Virus record (IMG/VR): IMGVR_UViG_3300020577_005931
Location: 190-64,189 of that record
DNA length: 64,000 bases
Strand: one strand, 5' to 3'
Origin: a virus
Lineage: Duplodnaviria; Caudoviricetes
Shown: piece after piece, positions 1 to 64,000 of the stretch
Layout: each line of letters starts with the position of its first letter
How positions within the stretch are numbered: position 1 is the stretch's first letter
Made by a program: the position numbers and the translations under genes
The notes under the pieces: model-generated
Databases searched by the model: none
What the model was told of the DNA's origin: nothing
Seen by the model: only the letters and a program-made list of their open reading frames with translations

Positions 1-486
1 CATGCAACCGGACACTTAAATGCTAAGAAAATGCCAATGAAAGCGCATGAGAACATTCTTGTTTTCTATCGCAGTTTGCCGACATACAACCCCCAGAAGA
101 CAACCGGACACATACGCAAAGCGGCTGTGAAGAGGCGTGATAGGACTGAGGTGTACGGAGAGCAGGTTTTTGATGAGCTGCCATACGATTCGACAGAGCG
201 ATACCCACGAAGCGTTCTGACATTTCCGAGTGATAAACAGAAGATTACTCTACACCCCACGCAAAAGCCCATCGCCCTGATGGAGTACCTGATCCGCACC
301 TACACCAATGAAGGTGATGTGGTGCTGGACAACTGCATGGGCAGCGGGACTACTGGTGTTGCCTGTGTAAATACTGGACGCGACTTCATTGGTATTGAGA
401 AAGAACAGCAATACTATGAGGCAGCAAGGAAACGCATTCTGGAGGCAGAGTGCGCTTTGATTGATGCAGCACAAGAACCGCTATAG
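1..486 (+). CDS. DNA adenine/N4-cytosine methyltransferase (beta class), 5' truncated by window edge
   Basis: HPTQKP and DNCMGSGTTG motifs; frame is open from base 1 (HATGHLNAKKMPMKAHE). Confidence 0.9.
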   Translation, partial: HATGHLNAKKMPMKAHENILVFYRSLPTYNPQKTTGHIRKAAVKRRDRTEVYGEQVFDELPYDSTERYPRSVLTFPSDKQKITLHPTQKPIALMEYLIRTYTNEGDVVLDNCMGSGTTGVACVNTGRDFIGIEKEQQYYEAARKRILEAECALIDAAQEPL

Positions 487-531
487 GGTGCGAGCACCTA
501 ACATCACTATTAACCTGAGAGATAAACAAAA

Positions 532-729
532 ATGACACCAGAACAATTTTGCTACTGGTTGTAAGGTAAGGCGGAGCTTGATTCTACACCGCCGGCACCG
601 GAGCAATGGGACTCGATCCGCGAGCATCTTGCGTTGGTATTCGTGAAGGTAACGCGGCCAGTATTTCCTACTGCACCCGGCCTCGTTAAGCCGGGTGTGC
701 TTGAGCCGCCGTTCACTATTATGTGCTGA
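532..729 (+). pseudogene. Small conserved-type phage protein (MTPEQFCYWL.G...EQW..IREHLALVFVKVT) interrupted by in-frame TAA
   Basis: ATG 532 with purine-rich upstream; TAA at 562-564 where Gln (CAA) is expected; frame continues to TGA 727-729. Confidence 0.7.
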
Positions 730-734
730 CTGGT

Positions 735-830
735 GCATAACGTGGAGCCAAGGGGAGAGCGAAATGAGCAAAGCGAATGAGGTAACAGGCTATGAGCGAA
801 GCGAATAGTCCAGCGAGCAAGGCGATCGGT
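735..830. repeat. Degenerate/chimeric attC-like element
   Basis: Starts GCATAAC-gtggagccaag; contains gaggtaacaggc and atgagcgaa blocks shared with the 1786 element; no GTTRRRY end. Confidence 0.55.
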
Positions 831-859
831 GTTCACCGATCCTTTCTGGAGGTATTGCA

Positions 860-1087
860 GTGAGAAGGGAACAGATAGTGGTCACCGATGAGTTGAGCCC
901 TCGCGAGAAGCAGGTGCTAGAAATGCTGAATGAAGGCAAGAGCCAGAAGGAGATTGCCTACTACCTGGGGCTTGATCAAAGCACGGTGTCAACGATCACC
1001 TACAGGATTCGGCAAAAGGCAAACAGGAAAGGGTTCAGGAGGATGGTTGTGTATATCAATAGTGAAGGCGAGATCTGGAGGGGCTGA
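860..1087 (+). CDS. LuxR/GerE-type HTH DNA-binding protein (no ligand domain)
   Basis: LSPREKQVLEMLNEGKSQKEIAYYLGLDQSTV; GGAGG RBS; GTG start. Confidence 0.85.
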   Translation: MRREQIVVTDELSPREKQVLEMLNEGKSQKEIAYYLGLDQSTVSTITYRIRQKANRKGFRRMVVYINSEGEIWRG

Positions 1088-1401
1088 TGGCATTTGCAGT
1101 TGTATGTGACGCCCGCAAGGGTGCAACGAGAGGGGTTCACCAACTGGTCTTGTGTGACCAGAAAATCTGTCCAGGTATTTACTGGACTTCCGACGACAAG
1201 CGACGGGTTCTTCGGTTCAGGAACCGGTCAGTAGCAGAGGAGACATGCAAGCGATTCAAGCACAACAAGTGCCGGGTGGTGCCCTACGAGGAGGCGCTGT
1301 CAATCCTGGCCCGGCAGTTCGATGCTATCCGTGGTTACAACGAACGGATGGGTGAAGTGGCTCACACAAGCGAGGTAGACGACGATGAGTTCAATCGGTA
1401 G
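1087..1401 (+). CDS. Hypothetical phage protein
   Basis: TGATG coupling to upstream gene; 104 aa. Confidence 0.7.
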   Translation: MAFAVVCDARKGATRGVHQLVLCDQKICPGIYWTSDDKRRVLRFRNRSVAEETCKRFKHNKCRVVPYEEALSILARQFDAIRGYNERMGEVAHTSEVDDDEFNR

Positions 1402-1470
1402 GAGACAAATGGAATTAAAGAGCAGACAGGGCTTTTGCGTGATGCGCTGCGCGAATATGCACAAGTTGAC

Positions 1471-1542
1471 GCATAACCAGTAGCTCACTGGCAGCCGAAG
1501 GCTGTCCAGCGCGTAGCGCGATTCTCCAGCGACTTGTTATGA
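1471..1542. repeat. attC-like recombination site
   Basis: GCATAAC ... GTTATGA ends, internal stems ggcagc/gctgtc and cgcg/cgcg; 72 bp. Confidence 0.75.
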
Positions 1543-1572
1543 ACCAGACGATTTAACTACAGAGGAAAAGGT

Positions 1573-1791
1573 ATGGAATGGCGAGAAATAGAAAACGATC
1601 ACCCTATAGATGGCGAGCCTGTATTGCTGTACGAGCCGCACGATATGCTCGCGCCGATTGAGCCTCCTTATGGTGGGTTCATGTTTGTAGGTGTTAAAAA
1701 TCTCGCAGGGGTTTGGTTGAATACCATGACGCTTGAGGAACAATTCCCAAGCCACTGGATGCCGCTACCGGCACCGCCGACTGGTGCATAA
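1573..1791 (+). CDS. DUF551-like phage protein (cassette ORF)
   Basis: WREIE..P.DG..VLL and PSHWMPLPAPP; stop TAA lies inside GCATAAC. Confidence 0.8.
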   Translation: MEWREIENDHPIDGEPVLLYEPHDMLAPIEPPYGGFMFVGVKNLAGVWLNTMTLEEQFPSHWMPLPAPPTGA

Positions 1792-1828
1792 CGATGGAGG
1801 TAACAGGCGAATGAGCGAATTGTTATCT
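1786..1828. repeat. Short (internally deleted) attC-like site
   Basis: GCATAAC ... GTTATCT, only 43 bp. Confidence 0.6.
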
Positions 1829-1852
1829 GACAAGCTGATTTAGGAGAATCAA

Positions 1853-2272
1853 ATGAAGGTTGTGATCAATAAATGTTTCGGCGGCTTCGGCCTGTCAGAG
1901 GCCGGAACCCGCGCCTACTGGGAGCGCAAGGGCAAGCAAGTTTTCGCCGTTGGAACCAGCTGGTTGTTAAAGTCCTACTTCGATGCTCCGCTACCGCCAG
2001 AGTTCGCATTGCCGGAAGGCGGGTTCTTTATGAAGAGCGATCATCCGGAGTACGAGAACTACAACAAGTGGTATTCGGCGCACTCGATGTACGACCGAGA
2101 TATTGAACGAAACGACCCCGATCTAGTAGCGGTGATTGAGTCGCTTGGCGAGGCGGCCAGCGGCGAATGTGCTGCGCTGGTCGTGGTCGAGATTCCTGAC
2201 GATGTCAATTGGGAGATAGCCGAGTACGTCGGCAATGAGCACGTCGCCGAGAAGCGCCGCACTTGGTCCTGA
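1853..2272 (+). CDS. Conserved-type phage hypothetical protein (cassette ORF)
   Basis: MKVVINKCFGGFGLS ... RNDPDLVAVIESLG ... VVEIPDDVNWEI; AGGAG RBS. Confidence 0.85.
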   Translation: MKVVINKCFGGFGLSEAGTRAYWERKGKQVFAVGTSWLLKSYFDAPLPPEFALPEGGFFMKSDHPEYENYNKWYSAHSMYDRDIERNDPDLVAVIESLGEAASGECAALVVVEIPDDVNWEIAEYVGNEHVAEKRRTWS

Positions 2273-2273
2273 C

Positions 2274-2348
2274 AGATAACCCTGCAATAAGCGGCAGGCG
2301 AAGCCTGTCCAGCGAATGAAATGAGCGGCCTTGATGGCCTTGTTATAA
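2274..2348. repeat. attC-like recombination site
   Basis: AGATAAC-cctgcaataag ... cttgatggcctt-GTTATAA; AAG/CTT L boxes with an extra base; 75 bp. Confidence 0.85.
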
Positions 2349-2372
2349 ACCAACGCAGCGAGGCAAGAATGC

Positions 2373-2639
2373 GTGAAAATCTACAAGTACCCACTGAAAG
2401 TAACCGACAAGCAAGTAGTGCTGATGCCGTTCGGCGCTGAGATACTTTGTGTTCAGATGCAGAACGGCGACCCTACCATCTGGGCAGCCGTCGATGAAAT
2501 GAACTCACTGGTTCCGAGAAACATAGCAATGGCTGGTACAGGCCATGAGCTTGGCGACATTTCCAAGTGGAAGTACATAGGCACTGTGCAAATGTACGAT
2601 GGCGCGCTGGTGTGGCACTGTTTCGATCTTGGTTTATAA
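2373..2639 (+). CDS. Conserved-type phage hypothetical protein (cassette ORF)
   Basis: MKIYKYPL ... GTGH ... YIGTVQ..G.LVWHCF; stop inside TTATAAC. Confidence 0.85.
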   Translation: MKIYKYPLKVTDKQVVLMPFGAEILCVQMQNGDPTIWAAVDEMNSLVPRNIAMAGTGHELGDISKWKYIGTVQMYDGALVWHCFDLGL

Positions 2640-2712
2640 CGCCTGAGCTAAGGTGCGCGCCGTCAGGCGCGTCAAACGAGCAGAGCGAGTGGCCTTGAGC
2701 GACGAGTTAGGT
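2634..2712. repeat. attC-like recombination site (best-preserved copy)
   Basis: TTATAAC-gcctga-gctaagg ... ccttgagc-gacga-GTTAGGT; 79 bp imperfect palindrome. Confidence 0.9.
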
Positions 2713-2735
2713 TTCAACCACTGGAGAATATACAA

Positions 2736-2972
2736 ATGAAGACAATGACTATTCCAGCCGACCCGCGCTGCGAAGGCAACAGCAGGGCGCTTGTAACAAA
2801 CGAAATGAAAGCTGAGCACATTGGCGAGTTTTCATGGAATGAGCAGGCTGACTACTACGACGAAAACGGCAAGCTGGTTGAGCACATTGCCACTCGCACA
2901 GTTCCTTGGGATCTGGTGAAAGAGATTTACAAGCGAATGGCGCACTCCGCGTCTTTGCAGGTTGGAACCTAA
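2736..2972 (+). CDS. Hypothetical phage protein (cassette ORF)
   Basis: GGAG RBS; stop TAA inside ACCTAAC. Confidence 0.75.
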   Translation: MKTMTIPADPRCEGNSRALVTNEMKAEHIGEFSWNEQADYYDENGKLVEHIATRTVPWDLVKEIYKRMAHSASLQVGT

Positions 2973-2985
2973 CATGGATTAGACA
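2967..2985. repeat. Half attC-like site (array boundary)
   Basis: ACCTAAC is the exact complement of GTTAGGT at 2706-2712; no partner arm downstream. Confidence 0.55.
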
Positions 2986-3015
2986 TCACCAGACGTAAAA
3001 CACGTAGGAGGAAGT

Positions 3016-3375
3016 ATGACAAAACACACACACCATGCCGAAGAAAATGGCATAGACAAGGCTATTGATGACGCACATATTAAAGTGGCTGAGTTGTACC
3101 TACAGCGCGATGAGTACAAGGCAAGATGTGATGAGCTGTCGGCTCTGACTGCGGGAATGGCGAAAATTATAGCCGTAATAGAACTTGATAAAGACGAGCC
3201 GTATCACCGCAGAGAATACGCCAAGGAATTGGCTGCTAGGGCTGAAGCCATAGCCAAGGCAAGGGGGGCGGCAGTTATGAACAGCCGTGAACAATTCGAG
3301 TCTTGGGCAGCAACAAAGCTACCCGCCAATACTGCCAGACCTACGGCGCACCTCGGCCGGGAGTTGGAGTTATGA
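3016..3375 (+). CDS. Hypothetical phage protein, possibly chimeric
   Basis: AGGAGG RBS; internal MNSREQFESWA looks like a second gene start. Confidence 0.65.
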   Translation: MTKHTHHAEENGIDKAIDDAHIKVAELYLQRDEYKARCDELSALTAGMAKIIAVIELDKDEPYHRREYAKELAARAEAIAKARGAAVMNSREQFESWAATKLPANTARPTAHLGRELEL

Positions 3376-3626
3376 GGCCACCCCCGCAGATATACCTGCA
3401 ATGGTACGGCGACGAAGACCCCAACTTCCTGGCCGAGTCGGAGAAGGAGAGCATTGACCCTAGCACTGGGGAAGTGTCCTGGTGGCTGGAGAAGATCCAC
3501 CCTCACGACATCGCCTACGTGCGGCGGGATTTATTCGAGGAGGTCACTGACGCATTTATCTTGCAGAACGACAGGCTGCGGGCAGAACTGGAGGAACTGC
3601 GCCGTCAACTGGAGCTTCTGAAGTGA
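3372..3626 (+). CDS. Hypothetical phage protein with C-terminal coiled coil
   Basis: ATGA overlap and GGAG RBS favour start 3372 over 3303. Confidence 0.7.
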   Translation: MRPPPQIYLQWYGDEDPNFLAESEKESIDPSTGEVSWWLEKIHPHDIAYVRRDLFEEVTDAFILQNDRLRAELEELRRQLELLK

Positions 3627-3645
3627 CCTACGACATTTGTCGTAC

Positions 3646-3674
3646 TTGCAATGTACTGTGAACAGTTGTACAAT
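3646..3674 (+). promoter_or_regulatory. Sigma70-like promoter of KTSC gene
   Basis: TTGCAA-17 bp-TACAAT. Confidence 0.75.
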
Positions 3675-3700
3675 GAACACCTATCAAAAAGGAGATTTTT

Positions 3701-3943
3701 ATGGCAAACCAACCAGCAATGATCAATGTCGAGTCCTCACAGATTGAGGCCGTGGGCCACGACGAAGCCTCCAGCGCTCTGCTGGTGCGCTTCAAGAACC
3801 ACAGCGTCTACCAGTACCAGAACGTCGGCAAGGAGCTGTTCCAGGCCCTCTTGGCGGCCGAGAGCGTGGGCAAGTTCTTCCACGCCGAGATCAAGAAGCA
3901 CCCCGACCGCTTCCCGTTCTCGAAGCTGCAGGAGGCCGCGTGA
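3701..3943 (+). CDS. KTSC domain protein
   Basis: SSQIEAVGHD...LLVRFKN.SVYQY.NV....FQALL.AES.GKFF...IK. Confidence 0.9.
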   Translation: MANQPAMINVESSQIEAVGHDEASSALLVRFKNHSVYQYQNVGKELFQALLAAESVGKFFHAEIKKHPDRFPFSKLQEAA

Positions 3944-4506
3944 GCCTGCTACCTGGCGAGTATTATCCCTGGGTGGATGCGGGGATGTTCCCTGAACGCC
4001 CCGGGATGCGCCACACGCTACCTGGGCACTGGATGTCCAGCCGGAGGCGGAACCTGATCGACCAGACCGACCTGGTGACGTTCCTCAGGAACCTCGCCTC
4101 GGACCCGATGCTGGCCGAGCAGTTCAACCCCCTGCCCCTGACCATTGAGGACTTTGAACACACCGAGACGGAGGCCGTGTTGCTGCCCAATGGCCAGTGG
4201 TTGGCCTTCCACACCATCTACCCTGAGCATTACCATGACCTGCTGCCGGAGGCTCCCAAGAACGAGGAAGCCGCCGTCCTGCAGGCCACCTGTAAGCCCC
4301 GGGACGCCACCCAGTGGTGGCTGGTGGCGGAGCCGGAGTTCGTCGAGGTGGTGAAGGCCGAGAGGTTCCCCCTGCTGGTTTCCCAGGACGGGCTGAGCCA
4401 CTGGGTACCCACCTTTGACGTGGAACCCAAGCACAACTTCTATCTGACCTCGGTAGGAGCCTGTTTTTCACACATTGAAGCGATAACCGGGAGTCACCAG
4501 ATATGA
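3940..4506 (+). CDS. Hypothetical protein
   Basis: GTGA overlap, AGGAGG RBS; 188 aa. Confidence 0.7.
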   Translation: MSLLPGEYYPWVDAGMFPERPGMRHTLPGHWMSSRRRNLIDQTDLVTFLRNLASDPMLAEQFNPLPLTIEDFEHTETEAVLLPNGQWLAFHTIYPEHYHDLLPEAPKNEEAAVLQATCKPRDATQWWLVAEPEFVEVVKAERFPLLVSQDGLSHWVPTFDVEPKHNFYLTSVGACFSHIEAITGSHQI

Positions 4507-4808
4507 GTAATGTTTTTCATTTGCACTCAGCCAAGAAGAAACGGGCCAGCCAGACCTTGATCGATGCGGTGGTCGATAGCCTGACCTCCAGCAGCCTGGC
4601 CTCCAAGATGTTTCATGTGGAACCTAAGGGGGTTACCCAGGTTTTCGACGAAGACGCAGGGCTGGAACGGATAGACGTTCCGGCGACTGGCCGGATATCG
4701 GGCCAGAAGATGAGGGTCAGCTTCTGGATAAAGGACGGGAAGATCCTGACTTCACAGACGATGTCATCCGATACCGCCCCTGACTTTTCAATGGTGAAGG
4801 GAGGGTGA
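4503..4808 (+). CDS. Hypothetical protein
   Basis: ATGA overlap; 101 aa. Confidence 0.7.
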   Translation: MSNVFHLHSAKKKRASQTLIDAVVDSLTSSSLASKMFHVEPKGVTQVFDEDAGLERIDVPATGRISGQKMRVSFWIKDGKILTSQTMSSDTAPDFSMVKGG

Positions 4809-4809
4809 C

Positions 4810-5148
4810 ATGAGAGCCGGCCCCCACCTGGAGGTTAACCAAGCGTTTGTAGACGAAATATCCAACATCTTGTGGGATATGAAGATCGGGGATAGGAGGA
4901 TTCTGGAGAAGGTTAACTACCCTAAGTCCCTGATGAGAACCAACTTCTTGAAGATGCTTGAGTACCGAGGGTGGGTGGACGGCAATAACTGCTTCGTCAG
5001 GAAATTGTCGGTTCACCCAGTGACCGGTGAGTGTTACGGCAGGGGGAAGGTGTGGCCCATCCTCATTGAGAAACGTGCAAGAGCCAGGAAATACACAAAG
5101 ACAAAGTTGACTGATGTTGTCAAGAGCCTTGAGGTGGAAGATGTCTGA
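4810..5148 (+). CDS. Hypothetical basic protein
   Basis: GGAGG RBS; tight packing. Confidence 0.7.
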   Translation: MRAGPHLEVNQAFVDEISNILWDMKIGDRRILEKVNYPKSLMRTNFLKMLEYRGWVDGNNCFVRKLSVHPVTGECYGRGKVWPILIEKRARARKYTKTKLTDVVKSLEVEDV

Positions 5149-5440
5149 TTACGATGAAATTTTTTCTGGGCTCACCAACAAAGATGTGCTGATTGATTTG
5201 TACGAAGGGATCATAACCCTGACTGAGGAAACTTCAGGACACAAGATATTGGGTGATAACAGAAAAGCACTACTAGATATATTGCTGGAAGGTGTCGACC
5301 TTAAATCGATTGATGAAAAAATAACCTACTTCACAGAGCATGGAGTCAGCTCGAAAATTATTGTTGAAAAAATAATTGAACACGGAGGTGCAAATGTCGC
5401 CCGTGCGTTTAGCAACAAAGTTTCCACTCAGAAGGATTGA
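5141..5440 (+). CDS. Hypothetical protein
   Basis: GAGG RBS favours ATG 5141 (MSDYDEIF). Confidence 0.7.
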   Translation: MSDYDEIFSGLTNKDVLIDLYEGIITLTEETSGHKILGDNRKALLDILLEGVDLKSIDEKITYFTEHGVSSKIIVEKIIEHGGANVARAFSNKVSTQKD

Positions 5441-5490
5441 CGCCCTTGTTGCGTTTGAAATACCCTGTACAACCCAAAAAGGAGAGCAGT

Positions 5491-5718
5491 ATGAATATCC
5501 CAGATCCTGTAGAAGCCAACTACGAAAAGTTGAAAGAAATAATTTCCGAGAGAAATCTTACCCACGCCAATCTGTCTGAGCTAACCGGTTACTCTATGCC
5601 GTCGATACAGGCAATGACAATGCCTAACCGTGACAGCGCAAGAGCCAGGATGGTAAGTGACAGATTTCTGACCTTGCTACAGTACGCCCTTAAAGAAAGA
5701 GACCAGAAAACAGCCTGA
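5491..5718 (+). CDS. Cro/CI-type (XRE) HTH protein
   Basis: LKEIISERNLTHANLSELTGYSMPSI; AAGGAG RBS before ATG 5491. Confidence 0.65.
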   Translation: MNIPDPVEANYEKLKEIISERNLTHANLSELTGYSMPSIQAMTMPNRDSARARMVSDRFLTLLQYALKERDQKTA

Positions 5719-5757
5719 TTTCAAATGGTGTGTTTCATCTCTTAGAAGGGCTTGGCT

Positions 5758-8556
5758 ATGGAAAAGAGAATGTTCCGGTATTACCAAGCCGGCGAGAAGA
5801 CAGCCTGGTTTCCGATAAACGATTCAGATGAAGTTGAGTCCGTTGCTCTGTCGAAGGGCGCGAGAAAACTGACTATCCTTGCGGTATCGGAACTGGTCGA
5901 TGATGACCAGACAGACAAACAAGCACTGTCTTATCGCGGGCCTCTCTACTTTGACATCGATGTCAAAGGAGACCTTGCGTCAGCGATTGAATCCGGTCAG
6001 CGTCTGGTGAAGATGTTGATCGATAAATCTGTTGATGAAAACGATATAAGAGTTTTTTGCTCTGGATCAAAAGGTATTCACGTACTGGTTAACCAGAAGG
6101 TTTTCAGCAATGGAAGGCCTCAAAAAAGACTGCCACATATTTACAAGGAAATGGCACTGTCCTTGTTCGTACCTGGGTTGGATTTCCAGGTGTACTCAGG
6201 AGGACGTGGTAATTCTTTCCGTATACCTGGGGTTCAGCGGGTAGACGGTAAATACCGCTCTCCAATCAGCGTCGAAGAACTGATGACACTGACCACTGAA
6301 GAATATGCGATTGTCTGCGCGGAGCCAAGGACTGACTACTCCCACCCTGAGTGGGTTAATCAGAAGAGCATGGAAATGGAGGTCTTGTTTGAATCGTGCA
6401 AGATTAAATCAGGTAAGGCTGTAAGGGTTGCGGGTGGTCTTGCTGACACAGCTCTGAAGAAGATTGCCACTGACGCACCTAACTGCTTCCGTGACATTGC
6501 TGACTTTAAGAAGATTGCTTCTGATAAAAGTTTCAATGCAGTCGCTATGCAAGTAGGCATACTGATTGCCAGGACCGGGATGGAAGAATCGGTGTATCGA
6601 CCTTTCACCGACAGGTTGGCTGAGAACTCAGCGACCTCTGCGACTTCGGCACGGGGCCGTCGAGAGGAAGTTGAGGCCCAGATTCGCTACATGCAGGCCA
6701 ACAAGAAGTACGAGTTCTCCTGCGGCGGTATGCGTGACCTTCTCAGCAGTCGCCCTTGCGAAGGGTGCCCGCTTGAGTCTGAAGGCAGCGCATTCACCGG
6801 CATGGGTGAGAATCTGGGGATTGAAAAGAGATCGGACGGGTACTACTACATTGGTGCAAGGGCAGACATAAGGATCTCGACCTTCACGATGAGTCCGTTG
6901 AACGTGGTCATTGACCGGCCGCAGGATGGATCTGCACCGAGACGTGCCTACACGATCATGGCGATAGAAAGTAATGGGGTGAAGGTAGGTGAAATTTCTT
7001 TCAACGAATCGGGGTGGAAAAGCTCGGCTAACTTCAAGGATGAGGTTAGTGGGTTGAAGAACCTGGCTTTCATGGGTGGTGACGACCACATCCAGAGGAT
7101 AAAGCACATGACTTACAGCGAAGAAGAGCAGTCTGCCGGTGAGATCATGCAGGTCTACACGGCAGGGGTACACAGTGAGGAACGCCTGGGGAAGCGTCTC
7201 TACACCTACGTGGAGCCAGGATTTTCAATCAACAACGTCAGGGTTGAGGACACCTACAGACTGAAGGGCAGGATCATCTGTCCTCCGTACTTCTCATCAA
7301 CGACGATACCTGAGAAGGGGAGTGTTTCGGCCGACCGGGCGTTGGCGGCTTTCATGCAAATGAACAACCCGCTCAACATTGCCAAGATCCTTGGCTGGTT
7401 CGTCGCCTGCCACCTGAAGACGCATTTCATGGAGATGTACCGGCAGTTCCCAATCCTGAGTGCCTGGGGCAACGCAGGCAGCGGTAAGTCAAACACCATA
7501 GAAGTCGTGGCAAACCTGTGCGGGCTTGATCCGACTTCTGACACGCCGGTCAACGTCGCTTCGCCAACTGCATACGCCATACTTGAATATGCAGCATCAA
7601 CAACAACTATCCCGAGGGTAATGGAGGAATACAACAAGTCCAAGATGCAGTCGAAGAACTACGCAATGATCGGGGAAGTCCTGAAAGCAGCTTGGGGTAG
7701 TGAGACGATTGCAAGAGGTAACCTGGCCAAAAGGAGCAACCAATCGAGCGGAAGAACCGGGGCTTACGTTGAAGCGATAAAGGTCACTGCGCCGATCTGC
7801 ACCGTGAGCGAGCAAGCCCCTGAGATGCCAGCTCTAGTCCATCGTTCATTGCAGGTGATGTTCAAGTCTTCAGAGTTATCAATGGGTAGGCGTGAAGATT
7901 ACTACTACGAAGCCAGGGAAGGGATGGACGATCTCCGCAGGATTGGTAAATTCCTGATGCTTACCGCTTTGTGCAATACCAGGAGTGAGTGGATAAGGGA
8001 GGAGATGGCTAAAGCTAAAGAGTTGGTTTCACGAAAGCTGGATGAACGTCCGAGATATTCCAGACAGGTGATATGGGTGTCAATGAAATGGCTGGAATCC
8101 TGTCTTGAGAAACTGGAGTTGAAGGAGTCACTTAAAGTTCTTCGCAAGGATCTGTTACCAGTGCTGGAAGCGAACATCGCCGGACTTGACGAGGAATCCA
8201 GAAAGGCCAAGACGGAGATCGACAGTGTCATGGAGAGCCTGGCAGTGATGGCCGCCCTGTCCAACCAAGGCCAGGACTACATCAAGCACGGCGTTCATTA
8301 CATCGTCACTGACGATCACATATACATCGATGCGCCGACTTGCCACATCCTCTACAAGAAGTTCAGGCAGCAGTATGAAAGGGAGCCAGCAGTTATCTCA
8401 AGCGTCCAGCAGTTTGTTGTGCTGCTACGCGCCGAGAGCTACTACGAAGGTGACCAGCTCATCGAAGAAATAGCCAGGAACCGGATGTGCATGAAGTTGA
8501 GCAAGGCTGAAATGGCTCGTCGCGGGATTGATGTTTCACTGTTTGAAGGGGATTGA
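5758..8556 (+). CDS. AEP-type primase fused to P-loop helicase-like domain
   Basis: LYFDID and SGSKGIHV AEP motifs; CxxC cluster (FSC...PCEGCP); Walker A GNAGSGKS. Confidence 0.85.
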   Translation: MEKRMFRYYQAGEKTAWFPINDSDEVESVALSKGARKLTILAVSELVDDDQTDKQALSYRGPLYFDIDVKGDLASAIESGQRLVKMLIDKSVDENDIRVFCSGSKGIHVLVNQKVFSNGRPQKRLPHIYKEMALSLFVPGLDFQVYSGGRGNSFRIPGVQRVDGKYRSPISVEELMTLTTEEYAIVCAEPRTDYSHPEWVNQKSMEMEVLFESCKIKSGKAVRVAGGLADTALKKIATDAPNCFRDIADFKKIASDKSFNAVAMQVGILIARTGMEESVYRPFTDRLAENSATSATSARGRREEVEAQIRYMQANKKYEFSCGGMRDLLSSRPCEGCPLESEGSAFTGMGENLGIEKRSDGYYYIGARADIRISTFTMSPLNVVIDRPQDGSAPRRAYTIMAIESNGVKVGEISFNESGWKSSANFKDEVSGLKNLAFMGGDDHIQRIKHMTYSEEEQSAGEIMQVYTAGVHSEERLGKRLYTYVEPGFSINNVRVEDTYRLKGRIICPPYFSSTTIPEKGSVSADRALAAFMQMNNPLNIAKILGWFVACHLKTHFMEMYRQFPILSAWGNAGSGKSNTIEVVANLCGLDPTSDTPVNVASPTAYAILEYAASTTTIPRVMEEYNKSKMQSKNYAMIGEVLKAAWGSETIARGNLAKRSNQSSGRTGAYVEAIKVTAPICTVSEQAPEMPALVHRSLQVMFKSSELSMGRREDYYYEAREGMDDLRRIGKFLMLTALCNTRSEWIREEMAKAKELVSRKLDERPRYSRQVIWVSMKWLESCLEKLELKESLKVLRKDLLPVLEANIAGLDEESRKAKTEIDSVMESLAVMAALSNQGQDYIKHGVHYIVTDDHIYIDAPTCHILYKKFRQQYEREPAVISSVQQFVVLLRAESYYEGDQLIEEIARNRMCMKLSKAEMARRGIDVSLFEGD

Positions 8557-8558
8557 TT

Positions 8559-9188
8559 ATGAGTTGGGAATTTGTGATTAAGGCCTGGAAGTTCTGCTTA
8601 GAGAGGTTTGTCGATGATACCGGGTTATCAACTGAATACCGCCTAACTGTAGACGGTGCGGTCGTAGACAACAGCGCACATAGAACTTATGAACCAACCT
8701 TAAGGATGGCTCAGGAGTTGAGTTTTGGATTGGCGGTAGGGGATTTAGTTGACGAAAAGCCATCTAATCCGAAGGACGCAATCGGAAGCGACAAACTCCC
8801 GCTCCACCTGTGGCCCACCACAGCGACCGCGATGGGCTGCGTCGGAATGATGGAAGGGTTGAGTAAGTACGGCAGGAACAATTTCAGGGAGCACGGAGTG
8901 AGGGCTTCTGTTTACGTCGCGGCCTGCAAGCGCCACTTGGATGCCTGGTTTGAAGGGGAAGATTGCGCCCCGGACAGTGGCGTTCCTCACCTGGCCAACG
9001 CCCTCTCCTGCATCGCCATCATTGTCGATGCGAAAGCGGCGGGGAAGCTGAACGATGACAGGAACTACCGTGGGGAAGGTTACCGCGCATTGGTTGAGGA
9101 GCTTACCCCACACATCAGGAGATTGAGGGAGATGCACAAAGACAAGGATCCAATTCACTACACGATAGGGTACGAGAAAGATGAGTAA
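8559..9188 (+). CDS. DUF5664 dATP/dGTP diphosphohydrolase-domain protein
   Basis: NPKDAIG.DK.PLHL, KYG..N.R, RHL..WFEGED..PDSG.PHL..A. Confidence 0.85.
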   Translation: MSWEFVIKAWKFCLERFVDDTGLSTEYRLTVDGAVVDNSAHRTYEPTLRMAQELSFGLAVGDLVDEKPSNPKDAIGSDKLPLHLWPTTATAMGCVGMMEGLSKYGRNNFREHGVRASVYVAACKRHLDAWFEGEDCAPDSGVPHLANALSCIAIIVDAKAAGKLNDDRNYRGEGYRALVEELTPHIRRLREMHKDKDPIHYTIGYEKDE

Positions 9189-9543
9189 TGTTATGGAGTT
9201 GAGGCATAAAGAACTTGTGGAAAGAACCTGCAAACCAGGGGAGGAAATCATGAAGACGATCACCCCTACCCAGGCAGACCTGATCCACTGCGTAATGGGG
9301 CTGTCAGGGGAGGCTGGGGAGCTTCTGGACGCTGTCAAGAAGCATTGCATCTACGGTAAGCCGCTGGATATGGACAACGTCATCGAAGAAATGGGTGACA
9401 TTGAGTTCTTCATGGAACGCATCCGTTACCTGCTCGGCCTGAACCGGATGTCTATCCTGAGTGTCAATTACGAGAAGTTGATGAAGCGTTACCCCGAAGG
9501 TTACTCCGACAAACACGCACAGGAGAGGCTAGACAAGCAATGA
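9181..9543 (+). CDS. mazG: MazG-like NTP pyrophosphohydrolase
   Basis: GLSGEAGELLDAVKK, EEMGD, N..KL.KRYP. Confidence 0.9.
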   Translation: MSNVMELRHKELVERTCKPGEEIMKTITPTQADLIHCVMGLSGEAGELLDAVKKHCIYGKPLDMDNVIEEMGDIEFFMERIRYLLGLNRMSILSVNYEKLMKRYPEGYSDKHAQERLDKQ

Positions 9544-11099
9544 GCGCATACCTCCTTTCAGACATGTTCACAGCGGCGGGGATAAGAGACATCCCGGCCT
9601 CTGCGAGCTACATCGAAATCAGGTTGCCCCCTGACCTCGATGACGAAGAAGGGAGGTGGAACAAGCCGAGGCCCGACCAGGTCGGCGTACTGAACATGGC
9701 GATGAAGTCCCAGAGATTCGGGAATTATTCTGAGCCAGGTGTAGGCAAGACGGTTGTGGCCCAGGCGCTTGGGCTTTACTGGGTTTTCAGCGGTGAGCGT
9801 TGCCTTGTGGTGATGCCGCCTATCCTGCTCTACCAGTTCAAGGAGAGCCTGTCCGAGACCTTCTACGGCTCCGACAAGTTCGTTTATTCGCACGTCCTTG
9901 ACGACGAGCCGGCCAAGAGATCGAAACTCTTTGCCAAGTGGAAGGAGGAGAACAGCTGGCCGGGCTTCCTGATGATGAGTTACGAGATGTACCTGAGACT
10001 GCACCTGGAGTTCAAGGGCATCTACAACGTATTGATCTGCGATGAGGCGCAGAACCTGAAGAATGTGGATTCCAAGATCTATTCGGCGGTGCTGGAGCTG
10101 CTAGGGAAGTGGGATGATTCAATCCTGCACCTGATGACAGGAACGCCAGCCCATCGTGACCTGCTTGATTGCTACGCCTTGATAAAGCTGACCAACCCGA
10201 AGGCCTACTCAAGCCTCAGGGATTACCAGTCCAGGCATTGCGTTTACAAGAAGATAAAGTTGAAGGAGCCGAAAATTGTCCGTGGTAAAAACGGGAAGGA
10301 GAAAAAGATAGAGTCGTTCACCAAGTTGGCCGGGTTCAAGAACATTGCTGGCATCCACCAGGCCCTCTACGCCAACGGGTGCAGGATTACGAAAGACAAG
10401 GTGGTGCAGCTCCAGAAGCCTGTGGTTTCAGCTGTGCCGGTGAAACTCGACAAGACCCACAAGGAGCTTTACGACCGGTTATCGAAAGAGCGTGTGCTAG
10501 AGATTGGCGACCGGTTGATCAGTGCCCTTGAGGAACAGGCCCTCCGGCAGAAGCTGCTGCAGATAGTGACCTTCCCTGAATTGTTTGTGGAAGATCCTGG
10601 CAGCATCGTCAATAACATATTGCTGACGGTTGATGGACTGCTTGACATGATTCCGCTGGAGGAGACGAAAGTTATCCTCTTTGCCAACTACAAGGAATCG
10701 GTGAAGCAACTCGCCAAGCGTTACGAGAAATACAACCCTGCGATCCTCAACGGTGACGTGAGCAACCCTGAGGCGCAAAAGAATAAGTTCCTGAAAGACC
10801 TTACCTGCAGGATGCTGGTTGCCAACCCTGAATCAGCCGGGGTTGGGCTCAACCTGCAGTCGGTTTGCTACAACGCAATCTTTGTTGAACCCACAGGAAT
10901 ACCTGGGGGCTTCAAGCAAGCGTTGGAACGCATATTCAGGACGGGGCAGAAGTTCCAGGTTAACTGCTGGATTCTGAAGGCTATGGAAACCATCAGCCCG
11001 AATGCGATCAAGAACATGTACCTCAGGGAAGGGGCGATCCGAGCCATGAACCGGGATAAGGAATCCTTGTTGAAAGCCGCATCCGGGGCTGATTGTTAA
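9540..11099 (+). CDS. SNF2-family (SF2) helicase
   Basis: EPGVGKT, ICDEAQ, MTGTP, SAGVGLNLQ, ERIFR. Confidence 0.9.
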   Translation: MSAYLLSDMFTAAGIRDIPASASYIEIRLPPDLDDEEGRWNKPRPDQVGVLNMAMKSQRFGNYSEPGVGKTVVAQALGLYWVFSGERCLVVMPPILLYQFKESLSETFYGSDKFVYSHVLDDEPAKRSKLFAKWKEENSWPGFLMMSYEMYLRLHLEFKGIYNVLICDEAQNLKNVDSKIYSAVLELLGKWDDSILHLMTGTPAHRDLLDCYALIKLTNPKAYSSLRDYQSRHCVYKKIKLKEPKIVRGKNGKEKKIESFTKLAGFKNIAGIHQALYANGCRITKDKVVQLQKPVVSAVPVKLDKTHKELYDRLSKERVLEIGDRLISALEEQALRQKLLQIVTFPELFVEDPGSIVNNILLTVDGLLDMIPLEETKVILFANYKESVKQLAKRYEKYNPAILNGDVSNPEAQKNKFLKDLTCRMLVANPESAGVGLNLQSVCYNAIFVEPTGIPGGFKQALERIFRTGQKFQVNCWILKAMETISPNAIKNMYLREGAIRAMNRDKESLLKAASGADC

Positions 11100-11104
11100 A
11101 AATT

Positions 11105-11118
11105 CTGCCGAAAGGCAG
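11105..11118 (+). terminator. Short GNRA hairpin after helicase (possible terminator)
   Basis: CTGCC-GAAA-GGCAG; weak U tract. Confidence 0.4.
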
Positions 11119-11148
11119 TTGACACAGTACAGGAGCTTCGTGTACTGT
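11119..11148 (+). promoter_or_regulatory. Sigma70-like promoter of SSB-like gene overlapped by 8-bp inverted repeat
   Basis: TTGACA-18 bp-TACTGT; CACAGTAC (11123) / GTACTGTG (11142). Confidence 0.65.
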
Positions 11149-11222
11149 GAATCCCAGACAAACAGGTACCTGTTTGTTTAGAAGCAAACCAAACCTAAAC
11201 TGAAACCGAGAGGAAGACTATT

Positions 11223-11963
11223 ATGGCAATTCAAAAGAGAGCAAACGTAGGTGAAGCCGCCGCTGACGCCAAGGAAGCTGTGAGCCAGGTATTGGATCGT
11301 GAAGAAGCCCCAGAGACCCCCGCCCCGGCTGAGCCGACCGCTGGCACCGAACTGGCTGACGCTCCTGAGTCCCGTGCCGTTGCAGCCCCAGCAACACAAA
11401 GCGTCAACGTCATCAGTTCTTTGAACGAAGATGGCTTCGGTGGCCTTGAGATCAACTTCACCAGCTTCGAGACGATCATCCTTGAGAAGTCCTCCTTCGC
11501 TTGCACTCAGAGTGAGCGGAAGGTTAAGGAAGATTTTATCGTTCAGCTACAGTCCAGCCGCGAGAAGTATATGTTCGTGTCTGGCCACCCGGAGAGCGAA
11601 AACGGCGAGAGCGACCGTGAAATCCACTACAGCTACGACAAGAATGCTGACAAGAACGATCCAGAACTTGCGGCCAAGATCAAGAGCTGGAAGGAAGAGG
11701 ACGGTGTCGGCTACTCGGTCAAGACTTACGTTGAAGTCCTGGCAGTCATGGTTGATGATCAGGCTAACGGCGACCTCAACGGTGAGATGGTCCTCCTGCA
11801 GATCCCCCCAGCTTCAATCGGCAAGTTCAGTGGCTTTGTCGTGCAGCAGAAGCTGAAAGGCCGTGGTAAGCCTACGGACTACCAGACCAAGATCGGCGTT
11901 GGCGCGAAGATCGGGGAAGGCAAGAAAGCCTTCTATCCCTGGACGTTCACAGAAGCCAAGTAA
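11223..11963 (+). CDS. Putative ssDNA-binding/recombination protein
   Basis: Acidic, beta-rich, low-complexity N-terminus; sits between helicase and polymerase; function inferred from context. Confidence 0.5.
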   Translation: MAIQKRANVGEAAADAKEAVSQVLDREEAPETPAPAEPTAGTELADAPESRAVAAPATQSVNVISSLNEDGFGGLEINFTSFETIILEKSSFACTQSERKVKEDFIVQLQSSREKYMFVSGHPESENGESDREIHYSYDKNADKNDPELAAKIKSWKEEDGVGYSVKTYVEVLAVMVDDQANGDLNGEMVLLQIPPASIGKFSGFVVQQKLKGRGKPTDYQTKIGVGAKIGEGKKAFYPWTFTEAK

Positions 11964-12056
11964 TACCACGATTCGCACAATCGGGAGCCCAAAGCGATTT
12001 TCCCTGTGGGCTAAGGGCTCCCACACATCTAAATTTCATTCCAGCTCGGAGATCTC

Positions 12057-15000
12057 ATGACAACTGTAGCCCGACTTCTGGGACTGCCTCGCCGCCCGCG
12101 AGTAGTTCTCGACATAAAAGGTCTTTTAACCCATTCATACTTTTCAGGTAAGGACCTCGAACAGGTCCGCGACAACGAAGGCAATAAGACGAACCCTGCT
12201 GGTTACGGCCTGCAAGTTTTTATTGACCGATACCTCAAGCAAATCCTGGACGGCTTTGCCCCACTCGACATCATCGCTGTATGGGACGGCGGTAACGCAT
12301 ACAGGAAATCAATCTTCCCTGAATACAAGAAGTCCAGAGCCAAAGAAAAGACTGGCCTGGCTGCCCTGCAAGAGCAGGAACTGAACAAGTTATACAAGTA
12401 CGCCAAGGTGATCCTAGCTTACTCCGGTGCGATCAACTTGAGCGTAGACGGGGTTGAAGCTGACGACGTGATCGCACTTCTCACAGAGAAGTTGAAAGGC
12501 AACGTCATGCTTTACACCGTTGACCAGGATTTGATGCAACTCGCTTCTGAAAGAGTAGTTGTGTCATTCAGAGATACCTTCAGTGAAGAGCAGGAATACA
12601 AAGGGATTACCCCTGAGTTCATCCCTGTGTATAAATCCCTCGTCGGTGACACCAGTGACGAATACCCTGGGGTCAAAGGATTCGGCCCGAAAGCGTTTGA
12701 AAAGCTGCTTGAAATTTACGGCGAAGAGATCCTACCTGAGCTTAAAAGAATTGTAGAAGGTCAGCTGTTCGATGAGCTCGATGAAGCCGCCAGGGACAAC
12801 GACTGTAAACTCCTGCGTTTAATCCACGAAAACCGTAGCGAATGGAAGTTGATGTATCAACTGGCCAAGCTGCACCCTGAACTTTGTTACCAGATGAAGA
12901 GGAACGACAAGATAGAGCCTAAGTTCTATACTCGGGCTCCTGACGCTGGAAAAGTATTAGTATTGTTGGAAGAGGCTGGGTGCAGCCACCTTGAGGAAGT
13001 GTTCGCCCCCTTCCTTGGTGGGCAGTCTTTGGCTGACCTTACTTCTTACGACGACAAGGCTGAGCATCTTGTCAGGAACCTGGCTGAAAGCCCTGTAGTT
13101 GCATTCGACTTTGAAACCTACGATCCGGTTAAGCACCAAGCCTTTATAGAAGCAGCCTCTGACAAAACAAAAGCTGACGGGTTTGTCGACACGTTGTCGT
13201 CGATCCCTACTGGAGGGGCGTTTACCTACGGTAACAATCTCCAGTACACCTTCTACGTTCCTGAGCTTCACAGAGAGACAGATAACGTATCAAACGGGGT
13301 GTCTGATATCCTCAAGCATCTTGATGAGTTCTGGGGGGGCCCTATAGCAGTTCACAACGCGGCTTTTGAATGCGTAATTGCTAAACTGAATTACGGGGTA
13401 AATCTCAGCCGCCCTGTAGACACCATGATAATGTCTAGCTACGTCGATGAAAATGAAAGAAGCGGGTTGAAGTCTTGCTCCAAGAAATATCTCGGTCACG
13501 AGCAGACAAGCTATCGGCAACTGATGGAAGAGACTGGCGCTACTGACATGAGAGGAGTTAGTGGGCAGGAAGTGCTGTCGTATGGCTGCGATGACGCCCT
13601 CATGACCGCTCACTTGTGGAAACTGTTTGACCTCGTCTGTACTCTCGAAGGCCACATAGATTTCTACCTTGAGAACGAGACAAGCCCTGTCCACATACTG
13701 AATGATTCTTTCATCGCTGGAGTCAATGTTGACTTTGCCCGTATGAGAGAACTGTCTGACTCTGATAAGCAAACGGTAGAGGAAGGGGTGGCCAAGATTC
13801 GTGGGCTTCTGAAAGACAACTGCACAGAGATAAATGAGGCTAATGCTGAGCAGTTCTTTAACGCTGACAAGGAAGCGTTAAGAGCTAAGTTGGACGACAA
13901 GGCCAAGTCAAAGGGTTGGGCTCGTGATCGAGTTAAAGCAGAGATGGATAAGGTTCTTCTGGAGTACACAGGTAAAACTGCTTACATCCCGCTGACTCTT
14001 GTAAAGCCTGAGGTAGATTTCAAGCCAACACCAGCACAGATACGAAAGGTGATTGAGCTCCTTGGTTGGCCGGTTGAGTTATCTGCCAAACTGAAGAGTG
14101 CTTCAGCTTCATCGGTAACAGAATTTTTGATGGCAGTGGACGCTCCTGTTACAGACGAAACGCAGGTAATGTTCCTGGAGGAGCTTGCTGCAGCCGCCAA
14201 GCACCTTAACAAATACAAGGAGTCTCCTGAGCTGGTCGAGGCTTTCGTTAATCTATGCTCCTCAATCATGTCTTCCAGCATGAAAGAGACCGTGGTTGGT
14301 GACGAACTTAATTTCGGTAGCCCTGTGCAAATGAAAGAACTTTTCTACCTGAAACTCGGGCTCCCTGTAAGGGAGCGCACCAAGAAAACAAAAGGAAGTT
14401 TCAGGGATGTTAACGGGCTCCCTGGCAGCCCTGCTACTGATGAAGTGGCGGTGATGTCAGCCCTCCTGAATGACTGCCCTGAAGGCGACTGGAGAAGGGA
14501 TGTGTTGAAGACCCTACTCGATGTTAAAGAGGCTATGACCAGAGAGAGTTTGTTCTATTCAAAATATCCTCACTGGGTTCACCCAAGGGACGGAGTAGTC
14601 CATCCAAGCATCAGGAACTGTGGAACGGTAACTAGGAGACCAACAGGTGGGTCTCCCAACCTCCTACAGGTTTCCAAAGGCCAAACTAGATCCATATTCA
14701 TCCCTAGATACACAGGTGAAGTAATAATCTCCATCGACTTCTCAGGTCAGGAACTGAGACTCACTGGTAGCGAAAGTAAGGACAAGGTCTTGATCGACTG
14801 TTACGTAGGCGGGGGTGTGCGGGTAGACGAAGATGGCATGGAACACCCAGTTGTAAAGGATGTTCACTCTGTCACTTCATGTGCATTCACTACTGACATC
14901 GTCGCCAGGGAAGCAGGTAAAGAGTGGCTACCTAAACTTGAGATGAATAGTAACGGCTTCGTTGATTATGATTTCTTCAGGAAGGTGATGTTGCACGACA

Positions 15001-16790
15001 CTGAAAAGAACGGCCCTCTCGAGTTGTTTGGAGACTATACAGCCAAGATGGTCAAGGTGTTCAACAACGTAAGGAAGATGGCGAAAGTTGTTAACTTCCT
15101 CCTTATCTATGGCGGTGATTACCACACCCTGGCTAAGAAGTTGGGTATACCTGAAGAATTCTCCAAGAAGTTGATGGAGTTAGTTTTCAAATCCTACGGG
15201 AGACTGGAGCCTTGGCAGAATGAAACCATAGCATTCGGAGAAAAACACGGTTACGTGCAAACTGCTTATGGCACTCGTCGGCACCTCACAGATGCAATCG
15301 TTAGTCGAGATGAGTTTGTTAAAGGTAGGATGGAGCGCCAGGCAGTCAACTCGACCATACAGGGGTGTTTACAAGCAGGTAGTTTGGTTTCGACAGACAC
15401 AGGGCTAAGGCCTATAGAAAGTTTAGTCGGGGAAGTTTTTGAAGCCGACACTGGGGTTGGGTTCTTCACCGCTACCGCCATTGAGATGGGGAAATGCAAG
15501 GCGGCTCGTATCACTACCTCTAGCGGGTTGGAGATAAACTGCGACATAAGGCATAAAGTAAAAAATTCCAACCTAGAGTGGGTTGACTTTAACGCCCTCA
15601 AGGTAGGGGACGAGATAGCTCTACCATCACTAACGGATAGTGGCTTCACTACATCAGATTACGATGTATCTTGGCCATTTGTCGTAGGGTATTGGCTAGG
15701 TGATGGGTGCTTGATAACCCGTAAGGGACCGAGGAAGACTGATAAACACTTTAGGACCACATTTTCCCTGTGCGGAGGGGAAACTAAAAAACTTATCCTA
15801 GAGGAAATAGTTAGTTTCCTTGCCTCTGAGGGCATTACAGCTATCTTTTCTACTCAAACAAAAGGAAGAAATAAACCTCTTTACGTTGTCACGGTAAACA
15901 GAGCAGAAGATATCAAAGTTATAAGAGGTTGGGGGGTTGTTGAGTCAAACGCCAGGGAAAAGAGAATACCGACCAAAATACTGCAATCTCCTACTGAGGT
16001 AAGAGAGGAGTTTTTAAGGGGGTTTCTATTGGCTGACGGAGCCCGCCGGTTGGGTTACAGGGTCCACACCCCCAATTTAGAGTTGCTGACTCAATTGAGA
16101 ATCTTAGGGGCGTCTATAGGGTTAGATTCTACAAGTGCTGTTACTCCAACTGGAAACTACAGCGAATTCAGTAACTCTTTCATCAGCAGTAGAAGTTACC
16201 CCCACGAATTGATAACTAGACAATTATCAGAAAGTAAGGGAGAAGAGTGGAAGGTTCCTACTGCTAGGAAAGATCGTATCAGTATAGCGGATAGACGAGC
16301 CATGACTTGTGGGAAGGTTAGCCAGAAAGTCGCTGAGAGAGTTTTGAAGAAATACGCGCCTGCGGCGGAAGTTTACAGATTTGATCGGGTGGTCTCATTA
16401 GAGGTTTTAGACAAAGAAGTTAATACTTACACGCTATCAGTCGACCACCCACTCCACCAATTCGTAGCTGACGGGGTAATACACAAAAATTGTGCAGCTG
16501 ACATACTTAAAGTCGTACTTAACAAATGCTACTCAACAAATCTTTTTAACGAAACAAAATCGACACTGATTGCCCCTGTTTACGACGAAACAGTGTCATC
16601 CGTCCCGGCCCATCACGCCGTCGAATACTGCTTCAGGATGCAGGAGTACATGAACATCACTCCACCTGGGCATGCTATCCCAATGATGGGTGAGGTCAGT
16701 ATCGGCAAGAACTGGAACGAACAGGAGGAGCTTGGGGACCACCCAAGCGCCAGGCGTATTGAAGCAGCAATAGAGAGGGCTTTCTCATGA
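12057..16790 (+). CDS. polA: DNA polymerase family A with N-terminal 5'-3' exonuclease, 3'-5' exonuclease and intein
   Basis: EADDVI, DQD, GDTSD..PGVKGFG (5' exo); FDFET, HNAAFE, YGCDD (3' exo); DFSGQELR, KVVNFLLIYG, VYDE (motifs A/B/C). Confidence 0.95.
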   Translation: MTTVARLLGLPRRPRVVLDIKGLLTHSYFSGKDLEQVRDNEGNKTNPAGYGLQVFIDRYLKQILDGFAPLDIIAVWDGGNAYRKSIFPEYKKSRAKEKTGLAALQEQELNKLYKYAKVILAYSGAINLSVDGVEADDVIALLTEKLKGNVMLYTVDQDLMQLASERVVVSFRDTFSEEQEYKGITPEFIPVYKSLVGDTSDEYPGVKGFGPKAFEKLLEIYGEEILPELKRIVEGQLFDELDEAARDNDCKLLRLIHENRSEWKLMYQLAKLHPELCYQMKRNDKIEPKFYTRAPDAGKVLVLLEEAGCSHLEEVFAPFLGGQSLADLTSYDDKAEHLVRNLAESPVVAFDFETYDPVKHQAFIEAASDKTKADGFVDTLSSIPTGGAFTYGNNLQYTFYVPELHRETDNVSNGVSDILKHLDEFWGGPIAVHNAAFECVIAKLNYGVNLSRPVDTMIMSSYVDENERSGLKSCSKKYLGHEQTSYRQLMEETGATDMRGVSGQEVLSYGCDDALMTAHLWKLFDLVCTLEGHIDFYLENETSPVHILNDSFIAGVNVDFARMRELSDSDKQTVEEGVAKIRGLLKDNCTEINEANAEQFFNADKEALRAKLDDKAKSKGWARDRVKAEMDKVLLEYTGKTAYIPLTLVKPEVDFKPTPAQIRKVIELLGWPVELSAKLKSASASSVTEFLMAVDAPVTDETQVMFLEELAAAAKHLNKYKESPELVEAFVNLCSSIMSSSMKETVVGDELNFGSPVQMKELFYLKLGLPVRERTKKTKGSFRDVNGLPGSPATDEVAVMSALLNDCPEGDWRRDVLKTLLDVKEAMTRESLFYSKYPHWVHPRDGVVHPSIRNCGTVTRRPTGGSPNLLQVSKGQTRSIFIPRYTGEVIISIDFSGQELRLTGSESKDKVLIDCYVGGGVRVDEDGMEHPVVKDVHSVTSCAFTTDIVAREAGKEWLPKLEMNSNGFVDYDFFRKVMLHDTEKNGPLELFGDYTAKMVKVFNNVRKMAKVVNFLLIYGGDYHTLAKKLGIPEEFSKKLMELVFKSYGRLEPWQNETIAFGEKHGYVQTAYGTRRHLTDAIVSRDEFVKGRMERQAVNSTIQGCLQAGSLVSTDTGLRPIESLVGEVFEADTGVGFFTATAIEMGKCKAARITTSSGLEINCDIRHKVKNSNLEWVDFNALKVGDEIALPSLTDSGFTTSDYDVSWPFVVGYWLGDGCLITRKGPRKTDKHFRTTFSLCGGETKKLILEEIVSFLASEGITAIFSTQTKGRNKPLYVVTVNRAEDIKVIRGWGVVESNAREKRIPTKILQSPTEVREEFLRGFLLADGARRLGYRVHTPNLELLTQLRILGASIGLDSTSAVTPTGNYSEFSNSFISSRSYPHELITRQLSESKGEEWKVPTARKDRISIADRRAMTCGKVSQKVAERVLKKYAPAAEVYRFDRVVSLEVLDKEVNTYTLSVDHPLHQFVADGVIHKNCAADILKVVLNKCYSTNLFNETKSTLIAPVYDETVSSVPAHHAVEYCFRMQEYMNITPPGHAIPMMGEVSIGKNWNEQEELGDHPSARRIEAAIERAFS
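15366..16490 (+). mobile_element. Intein with LAGLIDADG homing endonuclease (375 aa) in polA
   Basis: Starts CLQAGSLV after NSTIQG, ends GVIHKN before CAADILK; VVGYWLGDG and LRGFLLADG blocks. Confidence 0.95.
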
Positions 16791-18085
16791 GAGAGATAAT
16801 TTTCAACGAAGAACAGGAAGCGGCTATCACTGACATGCTCGACTTCCTTAACGGATCAGGAAACTTCTACCTGCTGCAGGGCTACGCCGGTACTGGTAAG
16901 ACAACCTGCATCTCTGAAGTGATCCGCAGGTACGGAAAAGCCACTGCGTTGACTGCCCCGACCAACAAGGCTACCCGCGTCCTGATAGAAACTTCCAGAC
17001 GGGCCGGTATCGTTGTGGACTGCATGACCATCTACTCACTCATGGGGTTGAAGCTGCGCGGGGTCGGGGAGAAGCAGCAGATCTTCCCTGAAGGCGATAG
17101 CAAGATGATTCAGTACAACCTGATCGTCATTGATGAAGCCTCAATGGTCAAAGAAGACCTGTTCAACCTGATTTGTGAGCAAGCGATGTCACTTAACAGG
17201 AAGATCATCTTCATGGGCGACCCTGCCCAGCTGCCGCCCATCAACGAGAAAGAGAGTAAGGTATTTGAGCTGATCGAAAGGAAGTCAGTGTTAATGAAAG
17301 TAATGCGGCACGATAACCAGATCCTCACACTGGCGACTCGTATCAGGAAAGCATGGGATGGTACTGGTGAACCAGACGGCCTGTTCTGCACCGACAACGA
17401 CGAGAACGGCGGCGTCTGGTGCATGGACTCGAAGAAGTTCCTTGGCAAGGTCAAGACAGCCTTTACGTCCGAGACCTACAAGGACGACCCATCGAAGGTC
17501 AGAATCATTGCCTGGACCAATGAAGCCGTCAGGGAGTACAACAGTTATGTCAGGGAGCTTTTGTACGGCGAAGAAGCTCATAAGCCTTTCCACATCGATG
17601 AGCGGGTGATCGCATGTCGTCCAGTCATTGATGCTGTTGCCAAGAAAGAAACCAGGATGACTGAAATAGTCATGACGACTGACGAGGAAGGTGTGGTCAT
17701 ATCGATAAAGCAGGAGCCTCATCCTATCTATGCCAGCTTCAACTGCAATGCCCTTGAGGTTGAGTGCGATGACGGATCGGTGGCCACCTGTTACGTCATC
17801 CTGCCGGAGGAGGAAGAGCGGTTGAACAAAACTCTGGACAACATGGCCAGGGATGCCAAGTCCGGGAAGGGTTCATGGAAATCTTTCTGGGAGATGAAAG
17901 AGCTGTTCTCTGACATCCGTCCTTGCCACGCACTGACAGCGCATCGATCACAGGGTAGCACCTATGACACTGCCCTCGTTGATGTAGGGAACATCATGCT
18001 GAACCGTCGCCACAAGGAGATGCTCCAGTGCTTGTATGTTGCCGTGTCCAGGGCATCACGTATCGTGTGCGCGAGGACAAGGTGA
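16787..18085 (+). CDS. Dda/RecD-like SF1B helicase
   Basis: GYAGTGKT, IDEASMV, GDPAQLPP, HRSQGSTY, LYVAVSRA. Confidence 0.92.
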   Translation: MREIIFNEEQEAAITDMLDFLNGSGNFYLLQGYAGTGKTTCISEVIRRYGKATALTAPTNKATRVLIETSRRAGIVVDCMTIYSLMGLKLRGVGEKQQIFPEGDSKMIQYNLIVIDEASMVKEDLFNLICEQAMSLNRKIIFMGDPAQLPPINEKESKVFELIERKSVLMKVMRHDNQILTLATRIRKAWDGTGEPDGLFCTDNDENGGVWCMDSKKFLGKVKTAFTSETYKDDPSKVRIIAWTNEAVREYNSYVRELLYGEEAHKPFHIDERVIACRPVIDAVAKKETRMTEIVMTTDEEGVVISIKQEPHPIYASFNCNALEVECDDGSVATCYVILPEEEERLNKTLDNMARDAKSGKGSWKSFWEMKELFSDIRPCHALTAHRSQGSTYDTALVDVGNIMLNRRHKEMLQCLYVAVSRASRIVCARTR

Positions 18086-18564
18086 TGGCAGGCAAGACCG
18101 CTCAAGAGAAAGGCTATGACTTCGAGGACTTCACTCAGGCCGTTCTGTTCAGGTTGAGGGAGCATAGCCGGGCAGCTTTCCACCGGTTCTATGACACCAA
18201 GTCTACAGCCGGTGGAATCCTCCCAGGTCAACCCGGGGACTTCCTCCTGGTCAAGAGTGGTGTAGCCCTGATCATTGAGTGCAAGAGCAGTGTGGTTGAG
18301 CCAACCATGAGCAGGAAGTACATCTCCAGTTCAGTCGATACCGAGCAGGCCGCAAAGATGTGGGTGTTCACCAGGGCTGGTGCCAAGGGCATCTACCTGT
18401 TCTATTCCGAGCTCACCGACAAGATTGAAGTGTGGCCTTGCGGGCACATTCGCACGGTGGCGGTAACGCCGAGGATGCAACCAGACCAGGGCCAAAGGAT
18501 AGACGTGTTCTCTAAAGATAAAGACCAACTGTATTCATTTCTTGAAAACTTCATGAGGAACTGA
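18085..18564 (+). CDS. PD-(D/E)XK nuclease, RecU-like Holliday junction resolvase candidate
   Basis: GYDFED, PGDFLLV, IIECKS; TGATG coupling gives start 18085. Confidence 0.75.
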   Translation: MAGKTAQEKGYDFEDFTQAVLFRLREHSRAAFHRFYDTKSTAGGILPGQPGDFLLVKSGVALIIECKSSVVEPTMSRKYISSSVDTEQAAKMWVFTRAGAKGIYLFYSELTDKIEVWPCGHIRTVAVTPRMQPDQGQRIDVFSKDKDQLYSFLENFMRN

Positions 18565-18566
18565 AA

Positions 18567-19634
18567 ATGAAAGGCATCAACTTCTTCACCGACCCGCACC
18601 TTGGAAAGAACCTCGTCGCCAACACTACCCCGGAAAGCCGGGCCAGGATGACAGATGATATGTTCAACAGGGTTAACATTGAGGAGTTTGTCACCACTCC
18701 TACCATGTGCCTTGGGGATCTGTTTGACAAGTTCGACAACTCGGCCAGGGTGGTTATGCAAGGCGCTGTCATTGCTGGCTTCTGCAAAGCAATCCTCGGC
18801 GGCAACCACGACTTCGAGAACCGCAAGGACTCTTACAGCTCACTTGACTTGCTGTCTGATATGTCAGTTGGCGGAGTTATGGTTAGGCCTGAGTACGGGG
18901 TTGCTGTCGCAGGTGTGGTCCTTTCTTCAGAGGATGCAACAGTGGTAATGGTGCCTCACCACTGCGATCAGGAGCTGTTCATGCAGGCATTGGACAAAGC
19001 CTGTGCTTACACTACTCAAGGCACCAGCTTCTTGCTGCTGCACTGCAACTACGACTGCGATCACATTACCAACGACATCGCGCTAAACCTTGACAAGCCA
19101 ACTGCTATCAAACTGCTTGAACACTTTGATTACATCTTGATCGGGCACGACCACAATGCCAAGACAGACTTCGACGGGCGGCTGCATGTCATAGGCTCAG
19201 CTAACCCCACCTGTTTCGGGGACTGCCACGTTGACCACGGCTATCTTTTCTGGGACGCAGAGACAAAACAACTGGAGAGAAAAATCCTGTGGTCTGCCGC
19301 TGAGAAATATCTGGAAATTGATGCCTCTGATTTTATAGCAGCCGATGCGGTGGTTGGTTACGACTTCATCAGGGTAACTGGAAGGGTCTCATCGACCCAG
19401 GTTCCTGAGTTATCGAAGAAAGTTAAATCAGTGTGGAAGTCCGACTCTCCGCCATACGCTCTCAGGGTTGACGCCTCAGTCGTGGTGGATACAGCTGTCG
19501 CTGACGCAGAGTCAGCCGAGCAAGGTAAACCGATCAGCTTTTTCCAGAAGGTCGAATCCTCCGTTGAGAAAGACCCTGAACTGCTGGCTATCTGGAATGA
19601 AATAACTGCTGAACTGAAAAAAGGAGAAGGCTAA
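18567..19634 (+). CDS. sbcD: Mre11/SbcD-like metallophosphoesterase nuclease
   Basis: TDPHLG, LGDLFD, GNHD, GHDH. Confidence 0.9.
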   Translation: MKGINFFTDPHLGKNLVANTTPESRARMTDDMFNRVNIEEFVTTPTMCLGDLFDKFDNSARVVMQGAVIAGFCKAILGGNHDFENRKDSYSSLDLLSDMSVGGVMVRPEYGVAVAGVVLSSEDATVVMVPHHCDQELFMQALDKACAYTTQGTSFLLLHCNYDCDHITNDIALNLDKPTAIKLLEHFDYILIGHDHNAKTDFDGRLHVIGSANPTCFGDCHVDHGYLFWDAETKQLERKILWSAAEKYLEIDASDFIAADAVVGYDFIRVTGRVSSTQVPELSKKVKSVWKSDSPPYALRVDASVVVDTAVADAESAEQGKPISFFQKVESSVEKDPELLAIWNEITAELKKGEG

Positions 19635-21835
19635 TGATTACTTCGCTTAAACTGGAAAATTTCCGTAAGCACAAGTCACTGGAGGTTAACTTCACGCCAG
19701 GCATGAATGGCATATTCGGTCCCAACTACACCGGCAAGAGCACTATCCTTTACGGAATCCTCTTTGCGCTAGGGGGGATAAAAGCCGTCCCTTGCAAGGC
19801 CGTGGTTAAATCCGGCTGCACAACATTCTCGGTCGAGATGGACTTCCTCGTTGACGGTGAGGCCTACAAGGTTATCCGGACTAAATCCACTGACAGGATT
19901 TTCAAGGGAGATGAGCAGATTGCCAACGGTGCCAGCGTGGTCAACCGTGAAGTTGAAAAGCTGCTGGGCATGAGCATCAAACGGTTCTCACAGATTCGCT
20001 ACTCCAGGCAGAAGTTCACCTCTGCCTTGCTGACGCTCGGCTCAACTGAACTGCACAACATCCTCTCCGACGTAAGCGGTGCTGATTTCGTACAGACTGT
20101 CCTCGAAAGACTTTCAGACCTCCGCAAGAAAGTTGAGGGGCAGCTGGACGGTCGTTCGGTTGTTGACCTGACCCCGTTGGAAGCTGAACTGGCCGAGCTT
20201 GGCAAAGAGATTGAAACCGCCCGGCAGGTAAAGCTCTCTGCCGAGCAGGACTTTGCAGGGGCGTCCGGTAAGGTTACCGCCTTGAAATCCAGGAAGAAGG
20301 AAGCCGAGCGGATTGAGGAAGCCAACCGCACGATCCTGTTCCAGACCAACACACTCACCGGCAAGCAGTCTCAGCTGGCCGAGGAGATGGCTTCCCTGGA
20401 GGTTGAAGGGCAGCGTTGGGAAGGTGAGGGGCAGGGTAAGCTGGAGGCGCTGGAAACTTCCCTCGACCTTCTCAGGAAGGAATTCAAGGCCCTGAAAGAG
20501 GTGCGCGACAGTGCTGTGGAGCATGAGAAACTCATCGACCGACTGGAGCACCAGCTCGAAGGGCTGGATGAGCTGATCGACCAGGCCTATGGCCGGCTGG
20601 GTGACGCCGCCGATCTCCTTGAGGCTTCGCCCGGGCCGTCACAGGAACTGATTGACCAATCCCTGAAGGCGGCGACTGAGCTGGAATCCCTAAACAAGGT
20701 TCGGGTCGGTTATGAGGTGGAGCTCGGGAACCTGAAGAAGGCGGCCGACCCTGACAGCAGGGTGTGCCCGTCCTGCCACCGGGAGTATGACGATGTTCGC
20801 TGCCTGGATGACCTGCATTCCCAGATTGCAAAGGTCGAGGGGCTTCTGGCCGAGGTTGTGGGTAAAGTTGGCGTTGCTGAGCTGGAGGTCAACCAGTCAT
20901 CCGCCGCTTGCCGGCAGGAAGTCGCGGACTTCAGCAGGGCCACCATAGCCAAGGAATCCGCCCAGAGGGATTACGACATGGGGCTTTCAAAGAGGGCTGA
21001 GCTGCAAACCCAGCTGGAGGCCGCCCGCCTCGCTGCCGCTGGCATGAAGCCCGCCGGCGACCTGGCTGTCGAGGTTGAATCCAAGCAGGCCGCCTGCGAA
21101 AAGATGGGTGCCGAGATCCGGGCCTGCGAGGAGTTCCTGAGAAGGCTCGGCAAGGCCCAAAAATCCATGGCGTCGGTCAAGGCCGAACTGGAAGCCCTGC
21201 CGGAGCTCACCCCCCACTCTGACAGCTCTGCTGAGCTCGGGGAGTTGCTGGAGGTCGCTGAAGCCGACCTGGAGGTGGTGCGGGCCAGGGTTACCGCCCT
21301 GTCCTCAACCCTGGCCGACAGGGCCGCCCGGCATCGAGAGCTTGACCTCAACCTCGAACGCGGCAAGGCCGAAAACGAGTTGGCCTCTCGACTCACCAGC
21401 AGGCTGGCGGCGATCAAGGCGCTCCACAAGTTCCTGTACGGGTCTAAGGATGAATACATGCGCGAGGTCTGGGCCGCTCTGATGGCCGATGCTAGTCAGC
21501 TGGTTTCGCAGGCCACTGCAGGCGCTCTGGGCAGCATGGAGAGGACTGAGGACGGCCAGTTCAGCTACCAGGAGGGTGAGCACAGCTACGCGGTCTCCGA
21601 GGCTTCTGGGGCCCAGCAGGCAATCATGGGGCTGGCGGTTCAGACAGCCCTTGCCAAAGTCCTTCCCCCGGTGTTCGACGTTCTACTGGTGGACGAGCCC
21701 TCGGCAGACATGGATGACGAACACTCAATGACCCTGAGCATGCTCCTGCCCTCCAGGGCGGCCCAGGTCATCTGTGTATCACATGCCCGGATGGATAGCT
21801 CCACCTGTGCCAATGTGATTGATCTGGGGGCTTGA
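19634..21835 (+). CDS. sbcC: Rad50/SbcC-like SMC ATPase
   Basis: GPNYTGKS Walker A, coiled coil, CPSC zinc hook, ASGAQ signature, LLVDEP Walker B. Confidence 0.92.
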   Translation: MITSLKLENFRKHKSLEVNFTPGMNGIFGPNYTGKSTILYGILFALGGIKAVPCKAVVKSGCTTFSVEMDFLVDGEAYKVIRTKSTDRIFKGDEQIANGASVVNREVEKLLGMSIKRFSQIRYSRQKFTSALLTLGSTELHNILSDVSGADFVQTVLERLSDLRKKVEGQLDGRSVVDLTPLEAELAELGKEIETARQVKLSAEQDFAGASGKVTALKSRKKEAERIEEANRTILFQTNTLTGKQSQLAEEMASLEVEGQRWEGEGQGKLEALETSLDLLRKEFKALKEVRDSAVEHEKLIDRLEHQLEGLDELIDQAYGRLGDAADLLEASPGPSQELIDQSLKAATELESLNKVRVGYEVELGNLKKAADPDSRVCPSCHREYDDVRCLDDLHSQIAKVEGLLAEVVGKVGVAELEVNQSSAACRQEVADFSRATIAKESAQRDYDMGLSKRAELQTQLEAARLAAAGMKPAGDLAVEVESKQAACEKMGAEIRACEEFLRRLGKAQKSMASVKAELEALPELTPHSDSSAELGELLEVAEADLEVVRARVTALSSTLADRAARHRELDLNLERGKAENELASRLTSRLAAIKALHKFLYGSKDEYMREVWAALMADASQLVSQATAGALGSMERTEDGQFSYQEGEHSYAVSEASGAQQAIMGLAVQTALAKVLPPVFDVLLVDEPSADMDDEHSMTLSMLLPSRAAQVICVSHARMDSSTCANVIDLGA

Positions 21836-21871
21836 CCGATCTGAGTGCTGCCATATCATAGGGCGGCACTC
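21832..21871 (+). promoter_or_regulatory. Possible promoter embedded in hairpin
   Basis: TTGACC-16 bp-TATCAT; GAGTGCTGCC/GGCGGCACTC inverted repeat flanks the -10. Confidence 0.45.
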
Positions 21872-21898
21872 CAACTTTAACTTAAAGAGGAAGCAGAT

Positions 21899-22141
21899 AT
21901 GCCTAAAGTTCTTTTGCAATTAACCGGCGACACTTTGAAAGGTGCCACTCCAGGAGGGGAATACTCCCTAGTAGCTGGCGCGGCTGACCTTACTGAGGCG
22001 GGCGCAACATTCGCCTCCGCTTTCGGTCAGGTGAGCATCCCTTCCCGCTTGGTCGGCCCGGTGCTTGTCATTGACGACTCCGTAGACCTCAACGATGCCT
22101 TTGCTGATCGCCAAGATGTGCTGGTTCTCAACAACGGCTGA
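21899..22141 (+). CDS. Hypothetical protein (stand-alone unit)
   Basis: AGAGG RBS; 80 aa; last plus-strand gene before convergence. Confidence 0.7.
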   Translation: MPKVLLQLTGDTLKGATPGGEYSLVAGAADLTEAGATFASAFGQVSIPSRLVGPVLVIDDSVDLNDAFADRQDVLVLNNG

Positions 22142-22161
22142 ATCTGAACTCGATATAATCC

Positions 22162-22217
22162 ACCGGGTGAACTACGGTGTTAACACGATTATCACCGTAG
22201 TCCCCGGCTTCTCTTTC
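22162..22217 (+). terminator. Probable intrinsic terminator
   Basis: ccggg..actacggtg / caccgtagt.cccgg stem followed by cttctctttc. Confidence 0.55.
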
Positions 22218-22502
22218 GTTAGATCCCCAGAGGAAGTTATCCGAGACAAGAAGGGGAGTGAAGTTGAAGTTGCCTTCTTGAAAACCCATCAGCTACACCA
22301 GCATGGCCTCCCTTCCGGCAACCTAGCCATCGGGCTAGCGGTTAAAACTAGAACAGCCGCCGCGATGGTTCGAGTAATGAGTAAGGGGCGGTTTGGCAGG
22401 GAGCGTCCTTGCTGGCTTGTCCTAACCAGCGCATCCTTAACCCCTTATCAATTAACTAGCTCTAGGCGAAAATCCGCAGGGCTGATGGTCCATTCTTTCG
22501 AT

Positions 22503-22772
22503 TCATTTTTCATTGGTGCCGATCATTTTTGACACCCATTCCTGCAGTGACGCTAGCCTCTGCGCCGTCTCGTGGTACGTCGAGTAATTTTCCACCACAA
22601 TCTGCGCCGCCTCCTGGGCTGGGACATCCCCCTGTCCTCCCAAGACCGTCAAAGGTTCAGGGGGAATCATTAAGGCTGGGGGAGGGGTCGGGAAGTTTGT
22701 TTCTGGCGGCAGCGTCGTGGAGCACCCGGAAACCAGCAGGCAGAGGACAAGAATCTTGGGGGACATAGACAT
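22503..22772 (-). CDS. Rz1: o-spanin (Rz1-like lipoprotein)
   Basis: Lipobox LLVSGC, Pro-rich; overlaps 3' end of i-spanin. Confidence 0.85.
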   Translation of the reverse strand: MSMSPKILVLCLLVSGCSTTLPPETNFPTPPPALMIPPEPLTVLGGQGDVPAQEAAQIVVENYSTYHETAQRLASLQEWVSKMIGTNEK

Positions 22773-23037
22773 TCACCTTCTTGATTATAGTGGTCGCGTT
22801 CTTCTTCAACTCATTCATCTTGACTTCATAGCTTTCCACTACCTTGTTGGTAGCCCTATCCCTGACTTCCTTCAACCCCACTGAAGCCCGCTCAGAGGCT
22901 AGTTTCTCTGCATCCCACTTTCTCTGCACTGAGTCAGCGCCGTTTGAGTGGCCTATCGCATACAGGGTAGCCACTACTAACAGGGTCAGCACCACCCTTA
23001 TGACTACAGGGTTGGCTAAGACAGATAACCAATTCAC
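22657..23037 (-). CDS. Rz: i-spanin (Rz-like)
   Basis: N-terminal TM, coiled coil, single C-terminal Cys. Confidence 0.85.
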   Translation of the reverse strand: MNWLSVLANPVVIRVVLTLLVVATLYAIGHSNGADSVQRKWDAEKLASERASVGLKEVRDRATNKVVESYEVKMNELKKNATTIIKKVNVYVPQDSCPLPAGFRVLHDAAARNKLPDPSPSLNDSP

Positions 23038-23318
23038 TAAGGGTTCCTGGCTATCGTGGATAAAACTCTCACTATGAACCTAACTACCCTGTCGAACCGC
23101 CCAACTAGCTCATCGTCGCCGGTTTCTGGGGTTATCTTGGTCAAGGCAGTTAGGGGCTCCACCAACATGGAGGCAGCGCCGACTATAGTGGTGAGCATTA
23201 TCACTCCGGCGGCCACTCTAGCTTTGACTGGGTATTGCTGACTCAAGTCGTACAGGAACACGAGTATTTGGATCAGGAGGTCTTGGTTTTGCGCGGAAGT
23301 CATCTCCATACCTCCCAT
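23037..23318 (-). CDS. Small membrane protein in lysis cassette
   Basis: One hydrophobic segment; TPxxxDD motif. Confidence 0.65.
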   Translation of the reverse strand: MGGMEMTSAQNQDLLIQILVFLYDLSQQYPVKARVAAGVIMLTTIVGAASMLVEPLTALTKITPETGDDELVGRFDRVVRFIVRVLSTIARNP

Positions 23319-23428
23319 AACAAGTGGGATGGAGGAGGAGGGGCGGGAGTGGATTTCGCCCCTGCGTAAGCAGCGACAACCATGCAGTGCAGCCCGATGA
23401 AAAGTAGGGAAAGATACCTAAGCCTCAT
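23300..23428 (-). CDS. Possible 42-aa membrane peptide
   Basis: MRLRYLSLLFIGLHCMVVAAYAG...; overlaps endolysin stop and fills the gap exactly. Confidence 0.4.
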   Translation of the reverse strand: MRLRYLSLLFIGLHCMVVAAYAGAKSTPAPPPPSHLLWEVWR

Positions 23429-23942
23429 TAGTTGAAACCTCCCCTGTCGCAGACAGGATAACTCTTCTGACGTTGGTCGGCTTACTCCGATACTGCGCCC
23501 TGAAGCCCCGACAACGGCTTTTCGATATTCGGACAATACTCACGGAATCCTTCTGATTTCCACCGAGGATGTGATAATGCGAGGAGTCCTCCCCAACATA
23601 TATGCCTACGTGGTTGCCCCCTTCCCGAGAGAATACTGCGACAGCCCCCAACTCCCCCTCACAAGAGGAGCCGAAGTTTAGCCAGTTGGCGGCCCACAGC
23701 GGGTCTTTCACCACCTCTTTACCCGCCCTGCTGGCCACTAAAGCTACAAATAACCCGCACCAAGGAATTGAGTCGTGGGTGTATTGCGGTAGCCCCAACT
23801 CTTTCGCCCAATTCAATATCTCTGGGTTGTCTTTGTCTCCAACCACTTCCAAAGTGCCGTAAAGTTTCACAGCCTCTAGCAAAATCTTCGGGCCACGCTC
23901 GGAGATTAGCCAGGAATACTGTTCAGGGATCTCGGTTACCAT
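23418..23942 (-). CDS. Endolysin, TIGR02594-type (NlpC/P60/CHAP-like)
   Basis: DSIPWCGLFV, GNHVGIY, LGGNQ.DSV. Confidence 0.85.
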   Translation of the reverse strand: MVTEIPEQYSWLISERGPKILLEAVKLYGTLEVVGDKDNPEILNWAKELGLPQYTHDSIPWCGLFVALVASRAGKEVVKDPLWAANWLNFGSSCEGELGAVAVFSREGGNHVGIYVGEDSSHYHILGGNQKDSVSIVRISKSRCRGFRAQYRSKPTNVRRVILSATGEVSTNEA

Positions 23943-24259
23943 GATGCTTTGTCCCCGACGAACTTAACTAAAACCTTCTCAGTCAGGATGATCGCTCTTG
24001 CCCCCATGTGGCCACTTATGGCTATTAAGGCGGCGGCTAGCATCTTGTCGACCTCAGCCCACTCACACAGCATGAACGTCACCATCCCTGCGAAAGTAGA
24101 GATGAATATCTCCGCCAGAATCAACTTGACTTTTTGGCGCACGGTTAACTCAGAAGAGGTAGCTCTCCGAATCACTTGAACTACAGCCCCCCACGCTGAC
24201 AACCCCACAACCCAAGCGTAGGTGAGCCAGGTGTAGGCTGTTGGGTCTTTCTCGATCAT
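23936..24259 (-). CDS. Holin (LydA-like)
   Basis: EKDP..Y.W.TY.WV; multiple TM segments; AALIAISGHMG.RAI. Confidence 0.85.
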   Translation of the reverse strand: MIEKDPTAYTWLTYAWVVGLSAWGAVVQVIRRATSSELTVRQKVKLILAEIFISTFAGMVTFMLCEWAEVDKMLAAALIAISGHMGARAIILTEKVLVKFVGDKASW

Positions 24260-24269
24260 GTCTGTCGCC

Positions 24270-25889
24270 TCAGCCGCAGTACCAAGTATTAGTTACATCG
24301 TCTCTCACTAAGGATAGCATTTTGTTTGTGGTCCCTGTAGTGGTACCAATCAGGGTTACCCCAACAGCCCCGCTTATTGTGAGAGTATTTGACCCCTTGT
24401 GGAATATCTTCATGGTAGCTCTTTTTAGCATCTCCACGGCAGGGCTAGATGGGATGGTTAAAGTCAGCGCCCCCCCGGTAGTATCCATTACTAGCAGCTT
24501 ACCTTCTTCCCCAGGGGTAAGGGTGTGGTTGGCCGTGTAGACTCTGACCTCTCCGACGGCTTTGTTGGCCGAAACCCTCGAGCTGTAATTGGAAGCTAAG
24601 AGGGATCCGCATATCGGGGTAAGAGGGGCTGCCTGAATAAACTCGGATCCGTCTGAGACATAGATGTCGGAATAGGCTCCACCTGCTTCCACCTTAAAAC
24701 GAGGGCCGGTGGCGAAGGCGGTGGTAATACTGGCCACCGCAGGGATAACGTCAGCGTCGGCGGCAGAGAAGCTCAGCTCCATCGCTGCCGCCGTAAAGAC
24801 GATCCTGTCTGCGTCCCCCGTCGACGAGAAATCTACACTGCCGTCCGTTAAGTCGAAGGCTACTACGCCATTATCGTAAGAGGTGCCGACCGTAGCATTA
24901 GCCTTCGCCCCAGAGACAGAGCCAGTGACTGAGAACGTGGCGGTAGGCCCACCAGCAGTACAGACTAAAGTCCAAGTCTCTTCAGGAGCTCCTTCAGCGA
25001 ATGAGAAATTGCCGATAGTCCCGTTCCCGGCTATCGCCCCGCTAGCGGTATTGTCGAAGGTGATAGCCCCTAGCATGGAGGCTCCAAATATCGCTAATGA
25101 CTTAGAGGCGGCTTCGTCACGAGAGAAGGTGTAAGAGGGAGCCGCCCTCGTGCTACTAAATGGCCCAGCTCCGTCGTTACCAACATTGATAATAGCGAAC
25201 CCTCGGCCATTCTTGGACAAGTAGTACAACTCTTCTACCCAATTCGTACCGTCGAATCGGTACGACTCACCCGTAGAGGTCAATCTAACTATATCCCCTG
25301 CGACAGGGGTGATGAATCTCCACGCGACTCCATCCCACCAAGTGTAGTGGCCGTCATGCCCTGCCCACGCCCCGCTGCCAGTGGCGGCTACGATGTAAGC
25401 ATCCCTGACTGCTGGTGAGCCGGGCGGAGTGTCTAATGTCAGATCTATGACGGAAAAAGTGGATGTGTTAGGTAACCCCGCTTGTCCGTTGTACCACAGC
25501 CCTCCGGATCCGTGGGCCCCTCTGAAAGTCATAGACCTCTGGGTCGTTTGGTTGAAGAAAGTCCAACCATCTTTAGGGGTGACCAAGTGCCAACGAGTGA
25601 CTCCTGCATTATCCCCAGTCGCTATAGCCAATTTATTAGCTATGGTCGCGGCAGAGGCGGTATTCCACGGGGCGGTCGCCCCAGTGGGGGATGACCCGAT
25701 TATGTACATTTTCCCTGGAGCGGGGTTGGATGAACTGGCCCACGGGTCGGCGTTAACCTGGTCCACCACAACTCCAGTCATGAATGCGTCAGCCATCAGC
25801 AAGTTGAGATCCATCCCGTCCTTCCAACCGTCTTCTCCGGCTTCCCAGTCGTAATTAACCCCGATGTTGGGCAGTGCTGTCTGACTCAT
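24270..25889 (-). CDS. Tail fibre/appendage protein with two DUF2793-like domains
   Basis: N-term YDWEAGEDGWKDGMD; PAVRDAYIVAATGSGAWAGHDG..TWWDGVAWRFITP and a diverged first copy. Confidence 0.75.
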   Translation of the reverse strand: MSQTALPNIGVNYDWEAGEDGWKDGMDLNLLMADAFMTGVVVDQVNADPWASSSNPAPGKMYIIGSSPTGATAPWNTASAATIANKLAIATGDNAGVTRWHLVTPKDGWTFFNQTTQRSMTFRGAHGSGGLWYNGQAGLPNTSTFSVIDLTLDTPPGSPAVRDAYIVAATGSGAWAGHDGHYTWWDGVAWRFITPVAGDIVRLTSTGESYRFDGTNWVEELYYLSKNGRGFAIINVGNDGAGPFSSTRAAPSYTFSRDEAASKSLAIFGASMLGAITFDNTASGAIAGNGTIGNFSFAEGAPEETWTLVCTAGGPTATFSVTGSVSGAKANATVGTSYDNGVVAFDLTDGSVDFSSTGDADRIVFTAAAMELSFSAADADVIPAVASITTAFATGPRFKVEAGGAYSDIYVSDGSEFIQAAPLTPICGSLLASNYSSRVSANKAVGEVRVYTANHTLTPGEEGKLLVMDTTGGALTLTIPSSPAVEMLKRATMKIFHKGSNTLTISGAVGVTLIGTTTGTTNKMLSLVRDDVTNTWYCG

Positions 25890-25910
25890 GGTTGTACCCT
25901 CTCTATTAAC

Positions 25911-28900
25911 TTACTGGACCCAAGGGGAGGCGGATAGGCTCACCCTCAAGGAGTCGAATTGGAACCCAACCTGTCCTAGGTTAGCGTGGAGTTCTGCAGC
26001 AGTGGCAGCGAAGACAGGGAACCACGCCAAGGTTGTGTCAATGCCGGTTACTATTTTGACCGGCGTAGTATCTCCGTCAAGAAAAATCTTCAAGGAGGAG
26101 TTTACCCCATCGTAGAGAAAACTCGCCACCACGCCGTCCAAAGAAGTAATTCCCGTCCCTACTATGTCCGGCCCCGCTCCCGGGGATAGCCCGTCACTGG
26201 GGTCGAGAATCATGTCCGTACTCAGAGACCCATTCTCCCTGACAAGAAGACTGGTCACCCCTGTAACCTCCCCTGCGGCGGCGGAGGCTACGACCCCTAT
26301 AGCGCAGATCCCAGCTAACCGCCCAATACTGACCTCAAAATACCTCACTGCCGACGAAGTCACTCCTGCAATTCCGTGCACTTCTACTGCCGAAGTCCCG
26401 CCGGAAGCGAACCCAGAATCGTACATAGACTCGTCCGCCCAGTCTGGGAGGCATCCGCCATAACTGATAAGGTGTTTCGGGGTCTCCGGGGAGGCCGTCT
26501 GCCGGTTGTAGAGGTCTACTAGAGCCCCGCCATAGTAAAACCCAGGATGAGAGTCTGGCAGCCGTTGATTGAACTGCGCGCCACCCACCCTAACCAAGGC
26601 TTTCCTGGCTTCCAAGGCTATTCTCGTGGTCGGGGAGTCATCTGCGTAGGCTCCTGCCCCTGGGTAGGTCTGAGTGAATGGTTCATACATCCAGCTAGCT
26701 TGGTCTCCAACTTGCAGGGTTGACTTGGTTGATCTGCTTACCGACCAAGTAGCCCCGTCCAGTGAAGTTGCAACTTTCCCGCCCCCAAAGACTTCTATCT
26801 TATGGGTCGGTGACCCTGAATTGACCATGTAGTAGATTAGGGCATTTCCCGCGCAAGGGGCGTATGACGAAAGCCCTATCTGAGAGACGGTAAACGTGTA
26901 CCCGTTAGTTGTCCTGAAGACTCGAGTCCCCCCGCCCGCTGACGGATCCCCTACGGTATCAAAAATAAAATACTCGGAGGTCGGAGGGTAATACTGCCAA
27001 GCCCAAGGGTTCATCGCCCTGGCCGGGTAGCTGGCGGCTGAAAGAGTCCAAGTAACTAAGTCTGCGGAAGTTGCGACTCCCGTCTTCGTGTAATCCGTCA
27101 GCAGCCCTCCTACGGCCACGTAGGTACTTCCAAACTTCTTAATGAACTCCACCTGCAGAAGAGAGCTGACAGGGTTAGCAACTCCGTTGGTACCCGCTCT
27201 GGTGAACATAGCTCCTGGTGCCACAGAGGCAACAGGGAGAGTGAATACCTCGCTGCCCTTGTTAGCCACAGCGACTATCGTTGTACCGTCGTGGGTCACA
27301 AAGTCGAATAGAACTGGCAAGGAATAGCAGTTACCAGCCGAGTACCCTACATCCACCTGAGCCGCAAGGGCCTGAGTTTTGGAGAAGGACACCCCCGTCC
27401 TACCTGTGGTGATGAACCCTACTCGGTGGGATGTCCCTGAGCCAATCGAACAGCAAATCTTTGCTTGGTACTCTGTGGCAGGGAGGTCATACCCGCTGGC
27501 AATGGAGAAATCCTGCATAGCCCCGTAAGCGTAGTAGAAAGGCATCGCCGCGCTCGGCGCCGCTGCCAATCCCCCGCTGGCCTCTGCATCTTTGAGGAAC
27601 CCGTCATTGTGGATCCAACGATCTCTCGCCCAGATAGGCTTAGGGCATCGAGTGTTAACGTAGTCGACTTGGGAAAGTGAATCCCCGGGTGACTGCAAAG
27701 CCACTCCATCAGTCATGCCACCGTAGCCGTATCCGTAGCCATAGTTGTAACCTACTAGCCACTCGGTCTCATAGACGAAGGTGGCGCTGGAAAACCCCGC
27801 CTTACTCGCTTTAATGTGGAACAGTATGTCGTAATACTGCTGCGACATAGTTGGGTAGCCGCTCAGGGTGTAAGCCACACTTGAAGGGACATACAGGAAT
27901 CCCGCCGGACCTTCAAGTGTGGCTGTATAGGAGCCCAGTAAAATGCTCGCCCCAGGGGTCTCTGGTGAGTCGTCGGTAAACTTTCGATAGACTTCTATTT
28001 CATAATAAACCCCATCCTCCGTCGGTAGGCCCGGTTGATCCCATGCGATAGCGACATCGCTCTGAGTTGTCTTGTCTCTGCCCGCCCATTCAATAACAGG
28101 CTTTATGAGGCAGTTGCGATTCAGTAACACCCCTCCTTGGCTGACAGCGGCGGCGGGGTAAGGAGCTGGCCACAGAGCTTGCTCCGTCACCACCCCAGGA
28201 TACGGGAGTAACGCTGTGGTCCCATCCAAGGAGGGGCTCCCTAGTCTTCCTGACGGAAGGACAGCCACCTGTGCGGGGAACGCAGTTTGGTACGCGGTGC
28301 CGCTGTACCTAGCTCCTGCGGTTCCGTTGAACCACCACATCTTCGCCCCGTCCGCGTGGGCAGCGGGGACTGTCTCGTACACCCCTCGTTCTAAGGTCAT
28401 CAAGAGGTAGTCAGAGTCCTCTGGGTCATCCACTATACTGACGCAGCGGATGGCTTCATCATCAACATAGAACCAAGCCCCTTCGGCTGTGGCCTCACTC
28501 ACTAAGGACATATTCTTCATCTTGACAGTAGTCCTTAGTACCCCAGTGTTGCCGATCTGGTTGTCCAAGATGGGGAGTTCCCCATCTAGTTCCGATGTTG
28601 GGCAGATCTCGCCAGAGGCAAGTTTGACCGCCGTGCTAGACACCCCGGTCCAGACATCAAACGCTTGGGTGACTCCCCTGTCGTCTCTACTCGCCAGCAC
28701 GGTAAATAACCGCATCTCTTGAGGGAGACTGGCTAGGAGAGACGTCCCCCCAGACAATAGCGCAGTGACATAAGGGGTTCTAATGAACCTCAACTCTCCA
28801 AGGGAGAACTGTGAGGGAAGTTGGTTGAGATTGACCCACCCGGATCCTGGGGCCGTCCCTATATACGGGGAGTCAGTCAAGGAGAAGCTATCCTCTACCG

Positions 28901-30479
28901 CGTCGAACTCCACCCAATTATCTTCGAGGGTTTTGTAGTTTATGTTGGCCACCCTGAACACTTGGCCATTGATTCCGTGCTCAGGGTAATTCAACCTGAA
29001 AGGAGAGCCTTCTACGAAAGTGAAAGCTGCTTTACCACTCCCTCCAGGGGTGGGAGCCAGTCTCGAGATCCGCATTCCTTGGTATCTTCCAGCAAGAGAG
29101 CATCGAGTTCTCACTGCTCTCTCACACAATTCAGCCGCCAGTGTTCTGGACTTCACCCCGGGGAACTGCAGGGTGTCAGAGATGGTCGACCCGTAGATAG
29201 AGGTCATGGCGGTGTTGCTCCTTGTCACCGCCTCCGTCTTCTCGTCTTCATAGCTGGTGTACATTACTGTAATGCTATTGACAGCTTCCTCCCCTATCGG
29301 GCGGGAGAAAGTACCGAAATCTATGATCTGAGACGGCCCCAACATAGGGAGGTTCTCTACCTGATCGTCAGGGACTTGCCGGATTAAGTTCATCTCGAAC
29401 AGACCCGTGAGCGGGTCCAGATAGACGTTTCCGTCCACATAGGCCATCATCTTACTGATGAACTCACGAACACTTTCCTCCCCCCACCATACTATCCCTA
29501 CTCCGACCGCCTCACCATTTTTAGTGTTACCGTACTGGTCAACATAGGGGGTGTGGTGAAGTTGATCTGCACACTTTCTGAATGACTCACCTATCTGGGT
29601 GGGAGACACTTTCATCCCAAACCGTAGGTCCAACATACATTGGACAACGACATGGGCGACGTTCATAAACTCTAACCCATCTCGGATAACCACTGCCTTC
29701 TCTGGGTACCAGCACCCACCTGGGCTGTTCCAGCCTTGCAGCGCCCTGAACGCCCTCACCCCCACTTCTTTGAGGGTCGGATTCATCGCCCCCCAGTAAA
29801 ACCCCGTGTGGTGAGTAGCGGGCTCAGATAACTTTGCTTGCCGGTTAAGGAATATAGAGGGGCTAAAAAACCTTATCCAGTCCTTCGACACATAGTCTTT
29901 ATAGGATGTGATGTTTGAGTGGAATACCATCGAGAGTATCCCACGGTAGCCCGGGGTGTAAGCTTGCCGCTCCCCCGGGGGCGCGGTGGCTGGACGAAGC
30001 TTAGTGTCCAAGTAAGTATTTATCCCTTGAGTCTGAGTGCCGTGCAAAACATCTATGATGCCAAGAACTCCGCCTTCCTCGTGCTCCCCGCCAAACAAAT
30101 TAGCCTTATTGACGACTATTACATCCGGGATGGTTATGTCATCCCCACCGCTGGTGGGATGCTCTTGGTCAGTTGGGATATTGTGGGCGTACCCGGGCGC
30201 ACTGGAGACTAAGAGGCCCGGAGCGGCTACACCTTTCCATCCAGTTTTACCTCTGAAAGTAACCTCGAGGACTTTGTCCACAGGGCCATGACAGACCCCT
30301 ATGTGGAGGCCAGCGTAGTATTCGTAACCAGAGACGTAGGATTTATCGAATGCCCCTCCAACAGAGCTATCATCCAGCCCTAAAGCTTTCAGCAGAGCGG
30401 TTACTAGCTCGTTACCGAGATCAAATTTTATGACTTTCCCGGCAAGGCCACTCCCGCCAGAACTATCAAATAGCCCCAT
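25911..30479 (-). CDS. Tail tip/central fibre protein with C-terminal extension
   Basis: N-term YEYYAGLHIGVCHGPVD typical of D3112/YuA-type tail tips; 1522 aa. Confidence 0.8.
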   Translation of the reverse strand: MGLFDSSGGSGLAGKVIKFDLGNELVTALLKALGLDDSSVGGAFDKSYVSGYEYYAGLHIGVCHGPVDKVLEVTFRGKTGWKGVAAPGLLVSSAPGYAHNIPTDQEHPTSGGDDITIPDVIVVNKANLFGGEHEEGGVLGIIDVLHGTQTQGINTYLDTKLRPATAPPGERQAYTPGYRGILSMVFHSNITSYKDYVSKDWIRFFSPSIFLNRQAKLSEPATHHTGFYWGAMNPTLKEVGVRAFRALQGWNSPGGCWYPEKAVVIRDGLEFMNVAHVVVQCMLDLRFGMKVSPTQIGESFRKCADQLHHTPYVDQYGNTKNGEAVGVGIVWWGEESVREFISKMMAYVDGNVYLDPLTGLFEMNLIRQVPDDQVENLPMLGPSQIIDFGTFSRPIGEEAVNSITVMYTSYEDEKTEAVTRSNTAMTSIYGSTISDTLQFPGVKSRTLAAELCERAVRTRCSLAGRYQGMRISRLAPTPGGSGKAAFTFVEGSPFRLNYPEHGINGQVFRVANINYKTLEDNWVEFDAVEDSFSLTDSPYIGTAPGSGWVNLNQLPSQFSLGELRFIRTPYVTALLSGGTSLLASLPQEMRLFTVLASRDDRGVTQAFDVWTGVSSTAVKLASGEICPTSELDGELPILDNQIGNTGVLRTTVKMKNMSLVSEATAEGAWFYVDDEAIRCVSIVDDPEDSDYLLMTLERGVYETVPAAHADGAKMWWFNGTAGARYSGTAYQTAFPAQVAVLPSGRLGSPSLDGTTALLPYPGVVTEQALWPAPYPAAAVSQGGVLLNRNCLIKPVIEWAGRDKTTQSDVAIAWDQPGLPTEDGVYYEIEVYRKFTDDSPETPGASILLGSYTATLEGPAGFLYVPSSVAYTLSGYPTMSQQYYDILFHIKASKAGFSSATFVYETEWLVGYNYGYGYGYGGMTDGVALQSPGDSLSQVDYVNTRCPKPIWARDRWIHNDGFLKDAEASGGLAAAPSAAMPFYYAYGAMQDFSIASGYDLPATEYQAKICCSIGSGTSHRVGFITTGRTGVSFSKTQALAAQVDVGYSAGNCYSLPVLFDFVTHDGTTIVAVANKGSEVFTLPVASVAPGAMFTRAGTNGVANPVSSLLQVEFIKKFGSTYVAVGGLLTDYTKTGVATSADLVTWTLSAASYPARAMNPWAWQYYPPTSEYFIFDTVGDPSAGGGTRVFRTTNGYTFTVSQIGLSSYAPCAGNALIYYMVNSGSPTHKIEVFGGGKVATSLDGATWSVSRSTKSTLQVGDQASWMYEPFTQTYPGAGAYADDSPTTRIALEARKALVRVGGAQFNQRLPDSHPGFYYGGALVDLYNRQTASPETPKHLISYGGCLPDWADESMYDSGFASGGTSAVEVHGIAGVTSSAVRYFEVSIGRLAGICAIGVVASAAAGEVTGVTSLLVRENGSLSTDMILDPSDGLSPGAGPDIVGTGITSLDGVVASFLYDGVNSSLKIFLDGDTTPVKIVTGIDTTLAWFPVFAATAAELHANLGQVGFQFDSLRVSLSASPWVQ

Positions 30480-30724
30480 TACTTCACCTCAGTTTCTCTG
30501 GCTCTGCGTATCTCGGCGCACTCTATCACTTTCGCCAAGTATGGGTCTTTAATTTCTCTCAGCTCAGATAACAATAACCCTTCTCGGAGGATCTTTCTGT
30601 AGGACTTCCCATTGCGCTCAGCCCACCTCTTCAATCCTGGGAGGCAATACTCCCCACTCCTGCCTTTCCTCACTGCGCGGTAATCTTCAAGAGTGACTAG
30701 GAAATCACCATCCCCTGTACTCAT
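30479..30724 (-). CDS. Tail assembly protein
   Basis: YCLPG.KRWAERNG.SY...LREG pattern; position before tail tip gene. Confidence 0.7.
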   Translation of the reverse strand: MSTGDGDFLVTLEDYRAVRKGRSGEYCLPGLKRWAERNGKSYRKILREGLLLSELREIKDPYLAKVIECAEIRRARETEVK

Positions 30725-30725
30725 G

Positions 30726-30962
30726 TTATTTCCCTCCGTTAGCAATGATAGCGTGCCTACTAACATCTCCGAATCCTAGGACGTTAACGTCTTTGATAAG
30801 CGCCGGGCCAAACAGGGCGGGGACTATCATCCCATCTTTGGCGACTGGCCTCCCGACTTTATTGGAAACAGTAGTGTCATCTGGCTTAGGTGCCATAGCG
30901 TAGGAAACTGCAGCGGACCCTGCTGCGATTAACAGTTGGACTACTAAAGCTGGCCAAGGCAT
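30726..30962 (-). CDS. Small tail assembly protein
   Basis: Hydrophobic N-term, APKP, P..DG..VP.LFG. Confidence 0.75.
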   Translation of the reverse strand: MPWPALVVQLLIAAGSAAVSYAMAPKPDDTTVSNKVGRPVAKDGMIVPALFGPALIKDVNVLGFGDVSRHAIIANGGK

Positions 30963-30974
30963 AGGAGACTCCTC

Positions 30975-31832
30975 TTAAAATTCATCCACGGTAGGGTCGT
31001 ATGGGTCAATTACAGGGAGGATGGGGTCCCCTCCGTAGTTGACTTTGTTGTTGAACTTAATATGACAATCATACGAGTCATGCCTGCAACCGGCGAAGAA
31101 GCTAACCTGCGCCCCAGAGACAAACCCTCTGATCGCCGGAAACACGGTGATCAGCCCAGTAGTGTGGTCATAATCTATTATCGCCCGCTTTCCCACTACG
31201 TTGGAAACGGTGTCATCATAAATAATGTACCCCCCGATGAACCAACCCTCTTTTAAGCCGATTGGGAGCCCTGCCGTAGACCACACCAAGTCAGGGGATT
31301 GCAATTTATTAGACGAGGTGATGGTGGGGTTACATACAACCTTTTTGGTTTCAGGATCGACCTTGCAGTTGAATGGGTCGTACAGGGCGTAGGGGCAAGC
31401 CTTCTGGTATCTTATCGGATTGCCCAACCTATACTCATTATGCAAGAGGCTGATCCCGTGTAGGGACACAACCTGCCCGGTCACTTCATGAGCTCTAACC
31501 CTACCAACCCAAACCTGCCTAAAATCACTCAAATCACCCCGCTGCGCCCTGAAGATCGAGAGGTTAACAGGCATAGACGGTGGTACCGTCAGAACTTGCT
31601 GTACCAAGGAATTTGGAAGTGCCATTTGGAGTTCTAGGTTACCTTTCTCCGGGTTAGAGGTACCCTCGATGTCCCCTCGGCTGATGGAGGCCATCTGATA
31701 GGTTTCCCCACGGAATACGACATCCTGGTCAAACCCTGAATAAGTGTACACTTCATCGCCGAAACTGAATCGGAAAATCTCGACTGGCTGGGAGTCGCCG
31801 AAACTGGCTTCTCTGTCTTCGTATAGGGACAT
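30975..31832 (-). CDS. DUF2163/BR0599-type tail hub protein (gpL-like)
   Basis: CPYALYD..C and GCRH...DC..KFNN..NYGG Cys cluster; start MSLYE at 31832. Confidence 0.85.
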   Translation of the reverse strand: MSLYEDREASFGDSQPVEIFRFSFGDEVYTYSGFDQDVVFRGETYQMASISRGDIEGTSNPEKGNLELQMALPNSLVQQVLTVPPSMPVNLSIFRAQRGDLSDFRQVWVGRVRAHEVTGQVVSLHGISLLHNEYRLGNPIRYQKACPYALYDPFNCKVDPETKKVVCNPTITSSNKLQSPDLVWSTAGLPIGLKEGWFIGGYIIYDDTVSNVVGKRAIIDYDHTTGLITVFPAIRGFVSGAQVSFFAGCRHDSYDCHIKFNNKVNYGGDPILPVIDPYDPTVDEF

Positions 31833-33700
31833 CAGGCCGCATCCTGTGATGGGAAGTCCGGGGCGGTGGCCAACGGTAAAGTCACTTTCGCTAGCCGGGC
31901 GTGAACCCACTCGAGCTCGACCACATCAGTATCTAGCCTGAATCTGCTCAGCCAAGATGCCCGCCGTATATCTGAGCTGGCAAACCCGACTGGAAATCCA
32001 GCGTTTAATGTTATAGACGCCACCCCAGGGGAGGACTCCGTGTAGGCAGATATCTTAGCCCTGAGAACCACTCCGTTATTCAACTCTATTTGGATGTGCT
32101 GGCGCTCAACTTTGCCTGCTGACATTAAGATGTAGTTGTCGTCGTAGAACTCAAACTGAGTCCCCCCGAGGTCATAGTTTCTGGTGATAGACCTGAAGTC
32201 GTTTCTCCAAGATGGCATCCAAAAGCTGACCGCCATCCCCCTTCTACGGAACAAAAATTCCCTGAATTGCCGTATATCAGTTAGCCCTTTCAAGACCCAA
32301 GAGTGGTTCATCTCCCGTTTAGGGCGCTTCCATGTAGTGTAATTGAACACCACGCCGGTTCCGCCATCAATTACCCCGGCCTCATAGGTCATATCCCAGT
32401 CCAGTCCTCTCGCCCAATCCGGCTCTCGAGTTAGAACTTCCTCACCTCGGTAAAGTGAAGTGGCGGCTACGTCTGGAGTGAATGAATCCTCCTCCGCAGG
32501 GAGGACTCGGAGCTTAATCCCCCCTTCGGCGAAGTTATTGGTTCCCCAGTTAATAGCTAGGTTGCCTTGGATGTACCCTGAAGTAGCAACAAACACAGTT
32601 GCATGGGTGGACCATGAGTTCGCTACTGGGGTGACAAGTGACAGGTAGGTTGGGGTCACTTCCGCGATACTTAACGTCTCTGCCATGCCAGTGGTTTCGT
32701 TGTAAAGCATCGCGTACCCGTCGACAGTGAACCCCTTATCCGCCGTGTCCAGATAGATTACAGACGCTCCGGACGCAGCAGGTTGGGTTAGCTGAGAGAA
32801 GTATTGGAACAGAGGGAATACCAATACCCGATTCTGCCAGCCAAATGAGGTATTCTCCAGTCTCTTAGCATCATGGGTGTTGAGGTACATACTGTAGCTC
32901 AGACTTCTCCTGGCGTTGGAGATGAGAGCCGCTCTTGACTCCGTTCCGTCGTAGGTAGTATTGAAAGCTGTCTTCCACTCCAGGGTCTCTCTGACTGGGT
33001 CCTTCCAGTTATGAGGGAACACCCAAGACTGCGCCCGAACCCCAGAGATCTCGACTAGGTATGACTCCCCGTCAATCAGAATAGATACTTTCGCCGCGAT
33101 GACCGCCGCCCCGCTTTCCGCGTCAATGTTAAACTTCCATTCCCTTTGCTCTAGCTTCAGGAAAGTGTAAGGAAGTTCATCACCAATATCTTCTGTGACC
33201 CCTGAAGCATTCAGCATGGAAATGGAAGTAGCTACCTTAGTCTCGAAAAAAGCGCTCCAGATCTGCGCCGTGACTTCCTTATCCACAGCGACTGCCCCCA
33301 AGGAGAAGGAGGAGGGGAAGATATGAATCTGGTCGTACAGGAAGTACCGCTGGACGGATTCTCCTAAGTACCCTGCCAACCCGGGGTTGAGTAGCGGTAG
33401 ACTAGCCTCGAATGGAGTCCTAGTATATGTGTCTGAAACTAAGGCGTTGGGGTTGCCAGAGAAAGCCAGGCCGCCTGAATCTACGACACTGATAACTGCC
33501 CCGTTACCGTCATACCCGACCTTCTCGAAATAGTACCCTTTAGGGTACTGACCTGTCATCTCTGTCAAGGGAGGAGTGGGGTTCGACACCATCCACCACC
33601 CCCCTAATCCATCAGAGACCACTCCGTAGGAAGTTCCGTACGCCAGCCCGTACCCATACTCGGACTTCCTAGATAACAGGACTCCAGAATAATTCGTCAT
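31832..33700 (-). CDS. Virion structural protein (distal tail-like)
   Basis: FPHNW..PVRETLEWKT and FL.RRRG....FW.PS patterns. Confidence 0.75.
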   Translation of the reverse strand: MTNYSGVLLSRKSEYGYGLAYGTSYGVVSDGLGGWWMVSNPTPPLTEMTGQYPKGYYFEKVGYDGNGAVISVVDSGGLAFSGNPNALVSDTYTRTPFEASLPLLNPGLAGYLGESVQRYFLYDQIHIFPSSFSLGAVAVDKEVTAQIWSAFFETKVATSISMLNASGVTEDIGDELPYTFLKLEQREWKFNIDAESGAAVIAAKVSILIDGESYLVEISGVRAQSWVFPHNWKDPVRETLEWKTAFNTTYDGTESRAALISNARRSLSYSMYLNTHDAKRLENTSFGWQNRVLVFPLFQYFSQLTQPAASGASVIYLDTADKGFTVDGYAMLYNETTGMAETLSIAEVTPTYLSLVTPVANSWSTHATVFVATSGYIQGNLAINWGTNNFAEGGIKLRVLPAEEDSFTPDVAATSLYRGEEVLTREPDWARGLDWDMTYEAGVIDGGTGVVFNYTTWKRPKREMNHSWVLKGLTDIRQFREFLFRRRGMAVSFWMPSWRNDFRSITRNYDLGGTQFEFYDDNYILMSAGKVERQHIQIELNNGVVLRAKISAYTESSPGVASITLNAGFPVGFASSDIRRASWLSRFRLDTDVVELEWVHARLAKVTLPLATAPDFPSQDAA

Positions 33701-34965
33701 GGCAGTTTATACGCTATCCCAAGGTAGCCGGAATCGGCGTGGATGTTCTCATCCCACGAGGCCGTGGGGGCCACGCGGTTCCAGACAGGGAACACCATCC
33801 ACTCGTTGTTTATAACCTGCCGATCTGTTAGCCCTGTGATATTCAAGTACCTAAGCCCAGGGACGCTGCCTAGGAGTTGGGCGTTGTTGGGGGTGTTGTA
33901 GAGGTCCAAGTAAAAGATGTCTACCCCAAGCCCAGCCGCCCTGCCGTTCCAACTGTTAGGGCTCTCCTTTATAGCCCCCCGACGGTTACTACTGTAGGGA
34001 CTTGTGGAAGAACTCCCTAACGTCATCCCCCACCCTACTGAACCCCCGCTCGTTATGGCTGCTAGTGCAGCGGCGTTTGACGAGGATATTTTAGCCACTG
34101 CTCCTAGCTTATGACTCATCTGACAGTGGTTCTGCGTGACGTTGGCAGAATCCTTCACCCCAGCTACTCTAATGACGGAATTGGCGAATCTAGCCCCTCC
34201 GGTCGTGCCTGAGTTATATACCTGAGTTGGACCCCCACTCAGGCACAATCTATTAGTGTTTAAGCAGTATGGGTCTGAGAACCCAATCCTAGATACGTCT
34301 GAGCTGAGATCGGTCACACACCCGCCGCTGATGTACTCCCCCCCTGACCAGGTGGTACTAGCTTTGTCAATCACCCCGAAGGAGAAGTGATTGTAAGAGG
34401 CGTGGCTGTTGACTGACCTTCTCATAACGACGTGGATACGAGTCCCGTCTGAGAAGAAATCGGCCTCCACCGACCCGTAAGTAGGGAATATCTGATGGAG
34501 GCAAGTGTTCAGGGAGCCGTTGGCCACATCACCAAAAGTAGATTGGTTATAAAATGCCTTAAAGCTGTCGCACCGAGCCGTGCTGGACCCTGAAGTTCCC
34601 ACTGACGATGCGTCGTCAATGATGGCAGCGAATATCCCGGTGTTCATAAAGCCGCGAGTCCCTCCGGCGACTGGAGACCTGCCAACATCACACATGAACC
34701 AGTAGGTGACCCCACTTCTCTGCACAGCGTAGAACGCCAAGTCATTGTAGTGGTAGGTGGTGCCTATTCTATTCAAGTTGGAGAGAGTGACGTTACCAGC
34801 CCCGCCCGGGTTGGAAATCCTCCCGTTTTTGACCACCCCAGTGAACAGAGAGCCAGGAAACCCTGGGGTCACTCCAGTTAGCCAGTCATACAACTTGTCC
34901 ATCAGCCCGTTGGTTCCGTCACTGACTCCATTCAGAGAAGCTTCATATTGATGAGCCCAAGCCAT
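33697..34965 (-). CDS. Virion structural protein
   Basis: G/S/T-rich, in tail operon. Confidence 0.7.
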   Translation of the reverse strand: MAWAHQYEASLNGVSDGTNGLMDKLYDWLTGVTPGFPGSLFTGVVKNGRISNPGGAGNVTLSNLNRIGTTYHYNDLAFYAVQRSGVTYWFMCDVGRSPVAGGTRGFMNTGIFAAIIDDASSVGTSGSSTARCDSFKAFYNQSTFGDVANGSLNTCLHQIFPTYGSVEADFFSDGTRIHVVMRRSVNSHASYNHFSFGVIDKASTTWSGGEYISGGCVTDLSSDVSRIGFSDPYCLNTNRLCLSGGPTQVYNSGTTGGARFANSVIRVAGVKDSANVTQNHCQMSHKLGAVAKISSSNAAALAAITSGGSVGWGMTLGSSSTSPYSSNRRGAIKESPNSWNGRAAGLGVDIFYLDLYNTPNNAQLLGSVPGLRYLNITGLTDRQVINNEWMVFPVWNRVAPTASWDENIHADSGYLGIAYKLP

Positions 34966-34969
34966 GAGG

Positions 34970-36670
34970 TTACCCCAGCAAGACCGCGACCGAATTGGTC
35001 ACAGTGGTTTTGTTAGATAATTTCCAGACAACGTAGACTTTAGAGTCTATGGTGATTGTGTCCCCTAGAGCTACTGTATTGACTGGGGTAGCCCCGGAGT
35101 CTATATAGAATAGCCCGTGCAGCTCCCCTGCCACCCCATTAACACTTGAAGTTGACACCACCATGAAAGTAGGAAATACCGCCTTCTTGCTCCCCGGCTC
35201 TCCATAAACCCCTGAGTGTATTCTGAACGACCCCACTGACCCCAACCCTACCGCTGCCCAAGGCATGAAGTAGAAAGCTTCTAGGGCTGAATTGCTGGCC
35301 CCTCCGGCGCTGACCCCGACTGCCGCAGAGCCGTCAGTTCGGTTGCCCAGCCAAACCGACCCAGAACCTCCTCCTGGTTGGAATAAGGCCGCTAACTTTT
35401 CCCAAGAGGACCCCAACATAGGAGGGCCGGAAGCCCCCCCTGCGGCGGAATCTAAGTCAAGGTTAGTGCTGTCTGAGAAGACACACCCCATGACCACGAC
35501 GGGGAATCGGCATTCACTAGGGGCCCCGTGAGCCTCATACATCCCGAAATGGCAGCCCTGCGGGTCGGTGGAGCTAGGGAGTGTTAGGATGGTGGCCGCC
35601 ATTGCGTCAGCGACGATGTAGTACGGGACACTCTCTGCGTTTTCTGGGTTCTTGAGCTTCATCCTCCACGCCGGAGAGATGCTCTGCTGACTGAGCATAG
35701 CTACAGCAGGGTCGAAGTAAGAGTGGGCGTAACCTTCCAAAAAGTATCGGTTGTTGTTGTTCCCTACTCGTTGCGCGATTGTTTCGTAGATGTTGTAAGA
35801 GCCGTCGAACCCTCGATGCCGGAATACTATCACCCTAGTGAGATTCGACGGGTTCCCAGCAGAGCTCAGTTTGGGGGCTAGGGTAAAGAAGTTCCCTCCA
35901 GTTGGGGTGGGGCCAGTGTAGGTGGTAGGCGTGAAGCTAGTCCCTCCTTGGGTTACCAGTATGTCCATCAACCTAGGGATCACCGCGAGGGTGCCAACCA
36001 CCCCTGAACCGAGAACCACACTTGGGGCAGCCACAGCCCTGACATCGAAAGCGGTGGCTGAAGAGAAAGTGATAAAGTAGCTCGTATTTATCACAGCTTG
36101 AGAATAATAACGAACTGACGCTACTGCCCCCCTGCCCGTAGGAGCCCCCGAGAGGGTCGAAGTGTAGAGGTCGGAGTAATAATCAGGCGGGGCAGTTCCT
36201 TTGGCTGTATCCGCCAATACGTCCCAACCTTCCCCGGCGTTCAATCCGTGAGCTGTCGAGGTAAACGTGAAGGTGTCCCCGCTGGTAAACGGGATGGTTC
36301 CTTCATAAACAGATAAGGTAAAGCGCGCTGCACTCACCGCCAATTTCCTATTGGGGGCTACCCCAGCAAGAACCCCACTAACAGTGGCCTCCCCTGTAGC
36401 TGTAATGCTGAAGTTTGTCGCAGAAGAGAATGTTAAGGTCCAAGACCTCGTAGTACAGTCTTTGGTCGGCTCGGCGTGCATGACCGCCCCGTTGCCCACG
36501 TTGGCCCCGGAGGATGCCTCGGAAACTTCACCGGCCACGAACGCCTTGAACTTCGACAGAAGTTTAGCGTAAGCACTCTCAGAAGTGGCACCAGTACCAG
36601 TCTCCCCGCCAAAGTTAGGGAACATCTCAGAAGATGTCCCAGAGCCTATTACCCCAGTTAAGTAAGCCAT
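34970..36670 (-). CDS. Virion structural protein
   Basis: G/A/S/T-rich; C-term GEL.G.FYI....GDTITID..YVV. Confidence 0.7.
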   Translation of the reverse strand: MAYLTGVIGSGTSSEMFPNFGGETGTGATSESAYAKLLSKFKAFVAGEVSEASSGANVGNGAVMHAEPTKDCTTRSWTLTFSSATNFSITATGEATVSGVLAGVAPNRKLAVSAARFTLSVYEGTIPFTSGDTFTFTSTAHGLNAGEGWDVLADTAKGTAPPDYYSDLYTSTLSGAPTGRGAVASVRYYSQAVINTSYFITFSSATAFDVRAVAAPSVVLGSGVVGTLAVIPRLMDILVTQGGTSFTPTTYTGPTPTGGNFFTLAPKLSSAGNPSNLTRVIVFRHRGFDGSYNIYETIAQRVGNNNNRYFLEGYAHSYFDPAVAMLSQQSISPAWRMKLKNPENAESVPYYIVADAMAATILTLPSSTDPQGCHFGMYEAHGAPSECRFPVVVMGCVFSDSTNLDLDSAAGGASGPPMLGSSWEKLAALFQPGGGSGSVWLGNRTDGSAAVGVSAGGASNSALEAFYFMPWAAVGLGSVGSFRIHSGVYGEPGSKKAVFPTFMVVSTSSVNGVAGELHGLFYIDSGATPVNTVALGDTITIDSKVYVVWKLSNKTTVTNSVAVLLG

Positions 36671-39600
36671 TATCCCAACACCTGCTTAAACGCCGTTTTA
36701 TTGGCACTGACTACGTTAATCAATTCTCTAACAGAGCCCTTCAGCCCCTGCTGCACCACTGAAGGGCTGTCAATACTGTTCACTATTGTGAACGGCTGAG
36801 GGCTGGATGTCACTGTAACTGATGGGCTGATTGACGGCAATTTAGCTGCCGCAGAGGACTTCGCTATTTCATCCACTAAGCCCCCAGCCGAGAACTTCCT
36901 TGACATCCCTGAGTTCAAGGCCCTTATTGTGCCCTCCCCAAGGAGCCGCGTTGCTTTGGCGGTGAGGATTGACTCCCCTGATGAGACGGCTATTGGGGAA
37001 ATTCCGTTCGCGGAGTGCATGAACCCCGGGATAGAGTCACTGGTACCTGAACCTGGACCTCTAATCACTCCTGAACTGCCGACGTACCCTTTGGCGTATC
37101 CTCCAAAGTTTATGCCACCATAGTTGAGGTTTAGCCCCCCGGAAGTTGCGGGAGCGCTTACCCCTCCCCCTCCGCCGAAGAGAGAGCCAATTATGGAGAA
37201 CGCCGCGCTGGCTAAAGACGAGTTATTCCCTTCAGCCGTTTGACCTTTCTTACCGCCAGCCGCCCCCAAGACTCCCAACATCATGTTGTTCATAAAGTTC
37301 TTGGTGGTCATCCTGAACAGATCACCTGCTAAGGACTTTACAATATCCTTCATGGAGTCCTTGAAGCTCTTACCCTCCAAGACAGCATCAGCTATAGCGT
37401 CTCCGACATCCTCCCACGCTTTAAGCAGGCTCCCTCGGATATTGTCCCCCCAGTCCTTGAGGATGTTGCCACTCTCCTCAAGGGCGGTAGTGTAGTGGCG
37501 GATCCCTTCGGCATTGAATACCGAGTCCAGCTCTTTCCCAGCAGTAGCACCAAACTCCGAGACGGTGAACTGGAGGTTCTGCACCTCCTCATCTATCCCT
37601 TTGATGGCGTCTTGGTACTGAGCTATCTCGTCATTGAGATTCTGGACCATAGCCTCATCTGAATTGTTGACCTTAAGGTTCTCGGCCCTGGTTATCAGAC
37701 TTTGGTAGACCCCCTTCTGCCCAGCCCGGCCCGCTAAACTAGCTTGGGCGAACTTGAGCTGCTCCGCCCTAGTGAACCCCGCCCCGGACCTCGCCAGAGC
37801 ATCCGTGTAGGCATCTCCGGTGGTTGGGCCGTCTGGCACCAACGTCTCCGCATACTTGATCCTGGACGCGGTTTCTTTACGGATATTGTCGAGCTGCTTG
37901 TCAGTGAAAATACCGGCATTCAGCTTCGAGTCTGAATCAAGGGTGGCCTGGATCTCCTCGTCAGAGTACCCCATGCCCTTCATGTAATTCCTGATGTTGC
38001 CTTTCACCTGGGCCTGCTTGGTAGCATAGGCAGCATTCAGGTCACCTACCCCAGAGAAATCCCCGCCCTTCGCCATGATGGCGTCGCGCTGTGCGTTGAA
38101 AGCCTGCAGCTCCTTGTAGCTGCCCTTCATGAGGGCGTCGAGGTAATCCTCCTTGGCCTGCAGTTCAATTTTCTGCAGCTTTATCTCGGCCTCGGCCAAG
38201 TCTGCAGCGTCCTCCTGAGCAGTTTTATTCTTGTCGTTGATTTTCTGATTCTCTTGCATGTGAGCTATTTCCCTCTGCTGCTCAGCTTGCAGAAGTCTGT
38301 TCTTTTCCGTGACCAAGTTGGTTAGGGTTCCAACAGTCCCTCCGAATTTCTTAACTTTATCGATCTCAAAATCTAGTTCAGCCACCCTGGAAGCTGTAGC
38401 CACCGAAGGAACGAATTCAGTCCTTTTTGCTTCTGGCTCTATCTTTGGGGGAGGGAGGGAGGCATTTTCCTTATCCTTTAACTCCTGGGCCGCCTTTCTA
38501 TCTACGAACGCCTGCATTGAGTCAAGGTAGTTCTGACCTATAGCAAAAACCCTGGCCTTCTGGTCAGCAGGTAGGTCATTAAGGACAGAGTTAAAAACTC
38601 CGAGAAGATTGTTAAGTTTTTCCTTGGCCGCCTCCGCCCCTAGGTCAGAGATACTGGCCTGATACCCTAACATTAAAGCCCTGAGGCCCGTCCCACTATC
38701 ATCTTTGGTTAATTCATTTTTTATCTCAGACTCAATCGCGAATTTATCAGACTCAAGGGCGAGGAATTTAGCTTCAGCCGCTTTAGGAAGACCGATTAAG
38801 ATGTCGTGGTTTAATTTTACAAGCTTCTTGTAATCCTCTATGTTGGCAAATGGGTCTAAAGTTCCAGACATTAAGCCATCTAGGTCTATCCCAGAAGCTG
38901 CAATAGCTTCCAATACTTTCTTAGCGTCTTCATCCCCTTTTGTTACAGCTTCACTCAAAGATTTTAACAAATCTATAGTATTCTTTGTGTTAGCTTCAGC
39001 GCCTCCGTAGAGGGAGTTTAGTATTTTCTTAGCCTCTTCAACCCATTCTTTAGTTATCTTCGATGAGTCCAAAGAAAGTTCTTTAAGGGCCTCGATGTTA
39101 CCCTCCCGCATAGCTGAGAATATCTGAGCGATTTCTTCGTCAGTCTCTGGCTTAAAATTACCTCTAGTCAGAGAAGCTAGTTTAGTTACCCCTGCCTCTT
39201 GCCCCTCTATTTGTGCACCTATACTCCTCTCCCCTGTATTGACAGGGCTGTAAATCTCAGCTTTTTCCCTAATCTTGCGATACTTCTCAGCTTGCTGATC
39301 TGCGTAACTACGTGCAGACTCCGCCCCTTCTTTAGAGCTGACCCAACCAAAGGGGTTGGACCGCCCTAAAAACCCCCCAAACCCCGTCCCAAACTTGGTA
39401 TCTAGCCACGTCTGTAACCTGCCGCTCCTACTTTCTAGGAGATTGTTAAATTCCCTGGCCTTCTCTATTAACTCCGCAAATTTACCAACCCCTTGAGCTA
39501 AATTCTCTACAAAACCATGTGCAAACTCGTAAGAAACCGTGCCTATAGCTGAGCCTAAATTATCCCACTGAGCTTTCAACGACTCCATAGCAGTGGCTGA

Positions 39601-41775
39601 GCCCTCGGACGCCGCCATGCCGAACAGTAACCGTTGCTGGGCTGCAGTCAGTTCGTCAGTTTTCCCTATAAGTGCTTGAAGCACATTCAAAGCTCTGTTA
39701 TCGACCGCGCGGTTAAGGCCATGCCCTTCGGCCGTGCCAAACCCTAACCTCTCTAACTCGGTCATAACTTCTACCAAAGGTTGAGCGGCGTAAGCCATAT
39801 TAGCGAATTTAGCTTTTACTTCCTCTGCTGATATGCTCTCTCCAATTCTTGAATACTGTTCTTGAAGAGCTTCAGCAAACTTATCATCAGGGTTAAAAAC
39901 TTCCAGCATGGCTTGACGTAGGCCAGTAGCTACAGTAGAAGCCTTTATACCAGCGTCTTTCAGGACAGTTACGGCAGCAAGGTATTGCTCAGAGGTTAGG
40001 TTGTATCCCTTCGCAACCTGCGCTCCGAGAGACAGTATCGTCTGCAGATCCTCTCCCGATAATTTTGAAATGTTAACAGCTTTAGTTAACTGATTAGCTA
40101 TCTCGGTTTCACTGAGATCAGTGAAAACTTCTTTCATGGTTGTCAGGGTGTCAGCCGCAACCGATAGTTGAGTGTTAGTAGCAGCAGCGAAGTCAGCCAC
40201 TGCTCTCAAAGCTGCCGGCATCTCCCCTGGCGAGTAGCCAGCTTGGCTTAATATCTTTGCCGCTTCGGCTATTTCATTGGTAGAAAATTTTGTTGAGACC
40301 GCTACGTTGTTAATCGTAGAAGCTAAGCGGTTCATCTCAGAGTCTGTACCAGCGGTTATAGCCTGTATGTTAGCTAAGGCGTCGTTAAGATCTATGACTC
40401 CTTTAGTCAAGGCCGTCACTGCGTTTATTACGGAATAAAGAACTTGGTAGCCAACCGCATACCGCAGAAAGTTCCGCAGCAAAGACCCAACAGTTCCAAG
40501 AGGCCCACCCAGCCTTGCGTGTTCTTCAGTCAACCTGCGAACAGCTTCACCATATTTCTGGGCTTGGGCGGCGGCACGGTCATACCCCATATTCCCTAGA
40601 CCGATATCTGAAGCTCTCTTTGAGTAGTAACCTTGCAAGGAAGTTGCCGCCTTCCTTGCCGCCTGGACTTGGTCGAAATCCAACCCCCTCGCGTTTAGAT
40701 TGTCCAGCCCTCCAGCTCTGTCAATCACCCCCCGGCCGTACTCAGTCTTCCGGCGAACAACGTCGCGTTCGGTGCGTTGGTTCCCTATTAGCTTAGCCCT
40801 TTCCGCATCTTGTTTCCTTGCTGCTTGAATATCCCGATATTGGAATTTTCTCTTTTCCCCTTCAGCCCAAGCTAACCCATCCAACTGCTTTTTAATTTCG
40901 GCTTCAGTGTCTTTAGCCATCTCTGCGCCGAGCTTTTCTTGCTCTTTACGAGCTTTCCTTGCTGCTTGGATCTCTCGGTATTGGAAATCTCTTATTAGCT
41001 TCTCTCTTTGTTGCAAACCTTTGGCAACTACCTGGTTCCCTTTATCGACACGAGCCTGAGCCGCTCCAAAGTCAGCGGCTTTGGCGTACTTACCGTACTG
41101 GCGCTCCAGAGGGCCAAGCAACGAACCAATTCCTGTCGCACCTGAAACGTCCCCGGCCTCCTTGGCTGCTTTCCTCAAAGCCTTGAGGTCAGAGATGTAA
41201 TCCTTCATGTCGCGCAGTTGCGCGTCCATCTGCTTGATGCGGCGAGCAGACATCTGCAAACGCTTTTCATCAGGCAGCGCGGCCGCGATGTCGAGAGCAG
41301 TCTTTGGAGCGCGACCTTTTATATTCTGCCCAGAAAACACAGAAGCAAGCTGAGTATTTTTCTGCAGCAGTGTCTGTAACCCTTTCGCCCTCTGGGTGAG
41401 GTGGCGCTCAATGGCCTTCAGCTTCTCTAGGTCAGAGGTAGTTCCTTTGGTGACCTGCTTGTAGTGGTCAAGGAAAAGGTTACCGCCTTTCTCGAATTTT
41501 CCTTCCTTCTGCAGCGAGTTTATGTTTGATTTAACTTTACCGATAGTTTTGTAAACTTCCTCGGCTTCCTTGTTAATGGCGTTCCGAGCCTCAGGGCCAA
41601 ACAGCGACTTGGCGAACTGCTCCCCAAACCCGTAGCGGCCCTTCTTTTTGCTGAGCTCAGTACCAACCCCGGCGACCGCCTTGCCAACTTCCTTTTCTAG
41701 GGCAGCCTTATCAATCCGCACCTCAGCGTTAATGATTACATCAGGCTTCCCACCTTTCCCACTATTGTTAGCCAT
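36670..41775 (-). CDS. Tail tape measure protein
   Basis: 1701 aa, helical; TP901-like core (IQAIT......M..L......VA..TKFS..EIAEA...L.QAG). Confidence 0.92.
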   Translation of the reverse strand: MANNSGKGGKPDVIINAEVRIDKAALEKEVGKAVAGVGTELSKKKGRYGFGEQFAKSLFGPEARNAINKEAEEVYKTIGKVKSNINSLQKEGKFEKGGNLFLDHYKQVTKGTTSDLEKLKAIERHLTQRAKGLQTLLQKNTQLASVFSGQNIKGRAPKTALDIAAALPDEKRLQMSARRIKQMDAQLRDMKDYISDLKALRKAAKEAGDVSGATGIGSLLGPLERQYGKYAKAADFGAAQARVDKGNQVVAKGLQQREKLIRDFQYREIQAARKARKEQEKLGAEMAKDTEAEIKKQLDGLAWAEGEKRKFQYRDIQAARKQDAERAKLIGNQRTERDVVRRKTEYGRGVIDRAGGLDNLNARGLDFDQVQAARKAATSLQGYYSKRASDIGLGNMGYDRAAAQAQKYGEAVRRLTEEHARLGGPLGTVGSLLRNFLRYAVGYQVLYSVINAVTALTKGVIDLNDALANIQAITAGTDSEMNRLASTINNVAVSTKFSTNEIAEAAKILSQAGYSPGEMPAALRAVADFAAATNTQLSVAADTLTTMKEVFTDLSETEIANQLTKAVNISKLSGEDLQTILSLGAQVAKGYNLTSEQYLAAVTVLKDAGIKASTVATGLRQAMLEVFNPDDKFAEALQEQYSRIGESISAEEVKAKFANMAYAAQPLVEVMTELERLGFGTAEGHGLNRAVDNRALNVLQALIGKTDELTAAQQRLLFGMAASEGSATAMESLKAQWDNLGSAIGTVSYEFAHGFVENLAQGVGKFAELIEKAREFNNLLESRSGRLQTWLDTKFGTGFGGFLGRSNPFGWVSSKEGAESARSYADQQAEKYRKIREKAEIYSPVNTGERSIGAQIEGQEAGVTKLASLTRGNFKPETDEEIAQIFSAMREGNIEALKELSLDSSKITKEWVEEAKKILNSLYGGAEANTKNTIDLLKSLSEAVTKGDEDAKKVLEAIAASGIDLDGLMSGTLDPFANIEDYKKLVKLNHDILIGLPKAAEAKFLALESDKFAIESEIKNELTKDDSGTGLRALMLGYQASISDLGAEAAKEKLNNLLGVFNSVLNDLPADQKARVFAIGQNYLDSMQAFVDRKAAQELKDKENASLPPPKIEPEAKRTEFVPSVATASRVAELDFEIDKVKKFGGTVGTLTNLVTEKNRLLQAEQQREIAHMQENQKINDKNKTAQEDAADLAEAEIKLQKIELQAKEDYLDALMKGSYKELQAFNAQRDAIMAKGGDFSGVGDLNAAYATKQAQVKGNIRNYMKGMGYSDEEIQATLDSDSKLNAGIFTDKQLDNIRKETASRIKYAETLVPDGPTTGDAYTDALARSGAGFTRAEQLKFAQASLAGRAGQKGVYQSLITRAENLKVNNSDEAMVQNLNDEIAQYQDAIKGIDEEVQNLQFTVSEFGATAGKELDSVFNAEGIRHYTTALEESGNILKDWGDNIRGSLLKAWEDVGDAIADAVLEGKSFKDSMKDIVKSLAGDLFRMTTKNFMNNMMLGVLGAAGGKKGQTAEGNNSSLASAAFSIIGSLFGGGGGVSAPATSGGLNLNYGGINFGGYAKGYVGSSGVIRGPGSGTSDSIPGFMHSANGISPIAVSSGESILTAKATRLLGEGTIRALNSGMSRKFSAGGLVDEIAKSSAAAKLPSISPSVTVTSSPQPFTIVNSIDSPSVVQQGLKGSVRELINVVSANKTAFKQVLG

Positions 41776-42410
41776 TACCTGCTACCTCCACGAAAGTTGT
41801 GCTGCATCTGATGGAAAGCCTGTGCTGAATCAAAGAAGTCTTCTGAACTTCGGTCAGGGGCGAAATCGGTAATCTCACCGAGGTCTTTACTATGTTCTCT
41901 GGAGCTGCCCATGGACCCACCCATACCGAAGACTACTGCTTCAAACCTAGTCATATTTATTGCGGCGTCAAGCCCCAGTTTTACCCCTAAAATCCTTTCC
42001 ACTACTGACTTATCGAATTCACAGTAGAGCTGTCGTGCATAAACGTAGTCAAAGTTAGCGGCGTAGAGGCATTTATCTTCAAGGCTCCAGCTATCGAATT
42101 TTGACAAGAAATCAGAACCGAAAACTCTTTTCTTGCGCCTACCGAACTGGGGGTTGCCCTCGACGGGGGCTTCAGCCTTCTGTTTCGGCTGCATCCGCAA
42201 TACCAGATCGATAATTTGCTCCGGTGTGAGCATTTCATCTTCTTCAATCAACCCGGCCGATACCACAGCTGCCTGAATCGTGGCATGAACGTCAGCATCT
42301 TCCTCAGTGATTGCCTGCTGCATCTCCCCCAGCACTTCAATCAGCATCAAGGTGACAGGGATAGCCCCGCACTCCAACCTCCGACGCTCCTCAAGAAAAA
42401 CTGTTGCCAT
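41775..42410 (-). CDS. Tail assembly chaperone (putative)
   Basis: Position between major tail protein and tape measure. Confidence 0.6.
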   Translation of the reverse strand: MATVFLEERRRLECGAIPVTLMLIEVLGEMQQAITEEDADVHATIQAAVVSAGLIEEDEMLTPEQIIDLVLRMQPKQKAEAPVEGNPQFGRRKKRVFGSDFLSKFDSWSLEDKCLYAANFDYVYARQLYCEFDKSVVERILGVKLGLDAAINMTRFEAVVFGMGGSMGSSREHSKDLGEITDFAPDRSSEDFFDSAQAFHQMQHNFRGGSR

Positions 42411-42423
42411 TCAGACCTCCAGC

Positions 42424-42455
42424 GAAAAAGAAAAGGCCGGGGTCGCCGGCCTTTT
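42424..42455 (-). terminator. Intrinsic terminator after major tail gene
   Basis: AAAAGGCCGG-ggtcg-CCGGCCTTTT with extra A tract on plus strand. Confidence 0.8.
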
Positions 42456-42482
42456 CCAGTTCGACTCCGCCATCTGATTTTA

Positions 42483-43328
42483 TCAGGTAGCAGCGTCCTG
42501 AGCTCTCACCAACTGCCACATAGGGCAAGTAGGGATGATTGCAGCCAGGTGGTACAGAGGTTGAGACACTGCGTATTCTGACGCTGCCGGCTCTAGAACA
42601 TTGAGTGTCAACTCCGTGCTGGCGTAGTCATCAGCGTTTGTGCCGTAGTCCAGACCGCCCTGTACAGAACATTTCCAGAAATTGAACACAATCGGACGAC
42701 CAGTTTTCAGATCCTTCTGTACCAGAGAAACCGCCATGTACTCCGTCTGGGACAGATTGCCCACACTGATCACAGCCGCCTTGAACAGCTTCAAGGTCCC
42801 CCCTGCGGTCACTGCAGTGTTGATATCCGTGAACAGAGTGGGATCCATTTCCCCTAGAGCGATGGAAGTAGAGGCGGTAACGGTACCGATCACGCCAACT
42901 GCTACCAGCTCAGGCTGACCAACCACGTAGGCAACACAAGTGTCGCCAGCGGTAAAGCCAGTGGTGGTGGTGGTAGGGAGTACAGGGGCAGCGGCTGAGC
43001 CAGTCATGACACCGGAAGCTGTGGTATTGACATCCGATGCGTCAGTCAGGATGCCCTGACCTAACATGATCCCCAGGTTGCGGCGGGAGAATTCCCGCAG
43101 GGTTGCGGTAATGGTTGTATTTTCAGCCGTCGGCGTCTCGTCAACCAGCTTCTTCGGGAAGCCGCCCATCAACTGGGCAGTCTCACGAGAATAGTTAACT
43201 GAGGCGTTATCGATCAGGCCGACCGAGTGTGCCTGCGTGAGCTTCGCGGCGGCGCTCATAGCACCTACGCGAAGCTCAGCAGTGCCAATCATGAATCGAT
43301 TGGTCTTTGCAGATCCTAAAGCAGCCAT
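42483..43328 (-). CDS. Major tail protein
   Basis: Beta-rich 281 aa; synteny; followed by terminator. Confidence 0.8.
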   Translation of the reverse strand: MAALGSAKTNRFMIGTAELRVGAMSAAAKLTQAHSVGLIDNASVNYSRETAQLMGGFPKKLVDETPTAENTTITATLREFSRRNLGIMLGQGILTDASDVNTTASGVMTGSAAAPVLPTTTTTGFTAGDTCVAYVVGQPELVAVGVIGTVTASTSIALGEMDPTLFTDINTAVTAGGTLKLFKAAVISVGNLSQTEYMAVSLVQKDLKTGRPIVFNFWKCSVQGGLDYGTNADDYASTELTLNVLEPAASEYAVSQPLYHLAAIIPTCPMWQLVRAQDAAT

Positions 43329-43345
43329 AAAAAGCCCTCAATTCG

Positions 43346-44056
43346 TCAAGTGGTGATTCCAAGGCGAAGCCTTGCCAGTCTACCTACAGCACCACTGAGT
43401 TCGACGATAAACGGACGCCTCCCCACAACGAAAGCCAGGACTTTAAGCCCTTTCTTACCGGTGAGACCTTCGGCCTCTGTCCATACCTCGACCCCTTGGG
43501 TATTCCCGTTCACGAATGGTTTACGGACCAGTTCGTTCAAAGGAGGGGGTAGTGTACTGAACTTTAGTCCAGTGCTGTATCTGATTGTAAGCCTGTTTTT
43601 CCCACGCACAAGTACCCCGCTCCTTTTGGCCTTGTGCCCGGTCACGTCTACACTGACATTCCGCATCCTGGCAGAGTTGGCCGCTGAGGCCTGCAGGTTT
43701 CTGCGGAAGACCCAGAACTTGTTAGCGGTTCCGTACTTTTTGTTGATACGGGTCTTGGTCGCCAGGTAGCTTGGCATCAACGGGTCCCAGTCAGAGCTGA
43801 TACTCCCGGCAGCCTTCCCGTCAGCGTCAAGAACCGCGATTGAAACCAGGCCCCCTACAGAAGCCCCGCCAAAGCCTGACCTCAAGTGAGACATAACCTG
43901 ATCCACCAGGGACTGGTAGAACCTTTCATACTTGGCGGCTATCTGGGTTCTGGTCTTCAGGTATACCGCCTCCTGGAAAATCCCATCAGCGGACTTGGAG
44001 TCGGCAATTTTCTGCAGGATAGAGTCGATATTTATGTGGGCGTCCTTGCGGGCCAT
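43346..44056 (-). CDS. Neck/tail-completion protein (putative)
   Basis: Basic; synteny. Confidence 0.55.
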   Translation of the reverse strand: MARKDAHINIDSILQKIADSKSADGIFQEAVYLKTRTQIAAKYERFYQSLVDQVMSHLRSGFGGASVGGLVSIAVLDADGKAAGSISSDWDPLMPSYLATKTRINKKYGTANKFWVFRRNLQASAANSARMRNVSVDVTGHKAKRSGVLVRGKNRLTIRYSTGLKFSTLPPPLNELVRKPFVNGNTQGVEVWTEAEGLTGKKGLKVLAFVVGRRPFIVELSGAVGRLARLRLGITT

Positions 44057-44547
44057 CAGACATACCTCTGCAGCCGCGCCCCTACGGTGATGAGCTTCAG
44101 GCCAGACTGGTTGTCGAACCTGGCCGGGGTGCTGGACACTTCGTTGATGTACAGGAGGCCTTTTTCCTGCTGGGCCTGCAGCTCATCCACATCGACTGAA
44201 TAATCCTTTATCGAAAGGGTGGCGTCCATCTTGAAGTGCTCGGCCAGCATTGAGATCAGCTTGGCCTGCAGGTAGTTGGCGTCATCAAGGGTAGTCTTCG
44301 CCCCTACCGAGAACTGGGCGACGTAAAGAGGGTCGCGAGGCTCCTCGGCAAAGCTGTGCAGCTCCCACAGCAGGGCCGGGTCGCGGCTCTTGACTGTTTT
44401 GTCGATCTCCACCAGATCGTCCAGGCCGCTTGCCGCAAGGCTGGCCAGCTCTGGGTCTCCGGAAGTTCTCATTGAATCCGCGATCCGGTTACAGTAATAG
44501 TCCAGCGTGGACTTCAGGGCAAGCTCAAACATAATGGCCGACATCAA
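44056..44547 (-). CDS. Tail terminator-like protein (putative)
   Basis: Acidic 163 aa; synteny. Confidence 0.55.
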   Translation of the reverse strand: MMSAIMFELALKSTLDYYCNRIADSMRTSGDPELASLAASGLDDLVEIDKTVKSRDPALLWELHSFAEEPRDPLYVAQFSVGAKTTLDDANYLQAKLISMLAEHFKMDATLSIKDYSVDVDELQAQQEKGLLYINEVSSTPARFDNQSGLKLITVGARLQRYV

Positions 44548-45539
44548 GACATTCCTATCGTTACGGTAGCCGTTCCGGTTACCTGGTAGTTAGGGGCGGT
44601 CACGGCCAGGATGAACCCTGCCTTCGGCTCCCCGGCCCAGCTCAGCTCGCCGGTGTCGCTGTAGGCTAAGAGATTCTTGAACTGGTCATAAAGGGCGAGG
44701 ATAGCTTCCCCCTCCTCGGTGCCGTAATGCAGGCCCCAGTCACTGCCATAACCGAATGACGCCGTGGCGGTGAATGTGCCCATGGGGGTGGCCGGGGTTA
44801 CCTGGGCCATCACGGTATGGCAGGGGTGGGTGATATCAGCGGAGAAAGACTCCCCGCTCTGTGATAGGGTCACTTCATACTGCCCCCACCTGGCGGTGAG
44901 GTCGCAGTGGTAGAGGTTGCTCAGGGCGGTCGCCACCAGATCGTCCCCGCCAATCTTCTGTGCGCGGATCCATAGCAGGTTACTCACCCGGGAAACCTCG
45001 GTGACCTCATGGAGCTTGCCGTCAATCAGCAGAAGATCGGCACTGGTTACCGGGGTGGACAGGGGCAGGAACACATCAGAAACCGTGTAATCGACGGTGT
45101 CGAACCCCTTGGAATTGTTCGCAGTGTACCGCTCGTAATCGCCAAAGACATTGTAGTCGGCCACAAAAGTAGTTTTACCCCCCGACCCTGAAGCCCTGCC
45201 GGTACCTTGTAGGCGGCCAATCTGGACGTAGTAACGGGCTTCTCGGACAAGGTAAGTATTAGCGTAGGGGGAATTATCAAAAACATCTTCGTTGAGGGCA
45301 TCAACCATGAACCTGGCCAGGCTGTCCCCCATCCGCACGTATTCGTAGAAGGAAGGAATGTAATCCCGCCTCGGGGTTAATATCAGGCGCTTCTTGGTGC
45401 CAAACGTCCGGTCAGAAATAAACCGGTCGTACACTTGCATGCTCCCTTTTACTCCGGTCAGCTCGAATGCCTTTCTCTGAGGGTTCCAGCCAAGGATCTC
45501 ATTCTTGGCGAATTTTTCTATCGCCCGACCGAGGTGCAT
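44544..45539 (-). CDS. Head-closure-like protein with C-terminal extension (putative)
   Basis: LLLIDG..HEV.EV pattern near aa 180; synteny. Confidence 0.55.
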   Translation of the reverse strand: MHLGRAIEKFAKNEILGWNPQRKAFELTGVKGSMQVYDRFISDRTFGTKKRLILTPRRDYIPSFYEYVRMGDSLARFMVDALNEDVFDNSPYANTYLVREARYYVQIGRLQGTGRASGSGGKTTFVADYNVFGDYERYTANNSKGFDTVDYTVSDVFLPLSTPVTSADLLLIDGKLHEVTEVSRVSNLLWIRAQKIGGDDLVATALSNLYHCDLTARWGQYEVTLSQSGESFSADITHPCHTVMAQVTPATPMGTFTATASFGYGSDWGLHYGTEEGEAILALYDQFKNLLAYSDTGELSWAGEPKAGFILAVTAPNYQVTGTATVTIGMS

Positions 45540-45541
45540 GA

Positions 45542-45988
45542 TTATTCCCCGGTCACAGGGTCGAAGTCAGGGGTTGCAGATCCAAAAATATAGGTGGCCG
45601 CTGCAGGCTCAGTTACCGCCAAGCCTTCTTCCGCTTCGAGGGCGGCCCTCCACTTTGAAACCCGGGATCTCAAGCTATCCTTTATCTTCTGGAGGTCGAG
45701 CTCGAACCTCCTGGTCTCAGCCTTGCCGTCCTTGAACAGCAAAGGGTAGAGCAACTCCCTGCCGTCGATGGCGGAGAGGGCACAGAAAGCTGCGGCGTAG
45801 AGTCGCAACATTGACAGGGAGTTTCCTTCAAACCCCTCGTAGCCGGCAGCCCAGGACGCAAGGTCCATGGTCAGTTCCAGATCCAGCTGCATATCAAGCA
45901 ACACCTCGTCACTGACATCGACAGAGTCAACGCCAAGGGCAGCCCTGACCTTGTCGGTATCAGTGAACGCGGTGATTGCAGCAGTCAT
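45542..45988 (-). CDS. Head-tail adaptor (putative)
   Basis: FTD...VRAALGV....VSD; helical. Confidence 0.65.
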   Translation of the reverse strand: MTAAITAFTDTDKVRAALGVDSVDVSDEVLLDMQLDLELTMDLASWAAGYEGFEGNSLSMLRLYAAAFCALSAIDGRELLYPLLFKDGKAETRRFELDLQKIKDSLRSRVSKWRAALEAEEGLAVTEPAAATYIFGSATPDFDPVTGE

Positions 45989-45989
45989 C

Positions 45990-46331
45990 TTACTTGTACT
46001 CTTCCATCAAGCCAGCCTGGACTTGGGCTTCGATCCAAGAGAACGGGCCGCCTTCCCCAAGTTTAGGAGAGTTCTGGGAATAGACCACCTGGGTAATAGG
46101 GTGGCGCAAGCGGCCACGGCTCTTGACCTTACTGGTGGTCACATACTTGCGGGCTTCTTTCGGAGTGAGGGAATCCCCCTTCTCCTTCTCCTTTACCTTG
46201 CGGTTGCCGCGAGCGCGAACTTCTTCCTGCGGGGCAGCTTGAGTCGTCTCAGGAGCTTGCTGTTCCTGGTTGTCTTGGACTTCTTGGTTCTGGTTGTCTT
46301 GGACTTCTTGGTTCTGGTCTTCGTTTTGCAT
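45990..46331 (-). CDS. Hypothetical protein with low-complexity N-terminus
   Basis: QNQEVQDN repeat; after major capsid gene. Confidence 0.7.
   Translation of the reverse strand: MQNEDQNQEVQDNQNQEVQDNQEQQAPETTQAAPQEEVRARGNRKVKEKEKGDSLTPKEARKYVTTSKVKSRGRLRHPITQVVYSQNSPKLGEGGPFSWIEAQVQAGLMEEYK
46266..46318. repeat. 24-bp tandem repeat, about 2.2 copies
   Basis: ctggttgtcttggacttcttggtt at 46266 and 46290. Confidence 0.9.
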
Positions 46332-46356
46332 GGAATTTCTCCGGGTTATTTATAGG

Positions 46357-46385
46357 CTCAAGGGGCCGGAGCCCCCTGAGTTTTT
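46357..46385. terminator. Hairpin downstream of major capsid gene
   Basis: ctcaagggg/ccccctgag stem; the T tract is on the plus strand, so polarity is uncertain. Confidence 0.4.
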
Positions 46386-46395
46386 ATCTGCTCAA

Positions 46396-47604
46396 TTAAG
46401 AAGCAGTTAAGGACAGAACTTCAAAAGCATCATCCCACAAACGATGAGTGATTTCACCATAGTCTACACGGAAGCCCGTGCCGCGACGCATGACGAACTC
46501 TTCAATCGCGCTGTATTGCGCACTGATGTTGATAACGCGACGCAGAGCGTAACGGCTATCGAAACCAAGCACAGTGTTAGACGCGAGTACGCCGTCGTCC
46601 ACGATGATGATTTTCGGAGAACGGATGCTGAGGTTTTCCACGTTAGCGTCAACGCCAGTGCCGTCAGTTGGTTGGTTATACACGTTGGTATAGATGGGCT
46701 TGCCAGAACGACCAGTGATCGCCAAAGCAGCCGCCAAGTCACACACAACGGTGTCGATCATGCGCTTGCGATAATTGCGGCGCAGGTACTTGATCCAAGC
46801 CAAGTGAGACAAGGTGCCGTTCGCGCTCAGAGAAGAGTCCAAAGTCTCCGCTGTAACCGCCGTCAGAGCCGCCTCAGTGCTGCGGTCAGTGTCGCCGTTC
46901 AGGATGGCATCAATGTCTTCCTCAATCATCGCAATACGCTCACCGCGAGACTGGGCAGCCATGATCACGTTGACCAACTGCAGGGTCGTAGAAGCAGCAG
47001 CTTCGTCAGAAATCTGCACACCGATAGAGCGAGTGGCGATCTTACGCGCCACGTTGCTGGTGGTGATGCCGATCATCTGGTTAGGCAGCGACAACTGACC
47101 GATAGGGGCAGCACGGCTTCCTTCTGCCCCAGTGGTGCTGATCAAGGGCTGATCGAAGTTAGCGCCGTTGATGGTGTCAGTGATAGCAATGGCGCTAGTC
47201 CAGCCGCCGATGAAATCATCGTAGTTTTCCATGAGATTTGACTCCATGGTACGCATGATGATTTCAGGGAACAGCAGACGGCCAGCCGGAGTGTTCCGCT
47301 CAGAGCCGTCAGGACGGATCAGATTGGAGATCTGGATGCCATCAGTCATGATTTCACGCATGGTTGGAGAGCGCAGGCCAGAAAGACGGTCATTGCCCAG
47401 GAACATACCAGCAGCTTGCATCATCTGGCTGATCACTGGACCGTACTTCTGCTCGTCTGACACGCCGGCATACTTCTGGCTCAGGTACTGAGACAGGCTC
47501 ATACCATGCTTGGCAGCTTGCTCGTATTCACTGACGTGAAAATCGATCTCGGTGTGGTTACCGCTTTTATCACGGATTTTGAATTTTGATTGGTCGGCAC
47601 TCAT
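46396..47604 (-). CDS. Major capsid protein
   Basis: AGGAG RBS before MSADQSKF; follows protease and decoration gene; about 402 aa. Confidence 0.85.
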   Translation of the reverse strand: MSADQSKFKIRDKSGNHTEIDFHVSEYEQAAKHGMSLSQYLSQKYAGVSDEQKYGPVISQMMQAAGMFLGNDRLSGLRSPTMREIMTDGIQISNLIRPDGSERNTPAGRLLFPEIIMRTMESNLMENYDDFIGGWTSAIAITDTINGANFDQPLISTTGAEGSRAAPIGQLSLPNQMIGITTSNVARKIATRSIGVQISDEAAASTTLQLVNVIMAAQSRGERIAMIEEDIDAILNGDTDRSTEAALTAVTAETLDSSLSANGTLSHLAWIKYLRRNYRKRMIDTVVCDLAAALAITGRSGKPIYTNVYNQPTDGTGVDANVENLSIRSPKIIIVDDGVLASNTVLGFDSRYALRRVINISAQYSAIEEFVMRRGTGFRVDYGEITHRLWDDAFEVLSLTAS

Positions 47605-47615
47605 GTCAGATCTCC

Positions 47616-48080
47616 TTACACGCGCTCGATGAGGACTTCGTCGCCAACCGCGCCTGCTACAGCGAGACGGACAACACGCCATTTGAAGTTAAGGGCTTCA
47701 AGAGTGGCTCCCGACGCTTTCTTAACCTTACTTTTTCCGGCAGTGCCGACAGCTACAGTCTGAGCGGCTGCACAAACATAGTCACCCACTGCGAGAGCAC
47801 CGGCATCGGCGTTAATTACCCACACTCTGCCGTTACGCTGAACTGAGCCGAATTTGAAGCCATCATTGACCGTAAAAGGTTCAACGGAAACGATGAATCC
47901 GTTGATTTCCCCGTCAACCACTACTGCCTTGTAATTAGCGTCAGCACTAGCAGCTTCAAGCACAACTAATTTACCGATATCGTTGCTGCCCCAGGCTTCA
48001 CCAGCAGCTGCGCCCAAGGCACAGTCGATGATGTCAGCGCGGTCCAGGTCAACTTTCGGCTCGAAACGAAAAGTAGCCAT
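47616..48080 (-). CDS. Capsid decoration/cement protein
   Basis: Small beta-rich, GDYVCA, WRVV; directly before capsid gene. Confidence 0.7.
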   Translation of the reverse strand: MATFRFEPKVDLDRADIIDCALGAAAGEAWGSNDIGKLVVLEAASADANYKAVVVDGEINGFIVSVEPFTVNDGFKFGSVQRNGRVWVINADAGALAVGDYVCAAAQTVAVGTAGKSKVKKASGATLEALNFKWRVVRLAVAGAVGDEVLIERV

Positions 48081-48126
48081 GAGTTTTCACCTCTTGAAAA
48101 AATTAAATTTCCTGACCGTAGTCAGA

Positions 48127-49671
48127 TCACAGTTGGGTCAGGTTCCGCGCAGGGGCATCAAACGCCGGGTTTTCACTTCCGCCAGCCGTACCTGGGGCAG
48201 TATTTCCGCCATTTGAGTGCTCAGCTTTAGCACCCGGTTTGAAGCGCCCGTTGAAATCGGACTCAAGTTTGTTGAACTTGGATACGATCGTCGAGTCACT
48301 ATCAAAGTCTTCAACCTTGGATGGCTGGAAGCCCATGGCTACCTCCATACGGTTGACAGCAGACATCGCAACGCGGCGTAAGCCTGACGTGCCTGCCTGA
48401 ATGGTTTCCAGTTTCTCTTTCATGCTGGCGTTCTCGGCCTGCAGCTTACCCATCTCTACGCCAGCTGTACTCAACTTCTCTGACAACTGTAAAACCGCAG
48501 CCATGTCTGCTGCCTGGGCAGGAGGCTGAGAAGAATTTGCGTTAGGCTCAGCACCACCTTCAGGCTCCCCCTCTGGGTTGCCTTCTTCCCCACCTGGAGG
48601 AGTCTCGTCACCTGGGTCTTCGTTTGCACCAGGCTTAACTTCCTCCAGAAACTCATCATTTACGAGAGCGTCATCTTCGCTGAGACCCGCCGCTACTGCA
48701 GCTTGGCCTCGGCCATTGAGGGCAAAAACCTTGCCATCGCGAGTCACAGTTTTCATGTCAACACTTCCTCTATCATCTTGAGTTTTGAATAAACCGGCTG
48801 GGCCGGCTGTGGTTTGAGAAGCATAACGACTTCTCAGTTGATTGACCAGACGGTTGAAATCCCCGATCTGGTCCACCAATCCTTCCTTGACTGCCTGGAC
48901 CCCAAGGAAAGTCTGCCCCTGGCCGGCTCCGGCCATCAGGTCCTGGACCGACATGCCTCGGTGATCGCTGACATGGCCAAGGAACATTCCGTAAATGATG
49001 GCCATCTGGTCCATCATCATCTTCTCGGCTTCCGGGCTCAGGTCCTCGAATGGGTTGAGGATCATCTTGAACTTGCCTTGTCGCATGACAGTAACATCTA
49101 TGCCTTGCTTCTCGAACGCCTTCTCAAAAGATCGGTGGATGGCGACAACCCCGATACTTCCGACTGTGGACATCGAAGATGCCCATATCTGCTGCCCGAC
49201 GCAGCCCAGCCAATACCCGCCAGAGCACATCATGGAACTGGTGAAAGTGTAAAGGGGTTTCTCACGGCCAAGCTCAGTTAAGGCTGCTGAACCTCTCTCT
49301 ATACCGTTAGCGTCCCCGCCTGGGCTGGAAATATCCAGAATAACCGCCTTTACTGACTCGTTCTGGCGCATCTCTGCAGCGGCGGCCGCAATCTCGTCGT
49401 AAGAAACCTCCCCCCAATACCTGTTGGTCGGGTGATATTCGTTTACCAGGGTACCGTTGATCTTGATAACCCCGACAGGGCCGATGGTGCTGAGCATATA
49501 GCCAACATCAATGCCTTCGCGCTCGTCTTCCTCTCCGCCACTGAACATTGCCGGTTTCAGAGACTGGATATCGCGGATAGTCGCGGGAGCAACCCTCTCG
49601 TTCGAGGTTGCTTCGCTTTTCATGTAGCTATCGACCGTTCCCAGCCAATAACCTTGTCTCATTACCTTCAT
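48127..49671 (-). CDS. S49 (SppA-like) prohead protease fused to scaffold
   Basis: DISSPGG, CSGGYWL, GSIGV, GKFK; acidic linker and coiled-coil C-term. Confidence 0.9.
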   Translation of the reverse strand: MKVMRQGYWLGTVDSYMKSEATSNERVAPATIRDIQSLKPAMFSGGEEDEREGIDVGYMLSTIGPVGVIKINGTLVNEYHPTNRYWGEVSYDEIAAAAAEMRQNESVKAVILDISSPGGDANGIERGSAALTELGREKPLYTFTSSMMCSGGYWLGCVGQQIWASSMSTVGSIGVVAIHRSFEKAFEKQGIDVTVMRQGKFKMILNPFEDLSPEAEKMMMDQMAIIYGMFLGHVSDHRGMSVQDLMAGAGQGQTFLGVQAVKEGLVDQIGDFNRLVNQLRSRYASQTTAGPAGLFKTQDDRGSVDMKTVTRDGKVFALNGRGQAAVAAGLSEDDALVNDEFLEEVKPGANEDPGDETPPGGEEGNPEGEPEGGAEPNANSSQPPAQAADMAAVLQLSEKLSTAGVEMGKLQAENASMKEKLETIQAGTSGLRRVAMSAVNRMEVAMGFQPSKVEDFDSDSTIVSKFNKLESDFNGRFKPGAKAEHSNGGNTAPGTAGGSENPAFDAPARNLTQL

Positions 49672-51095
49672 TGACTATCTCCGCCCCCTTTGTTGGGGGT
49701 ATCAGGCTGGAGGGCCCTACCTTGCGGGTCAGCGTTAGGCGAGGCTTTCTCAGCGTTAACGGCCTTGTTCTGTTGGAACATAGTGCCGCTAAGATCTTTC
49801 GCTCCGGCCGGTCTGGACCACACGTCAAACTCTAAAGCAGCTTCATCATCTGTCAAGAAGCCCAGTGACAGTAATTCCATGACCCTGGATTGCTTCATTA
49901 ACTTGAATGCTTCAAGTTCGTCGTCAGGTCTGAGGTTGATCGGCTGGAACCTGAACTCGACGTAGGCATCAACTCCATACAACCGAGTGGCCAGAGTCAG
50001 GGCTCTTGAAAGGTTGACTTCAACAGGCTTCTGAATAGCCCTGGCGACTTTCAGGAAGATCAGACTCTCGGTATTGGACAGGCTTTGAGAGCCCTCCATC
50101 CGAAGGCCGATTATGGATGGGTGAGCCTTGAGACTGGTGGCCAGAGACCCGGAAAGATTTTGCAGCAAGGGGACGTAATCAGACTTCTCTCCTTTGGCAT
50201 CAAGCATTTCGGCCTTGGCGGTGTCGTACATGATCAGTGAATCTTGGGGGGACAACGCCCTGACTACCCGATCGACTTCCCCTCTCACCCCTTCCATGTA
50301 AGTGTTCAGCTTGTCAGGATCCGACCTCACCTCAGATGGAGCAGTTTCCAATACCCGGGCAGCGTCAAGAGTCACACTCAAGCGGCTATTCCCCTGGGAT
50401 TTAAGGGTTCTCCGCATATCCTCAATGTACTCATTGTAGTGCCATGAGTTGTTTATCGCCGGCTCCATCATCGGTCTGGCTTTCGACTTACTGGCAAATC
50501 GATGTGACTCAGTGATGAATACAGTTGGAAAATCCAGGTTTATCTCCCCAGAAGATCCATTCTGGACAGGGTATCTGTACCCGTTCTTGGCCTTCCAAGT
50601 CACGGAGTCGTAGGAGAACACCCCTATGGACTCCGGCAGTCTGGCCTTATCCAGAACCAGCTCATTACAGACCGCCCCAGTGGTGATCACCTCCAAAAGG
50701 CACATCTCGACCAGGGTCTCAAGAGAAAGCCTGTCGGCAAATCCTTTACTGTAGTCGTAGAGGTTATTGATTCTGGAGATGAAAGAATTGACAAGCGCGG
50801 TCGCTTCTTTCGAGTACCGGTGGGTGGCCGGGTCATAAGCTGCCACTCTGTAACCGGAATGCGCCACCTCGACAAAGTCGAAAATTGCGCTAGAAGCAGT
50901 ACCGTCGAATGAAACCAGTTCACGGAGAGCTTCCGCTACCTTACCTTGCTGGCGCAGGGCTGTAACCGACCGGTTAAGAACCGAAAAGCTGTCTGTCGGC
51001 AGGGCGTTACCATTCTCGACCCCAGAGGCCGGGGTCGCTGATACGGCCTTCGTGGCCACCCTGGTGGGCATTACTGTTTTCTGCTCAGCCGCCAA
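49668..51095 (-). CDS. Portal protein
   Basis: 475 aa between terminase and protease; TTG start. Confidence 0.8.
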   Translation of the reverse strand: MAAEQKTVMPTRVATKAVSATPASGVENGNALPTDSFSVLNRSVTALRQQGKVAEALRELVSFDGTASSAIFDFVEVAHSGYRVAAYDPATHRYSKEATALVNSFISRINNLYDYSKGFADRLSLETLVEMCLLEVITTGAVCNELVLDKARLPESIGVFSYDSVTWKAKNGYRYPVQNGSSGEINLDFPTVFITESHRFASKSKARPMMEPAINNSWHYNEYIEDMRRTLKSQGNSRLSVTLDAARVLETAPSEVRSDPDKLNTYMEGVRGEVDRVVRALSPQDSLIMYDTAKAEMLDAKGEKSDYVPLLQNLSGSLATSLKAHPSIIGLRMEGSQSLSNTESLIFLKVARAIQKPVEVNLSRALTLATRLYGVDAYVEFRFQPINLRPDDELEAFKLMKQSRVMELLSLGFLTDDEAALEFDVWSRPAGAKDLSGTMFQQNKAVNAEKASPNADPQGRALQPDTPNKGGGDSQ

Positions 51096-51123
51096 CTCGA
51101 AAGCCCTCGCTTAATACCCGTGA

Positions 51124-51152
51124 AGTCTACTGGTGTAAATAAATACGTGCAA
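51124..51152 (-). promoter_or_regulatory. Sigma70-like promoter upstream of portal
   Basis: TTGCAC-17 bp-TAGACT on minus strand. Confidence 0.65.
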
Positions 51153-51159
51153 CTCCACT

Positions 51160-52947
51160 TTACTTCTTCTCCAAGAGGTCAAGCAATGACCTCTCCCCTG
51201 TACCCTCGGCAGGTTTCATCTTGACTCCTCCTGCCATAGGCAACACCGGGATCACCCCTGAGGCAGGAGCAATCAACATCTTCGACACGGTGTAAGCGAT
51301 GTACGCATAGTTGAGGGCATGCCCGTAGTGGTCTTCCCCAGTGTTAACCCATTTGGACGAATAATCCCCGTCCTCGACAGAGTCCACTCGCTTCAGGGCC
51401 TTCAGGTGGGATCTCATTAGCTCAAAGTCCGGGCCGTCACTGAACACGATCTTGCCGGTATTCACCGCCGCGCTCAGGTCGTTGAAGGTCTCCGTCCGCG
51501 CCGCCTTCACGATCCCGTCATCTTCATCGATGGTGATTATATCAAGGGTGTCCTTCCCCTTCCTGACGTAATAGCAGGCCAGGTTCCGGCCAAGGGTGCC
51601 GGATTCAGCGTATTTCTTGGATGTCGAGAAATCCGGCCCGGCATCCATTACCCCGGTGCGCCCGCCGATAACTTTCTCAATGAACTTCACCCGTTTGAAC
51701 AGGTAATCGTTCCCGTCCTGCCTGATCCTTTCCCGGTAGACGACAGACAACTTCCCAGGTGCGCCGGGCAGCTCTTTCAATGCAACCAGCCAACTGGTCT
51801 TGCCAACGTCCACGCCGATGAAAGTTCCTGAGCAAACTTTGTCAACAGGGCGTTCAATGTCTTCAGGCATTTCAGGGATCATCAACTGGTAGCCAACTTT
51901 GTTGGCAGCGATTACTGAATCAAGGAATGATGTCTGGGCATCCTCGAACGGGAGCCCGACCTTGAAGTTAACCCAGTCTTTCTTCGAGCCGTAATCAGCA
52001 AGCTGCGACAGCGTCTTCCCGAGTGTGTTGACAGTGGGAACGTCGTAAGGGAAAACCTGATAACTTTTCCTCTCGCGGTCAGGGTATTTGTGAATGTATT
52101 TTCTTTTCTCCGGGTTGCACATGTCAGCCCAATGAATGGGGGCTTTGCAACTCGGACAGCGGATGAATGCCGAATGGATCTTGTCACCAAGAACTTCGAG
52201 ATCTTCCTTCTCGAAGTTTGCAACCATTCCGTCAAACCCTGGTATTTCAACGTCTATCATGAAATCGGGGGCTACCCATTCACGGCAGCAGCGGCATTTC
52301 ACGCAGTAGTAAGCCTGGCTGCCAGCCTTGAACCCCTCGTTGATCCCGTAATTCTCAACTGTCGGGGTGGAGAAAGCCCTTTGTATCTCACGGTCACCGG
52401 CGTGGCCAAGGCGTGAGTTGAAAAGTTTCAGGGCAGCCTGGTCGCAGAAATCAACCTCGTCCTTGATCAGCGCCTGGGCGGGCACTGATATGTTCGCGCT
52501 TTTGCCAATAGTCCCCTTGACGTAAAGGAACGATGTTAGGATCTGTTTCATGTCAGTCGAGTCAACATCGCGGTTGACAGCTGACTTCAGGTACTTCGAG
52601 GCCTCAATAACAGGGTCGATCCGACCTTTGGTAAACGCACGGGCGAAAGCTGCAGTCGGCAAGACGTAAATCAACGTCAGGTTCCTCTGCATCCCCAGCA
52701 AAGCCAAGGCTTGCCGGATAGACATCTCAGACGCACCCACCTGTGAGCACTTCTGTATGTCGATTATCTTGGAAACGTCCGAGAGAATTTCCCGCTGGTA
52801 TTCATGCCCCTTGAACGACCAGCGACGCTGGTTATCCTCCGGGTGCGACGTATTCCGCTCTATCCAGGTAGGGGTTTGCGATAGGTCGTTGGTCTGGTTG
52901 ATACCAGATTTTAACCTGGCGATGTAATTCTCTTTGGTGTCGGTCAT
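51160..52947 (-). CDS. terL: Terminase large subunit (lambda GpA-like)
   Basis: KCSQVGASE, DEVD, STPT, Zn-binding Cys pairs, GVDVG, DHYGHA. Confidence 0.92.
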   Translation of the reverse strand: MTDTKENYIARLKSGINQTNDLSQTPTWIERNTSHPEDNQRRWSFKGHEYQREILSDVSKIIDIQKCSQVGASEMSIRQALALLGMQRNLTLIYVLPTAAFARAFTKGRIDPVIEASKYLKSAVNRDVDSTDMKQILTSFLYVKGTIGKSANISVPAQALIKDEVDFCDQAALKLFNSRLGHAGDREIQRAFSTPTVENYGINEGFKAGSQAYYCVKCRCCREWVAPDFMIDVEIPGFDGMVANFEKEDLEVLGDKIHSAFIRCPSCKAPIHWADMCNPEKRKYIHKYPDRERKSYQVFPYDVPTVNTLGKTLSQLADYGSKKDWVNFKVGLPFEDAQTSFLDSVIAANKVGYQLMIPEMPEDIERPVDKVCSGTFIGVDVGKTSWLVALKELPGAPGKLSVVYRERIRQDGNDYLFKRVKFIEKVIGGRTGVMDAGPDFSTSKKYAESGTLGRNLACYYVRKGKDTLDIITIDEDDGIVKAARTETFNDLSAAVNTGKIVFSDGPDFELMRSHLKALKRVDSVEDGDYSSKWVNTGEDHYGHALNYAYIAYTVSKMLIAPASGVIPVLPMAGGVKMKPAEGTGERSLLDLLEKK

Positions 52948-53216
52948 GCCTCAAGAACCCCTTGGTTTTCAGGCTCGGTGATAACCCAGCCATTGTCGGG
53001 GTTTATCAGGTCTTCCTGCGCCACCCACACAGGCGGAACCTCCATGTGACGAGCAGCATCAACCAGGGCGTAGAACAACCCTGAATCTGGCCGGTACCAG
53101 TGGTGCATCATGGAGATGGCAATGAACTCATTACCATTGCAGTCCTTGAACTTGTGCCCTGGCCCGAAAGCGTAGGTGGTCAAGTAGGTGGAGCACTCTA
53201 CCTTGCTCTCGCTCAT
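52944..53216 (-). CDS. Hypothetical protein
   Basis: TGATG/ATGA coupling on both sides. Confidence 0.65.
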   Translation of the reverse strand: MSESKVECSTYLTTYAFGPGHKFKDCNGNEFIAISMMHHWYRPDSGLFYALVDAARHMEVPPVWVAQEDLINPDNGWVITEPENQGVLEA

Positions 53217-53812
53217 CAGCCTTCGAGCCTCACTTCCAACGCCTCAATAAACTTCCGAACCAATGGGCCTTCCCCAGACCCACCCGCTTCGATGTGCTCA
53301 TTAAATTCGCGCATGAACTCACGGTCTGAGTCAAGCTCACGCAGGATGTCCACTGTCGCCTGTTCGACTGCCCGGTACCGCTCCATGTTGACCACTTTCT
53401 CATGGGTCTTGACCAGGGTGTTTATCATGGAGTTGGACATCGATATAACATCCTTCGCTTCGCCGACAGTCACACCTGACTTCAGTGACTTCCCTGACGG
53501 GGACAGGATGGATTTACGCAGTAAACGAACCGACTTAAGGACTTCCGAGATCTCCTTCGACAGGTCAAAAGATTCGTCGTAGTCAACGTCATCCTCTTCC
53601 ATCTGGGAGTTGTGATCGAAAGCCGCCAAGGCCCTGAGTAATGCAAATGCTTCCTTCTTTGGCACCCTCCCAAGGTCCAACATTTCCTTAACTGTATTTA
53701 ACGCCTGCTTTTCTTCCCTTGAAAGACGGTAGTCCGATTCCGTGGTGAGATCCTCCCGCACAGGAGGACGCTGTACGTCAAAATCACTAACATCAACCTC
53801 ACTCATTAACAA
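53216..53812 (-). CDS. Putative terminase small subunit
   Basis: Helical 198 aa upstream of terL; assignment by position only. Confidence 0.45.
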   Translation of the reverse strand: MLMSEVDVSDFDVQRPPVREDLTTESDYRLSREEKQALNTVKEMLDLGRVPKKEAFALLRALAAFDHNSQMEEDDVDYDESFDLSKEISEVLKSVRLLRKSILSPSGKSLKSGVTVGEAKDVISMSNSMINTLVKTHEKVVNMERYRAVEQATVDILRELDSDREFMREFNEHIEAGGSGEGPLVRKFIEALEVRLEG

Positions 53813-54218
53813 GACCCCTTTTACCTCTCGCTCTTTCTCTCAATTTCCTTGCCCGGAACTGCAATTCAAGCTCTCTACGCTGCTCAATATCCCGCTTCCG
53901 GCAAATCAGGTGATAACGAGCCAAGGGTAAGGAAATGAGATTGATCAGAGGGGAGATCAGAAACAACCCGGTCGCCAATGGGAGCCCTATGGTGAGTACG
54001 ACGATGACCGGGATCTGCTGCAACATGGTAAGCCATGCAAACAGATACTGCCAGGCGAGCCCTTGCCTGACGTTCTCAAGGATGACCCCAGAGTTGAGGT
54101 CAGACTCCTTGAACCTATTAAGCACAGAAGCCTTATAGCCCCTTGTGCAGTTTGAACAAAGATCTTTGTAAAGTTCCCAATAACCTGGGACTTCAATCGG
54201 GGAAGGGTTTTGTTCCAT
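53799..54218 (-). CDS. Hypothetical membrane protein
   Basis: Long hydrophobic stretch, basic C-term. Confidence 0.7.
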   Translation of the reverse strand: MEQNPSPIEVPGYWELYKDLCSNCTRGYKASVLNRFKESDLNSGVILENVRQGLAWQYLFAWLTMLQQIPVIVVLTIGLPLATGLFLISPLINLISLPLARYHLICRKRDIEQRRELELQFRARKLRERARGKRGLVNE

Positions 54219-54447
54219 AAACGAAGCCTCTGCGACTCATAGGGTTCTTCTTACGATACAGCAAACCCTTCCCATGCAGAGACTTCAACATAGCACTCAT
54301 GACGATCTGCCGCCTTCCGAGAACTTCGGACAACCCTCGACTTTCTCTCGCCTGCATGTCAGCCACAGACCTGAGGACCTCTTTTTCAAGAGGGCTCAGA
54401 TGCGGGGTGGCCAAAGCCAAGTCGGCGGGGGTTCTTTCAGAGGTCAT
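54193..54447 (-). CDS. Winged-helix (MarR-like) DNA-binding protein
   Basis: LSPLEKEVL...LSEVLG.....MSAMLKSLHGKGLLYR. Confidence 0.6.
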   Translation of the reverse strand: MTSERTPADLALATPHLSPLEKEVLRSVADMQARESRGLSEVLGRRQIVMSAMLKSLHGKGLLYRKKNPMSRRGFVYGTKPFPD

Positions 54448-54679
54448 ACACACCATGAGATATCGGGGCAGTACCGCCTGGGGGCCATTCAACCAGTTCT
54501 ACTTGCCGGTCATTCAGCACGTTGACAGTCAGGTTCACTGGGACCAACCGGCCGGTGCCGCGAGTCAGAGCCTTGGAAAGAGCTTGACCAATCTGGTCAA
54601 ACCCTGGATTTTTCTTGACCTCTACAGGGGTAGAGACACTGGGAGTTGCTTGGCCGGGCTTGGTGGGTTCGTCTTTCAT
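54437..54679 (-). CDS. Hypothetical protein
   Basis: GGAGG RBS before MKDEPTK. Confidence 0.6.
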   Translation of the reverse strand: MKDEPTKPGQATPSVSTPVEVKKNPGFDQIGQALSKALTRGTGRLVPVNLTVNVLNDRQVELVEWPPGGTAPISHGVYDL

Positions 54680-54809
54680 TCGAGGGGTCCTCCAGTCGAA
54701 ACAATCCAAGCGTAGCCCCCTCCCGCTAATTGGTCAACCGTGTGGGTTGTCATTTGCCTGACTTCCTGCGGATGCCAGGTTAGCGGGAGGGGTGGCCTAT
54801 TCTACCTGA

Positions 54810-55133
54810 TTACGCAGTCTTCGACTTCTTGGCAGCTTTGGCTGGCTCGGCCGCTTTTGCTGCCTTCACAGCTTTGGCAACCTTTCCCTGCTTGACCTTC
54901 TGGGCAGCAGCCTGGGCCTTGGCTTTTTCCTTGGCCTTCGCAGCCTTTGCAGCTTCAGCCGGAGTCATCAGCTCGTCTTCACGAAAGCGCCAAGCCCGTT
55001 TGCTTGAAGGAGCCTGGGCGTCAACTGAAACCCCAGACTTGTCAGCGTAGAATCCGACTACTGTGCAAGTCTTACCAGACTTACGAGCGACCAATTCCTG
55101 GCCGATAGAGAACTTCACTTTGACGCTTGCCAT
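54810..55133 (-). CDS. Small beta-barrel domain with histone H1-like Ala/Lys tail
   Basis: KFSIGQELV...GKTCTVVG N-term; AAKAAKAKEKAKA...AKAAKKSKTA C-term. Confidence 0.8.
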   Translation of the reverse strand: MASVKVKFSIGQELVARKSGKTCTVVGFYADKSGVSVDAQAPSSKRAWRFREDELMTPAEAAKAAKAKEKAKAQAAAQKVKQGKVAKAVKAAKAAEPAKAAKKSKTA

Positions 55134-55183
55134 GTTGTCACCCTCTAGTTGATTTTACAAACAGGCATATGCCTGTCTGCGTA

Positions 55184-55212
55184 AATATAACACCAGGAAA
55201 TTATGTCTACAA
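55184..55212 (-). promoter_or_regulatory. Sigma70-like promoter of H1-like gene
   Basis: TTGTAG-17 bp-TATATT on minus strand. Confidence 0.6.
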
Positions 55213-55545
55213 TACCTTTAACAAACGGGCAGCTGCCAGTATGTCGCCCGGCGGAAGCCGCTTGAGCGCCCGGAGCTGGAGGTTGGAAAGCGCCCTTATC
55301 ACTTCGCAAATGACGGCCTCATCCAAAACCTTCCCCTCGGCCAAATATATTCTTCTGACACCCGCCCCAGACCCTCTGTGAGTAGACTTGCTGATGCCAG
55401 AGGTCAAGTCAAACAACTCCGCCCCCGCCACTTCTATCGTGCAGTTAGAGAGGTTCACATAAGTCACTTTCCGCCTCTCTTTATGGAAGTGAGGTTTTCC
55501 ACTACATAAAACTACGAAATCCCCCAGGGAGTGTTTACTGAACAT
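55207..55545 (-). CDS. Hypothetical protein
   Basis: AAGGA RBS before MFSKHSL. Confidence 0.65.
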   Translation of the reverse strand: MFSKHSLGDFVVLCSGKPHFHKERRKVTYVNLSNCTIEVAGAELFDLTSGISKSTHRGSGAGVRRIYLAEGKVLDEAVICEVIRALSNLQLRALKRLPPGDILAAARLLKVL

Positions 55546-55588
55546 TGCGATTTTCCTTGTGCTTACATTTAACCTTCTGACCGTTAAA

Positions 55589-56212
55589 TTAACAAACCCC
55601 CCACTGGATTGCCATCGCCTTGGCGATCCCCGGGAAAGTCCTGGACCGGTCCTTGGCCCGCCTGTCATTTTCAGGGTGATTATCTCTCCCCGAGTCCCCC
55701 TGGTTCCCCCAACGCTTCGCCAACTTACCATTATGGTAAACCATCCGTGGTGGGTACCACTCGGATTCTGGAGGTATTACTAGTGGATCCACGCCTCTTA
55801 CCCACAAGCAAGTCCGCTTGCTGGCGTCATCCCCAAACTGGTACGGCTGAATCATCTGGTCAAACTTCCTGAACCTGGTGGAGATGATTCCGACCGGGTT
55901 CTCCAGCACCACCTTGGGAATATCGCAGTGATACAGCGCCAGGAAGAACTCCAGCGCGTCTTCAGTGAGCTGAGGGTCCCTCAACCCCCTGGTAGTCCAG
56001 TGCATCCCCGAGCCGCACAGGTAGGTGCAGGGAGGGTGGGCAATCATCAGGTCCCATTTCCCTTTCAGGATGACCCTCAGGAGGTCATCCTGAACATGAT
56101 AAGGGGAGTCATCTTCTGATGGGTCCAGGTCACAACTCCACGCCTCATGCCCGAGGGTGCGGAAAGCCTCACGCACCCTCCCTGAATACTCACAGCCTAC
56201 CAGAACCCTCAC
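55589..56212 (-). CDS. Short phage DNA cytosine-C5 methyltransferase-like protein
   Basis: CEYSG, HPPCTYL, LENP, KRTCLW, RSRTFPGIAKAMA.QWG. Confidence 0.8.
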   Translation of the reverse strand: MRVLVGCEYSGRVREAFRTLGHEAWSCDLDPSEDDSPYHVQDDLLRVILKGKWDLMIAHPPCTYLCGSGMHWTTRGLRDPQLTEDALEFFLALYHCDIPKVVLENPVGIISTRFRKFDQMIQPYQFGDDASKRTCLWVRGVDPLVIPPESEWYPPRMVYHNGKLAKRWGNQGDSGRDNHPENDRRAKDRSRTFPGIAKAMAIQWGVC

Positions 56213-56524
56213 TTACATCACCCCGGTAAAGTCGGAAATCTTCCTGATCCAGCTGTACTTCTTCTTCCAGGAGTCCAGATACCACCCCCCGGTCAGGAAC
56301 CATTTCACCGAGGCCAAGACGACAAAGAATGCAAATGCTAAGGGAAGCAGCAATCTCCCTGCTACCCCGACCGAGCACCTCTGGGTGACCCTCAAGTAGC
56401 AAACCCTGTAATTTTTACTCTCAAACAGGATGTCCTCTATCTCGGTTGCGCTCTTGTTAGCCAGCTTGCTGGCCATACGTTCCAAATCAGCCGCCCAGAG
56501 GTAATGTTCGTCAGAGAAGATCAT
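56213..56524 (-). CDS. Hypothetical membrane protein
   Basis: One TM segment; tight packing. Confidence 0.7.
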   Translation of the reverse strand: MIFSDEHYLWAADLERMASKLANKSATEIEDILFESKNYRVCYLRVTQRCSVGVAGRLLLPLAFAFFVVLASVKWFLTGGWYLDSWKKKYSWIRKISDFTGVM

Positions 56525-56793
56525 GGCTGCACCTCCACAGGTTGGCGGGAAAGGAAAAGGCTACGCTTTTTGTTGGGAGCCGAGAGCCGCATGAGAGGCC
56601 CCATCTTGGTAGGGAGACGATGTAGCATCGCCGATGAGACTGGCGATGCCAAGCGAATCATCCGATCCAACGCCCAGTTACAGGCAGCATCCGGGATCAT
56701 GTTGTGGTCGGTGGTTGAAAACACCACACGCATTGACTCATTGGCGTGGTCCACCTCGATAAGGGAGGTGAGGCAGAGGACTGTCTCAGACAT
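56521..56793 (-). CDS. Hypothetical protein
   Basis: ATGA overlap. Confidence 0.6.
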   Translation of the reverse strand: MSETVLCLTSLIEVDHANESMRVVFSTTDHNMIPDAACNWALDRMIRLASPVSSAMLHRLPTKMGPLMRLSAPNKKRSLFLSRQPVEVQP

Positions 56794-57028
56794 ACGGTAA
56801 CGCTCCCAGGTCGATAATGTGAAATTTCAACTTCCCGCCGCCCGGCATATCAAATCTCGCGCTGACCGGTATATTTGCCTGCAGCAACGCAAATACCCCG
56901 TTCCACTTCTCAGGAAACTGCCTTGATACCACCGGGATCACCTCTTTAGACTCCAGCGTGGTGTGGATCAAACTCTCCCCGCCCAATGGGGCAGGCCTTT
57001 CAAACGTAGTTACATAAAGATAAGCCAT
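56786..57028 (-). CDS. Hypothetical protein
   Basis: AGGAG RBS. Confidence 0.7.
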   Translation of the reverse strand: MAYLYVTTFERPAPLGGESLIHTTLESKEVIPVVSRQFPEKWNGVFALLQANIPVSARFDMPGGGKLKFHIIDLGALPYV

Positions 57029-57038
57029 ATCTGTTCTC

Positions 57039-57383
57039 CTAAAAGGGAGGGTCGTCCGAGTACGAATAGTAACTAGCAGGTACCTGTTTGTCTAGGAGCG
57101 ACCTCTCTATCTGCTCGTCGATCTGACGCTCCCTGTACTCCGGCCAATGATGGCAGTACACATGAGACCCCAGCCTGTGCGGGTAATCTGGCGCTCCGCA
57201 ACAGCAAGTCTTACCGGTCACCTTGTTATGCCCAGCCTCCCTCCCTGAGCTCCTGTACCTGTCCAGATAAACAAAACTCCCGCAGTGTTTGCACTTTGGT
57301 CTGTTAATATAGTGGTGAAAAGGTTTCGACTTTGTCGACCTCCTTCCACAATACTTGTTAAGACACCGAACACTGATACGCAC
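57039..57383 (-). CDS. Cys/His-rich putative zinc-binding protein
   Basis: CxxxxC, CxxC, CCC..DYPHR.GS..C.H. Confidence 0.7.
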   Translation of the reverse strand: MRISVRCLNKYCGRRSTKSKPFHHYINRPKCKHCGSFVYLDRYRSSGREAGHNKVTGKTCCCGAPDYPHRLGSHVYCHHWPEYRERQIDEQIERSLLDKQVPASYYSYSDDPPF

Positions 57384-57396
57384 TGAGATTAACCTC

Positions 57397-57927
57397 TCAC
57401 AAGTTCATCGCCTCTATCTTGCTGAGGATACAGCAGATCTTGCAATCCTCATTTGTAGTGCCAGCCGAATGCCCGTGGAACTGCTCCTCGCAAGCTGACT
57501 TTATCTCGTTGTAACGCTCCCTCCAGAAATCTCTTTCATTCACCGTCGTTTGCTGAGCGGAAGCCAAAGCCTTACTAACCTTCGTCATGTGCGGGGTCAG
57601 GTTATACCACTCGCTAGTACCACATTTACAGCTTGCGAATGGGCCATCGTAATCATGCTCATACAACTCACCGCACTTATCGCATATACCATGCTTGAGT
57701 AGAAGATTTTGAGCGGCCTCCAGGCGTTTATTTAATTCATTTATTTTTATCGCTGCTGCAGAATTACTCACCCTTGCATCAAGGGCAACCTCGACATTCC
57801 AGTCAATCACATCTTTTATAGCCTTCGCAGGGTTATCGTCGTGGCTGGAGTTGTAGATGTGGGCGCAAACAAGCTCATCAATCACCGCTTCCCTAAATAA
57901 CTTATATAAAGATTCTTTGTCATTCAT
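57397..57927 (-). CDS. Hypothetical protein with zinc ribbon
   Basis: CDKC, CKC, H...C..C motifs. Confidence 0.7.
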   Translation of the reverse strand: MNDKESLYKLFREAVIDELVCAHIYNSSHDDNPAKAIKDVIDWNVEVALDARVSNSAAAIKINELNKRLEAAQNLLLKHGICDKCGELYEHDYDGPFASCKCGTSEWYNLTPHMTKVSKALASAQQTTVNERDFWRERYNEIKSACEEQFHGHSAGTTNEDCKICCILSKIEAMNL

Positions 57928-58298
57928 GCTTTTACCCTCAATTTTAATTGAGAAGAGACCTTCTTCAACCGCTTCGTAAAATTATACGAATTTGAATTGT
58001 GTCGCCTCATTAGACCCGCAAGTTCACTCTCCAACTCCTCTATCTGACTTTGTGTAGCCCCGAAAACAAGAGAATTATGCAATCTCTTGTAACAATCAAT
58101 CACCTCATTAGCAGATTTCTGCATGTAAACTGCGTGTTCAAGAGCTGAAATTGTGTAATTTTCCTTTATTAAAGTGGTGGAGTTTTCTTGCGGATTCGAC
58201 TTGCTACCAGGAAAACTGGCAAGAAGAAGTATTGCAATAACAATAGAAGCTAACACGATACTCTCCCATAGGTTTACCTCGATTTTATTCACGAACAA
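57924..58298 (-). CDS. Hypothetical protein with N-terminal TM
   Basis: SIVLASIVIAILLLASF; AT-rich. Confidence 0.6.
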   Translation of the reverse strand: MFVNKIEVNLWESIVLASIVIAILLLASFPGSKSNPQENSTTLIKENYTISALEHAVYMQKSANEVIDCYKRLHNSLVFGATQSQIEELESELAGLMRRHNSNSYNFTKRLKKVSSQLKLRVKA

Positions 58299-58608
58299 TC
58301 ACCGCCCCACAGAAAGGGCAGAATTTCCATGCTGATACACCTAACTCATGTTGCTCCACCGGCACTACCTCTACTCCATTACAAGAAGCCGCCGACAACC
58401 CGCTGTCCGAGTTACACATATCATACCTGCATGTCAACCTCGTTTGTGACTGCGGAGGAAACTTCTCCCTCGCCCTTATCCTTCGGATAGTGTAGGCAGG
58501 AACCCCCACTTTTTCAGAAAGAGTCGATGCCCTTTCAGCCGATAGAAGAATCCTTTCGAGGGTTCTCGGGGTTAAGTCGTGATAAGACGAGGATCGGCGT
58601 GGCATCAC
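58285..58608 (-). CDS. HTH-like plus zinc-ribbon protein
   Basis: LSEKVGVPAYTIRRIR; WKFCPFCG. Confidence 0.6.
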   Translation of the reverse strand: MMPRRSSSYHDLTPRTLERILLSAERASTLSEKVGVPAYTIRRIRAREKFPPQSQTRLTCRYDMCNSDSGLSAASCNGVEVVPVEQHELGVSAWKFCPFCGAVIVRE

Positions 58609-58913
58609 TTACTTCCCTTCTTGTTTAAGGATTGACCAGGAATCTTGCAGCTTCCCGGCTGGTCAGGCGCAGGGAAAGCAGAAATCATCTCGTCACCCTG
58701 AACGATTTGAATGATGTCGCAGCCACGCACCTGGGTTATTACTGTCTCGATTGCTGGCTGGGTGGAAGGGGGTGTTATTAAAGGTGGGGCAGTCGTCTCA
58801 AACAACTGCCAAGTGAGGATGATAATAGCCGACACCCCGATGACTCTTACTACCACGTCTACCACTTGGTCTAATAAACCAGTGTGGGCGTATATATTAT
58901 TCCGATTACCCAT
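58605..58913 (-). CDS. Hypothetical membrane protein
   Basis: GGAG RBS before MGNRNN; one TM. Confidence 0.65.
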   Translation of the reverse strand: MGNRNNIYAHTGLLDQVVDVVVRVIGVSAIIILTWQLFETTAPPLITPPSTQPAIETVITQVRGCDIIQIVQGDEMISAFPAPDQPGSCKIPGQSLNKKGSK

Positions 58914-58915
58914 AC

Positions 58916-59167
58916 CTAAACTCCTCCGCAAACAGCACACATCTTGTCCCCGCACCCACGATACTCAAGGAAAAACCTCTCCTGGGTATTAGTATCCACG
59001 TACTCTACATTTACCAGACAGCTTTGCTTATTAAACCCGACAGGCTGTGGAGGTAAACCGTCGCAACGTGGAACAACCCCTTTAACCCCAGCGCACAAAT
59101 GCCCTTGCACATTAGCACGGTCAAATAACCATTCTTCAAGTTCTTTTCTGTTTAATAATTCCATCAC
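58916..59167 (-). CDS. Cys-rich hypothetical protein
   Basis: TGATG coupling; four Cys. Confidence 0.6.
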   Translation of the reverse strand: MMELLNRKELEEWLFDRANVQGHLCAGVKGVVPRCDGLPPQPVGFNKQSCLVNVEYVDTNTQERFFLEYRGCGDKMCAVCGGV

Positions 59168-59334
59168 GTAACCCTCTCCCAGACAGCTTCCAATCTCTCA
59201 TATTGCTTGGGGCTCAAGCCTCTCTCGGCTAATTGATTTGAAATGCTGTCGATAAAATTGATCTCCCATTCGGAAAGTTTTGAGGGACGCTTTTCAATAT
59301 CCTCGATCATTTGAATGATTTCTTCAGTTTTCAT
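59164..59334 (-). CDS. 56-aa hypothetical protein missed by the ORF track
   Basis: MKTEEIIQMIEDIEKRPSKLSEWEINFIDSI...LSPKQYERLEAVWERVT; overlaps both neighbours by 4 bp. Confidence 0.7.
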   Translation of the reverse strand: MKTEEIIQMIEDIEKRPSKLSEWEINFIDSISNQLAERGLSPKQYERLEAVWERVT

Positions 59335-60002
59335 GGACATACAGGTACCTCTATGTTTACGGGGGTGGTATGTGTTGACTTCGTCAACGTCAAGTCATAC
59401 TGCCTGACCGCCCACGCTATTGCGTAGCAGCACCAGACGTAGTGCCAGGTGAACTGTCGGCAATCCACCTCCCAGAAATCATGGAAAGGGCTCTCAAGTT
59501 GGAAATCGAAATCCCTGGCCGCGCCATAAGCAGCGTCTTGGCCGTCGCAACCAGCACCGATCACCTCATCATTGACGGCAGCCATGAACTCCTTCTTCTT
59601 ACTACGTGGCCAGTCTTCACAGTAGTCGCGGGCAGCCTCAAGGATGCGTTGGTCAAAAAGTTCCTCGCTGAACTCCTTGTACCCTCCATGAGGACACACA
59701 GAGATCAACTTCTCGCCCCAATAGCCCTTGTTGATACTCAGGCCACCATTGCGGTTGTAGTTGAAGTCAGACTTGTCCGTCCGGAAGAAATCGAACATAT
59801 CCGGCAGACGGGAAAACGCATAGGTTCCACAGTCGCCGTTAATGCAAAGCGCACCCGGCCAGGTAAGGATGTTGAACCAGTAACTGGATGAGTCGGGGCG
59901 TCGGAACTGCAGGTGACGGTACACCCCGTTATCCTGCAAGATGGTCATTTGGTGTGTCGCGACATCCTCAAGGAATCGCTGCTCAGTGCATTGGTCAGTC
60001 AT
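59331..60002 (-). CDS. Conserved-type phage hypothetical protein
   Basis: HQMTILQDNGVYRHL.F, TWPG.L.I.GD.G.Y.F.RL.DMF.FFR, YW.EKL. Confidence 0.85.
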   Translation of the reverse strand: MTDQCTEQRFLEDVATHQMTILQDNGVYRHLQFRRPDSSSYWFNILTWPGALCINGDCGTYAFSRLPDMFDFFRTDKSDFNYNRNGGLSINKGYWGEKLISVCPHGGYKEFSEELFDQRILEAARDYCEDWPRSKKKEFMAAVNDEVIGAGCDGQDAAYGAARDFDFQLESPFHDFWEVDCRQFTWHYVWCCYAIAWAVRQYDLTLTKSTHTTPVNIEVPVCP

Positions 60003-60369
60003 TGTGCGCCACTCCAGTTTCAGGTTGACCTATGGCCACCAGCCCATAATCACAGATGAAATCATATTCGTGACCCCAGTAAGTACCATCCTCGGCGCAA
60101 TCATCCTCATCAAGCTGACCAGGAGAAGGGCGCTCCTGCTTGTTGATCATCTGGCAGGTGTGAGTGATCTCCCCAGCAATAACCTGCTCGACCTCCTCCA
60201 TCCAGTAGTCATCCAGGTACTGACGGATGATAGAGATGGAATCAGCATCACGGTCAGCTGCGGAGCGGTAGTAAATGAACCCGTCCCCCTCAGGGTCGTA
60301 CAGGAAAAACCTGAACTCAGGGGTGGGGAAGTGCGATGTGGGGATTTTGTTGGGGGTAGGGTTAGTCAT
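59995..60369 (-). CDS. Conserved-type phage hypothetical protein
   Basis: FFLYDPEGDG..YY....RD; W.EEVEQV. Confidence 0.8.
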   Translation of the reverse strand: MTNPTPNKIPTSHFPTPEFRFFLYDPEGDGFIYYRSAADRDADSISIIRQYLDDYWMEEVEQVIAGEITHTCQMINKQERPSPGQLDEDDCAEDGTYWGHEYDFICDYGLVAIGQPETGVAHND

Positions 60370-60719
60370 GATTCACCTCTGGCTTCCTGGATGTCATTCA
60401 GTATGTGCCGGCCGTTTTCGGCATCTACCGCCTTTATAAAAATTTCGCATCGCCCTAAAAGATGCAGGAGTGAGCCGATACGATCTTGCAGCTCATAAAC
60501 CGTCTTTTCCGAATACAAAGGAACACTGTCCTCATTCGGATTGCCCACCGGGATGCTGTAGGCATGCGCGAAAATCTCCTCGGTAGCGAACCTCTCAAGG
60601 TCACTTGGGTACATGTGGGCGATTGGGGCAGGTCTCCCAGTCTTAACCGGTATATCGTCATACAACCCGTTTTTCTCCCGTATATCGGCGGGAACGGTCT
60701 TCACTGTGGGGAAGTTCAT
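60366..60719 (-). CDS. Hypothetical protein
   Basis: GAGG RBS, ATGA overlap favour MNFPTV start. Confidence 0.65.
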   Translation of the reverse strand: MNFPTVKTVPADIREKNGLYDDIPVKTGRPAPIAHMYPSDLERFATEEIFAHAYSIPVGNPNEDSVPLYSEKTVYELQDRIGSLLHLLGRCEIFIKAVDAENGRHILNDIQEARGES

Positions 60720-60940
60720 AACACCACCTCTTTTGGCTGATGCGGGTAATACGCACCCGGCCAAACGATAGTAGTATCGGGTTCAGCGAAAGGCTGGTTC
60801 AGTACGACAGGCCCAACGAAATAATTTTCATCCCGGCAGGCTGCAAGAGCTGACTCAAGATTGTCGTATACCCCGTTCATCTCCCAGACCGGGCCGTGAT
60901 CAGTGCTCTTTAGGTGCTTACCAACAACATACAGTTTCAT
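60716..60940 (-). CDS. Hypothetical protein
   Basis: W...GVYD.LE.A..AC....FVGP..LN. Confidence 0.7.
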   Translation of the reverse strand: MKLYVVGKHLKSTDHGPVWEMNGVYDNLESALAACRDENYFVGPVVLNQPFAEPDTTIVWPGAYYPHQPKEVVL

Positions 60941-61224
60941 ACCTTCACCTCATTCCTGGCAGCAGTGGCATTCTGGATAGCCGCGTGGAGCGGGGTGCCA
61001 GGAGGGGTATCCGACAACTCGAAAAGCAGGGCATTGAGGTGGAAAAGAAGCTGCTTGACGACTTCGGCTGATGGCTGCCTGGCGTTGAGGGCCTGGGCGA
61101 GGTAATGTCCCGCGAGGGCGATACCGGCGTTGCCGCCACCGAAAATGTTCTCTGGTTCATCGGGGCCATAGATCTGTTCGTGGAGAAGTTTTAGGTCTGT
61201 GCCGACTGAATGGGGCATGGTCAT
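60937..61224 (-). CDS. Hypothetical protein
   Basis: AGGAC RBS; ATGA overlap. Confidence 0.7.
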   Translation of the reverse strand: MTMPHSVGTDLKLLHEQIYGPDEPENIFGGGNAGIALAGHYLAQALNARQPSAEVVKQLLFHLNALLFELSDTPPGTPLHAAIQNATAARNEVKV

Positions 61225-61238
61225 TGGAGAGTCCTCTT

Positions 61239-61478
61239 TTAATTGAAAGAATCCGGGTCATCCCGGAGGTCATCGAGTTTTTGCATAGCCAGCTCAATAG
61301 CCGCTTCGAGAGTATCAGCCACCACCTCGACATATCCGCACGACTCCCCGAGCATTACGTTGGTGCTCCGGTTAACTGCGGATATGTTCCACTCTTCACC
61401 TGAATAATGCACGGCGATATCACGGTTAGGGGCGTGGGCTGGGATGTGGAGGTATAAATCGTGAAGGGTAGGGGTCAT
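61239..61478 (-). CDS. Hypothetical protein, first gene of minus-strand early operon
   Basis: Same 17-bp initiation region as next gene; MTPTLHDL start. Confidence 0.65.
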   Translation of the reverse strand: MTPTLHDLYLHIPAHAPNRDIAVHYSGEEWNISAVNRSTNVMLGESCGYVEVVADTLEAAIELAMQKLDDLRDDPDSFN

Positions 61479-61591
61479 TGGAGAGTCCTGTGGCGATGGA
61501 AGGTAGAAATAATTGTATATGGTTATTTTAGGGATTGGAAGCGGGGGCGGGTTGAGAGGGGGGGAATCGCACTTGGCCGCGCACCTGAACA

Positions 61592-61677
61592 CTGTATAAA
61601 AGTACACCCTGGGTATACATACAGTATTGACACCCTGCCCTAGCTGTGCTAGGCGCTGGTACTGTATAGATAACCAG
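61592..61677. promoter_or_regulatory. Cluster of LexA (SOS) boxes around a TTGACA element
   Basis: CTGtataaaagtaCAC 61592, CTGggtatacataCAG 61609, CTGtatagataacCAG 61662; TTGACA at 61627. Confidence 0.75.
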
Positions 61678-61733
61678 TGCCGTATGTGGAAAGTACCTAT
61701 ACCACTTTTCTTGACTTTTCAAAACCCCTTAAA

Positions 61734-61775
61734 AATCAATAACTTAAAAAACACCTATTCGGTAAGTCATTGATT
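61734..61775. promoter_or_regulatory. Two inverted IHF consensus sites
   Basis: AATCAATAACTTA (61734) and reverse complement AATCAATGACTTA (61763-61775); both fit WATCAANNNNTTR. Confidence 0.7.
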
Positions 61776-61902
61776 TATAAGGGAAAAAATAATTCTTGTA
61801 CCTAGTACAGTCTTTCAGTAGAGTAGCACTTGTCTGGTGCAAGCCAAGCCCGACACCACCAAGGGCAAAAAGGTGCCACGCCCGAGGTGTAACCAAAACC
61901 GA

Positions 61903-61922
61903 GTAGTCCGGTTTCGGACTAC
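61903..61922. repeat. Palindrome family copy 1
   Basis: GTAGTCCG-gttt-CGGACTAC. Confidence 0.9.
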
Positions 61923-61953
61923 AAAAACCACACATTCAGATATAGGTGACCTC

Positions 61954-62673
61954 ATGAAAAACCATAGCGAGTTATTTAATGCAATCAAAAATGGGAGCCA
62001 ATTAGCGGATGCAGCAGCATATATAAGTAAGGTTGAGGTAGGATACATAGCCAAGATTCAAGGGTTGTGGCTGAAAACAGGTGAAGCCCTTGCTGCTAAC
62101 GGCAGCATTCAAACCGCAAACAACCTACTGACAGAGTTGAAAAACTACTATCCAGCGAATAGGCTTGGAGAAAAAGCTAAAAGCATTTGCAAAGGTTCAA
62201 GTGATGCGGGAATGCCGCTGTATTACTATCAAACGGCAAAGGGTAACGGAAACCCTGCATCCTTTCACTTGGCACCAGCACCGCAATCAGCCACCGAAAA
62301 AATGCGCGATATTGCACTAGCGCAAAGGGCACTTGAAAAGGACGTTAAAAAAGCGGAAAAAAGTGGCGACAAAATAATGGTTCAGGTATGCAAGGAGATT
62401 GCTGAAGATTTGCAAGACGAAGTTGAAGCCCTTACTCCAGAGTATCAAGCCGAGTTGAAAGCAGCACGGGAAAGCCAACGTCAGAAGTTGATGCAATCGG
62501 TCTACGATGCAATGATGAACGGCACCATAGATTCGGCTGATCTAGAGTACGTCGCGTTAAAAGCAGCGACCGATTTACTTGCTGCTAAAGTAGAAGCCGA
62601 CAATGCAGAGGCGAAAGCCGACAATGCAGAGGCGAAAGCCGACAATGCAGGGGGTGAAAAACTGGCCGCATAA
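61954..62673 (+). CDS. Hypothetical helical protein
   Basis: AGGT RBS before MKNHSEL; 239 aa; ADNAEAK repeats at C-term. Confidence 0.75.
   Translation: MKNHSELFNAIKNGSQLADAAAYISKVEVGYIAKIQGLWLKTGEALAANGSIQTANNLLTELKNYYPANRLGEKAKSICKGSSDAGMPLYYYQTAKGNGNPASFHLAPAPQSATEKMRDIALAQRALEKDVKKAEKSGDKIMVQVCKEIAEDLQDEVEALTPEYQAELKAARESQRQKLMQSVYDAMMNGTIDSADLEYVALKAATDLLAAKVEADNAEAKADNAEAKADNAGGEKLAA
62596..62650 (+). repeat. 21-bp coding tandem repeat, about 2.6 copies
   Basis: gccgacaatgcagaggcgaaa. Confidence 0.9.
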
Positions 62674-62714
62674 GCCGGACGCATGACGCAAGGATGCGCC
62701 TAAATCTAATCTAG

Positions 62715-62755
62715 TACACCAAGGGTAGGCATCCCCAAGGCCTACCCTTGGTGTA
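62715..62755. repeat. Perfect 16-bp inverted repeat
   Basis: TACACCAAGGGTAGGC-9 nt-GCCTACCCTTGGTGTA. Confidence 0.9.
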
Positions 62756-62815
62756 GGCGCGCGCTCACACGTTCGCGCGGGTAGGTTCTATTTTTCTATT
62801 TCTTATGAAGGCTAT

Positions 62816-62859
62816 TTCAGCTCAAAAGTAGTCCGAAACCGGACTACTTTTGAGCTGAA
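62816..62859. repeat. Palindrome family copy 2, perfect 20-bp arms
   Basis: TTCAGCTCAAAAGTAGTCCG-aaac-CGGACTACTTTTGAGCTGAA. Confidence 0.95.
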
Positions 62860-63124
62860 GGATTTTCCAAGAAAATTGGAGTCTCAATTCATAGTACGCC
62901 AGGGATTTTCCCATAGTACGCGGTGGAACCCCGCGAAAGGAGGAGGTCTGTTTCCGTGATTCGGAAAGAACCATCAAAAGATGCTTCTTTTTATCATGGA
63001 TTTTAAGAAAAGCATAGGCAAGCACCCGCAATCTAGGGGTTTTCCCTTAGTAATTCCACCCGTTTTTGGTCATTTTTCGACCAATTCCCGCACAATGGGA
63101 AGGGTCTAACTCGGCCAGAAGGAA

Positions 63125-63146
63125 AGTAGTCCGAATTCGGACTACT
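63125..63146. repeat. Palindrome family copy 3
   Basis: AGTAGTCCG-aatt-CGGACTACT. Confidence 0.9.
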
Positions 63147-63247
63147 CAGTACAGAAAACCAGCCCGTGGAACATGAAAAACCCAAGTTTTTGGGGTCTTG
63201 TACATTCGTTTGCAGGTAAGGAGGTGCTTACTAACATTTTAGCCCAC

Positions 63248-63326
63248 TTGTACAAAATGAAAATGTACAAGTGGACAGGCGAGAGCTGGAATTGGGCTTA
63301 GTTGTACAAAATGAAAATGTACAAGT
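63248..63326. repeat. Two 25-bp direct repeats, each a TGTAC-N11-GTACA dyad
   Basis: ttgtacaaaatgaaaatgtacaagt at 63248 and 63302. Confidence 0.9.
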
Positions 63327-63692
63327 CGGGCTTTTGGGTTTGTACAACTGAAATAACCGAGTTATTTTCTTCAGAAAAGGGGGTTTTTCCCTTTATATAT
63401 ATATACTTATCACTATAGTAGTATATATACCGTATTTTCCGAAGAAAACAGGTACAAGGGTTTTGAGAAAATCAAAAAGTCAAAAAGTCAAAAAACTTTT
63501 CGACTTTTCTAAATCCCAAAACCGAAATACTCGCGCATTTTGACCCCTTTAGGGTGTATATGAATTCTTCCCTTACGAAAAGTAAGGTTGTTACAAATTG
63601 TTCCACGCAATCTGACTATGAACGGCAGGACTTTTGCCTATGAACGGCCAGGGTTTTGCCACCCCCTTTGCCCGTAAACCCACCCCCATCAA

Positions 63693-63716
63693 AAGTAGTC
63701 CGAAATCGGACTACTT
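63693..63716. repeat. Palindrome family copy 4
   Basis: AAGTAGTCCG-aaat-CGGACTACTT. Confidence 0.9.
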
Positions 63717-63747
63717 ACTGAAAGTAAGCGCACAAGCGAGGTACTCC

Positions 63748-63975
63748 ATGAACGCCCTTGAATCCCGCATAGCCCTGCAATCTGCCAACGAGGCCGCCCA
63801 GGCACACCGTTCCCACGTCCTGCACTTCATCCGCCGTGGTCAGCCTCTCACGCCGTCTGAGGAGGCTCTCCTTGCCCGGTTCCGCCGGATAGAGCTGGAT
63901 TCCCTGAAGAAGGCGGGCGTCGCCGTTGAGAGCCCCGATAACATCCCTGTCCTGACTGACATCGTCCACCACTGA
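63748..63975 (+). CDS. Hypothetical protein
   Basis: GAGGT RBS before MNALESR favours start 63748 over 63634. Confidence 0.7.
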   Translation: MNALESRIALQSANEAAQAHRSHVLHFIRRGQPLTPSEEALLARFRRIELDSLKKAGVAVESPDNIPVLTDIVHH

Positions 63976-64000
63976 GGGCTGCCCCCATGACTATGAAGCC

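Follow-up and report, generated by a model that had tools for sequence, protein, structure and literature searches.

A wastewater phage carries small accessory genes as inverted, integron-type cassettes in an integrase-less array

At least four small accessory genes of a wastewater phage are organized as swappable cassettes of the integron type, and dozens of other phages, all uncultured, have this layout and a conserved entry site in common. The array that holds them occupies positions 1471–2973 of the window, meaning the whole 64-kb stretch of phage DNA analyzed here, and appears to sit inside an early operon, from which its genes would be expressed. In our view, the array is a CALIN, i.e. 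attC sites clustered without an integrase, whose inverted integron cassettes form part of a phage-specific pool and are moved by an integron integrase (IntI) provided in trans. We give this reading a probability of about 75%, the enzyme being its inferred part.

An array of attC sites and cassettes

Four attC sites (72, 43, 75 and 79 bp) and four ORF-sized cassettes were identified within 1471–2973. The first-pass annotation had claimed that the box preceding each ORF is the complement of the box following it. This was borne out for all four plus-strand pairs, namely GTTATGA (1536) and GCATAAC (1786), GTTATCT (1822) and AGATAAC (2274), GTTATAA (2342) and TTATAAC (2634), and GTTAGGT (2706) and ACCTAAC (2967). 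The complementarity even extends past seven nucleotides (11/12, 10/12, 12/12 and 13/14 for the four cassettes), and the two boxes of one and the same attC site match in only 7–8 of 12 positions. The cassettes are flanked by inverted repeats of 12–14 nt; between 401 and 3100, we observed three GTTA/TAAC-anchored pairs whose 12-nt arms differ by no more than one mismatch, compared to 0.0115 expected from dinucleotide shuffles, none of which (0/2000) reached three. TAAC/GTTA is present in all four sites, while the first three letters of the boxes deviate from strict RYYY. Three stop codons fall inside a box, as had also been described (TAA at 1789–1791, 2637–2639 and 2970–2972), and the fourth ORF stops with TGA (2270–2272) immediately 5' of its box.

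Read from 5' to 3' on the plus strand, the region starts with an orphan ACCTAAC box (496–502) directly 3' of the stop codon of a DNA methylase gene, a candidate for the outer limit of the array that is not followed by an attC. A cassette remnant without attC (503–744) contains an ORF (532–729) with an in-frame TAA (562–564) and ends in another orphan box, GCATAAC (738–744), after which only attC fragments and no complete site are found. Positions 529–741 are 86% identical to 9160–9372 of the contig L003, where they form a cassette between two attC matches; the G|TT crossover in L003 marks the exact start of the homology, and L003 has CAA in place of the in-frame TAA. A multi-gene unit (745–1476) comprises a LuxR/GerE-type HTH gene (860–1087), an ORF of 104 aa (1087–1401) and a small ORF (1409–1483), with attC fragments (745–860) and a hairpin (824–843) at its front and again no complete attC. 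The array had been annotated from 735 onwards: the boxes are real, but the first full site starts at 1471.

This first site, S1 (1471–1542), is chimeric and weak, but its fold pairs the boxes. Cassette alpha (1477–1791, 315 nt) consists of the S1 interior and a DUF551 ORF (1573–1791). The short site S2 (1786–1828) has a 29-nt interior and a truncated stem and is followed by cassette beta (1792–2279, 488 nt), whose ORF (1853–2272, 139 aa) belongs to phrog_16527. S3 (2274–2348) carries an extra T and G on its plus-strand 3' arm and leads into cassette gamma (2280–2639, 360 nt) with a DUF7352 ORF (2373–2639) and perfect 12-nt terminal inverted repeats. The best site, S4 (2634–2712), is 97% identical to positions 3247–3312 of contig L018. 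It precedes cassette delta (2640–2972, 333 nt), which encodes a 78-aa protein of no family (2736–2972) and is present or absent across wastewater populations. The array ends in an attI-like terminal element (2973–3015; C ATGGA TTAGAC ATCACC AGACGT...ACGT) just 5' of the ribosome binding site (RBS) of the gene at 3016–3375. The family matches of alpha, beta and gamma agree with the annotation of the cargo as phage accessory genes. No promoter-like sites were found between 1471 and 2973. A reading of the hairpins as REP-like elements or terminators was dropped, as T-runs are missing from the sites and none of them coincides even partly with a terminator-like site on the plus strand.

A search with a covariance model, which had been proposed as a check, matched all four sites. 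The model, R1, rests solely on other phage contigs of IMG/VR, which supplied 32 sites, and it detected the window sites on the minus strand, opposite to the genes, with 16.4 bits for S1 (E 0.34), 24.4 for S2 (E 0.005), 28.8 for S3 (E 5e-4) and 48.5 for S4 (E 1.4e-8). Outside 1471–2712, it found no site at E<1 anywhere in the 64-kb window. Its top score (53.8 bits) went to the real attC of aadA1 from a class 1 integron, on the aadA1 coding strand; sites of the window family resemble attC-aadA1 as closely as they resemble one another. R1 also recovered the attC sites of the phages TJE1 and PH101 (29.8–45.6 bits) and gave 45 matches on class 1 arrays.

The structure of the sites is likewise that of attC. 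The L helix shows compensatory changes in 8/9 pairs with 90% of the cells paired, and its covariation score is 0.338 versus 0.117 in shuffles (0/500 shuffles). The bulged base is kept in the attC alignment and the central spacer is unpaired; in the window, S4 pairs GCTAAGG with CCTT-G-AGC, leaving the G extrahelical, and S1 and S3 have GGCTG-T-CC. TAAC/GTTA is invariant in 71–72 of 72 distinct sites. At the variable box positions, complementarity amounts to 6.46 of 8 across a cassette (n = 56 cassettes) versus 3.95 within a site (n = 73 sites) and 4.05 in random pairs. On these sequence grounds, we consider the window sites real attC homologues, without having demonstrated that an integrase recombines them.

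Gene orientation, turnover and the end of the array

The R1 matches in the window are all on the minus strand, which places the crossover at TAA|C of the plus strand, or G|TTA of the minus strand. The annotation had inferred a crossover at G/TT; the cross-matching behind this inference is real, but the point lies in the RYYYAAC-like boxes instead of the GTT boxes of the plus strand. Being symmetric, the footprint of cross-matching could not reveal the orientation. As the attC top strand is the minus strand of the window, each gene is antisense to its attC. Each attC goes with the ORF on its right, and the genes all run opposite to those of canonical cassettes.

The same polarity was found throughout the phage arrays, with cassette genes antisense to attC in 46/46 calls based on RBS and ORF and in 54/55 calls based on purine skew. 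Bacterial class 1 controls gave the correct R1 strand in 45/45 matches, with ORFs in sense orientation in 13/13. Consequently, phage arrays do not fulfill the integron criterion of genes that are sense to attC and expressed from Pc. Read along the genes, a unit would consist of C, the attC interior, a GTTAxxx box, about 25 nt with the RBS, the ORF and xxxTAA. Such a backwards cassette would carry its attC before the gene and its stop codon in the crossover box, and its recombinogenic bottom strand would be the sense strand of the genes (lagging-strand template).

Evidence for turnover comes from wastewater contigs. One contig (from X1) joins 2636 to 2970, so that exactly cassette delta (333 nt) is absent with TAAC on both sides; this joint relies on a single Logan contig with a shorter side of 26 nt and a likeness threshold of 88%. 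In a second contig, from X2, identity stops at 2280 and a different attC follows, and in a third, also from X2, a different cassette or gene end abuts 2970. Homology blocks between loci terminate at the canonical G|TT, and the same cassettes occur beside different neighbors in other contigs. Copies of one cassette (88–96% identical) bear three different attC interiors. This mismatch first seemed to speak against a linkage of cassette and attC, but the ends of the homology blocks together with the wastewater contigs favor the canonical crossover on the minus strand. Several arrays per phage genome were also observed.

Cassette gain and loss at the boxes is thus supported for other wastewater samples, as far as can be read from assembled contigs. 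The close assembled relatives, whose comparison had been suggested, were uninformative in this respect. No primase relatives were found in IMG/VR, and the hypothetical empty site GTATAACATGAGTTATAC had no match there. A 96% identical relative from a protein database (L045) begins at 3646, just right of the array. Two further relatives with a primase 66–67% identical (L046 and L048) lack attC sites in the corresponding region, and the backbone they have in common with the phage starts only at about 4040. For this lineage, metagenome contigs are therefore the sole source of evidence on gain and loss.

The terminal element at 2973–3015 can be aligned with the ends of arrays in L010, L017 (two arrays), L001, L014 and L018 and is also found in L132, L136, L140, L154, L164 and L168. 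It measures about 45 nt, follows differing xxxTAAC boxes in at least 12 arrays and contains, at their crossover end, an inverted CTAA-N6-TTAG core of unshown function. A search with a 17-nt pattern of the element returned mostly chance matches: 38/47 had no TAAC close by, and among the nine that were flagged, L145 was also without the element. New cassettes may enter at this conserved attI-like element, i.e. at the promoter-distal end of the array.

Source of the recombinase and alternative explanations

As the annotation had noted, the window lacks an integrase: the integron integrase profile TIGR02249 had no match in its record. With four attC sites within 1.3 kb and no intI in the 64-kb record, the array meets the CALIN criterion; the integron criterion of an intI beside the array is not met. 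Three viral contigs that do encode an IntI (L041–L043, 37–38% identical to IntI1) contain no sites of the window attC family, and hence no phage-encoded integrase can be linked to the family. Xer-like recombinases were seen in G012 and G020, contigs without model matches. We therefore prefer a model, with enzyme and trans action inferred, in which a circular cassette, through its folded bottom strand, would be recombined by an integron integrase of the host or of a co-resident mobile integron; integrons of hosts and mobile integrons are abundant in wastewater. The cassette pool would be phage-specific, common to many uncultured phages and reshuffled among them. The host itself could not be named by a terminase look-up (protein atlas, homologue search), and primase homologues in Pseudomonas genomes (38–40% identity) are only a weak hint. 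A DNA comparison of window positions 500–3700 and L001 3000–5100 with 50,697 cultured phage records yielded no match.

An alternative explanation, which we regard as unlikely, is that the hairpins are conserved linkers with an RNA-level role of the fold in the polycistronic mRNA, and that cassettes are swapped by homologous recombination (e.g. by phage single-strand annealing proteins) without any integrase. It would account for identical 34-nt interiors that recur beside unrelated genes, for hairpins located on the transcribed sense strand and for the absence of IntI from the 26 site-carrying phage records, several of them rated complete, where nothing exceeded 60 bits against a TIGR02249 cut-off of 265. 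It also fits chimeric attCs with breakpoints inside the site, as in L003 versus L018 and in S1, from which a wastewater contig diverges at 1520; these chimeras mean that homologous or illegitimate recombination is needed as well. Linkers do not, however, predict that the box before a gene complements the box after it (6.46 versus 3.95 of 8) or that joints fall exactly at TAA|C with only four common letters. They also leave unexplained why the features recognized by IntI (AAC/GTT, bulged G, unpaired spacer) are kept and why the sites are as close to attC-aadA1 as to each other. Furthermore, related phage sites are IntI1 substrates: IntI1 recombined 5/6 tested sites from the phages to which TJE1 and PH101 belong (PMC9892861).

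Equally improbable to us is an unrecognized, non-canonical recombinase, borne by phages or satellites, that recognizes the terminal element together with attC-like hairpins. In its favor, the element is conserved across unrelated phages without IntI, and attI sites are normally specific to their cognate integrase; the polarity uniformly opposite to bacterial integrons could be explained in the same way. Yet no protein is conserved beside the terminal element, most of the records examined have no tyrosine recombinase of any kind, and the hairpin features fit substrates of IntI. Finally, fragments of sedentary integrons are known from Vibrio phages (PMC9892861), but passive capture of a bacterial chromosomal integron fragment with no role in phage biology is hardly credible for an array with phage-type cargo (DUF551, DUF7352, phrog_16527), genes co-oriented with the phage operon with the RBS 28 nt (median) past the box, several arrays per genome, a polarity opposite to bacterial arrays and an exact two-arm attC pattern without a match in 185,579 species genomes.

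A further-reaching proposal, tentative and in our estimate more doubtful than probable, is that tailed phages infecting wastewater and aquatic bacteria run their own version of the integron, with a dedicated and conserved attI-like site of entry, a pool of backwards cassettes restricted to phages and an integrase borrowed from the host or an unidentified helper. Under this proposal, integrase-less phages would be able to swap accessory or anti-defense genes singly during infection. Integrons are regarded as a bacterial device, and attC clusters in phages have until now been interpreted as a means of moving bacterial cassettes. The cassettes in the window are instead phage genes in mirror image, common to many phages and placed at a conserved site. 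This indicates single-gene, site-specific exchange as one source of mosaic phage accessory regions and would also imply that the DNA of infecting phages is a substrate of integron integrases. The attC model and the terminal element together provide a sequence signature for exchangeable phage genes in metagenomes.

Comparison with known systems

Promoter-early stem-loops (PeSLs) reportedly mark the borders of shuffled genes in T4-type phages (Arbiol et al. 2010). Like the sites described here, they are short, conserved hairpins that separate small accessory genes of phages and are tied to modular shuffling; they are thought to act by homologous recombination and carry promoters. In contrast to the window sites, PeSLs lack AAC/GTT boxes, bulged bases and complementarity across a cassette. 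Sedentary chromosomal integrons (e.g. the Vibrio cholerae repeats) combine many unrelated cassettes with nearly identical attC interiors. The interiors of the window family are likewise homogeneous, but its pool resides on phages, lacks an integrase and has inverted genes.

The attC of aadA1 (59-base element) resembles the window sites in its R''/R' boxes, 5-nt unpaired spacer, variable center and L box with an extra base (GTT-C-AAG / CTT-AAC), and the aadA cassette has an 11-nt perfect terminal inverted repeat comparable to those of the window cassettes. In class 1 integrons, however, the gene is sense to attC with intI1, attI1 and Pc adjacent, whereas the window combines antisense genes, no intI and expression from the phage operon.

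A known route for cassettes into DNA without an integron platform is their insertion by IntI at genomic attG sites, which yields SALINs and small CALINs (Loot et al., bioRxiv 10.1101/2022.09.11.507474). The loss of attC by slippage described in the same work fits the attC-less remnant at 503–744. The attG route uses diverse secondary sites, whereas arrays of the window type end in a conserved, recurring element.

Clusters of attC without an integrase have been published for phage genomes by Qi, Rajabal, Ghaly, Tetu and Gillings in 2023 (PMC9892861). In the portion of this paper accessible to us, the main text calls phage arrays typical in structure, and we found there no discussion of gene polarity relative to attC and no description of a uniform inversion, a conserved terminal element or a shared phage cassette pool. 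The sites of Pseudoalteromonas phage PH101 (PH101/H101) and of TJE1 have the same xxATAAC...GTTATxx form as the window sites. The genes annotated in PH101 occupy the bottom strand of attC, like those of the window phage, whereas TJE1 is canonical, with its genes on the attC top strand.

Gene content and circular-cassette footprint

The IMG/VR virus record comprises 64,189 bases, almost all of which are covered by the window, and the sequencing runs containing the stretch originate from wastewater and activated sludge. The phage encodes a family A DNA polymerase, helicases, a lambda-type large terminase and an S49 prohead protease. The polymerase ORF (12057-16790, 1577 aa) has intein-splicing and LAGLIDADG matches at about residues 1147-1478; the polymerases of two relatives (L046, L048) measure about 1200 aa. 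A DNA methylase gene (31-486) precedes a series of small plus-strand ORFs, encoding a LuxR-type HTH protein (860-1087), a 104-aa product (1087-1401), a DUF551 protein (1573-1791), a phrog_16527 protein (1853-2272), a DUF7352 protein (2373-2639) and a 78-aa product (2736-2972). A perfect hairpin (824-843, GATCGGTG-TT-CACCGATC) lies among attC fragments just 5' of the LuxR-type gene.

The ORFs are separated by imperfect palindromes of 43-79 bp, each with xxxTAAC and GTTAxxx at its ends. The first-pass annotation had described boxes before and after each ORF as complementary, and this match proved to be longer, extending over 12-14 nt (11/12, 10/12, 12/12 and 13/14), with the two boxes of one site agreeing at only 7-8/12. 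Chance does not account for it: three complementary box pairs were seen in 401-3100 versus 0.0115 in dinucleotide shuffles, and at least three occurred in 0/2000 shuffles. Family-wide, complementarity across a cassette reached 6.46/8 variable positions, against 3.95 for the two boxes of a single site and 4.05 for randomly paired boxes. The stop codon of 3/4 cassette ORFs in the window, and of 34/56 in the family, is the TAA within the TAAC box, and the start codon follows the GTTA box at a median distance of 28.5 nt. These cassettes carry the footprint of circular cassettes, and the cargo consists of phage genes, as the annotation had proposed, with the DUF551, phrog_16527 and DUF7352 proteins encoded in cassettes. 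In a real aadA-type cassette of a class 1 integron (L036, 9050-9865), the terminal inverted repeat is perfect over 11 nt (GTTAGACATCA / TGATGTCTAAC), so phages are not alone in having complementarity past the 7-nt boxes.

A search with short patterns from the window sites revealed about 20 more IMG/VR contigs with the same site type, containing dozens of ORF-sized units bounded by GTTAxxxxxCAx...xTGxxxxxTAAC. From these, 32 aligned sites, excluding those of the window, were used to train a covariance model (R1). Its top match in the test set was the genuine attC that immediately follows aadA1 in a class 1 integron (53.8 bits, coding strand), and all 45 matches on 63 bacterial loci with IntI1 fell on the strand predicted by integron polarity. 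The model also detects the published attC sites in phages TJE1 and PH101; of six sites tested from TJE1, PH101 and P12002L, five were recombined by IntI1 (PMC9892861). Applied to the window, R1 bore out the attC assignment, matching exactly four sites, all on the minus strand: S1 (1471-1542, 16.4 bits), S2 (1786-1828, 24.4 bits), S3 (2274-2348, 28.8 bits) and S4 (2634-2712, 48.5 bits). No further match at E<1 was found in the 64-kb window. The L helix is 90% paired over 72 distinct sites, with compensatory changes in 8/9 pairs, a covariation score of 0.338 versus 0.117 when shuffled (0/500) and the bulged position retained. Sites of the window family are homologous to attC and under selection for their structure. 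This attC type was found neither in 185,579 species genomes nor among 50,697 cultured phages.

Inverted polarity and crossover position

Since the R1 matches in the window all fall on the minus strand and the genes run along the plus strand, the latter reads like an attC bottom strand. An additional G sits on the plus-strand 3' arm of the sites, joined by an additional T in S1 and S3. The 55 inter-site segments analysed came from 16 phage loci plus the window (17 sources). Where a call was possible, RBS-preceded ORFs ran antisense to the top strand of attC (46/46), and purine skew was concordant in 54/55 segments; the same script returned sense for 13/13 bacterial class 1 cassettes. Genes in the arrays of this family are uniformly antisense to attC. 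The array of phage PH101/H101 is likewise inverted, whereas that of phage TJE1 is canonical, with genes sense to attC. Two published, experimentally tested phage CALINs (attC clusters without integrase) are thus of opposite polarity, on which PMC9892861, as far as its text was available, does not comment.

The footprint, being symmetric, fits a crossover in the plus-strand GTT boxes (G|TT) as well as one in the AAC boxes (TAA|C). The second position, equivalent to the canonical G|TT read on the minus strand, is favoured on four grounds. First, the strand polarity of the sites is inverted. Second, homology blocks between loci break off no more than a few bases from the canonical crossover (e.g. 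L003 9160 versus window 741; L003 10519 versus L018 1535). Third, the leftmost box of L001, GTATAAC, is complementary to GTTATAC just past the last box, the outcome expected if one small palindromic site took insertion at AA|C. Fourth, among Logan contigs of other wastewater runs, a contig of run X1 connects 2636 to 2970 with TAAC common to both sides, and the omitted 333 nt are exactly one cassette, delta (2640-2972); a second contig of this run spans 2611-2760. In run X2, one contig is identical as far as 2280, beyond which a different attC follows, and another matches from 2970 on, after a different gene end. Together, these contigs reveal three states at the junction 2972|2973. They are single contigs, the shorter side of the joint has 26 nt and the likeness threshold was 88%. 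Cassette content varies at TAA|C. Consequently, the proposal of circular cassettes inserted at G/TT stands with respect to the footprint but not to the plus-strand GTT boxes, while cassette gain or loss at the boxes was borne out in other wastewater runs by the contig lacking delta and the partner switches.

TAA|C crossovers delimit plus-strand cassettes at 1477-1791, 1792-2279, 2280-2639 and 2640-2972, which places every attC 5' of the gene it belongs to. In silico circularisation adds an outer stem of 12 bp to the sites and improves their folding relative to the array (S1-S4: -20.3, -5.4, -17.4 and -19.7 versus -17.6, -3.0, -11.2 and -14.3 kcal/mol).

Terminal element and array turnover

A conserved terminal element exists at array ends. 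In many arrays the last cassette is followed by TAA|C AyNNN TTAKAC ATCAMC WGACG-loop-CGTCAC, present in L010, L017 (twice), L001, L014 and L018; window 2973-3015 holds a diverged version. A pattern search recovered six loci (L132, L136, L140, L154, L164, L168), each with a different xxxTAAC box before the element and all with R1 attC matches. Genes downstream of it are unrelated between loci. The element sits at the position expected of an attI, and the population variation at 2972|2973 falls there. Its core, GTCTAA-TCCATG|TTAGGT as read along the attC top strand, forms an inverted CTAA/TTAG pair about the crossover, which we presume, by inference only, to recall the attI1 core.

Individual cassettes recur in several contexts: one in L005 (4392-4650) has two inverted counterparts in L017 (88-96% identity), L003 7641-7960 matches L018 2920-3242 in a different context, and L012 and L014 have a 98% identical cassette in common. 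The L017 copies (7657-7914 and 14209-14466; 96.5% identical) lie in oppositely oriented arrays of one 14.6-kb contig. A cassette of L003 shares 86% identity with window 529-741; the window copy has lost its attC. ORF 532-729 (MTPEQFCYWL*GKAEL...) is interrupted in frame by TAA at 562-564, the L003 cassette having CAA (Gln) at this position, and is probably a decaying cassette gene. An X22 contig spans 279-1442 with zero differences to the window. The L003 site upstream of 7641 is chimeric, as is window S1, in which a wastewater contig diverges at 1520, and S2 is truncated; the arrays are therefore also remodelled by within-site recombination and slippage. In a 6.9-kb activated-sludge contig of run X2, 3002 adjoins 1012 ('goes back 1991') with a diverged block at 1198-1381, indicating a related phage with the same units in another order. 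The closest assembled relative, the Logan contig L045 (96% primase identity), begins at window 3646, just right of the array, and short-read assemblies of four runs break up across 1400-2800; both would fit repeats in the array or a population that is heterogeneous there. No attC was found in the equivalent region of phages with 66-67% identical primase.

Proposed integrase supply and relation to published phage CALINs

The lack of an integrase, which the first-pass annotation had recorded for the window, extends further: no TIGR02249 integron integrase was found in the window record or in 25 other site-bearing records, several of them rated 94-100% complete. IntI-bearing viral contigs were found, none with window-family sites. 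Two related contigs (G012/G020) encode a 349-aa Xer-like tyrosine recombinase near their ends, scoring 60 + 39 bits against the IntI model, well under the cut-off; these contigs have a site-pattern match only and no R1 matches. Primase homologues in Pseudomonas genomes (38-40% identity) give a weak hint of the host.

We infer that IntI supplied in trans would fold and recombine the plus (sense) strand of the sites, with insertion at the terminal element; seeding of arrays may follow an attG-type route (Loot et al., bioRxiv 10.1101/2022.09.11.507474). An entry site fixed in orientation to the operon would allow expression only of cassettes whose gene is antisense to attC, which could separate the phage pool from the bacterial pool. 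More speculatively, and drawing on published integron biology, the bottom strand on the non-template strand would be the lagging-strand template for genes co-directional with replication, where folding might be easiest.

CALINs in phages have already been published (Qi et al. 2023, PMC9892861), so this kind of system is known. The window family stands apart in the uniformity of its inversion, for which bacterial cassettes and TJE1 served as controls, in its cargo of phage genes with the stop codon within the crossover box, in the size of the shared phage pool and in the conserved attI-like terminus.

Follow-up and report, generated by a model that had tools for sequence, protein, structure and literature searches.

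The DNA between approximately positions 735 and 2973 of the analyzed window is likely a small, partly decayed integron-type array, which lacks an integrase on its contig, carries the bottom strand of its attC sites on the coding strand and would be moved by an integron integrase (IntI). As the bottom strand lies on the plus strand, each attC precedes, in the direction of transcription, the gene with which it travels, so that the order of a bacterial cassette is mirrored. The window, i.e., the whole stretch of 64,000 nucleotides that was analyzed, comprises nearly all of a 64,189-base IMG/VR virus record with a CheckV completeness of 76%. No near-identical deposited phage records were found for it, and a search with its 934-aa protein yielded no close relatives. 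Parts of the array region are present in wastewater and activated-sludge metagenomes, and the array is located among the early accessory genes of a wastewater phage.

According to the first-pass annotation, the canonical top strand of an attC site has a 5-nt spacer and an 8-nt L box with the extra base on its left. This rule was borne out by 80 genomic loci, which were collected with IntI1 of plasmid R100 as query and oriented by their integrase gene. With respect to the cassette-coding strand, the combination of 5-nt spacer and 8-nt L box occurred 81 times on the left versus 18 times on the right, and the 18 “bottom-like” matches were not attC-like by eye. Sites of the aadA type agree with the rule, and the attC-aadA7 bottom-strand primer printed by Qi et al. 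(2023; PMC9892861) reads box-6-7...8-5-box, which is the same order as found on the plus strand of the window. This order, with an extra G in the right arm, had been described for the site at 2634–2712, where it is indeed present. On the plus strand, this site consists of the box TTATAAC, the 6-nt GCCTGA, the 7-nt GCTAAGG, the centre, the 8-nt CCTTGAGC, the 5-nt GACGA and the box GTTAGGT. Read on the minus strand, the same elements are R″ ACCTAAC, the 5-nt TCGTC, L″ GCTCAAGG with a bulged C, the centre, L′ CCTTAGC, the 6-nt TCAGGC and R′ GTTATAA. The L boxes GCTCAAGG and CCTTAGC pair at seven of seven positions around the bulged C and between spacers of 5 and 6 nt, and a simple L-box test gave 7/7 in the “bottom” configuration. 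Regarding the core boxes (RYYYAAC/GTTRRRY) on the minus strand, ACCTAAC fits fully and GTTATAA keeps the GTT with two departures from RRRY; boxes of the GTTATGC type occur in real integron sites too. The stem is paired no further than the L box, an offset GC hairpin occupies the centre, and the attC shape is absent from the minimum-energy folds. Single-strand folding recovered this shape only for the palindrome at 1471–1542, with the other sites forming local hairpins.

Strand-specific scoring, which had been named as a check of the inverted polarity, placed the top strand of this site on the minus strand. The covariance model used for this (R1) was built from 36 non-redundant bacterial attC top strands, whose polarity was derived from the location of intI; the R and L pairs, which were set by hand, are kept in 92% of the alignment cells, with clear covariation. 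In a control with 30 integron loci, 37 of 40 matches were located on the cassette strand, and the three off-strand matches all came from one locus (L057), which belongs to a contig with two intI-like genes. In the R100 control, the annotated aadA1 gene and its attC were co-directional. R1 matched 2634–2712 with 35.8 bits and an E-value of 1.1e-6 on the minus strand alone (E-values of this ad hoc model being rough), and the next best match in the window reached 13 bits. The plus strand of the site gave no match, and 365 kb of unrelated phage DNA yielded nothing at E ≤ 1. A truncated attC of 43 nt at 1786–1828 scored 11.5 bits on the minus strand (E = 0.058 over 3.3 kb), and 1471–1542 scored 3.2 bits on the same strand, which is not significant.

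The polarity of the weaker sites emerges from their similarity to known ones. A comparison (blastn-short) of the five window sites with a library of 301 top-oriented attCs gave 133 matches in minus orientation versus four in plus orientation. The chimeric attC remnant at 735–845, which has the left box GCATAAC without a matching right box and showed no overall fold, contributed nine minus and no plus matches. The corresponding counts were 20 and two for 1471–1542, 40 and none for 1786–1828, five and none for 2274–2348, and 59 and two for the intact site at 2634–2712. As the library matches are almost exclusively in minus orientation, all five sites have one polarity, with the top strand on minus and the genes on plus. 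The palindrome at 1471–1542 is a degenerate attC-like structure with symmetric 5/5 spacers and no bulge, whose hairpin fold has a z-score of −3.2 and whose centre is shared with the degenerate attC at 2274–2348. For the latter, the first-pass annotation had proposed the extra-G structure as well. This structural claim is weak (5-bp L box, 6/6 spacers, R1 silent), whereas the polarity assigned to the site is supported by homology, as 41 nt of it match an attC of another phage contig (L084) at 88% in minus orientation (E = 3e-7) and R1 gives that attC 30.7 bits. L084 (4975–10155), a 92% complete phage contig, exhibits a helicase-methylase fusion followed by three attC sites of minus polarity. 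As one of these is the homolog of 2274–2348, the L084 architecture probably corresponds to that of the window's left end.

Clusters of attC sites lacking an integron integrase (CALINs) are recognized, as defined for IntegronFinder, by at least two attC sites within 4 kb on one strand, and the window offers one strong site, one of 11.5 bits and three degenerate ones, all five of which have the same polarity by similarity. No integron integrase is found nearby, a TIGR02249 search of the 64-kb record (76% complete) having yielded no match, and the window does not contain the intI, attI and Pc beside the array that make up a complete integron. As only one site is significant by the model and the others are truncated or degenerate, the array may be mostly fossil.

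The genes between these sites are real and are all on the plus strand. Imperfect palindromes ending in ..TAAC and GTTA.. separate them, and five plus-strand ORFs gave Pfam or PHROG matches. The window starts with a DNA methyltransferase gene (N6_N4_Mtase; 1–486; PF01555, 3e-26; phrog_67) that is truncated at the contig end, so that only its C-terminal part is present. Just past the methylase stop codon, at 498–504, there is another ACCTAAC box, which resembles the lone box at the array end (2967–2973). The remnant at 735–845 is followed by an ORF with a LuxR/GerE-type helix-turn-helix (860–1087; PF00196, 1.6e-12) and by a 104-aa ORF (1087–1401). Within the latter, relatives from three metagenome runs exhibit a diverged stretch of equal length, 182 nt (1199–1380), with near-identical flanks. 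Next come a DUF551 gene (1573–1791; PF04448, 2e-5), with its stop codon inside the left box GCATAAC of the truncated attC, a 139-aa phrog_16527 gene (1853–2272; 5e-29) and a DUF7352/phrog_3848 gene (2373–2639; PF24043, 4e-24), with its stop TAA inside the box TTATAAC. The last unit (2640–2972) is a phage-type cassette of 333 nt on the plus strand, composed of the intact attC and then a 78-aa ORF (2736–2972). The lone core box ACCTAAC at 2967–2973, which reads GTTAGGT on the minus strand, forms the array end, and beyond it are small ORFs and, at 3646, a site resembling a phage promoter. The only minus-strand ORF that was scanned (2059–2394, 111 aa) gave no Pfam or PHROG match. With the top strand on minus and real genes on plus, the attC bottom strand is the one that codes, and the canonical cassette layout, with a promoterless ORF on the attC top strand and the attC at its 3′ end, is not the one found here. 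Complementary box pairs (7/7 each) flank ORFs at 1822/2274, 2342/2634 and 2706/2967; the last pair is formed by GTTAGGT at 2706–2712 and the lone box.

Natural variants show that one of these units is gained or lost at its TAAC cores. Metagenome contigs of four runs were compared over positions 300–3700, with only the contig-covered parts being interpreted. One contig of run X1 joins 2636 to 2970, skipping 333 nt, with the four letters TAAC common to both sides, and is 99% alike on 2970–3114. Other X1 contigs stop at 2640 or continue into the attC and keep the unit. The presence of both kinds of contigs indicates that a single wastewater run holds phages with and without the unit 2640–2972. 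The joint depends on a single contig, whose short side measures 26 nt, and such joints can arise from repeats; in addition, the four-letter TAAC microhomology could also reflect slippage or illegitimate recombination. The end points of the gain or loss are the TAAC cores of the left attC box and of the lone box ACCTAAC, the latter being a joint and break point in runs X1 and X2. Near-identical relatives furthermore diverge directly past AAC at 1477 and 2280 and just ahead of TAAC at 2969. As AA|C, which corresponds to G|TT in the minus-strand R′ box, falls at the end points, these variants fit with the minus strand as top strand; were the plus strand the top strand, the end points would be expected at the right-hand GTT boxes. 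The claim that the canonical top strand is minus and the genes are on plus is thereby supported by three independent lines, namely R1 scores, library similarity and the gain/loss end points. Run X22 contains contigs with 8- to 10-fold greater depth that share only the attC interiors 2283–2331 and 2650–2710 and differ in their flanks. The same attC types therefore also occur elsewhere in this sample, in elements of higher abundance.

An extremely improbable reading is that ordinary intergenic hairpins (e.g., terminators or elements of RNA stability) resemble attC by chance and that their polarity is meaningless. Four of the five sites do fail R1, and for 172 of 222 viral sites the RNA fold of the bottom-strand version is somewhat more stable (mean difference 2.2 kcal/mol), which makes a role in mRNA conceivable. 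However, the 35.8 bits of the intact site stand against 13 bits for the best background match and nothing in the 365 kb of other phage DNA, the arm sequences are common to bacterial attCs, terminator-like matches on the plus strand (hairpin plus T tract) occur at none of the five attC-like sites, and the break points fall exactly at AAC cores. Rfam yielded no family match in the window, although it may not include an attC family. A crude scan for AAC...GTT boxes was rejected as too noisy. Among the library sites (301 sites, loci L003–L201), attC top strands are C-rich, with C fractions of 0.33–0.34 and G fractions of 0.27–0.28; the bottom strands are G-rich and as RNA are the more stable ones in 215 of the 268 distinct sites.

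The inversion recurs in other phages. At least 119 other IMG/VR contigs, some of them duplicate loci, matched one strict class-1-like attC pattern and were surveyed with a longest-ORF heuristic, in which the longest ORF per strand was taken in each inter-site interval. R1 gave 342 and 152 matches in the surveyed viral contigs, which form dense arrays, and the polarity of the attC sites was uniform in 57 of 58 viral loci. None of the 93 ORFs on the same strand as the attC sites matched Pfam or PHROGs. The 101 ORFs on the opposite strand yielded 11 Pfam and 48 PHROG families, which were mostly methylases (N6/N4 and C5) and further included HNH, Lar, DUF551, PAPS reductase, DHH, RNA ligase and queuine transferase. 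Methylases are the commonest type of cargo in the inverted phage arrays, with homologs in approximately 30 of the 119 attC-bearing viral loci, and another viral array also carries DUF551 as inverted cargo. Of 19 homologs of the window's methylase, 18 were antisense to the nearest attC, as were all 16 that lie within 2 kb of it. Hence, every gene of judgeable direction in the sampled phage contigs is inverted, with the exception of one of the 19 methylase homologs, which lies beyond 2 kb. The viral arrays have phage genes as neighbors (portal, terminase, tape measure, primase, RecE-like and DarB-like). In bacterial integron loci, the same ORF heuristic classified 26 of 33 cassettes as canonical, none as inverted and seven as ambiguous. 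The survey of ORF orientation in phage versus bacterial arrays, which the first-pass annotation had proposed, thus agrees with its reading. Its suggestion that host integrons could be a silent reservoir of phage genes found no support in these bacterial cassettes. GC3 was dropped as a universal test for the coding strand, as it fails near 50% GC, e.g., for aadA, and Pfam/PHROG tallies were used instead.

Such recurrence also bears on the idea that a piece of a bacterial array landed backwards by accident, in which case the plus-strand phage genes would be unrelated to the sites and the polarity would have no cause. This idea would fit with the missing integrase, the decayed sites and cargo families that are usually not cassette-borne: 51 viral loci with a homolog of phrog_16527 (48 loci) or DUF7352 contained no attC, which indicates that these two families are not generally carried on cassettes. 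Yet, one plus-strand phage gene fills each inter-site interval between complementary flanking boxes, the unit that is gained or lost consists of the attC and its downstream gene, and the inversion recurs in the sampled contigs (16:0 for the methylases, 0/93 for the same-strand ORFs) and in the Pseudoalteromonas phage PH101. As a single accident cannot explain this recurrence, a backward landing is very unlikely, and an integron-type array with inverted genes remains the preferred reading.

Phage CALINs as such are already known. They were described by Qi et al. (2023; PMC9892861) for the phages TJE1, PH101 and P12002L, often together with DNA methyltransferases, and they share with the window the integrase-less attC clusters in phage genomes. 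The individual cases differ in polarity. In TJE1 (L202, 244–1519), the three attC sites and the genes are all on the plus strand, which is canonical and unlike the window; it shows that canonical phage arrays exist too. In PH101 (Pseudoalteromonas phage H101, KR534323; L260, 2599–4667), R1 places four sites on the minus strand and all annotated CDSs are on plus, so that all four sites are antisense to the genes, as in the window. In agreement with this, the strand that Qi et al. cloned as bottom strand is the sense strand. A full-text search of the literature yielded no statement that phage attC arrays are systematically inverted, and the considered part of Qi et al. (PMC9892861) does not mention an inversion. 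The window is a further, decayed example of such inverted arrays, with unusually direct population evidence for cassette gain or loss.

Real inverted arrays could also be moved by other machinery, e.g., a phage RecE/RecT-type system or another tyrosine recombinase, with the attC fold being merely a shared target shape. RecE-like exonuclease genes are located a few kb from inverted arrays in three of ten viral loci that were checked (L157, 5690–7345; L168, 1816–3465; L164, 7424–9547), and most of the complete phage contigs that were checked have no IntI, both of which would fit with such machinery. The sites, however, fit a model that was built solely from IntI substrates. Moreover, one phage locus (L143, 698–5915) contains a true IntI beside such an array (TIGR02249 score of 428 bits, cut-off 265), with primase/helicase and neck genes nearby. 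Finally, Qi et al. (2023; PMC9892861) report that IntI1 recombined both of the PH101 sites that they tested, with the bottom strands recombining better; these sites are inverted by the R1 check. Movement by another recombinase is accordingly unlikely, and movement by IntI is the favored alternative. The IntI gene of L143 has the canonical relation to the attC sites, yet it lies downstream of, and co-directional with, the cassette genes and a C5 methylase. The cassette ORFs of this locus had no family matches, so that their strand assignment derives from the GC3 signature only. A 96% complete phage (L114) contains an IntI remnant in the same layout as L143, and IntI is absent from two other near-complete array-bearing phages.

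Compared with canonical integrons, both of class 1 and chromosomal ones (Thauera, Dechloromonas and other Rhodocyclaceae), the window has the same core boxes, spacers of 5 and 6 nt, L boxes of 8 and 7 nt and bulged base, the same arm sequences (GCTCAAG..CTTAGC, TCAGGC, GTTA) and likewise complementary boxes that flank genes. It differs in that its genes are on the bottom strand with the attC ahead of the gene, that intI, attI and Pc are lacking on its contig, that its sites are mostly decayed and that its cargo consists of phage accessory genes. Sedentary chromosomal integrons also hold inverted cassettes, such as toxin-antitoxin cassettes with their own promoters, as a minority within canonical arrays. 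In these, as in the window, the ORF and the attC top strand run in opposite directions. While they are a minority, all judgeable genes of the window and of the sampled phage arrays are inverted and would be read from phage promoters. A different kind of inversion is represented by the “inverted integron-integrase” integrons of Treponema and others, which are mentioned in PMC4889954. As in L143, intI points there with the array. However, intI is co-directional with the attC sites in the Treponema type, whereas L143 keeps the canonical relation between intI and attC and has its genes flipped instead.

How the units move and why their polarity is kept can be outlined as a model. The units would be moved by an integron integrase, which may be encoded by the host or, as with L143, by related phages. 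The polarity would be kept as phage promoters, and not Pc, drive transcription, which then runs toward the attI/intI end. With this polarity, the bottom strand would be the non-template strand and, if the genes run with the replication fork, probably also the lagging-strand template, where folding is possible. A location on the lagging strand favors attC folding and recombination (PMC5371416), and the idea that a replication-strand bias fixes the polarity, which the first-pass annotation had also raised, may hold, as it fits with these published folding data. The GC skew of the window's plus strand is positive, but neither this nor the RNA-folding results decide between the two proposed causes. 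Insertion of cassettes at G|TT is an established rule of integrons; by this rule, such genes, if inserted at the attI of a host, would lie antisense to Pc.

Integrons are defined by their fixed polarity, which allows captured genes to be transcribed from Pc. That many phage arrays have the opposite polarity, and some of them an integrase, suggests that phages use the same recombination chemistry with a different expression logic. On a more tentative note, and with less than even confidence, phages may keep an integron-type shuffling of their own, with mirror-image cassettes, intI at the downstream end of the operon, a polarity that is selected, and fast-shuffling, separate gene pools. If this were true, the recombinogenic strand would be exposed during both transcription and lagging-strand synthesis, so that phage arrays would shuffle fast, and cassettes swapped between phages and bacteria would be mutually silent, which would result in two pools, one of anti-restriction and one of defense genes. 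Integron finders that assign cassette genes by the attC strand would mis-assign the genes of phage arrays. The arrangement would explain the shuffling of methylases and other anti-restriction genes by phages, predicts an expression barrier between the phage and the bacterial cassette pools, and offers a natural test of how strand exposure controls attC folding.
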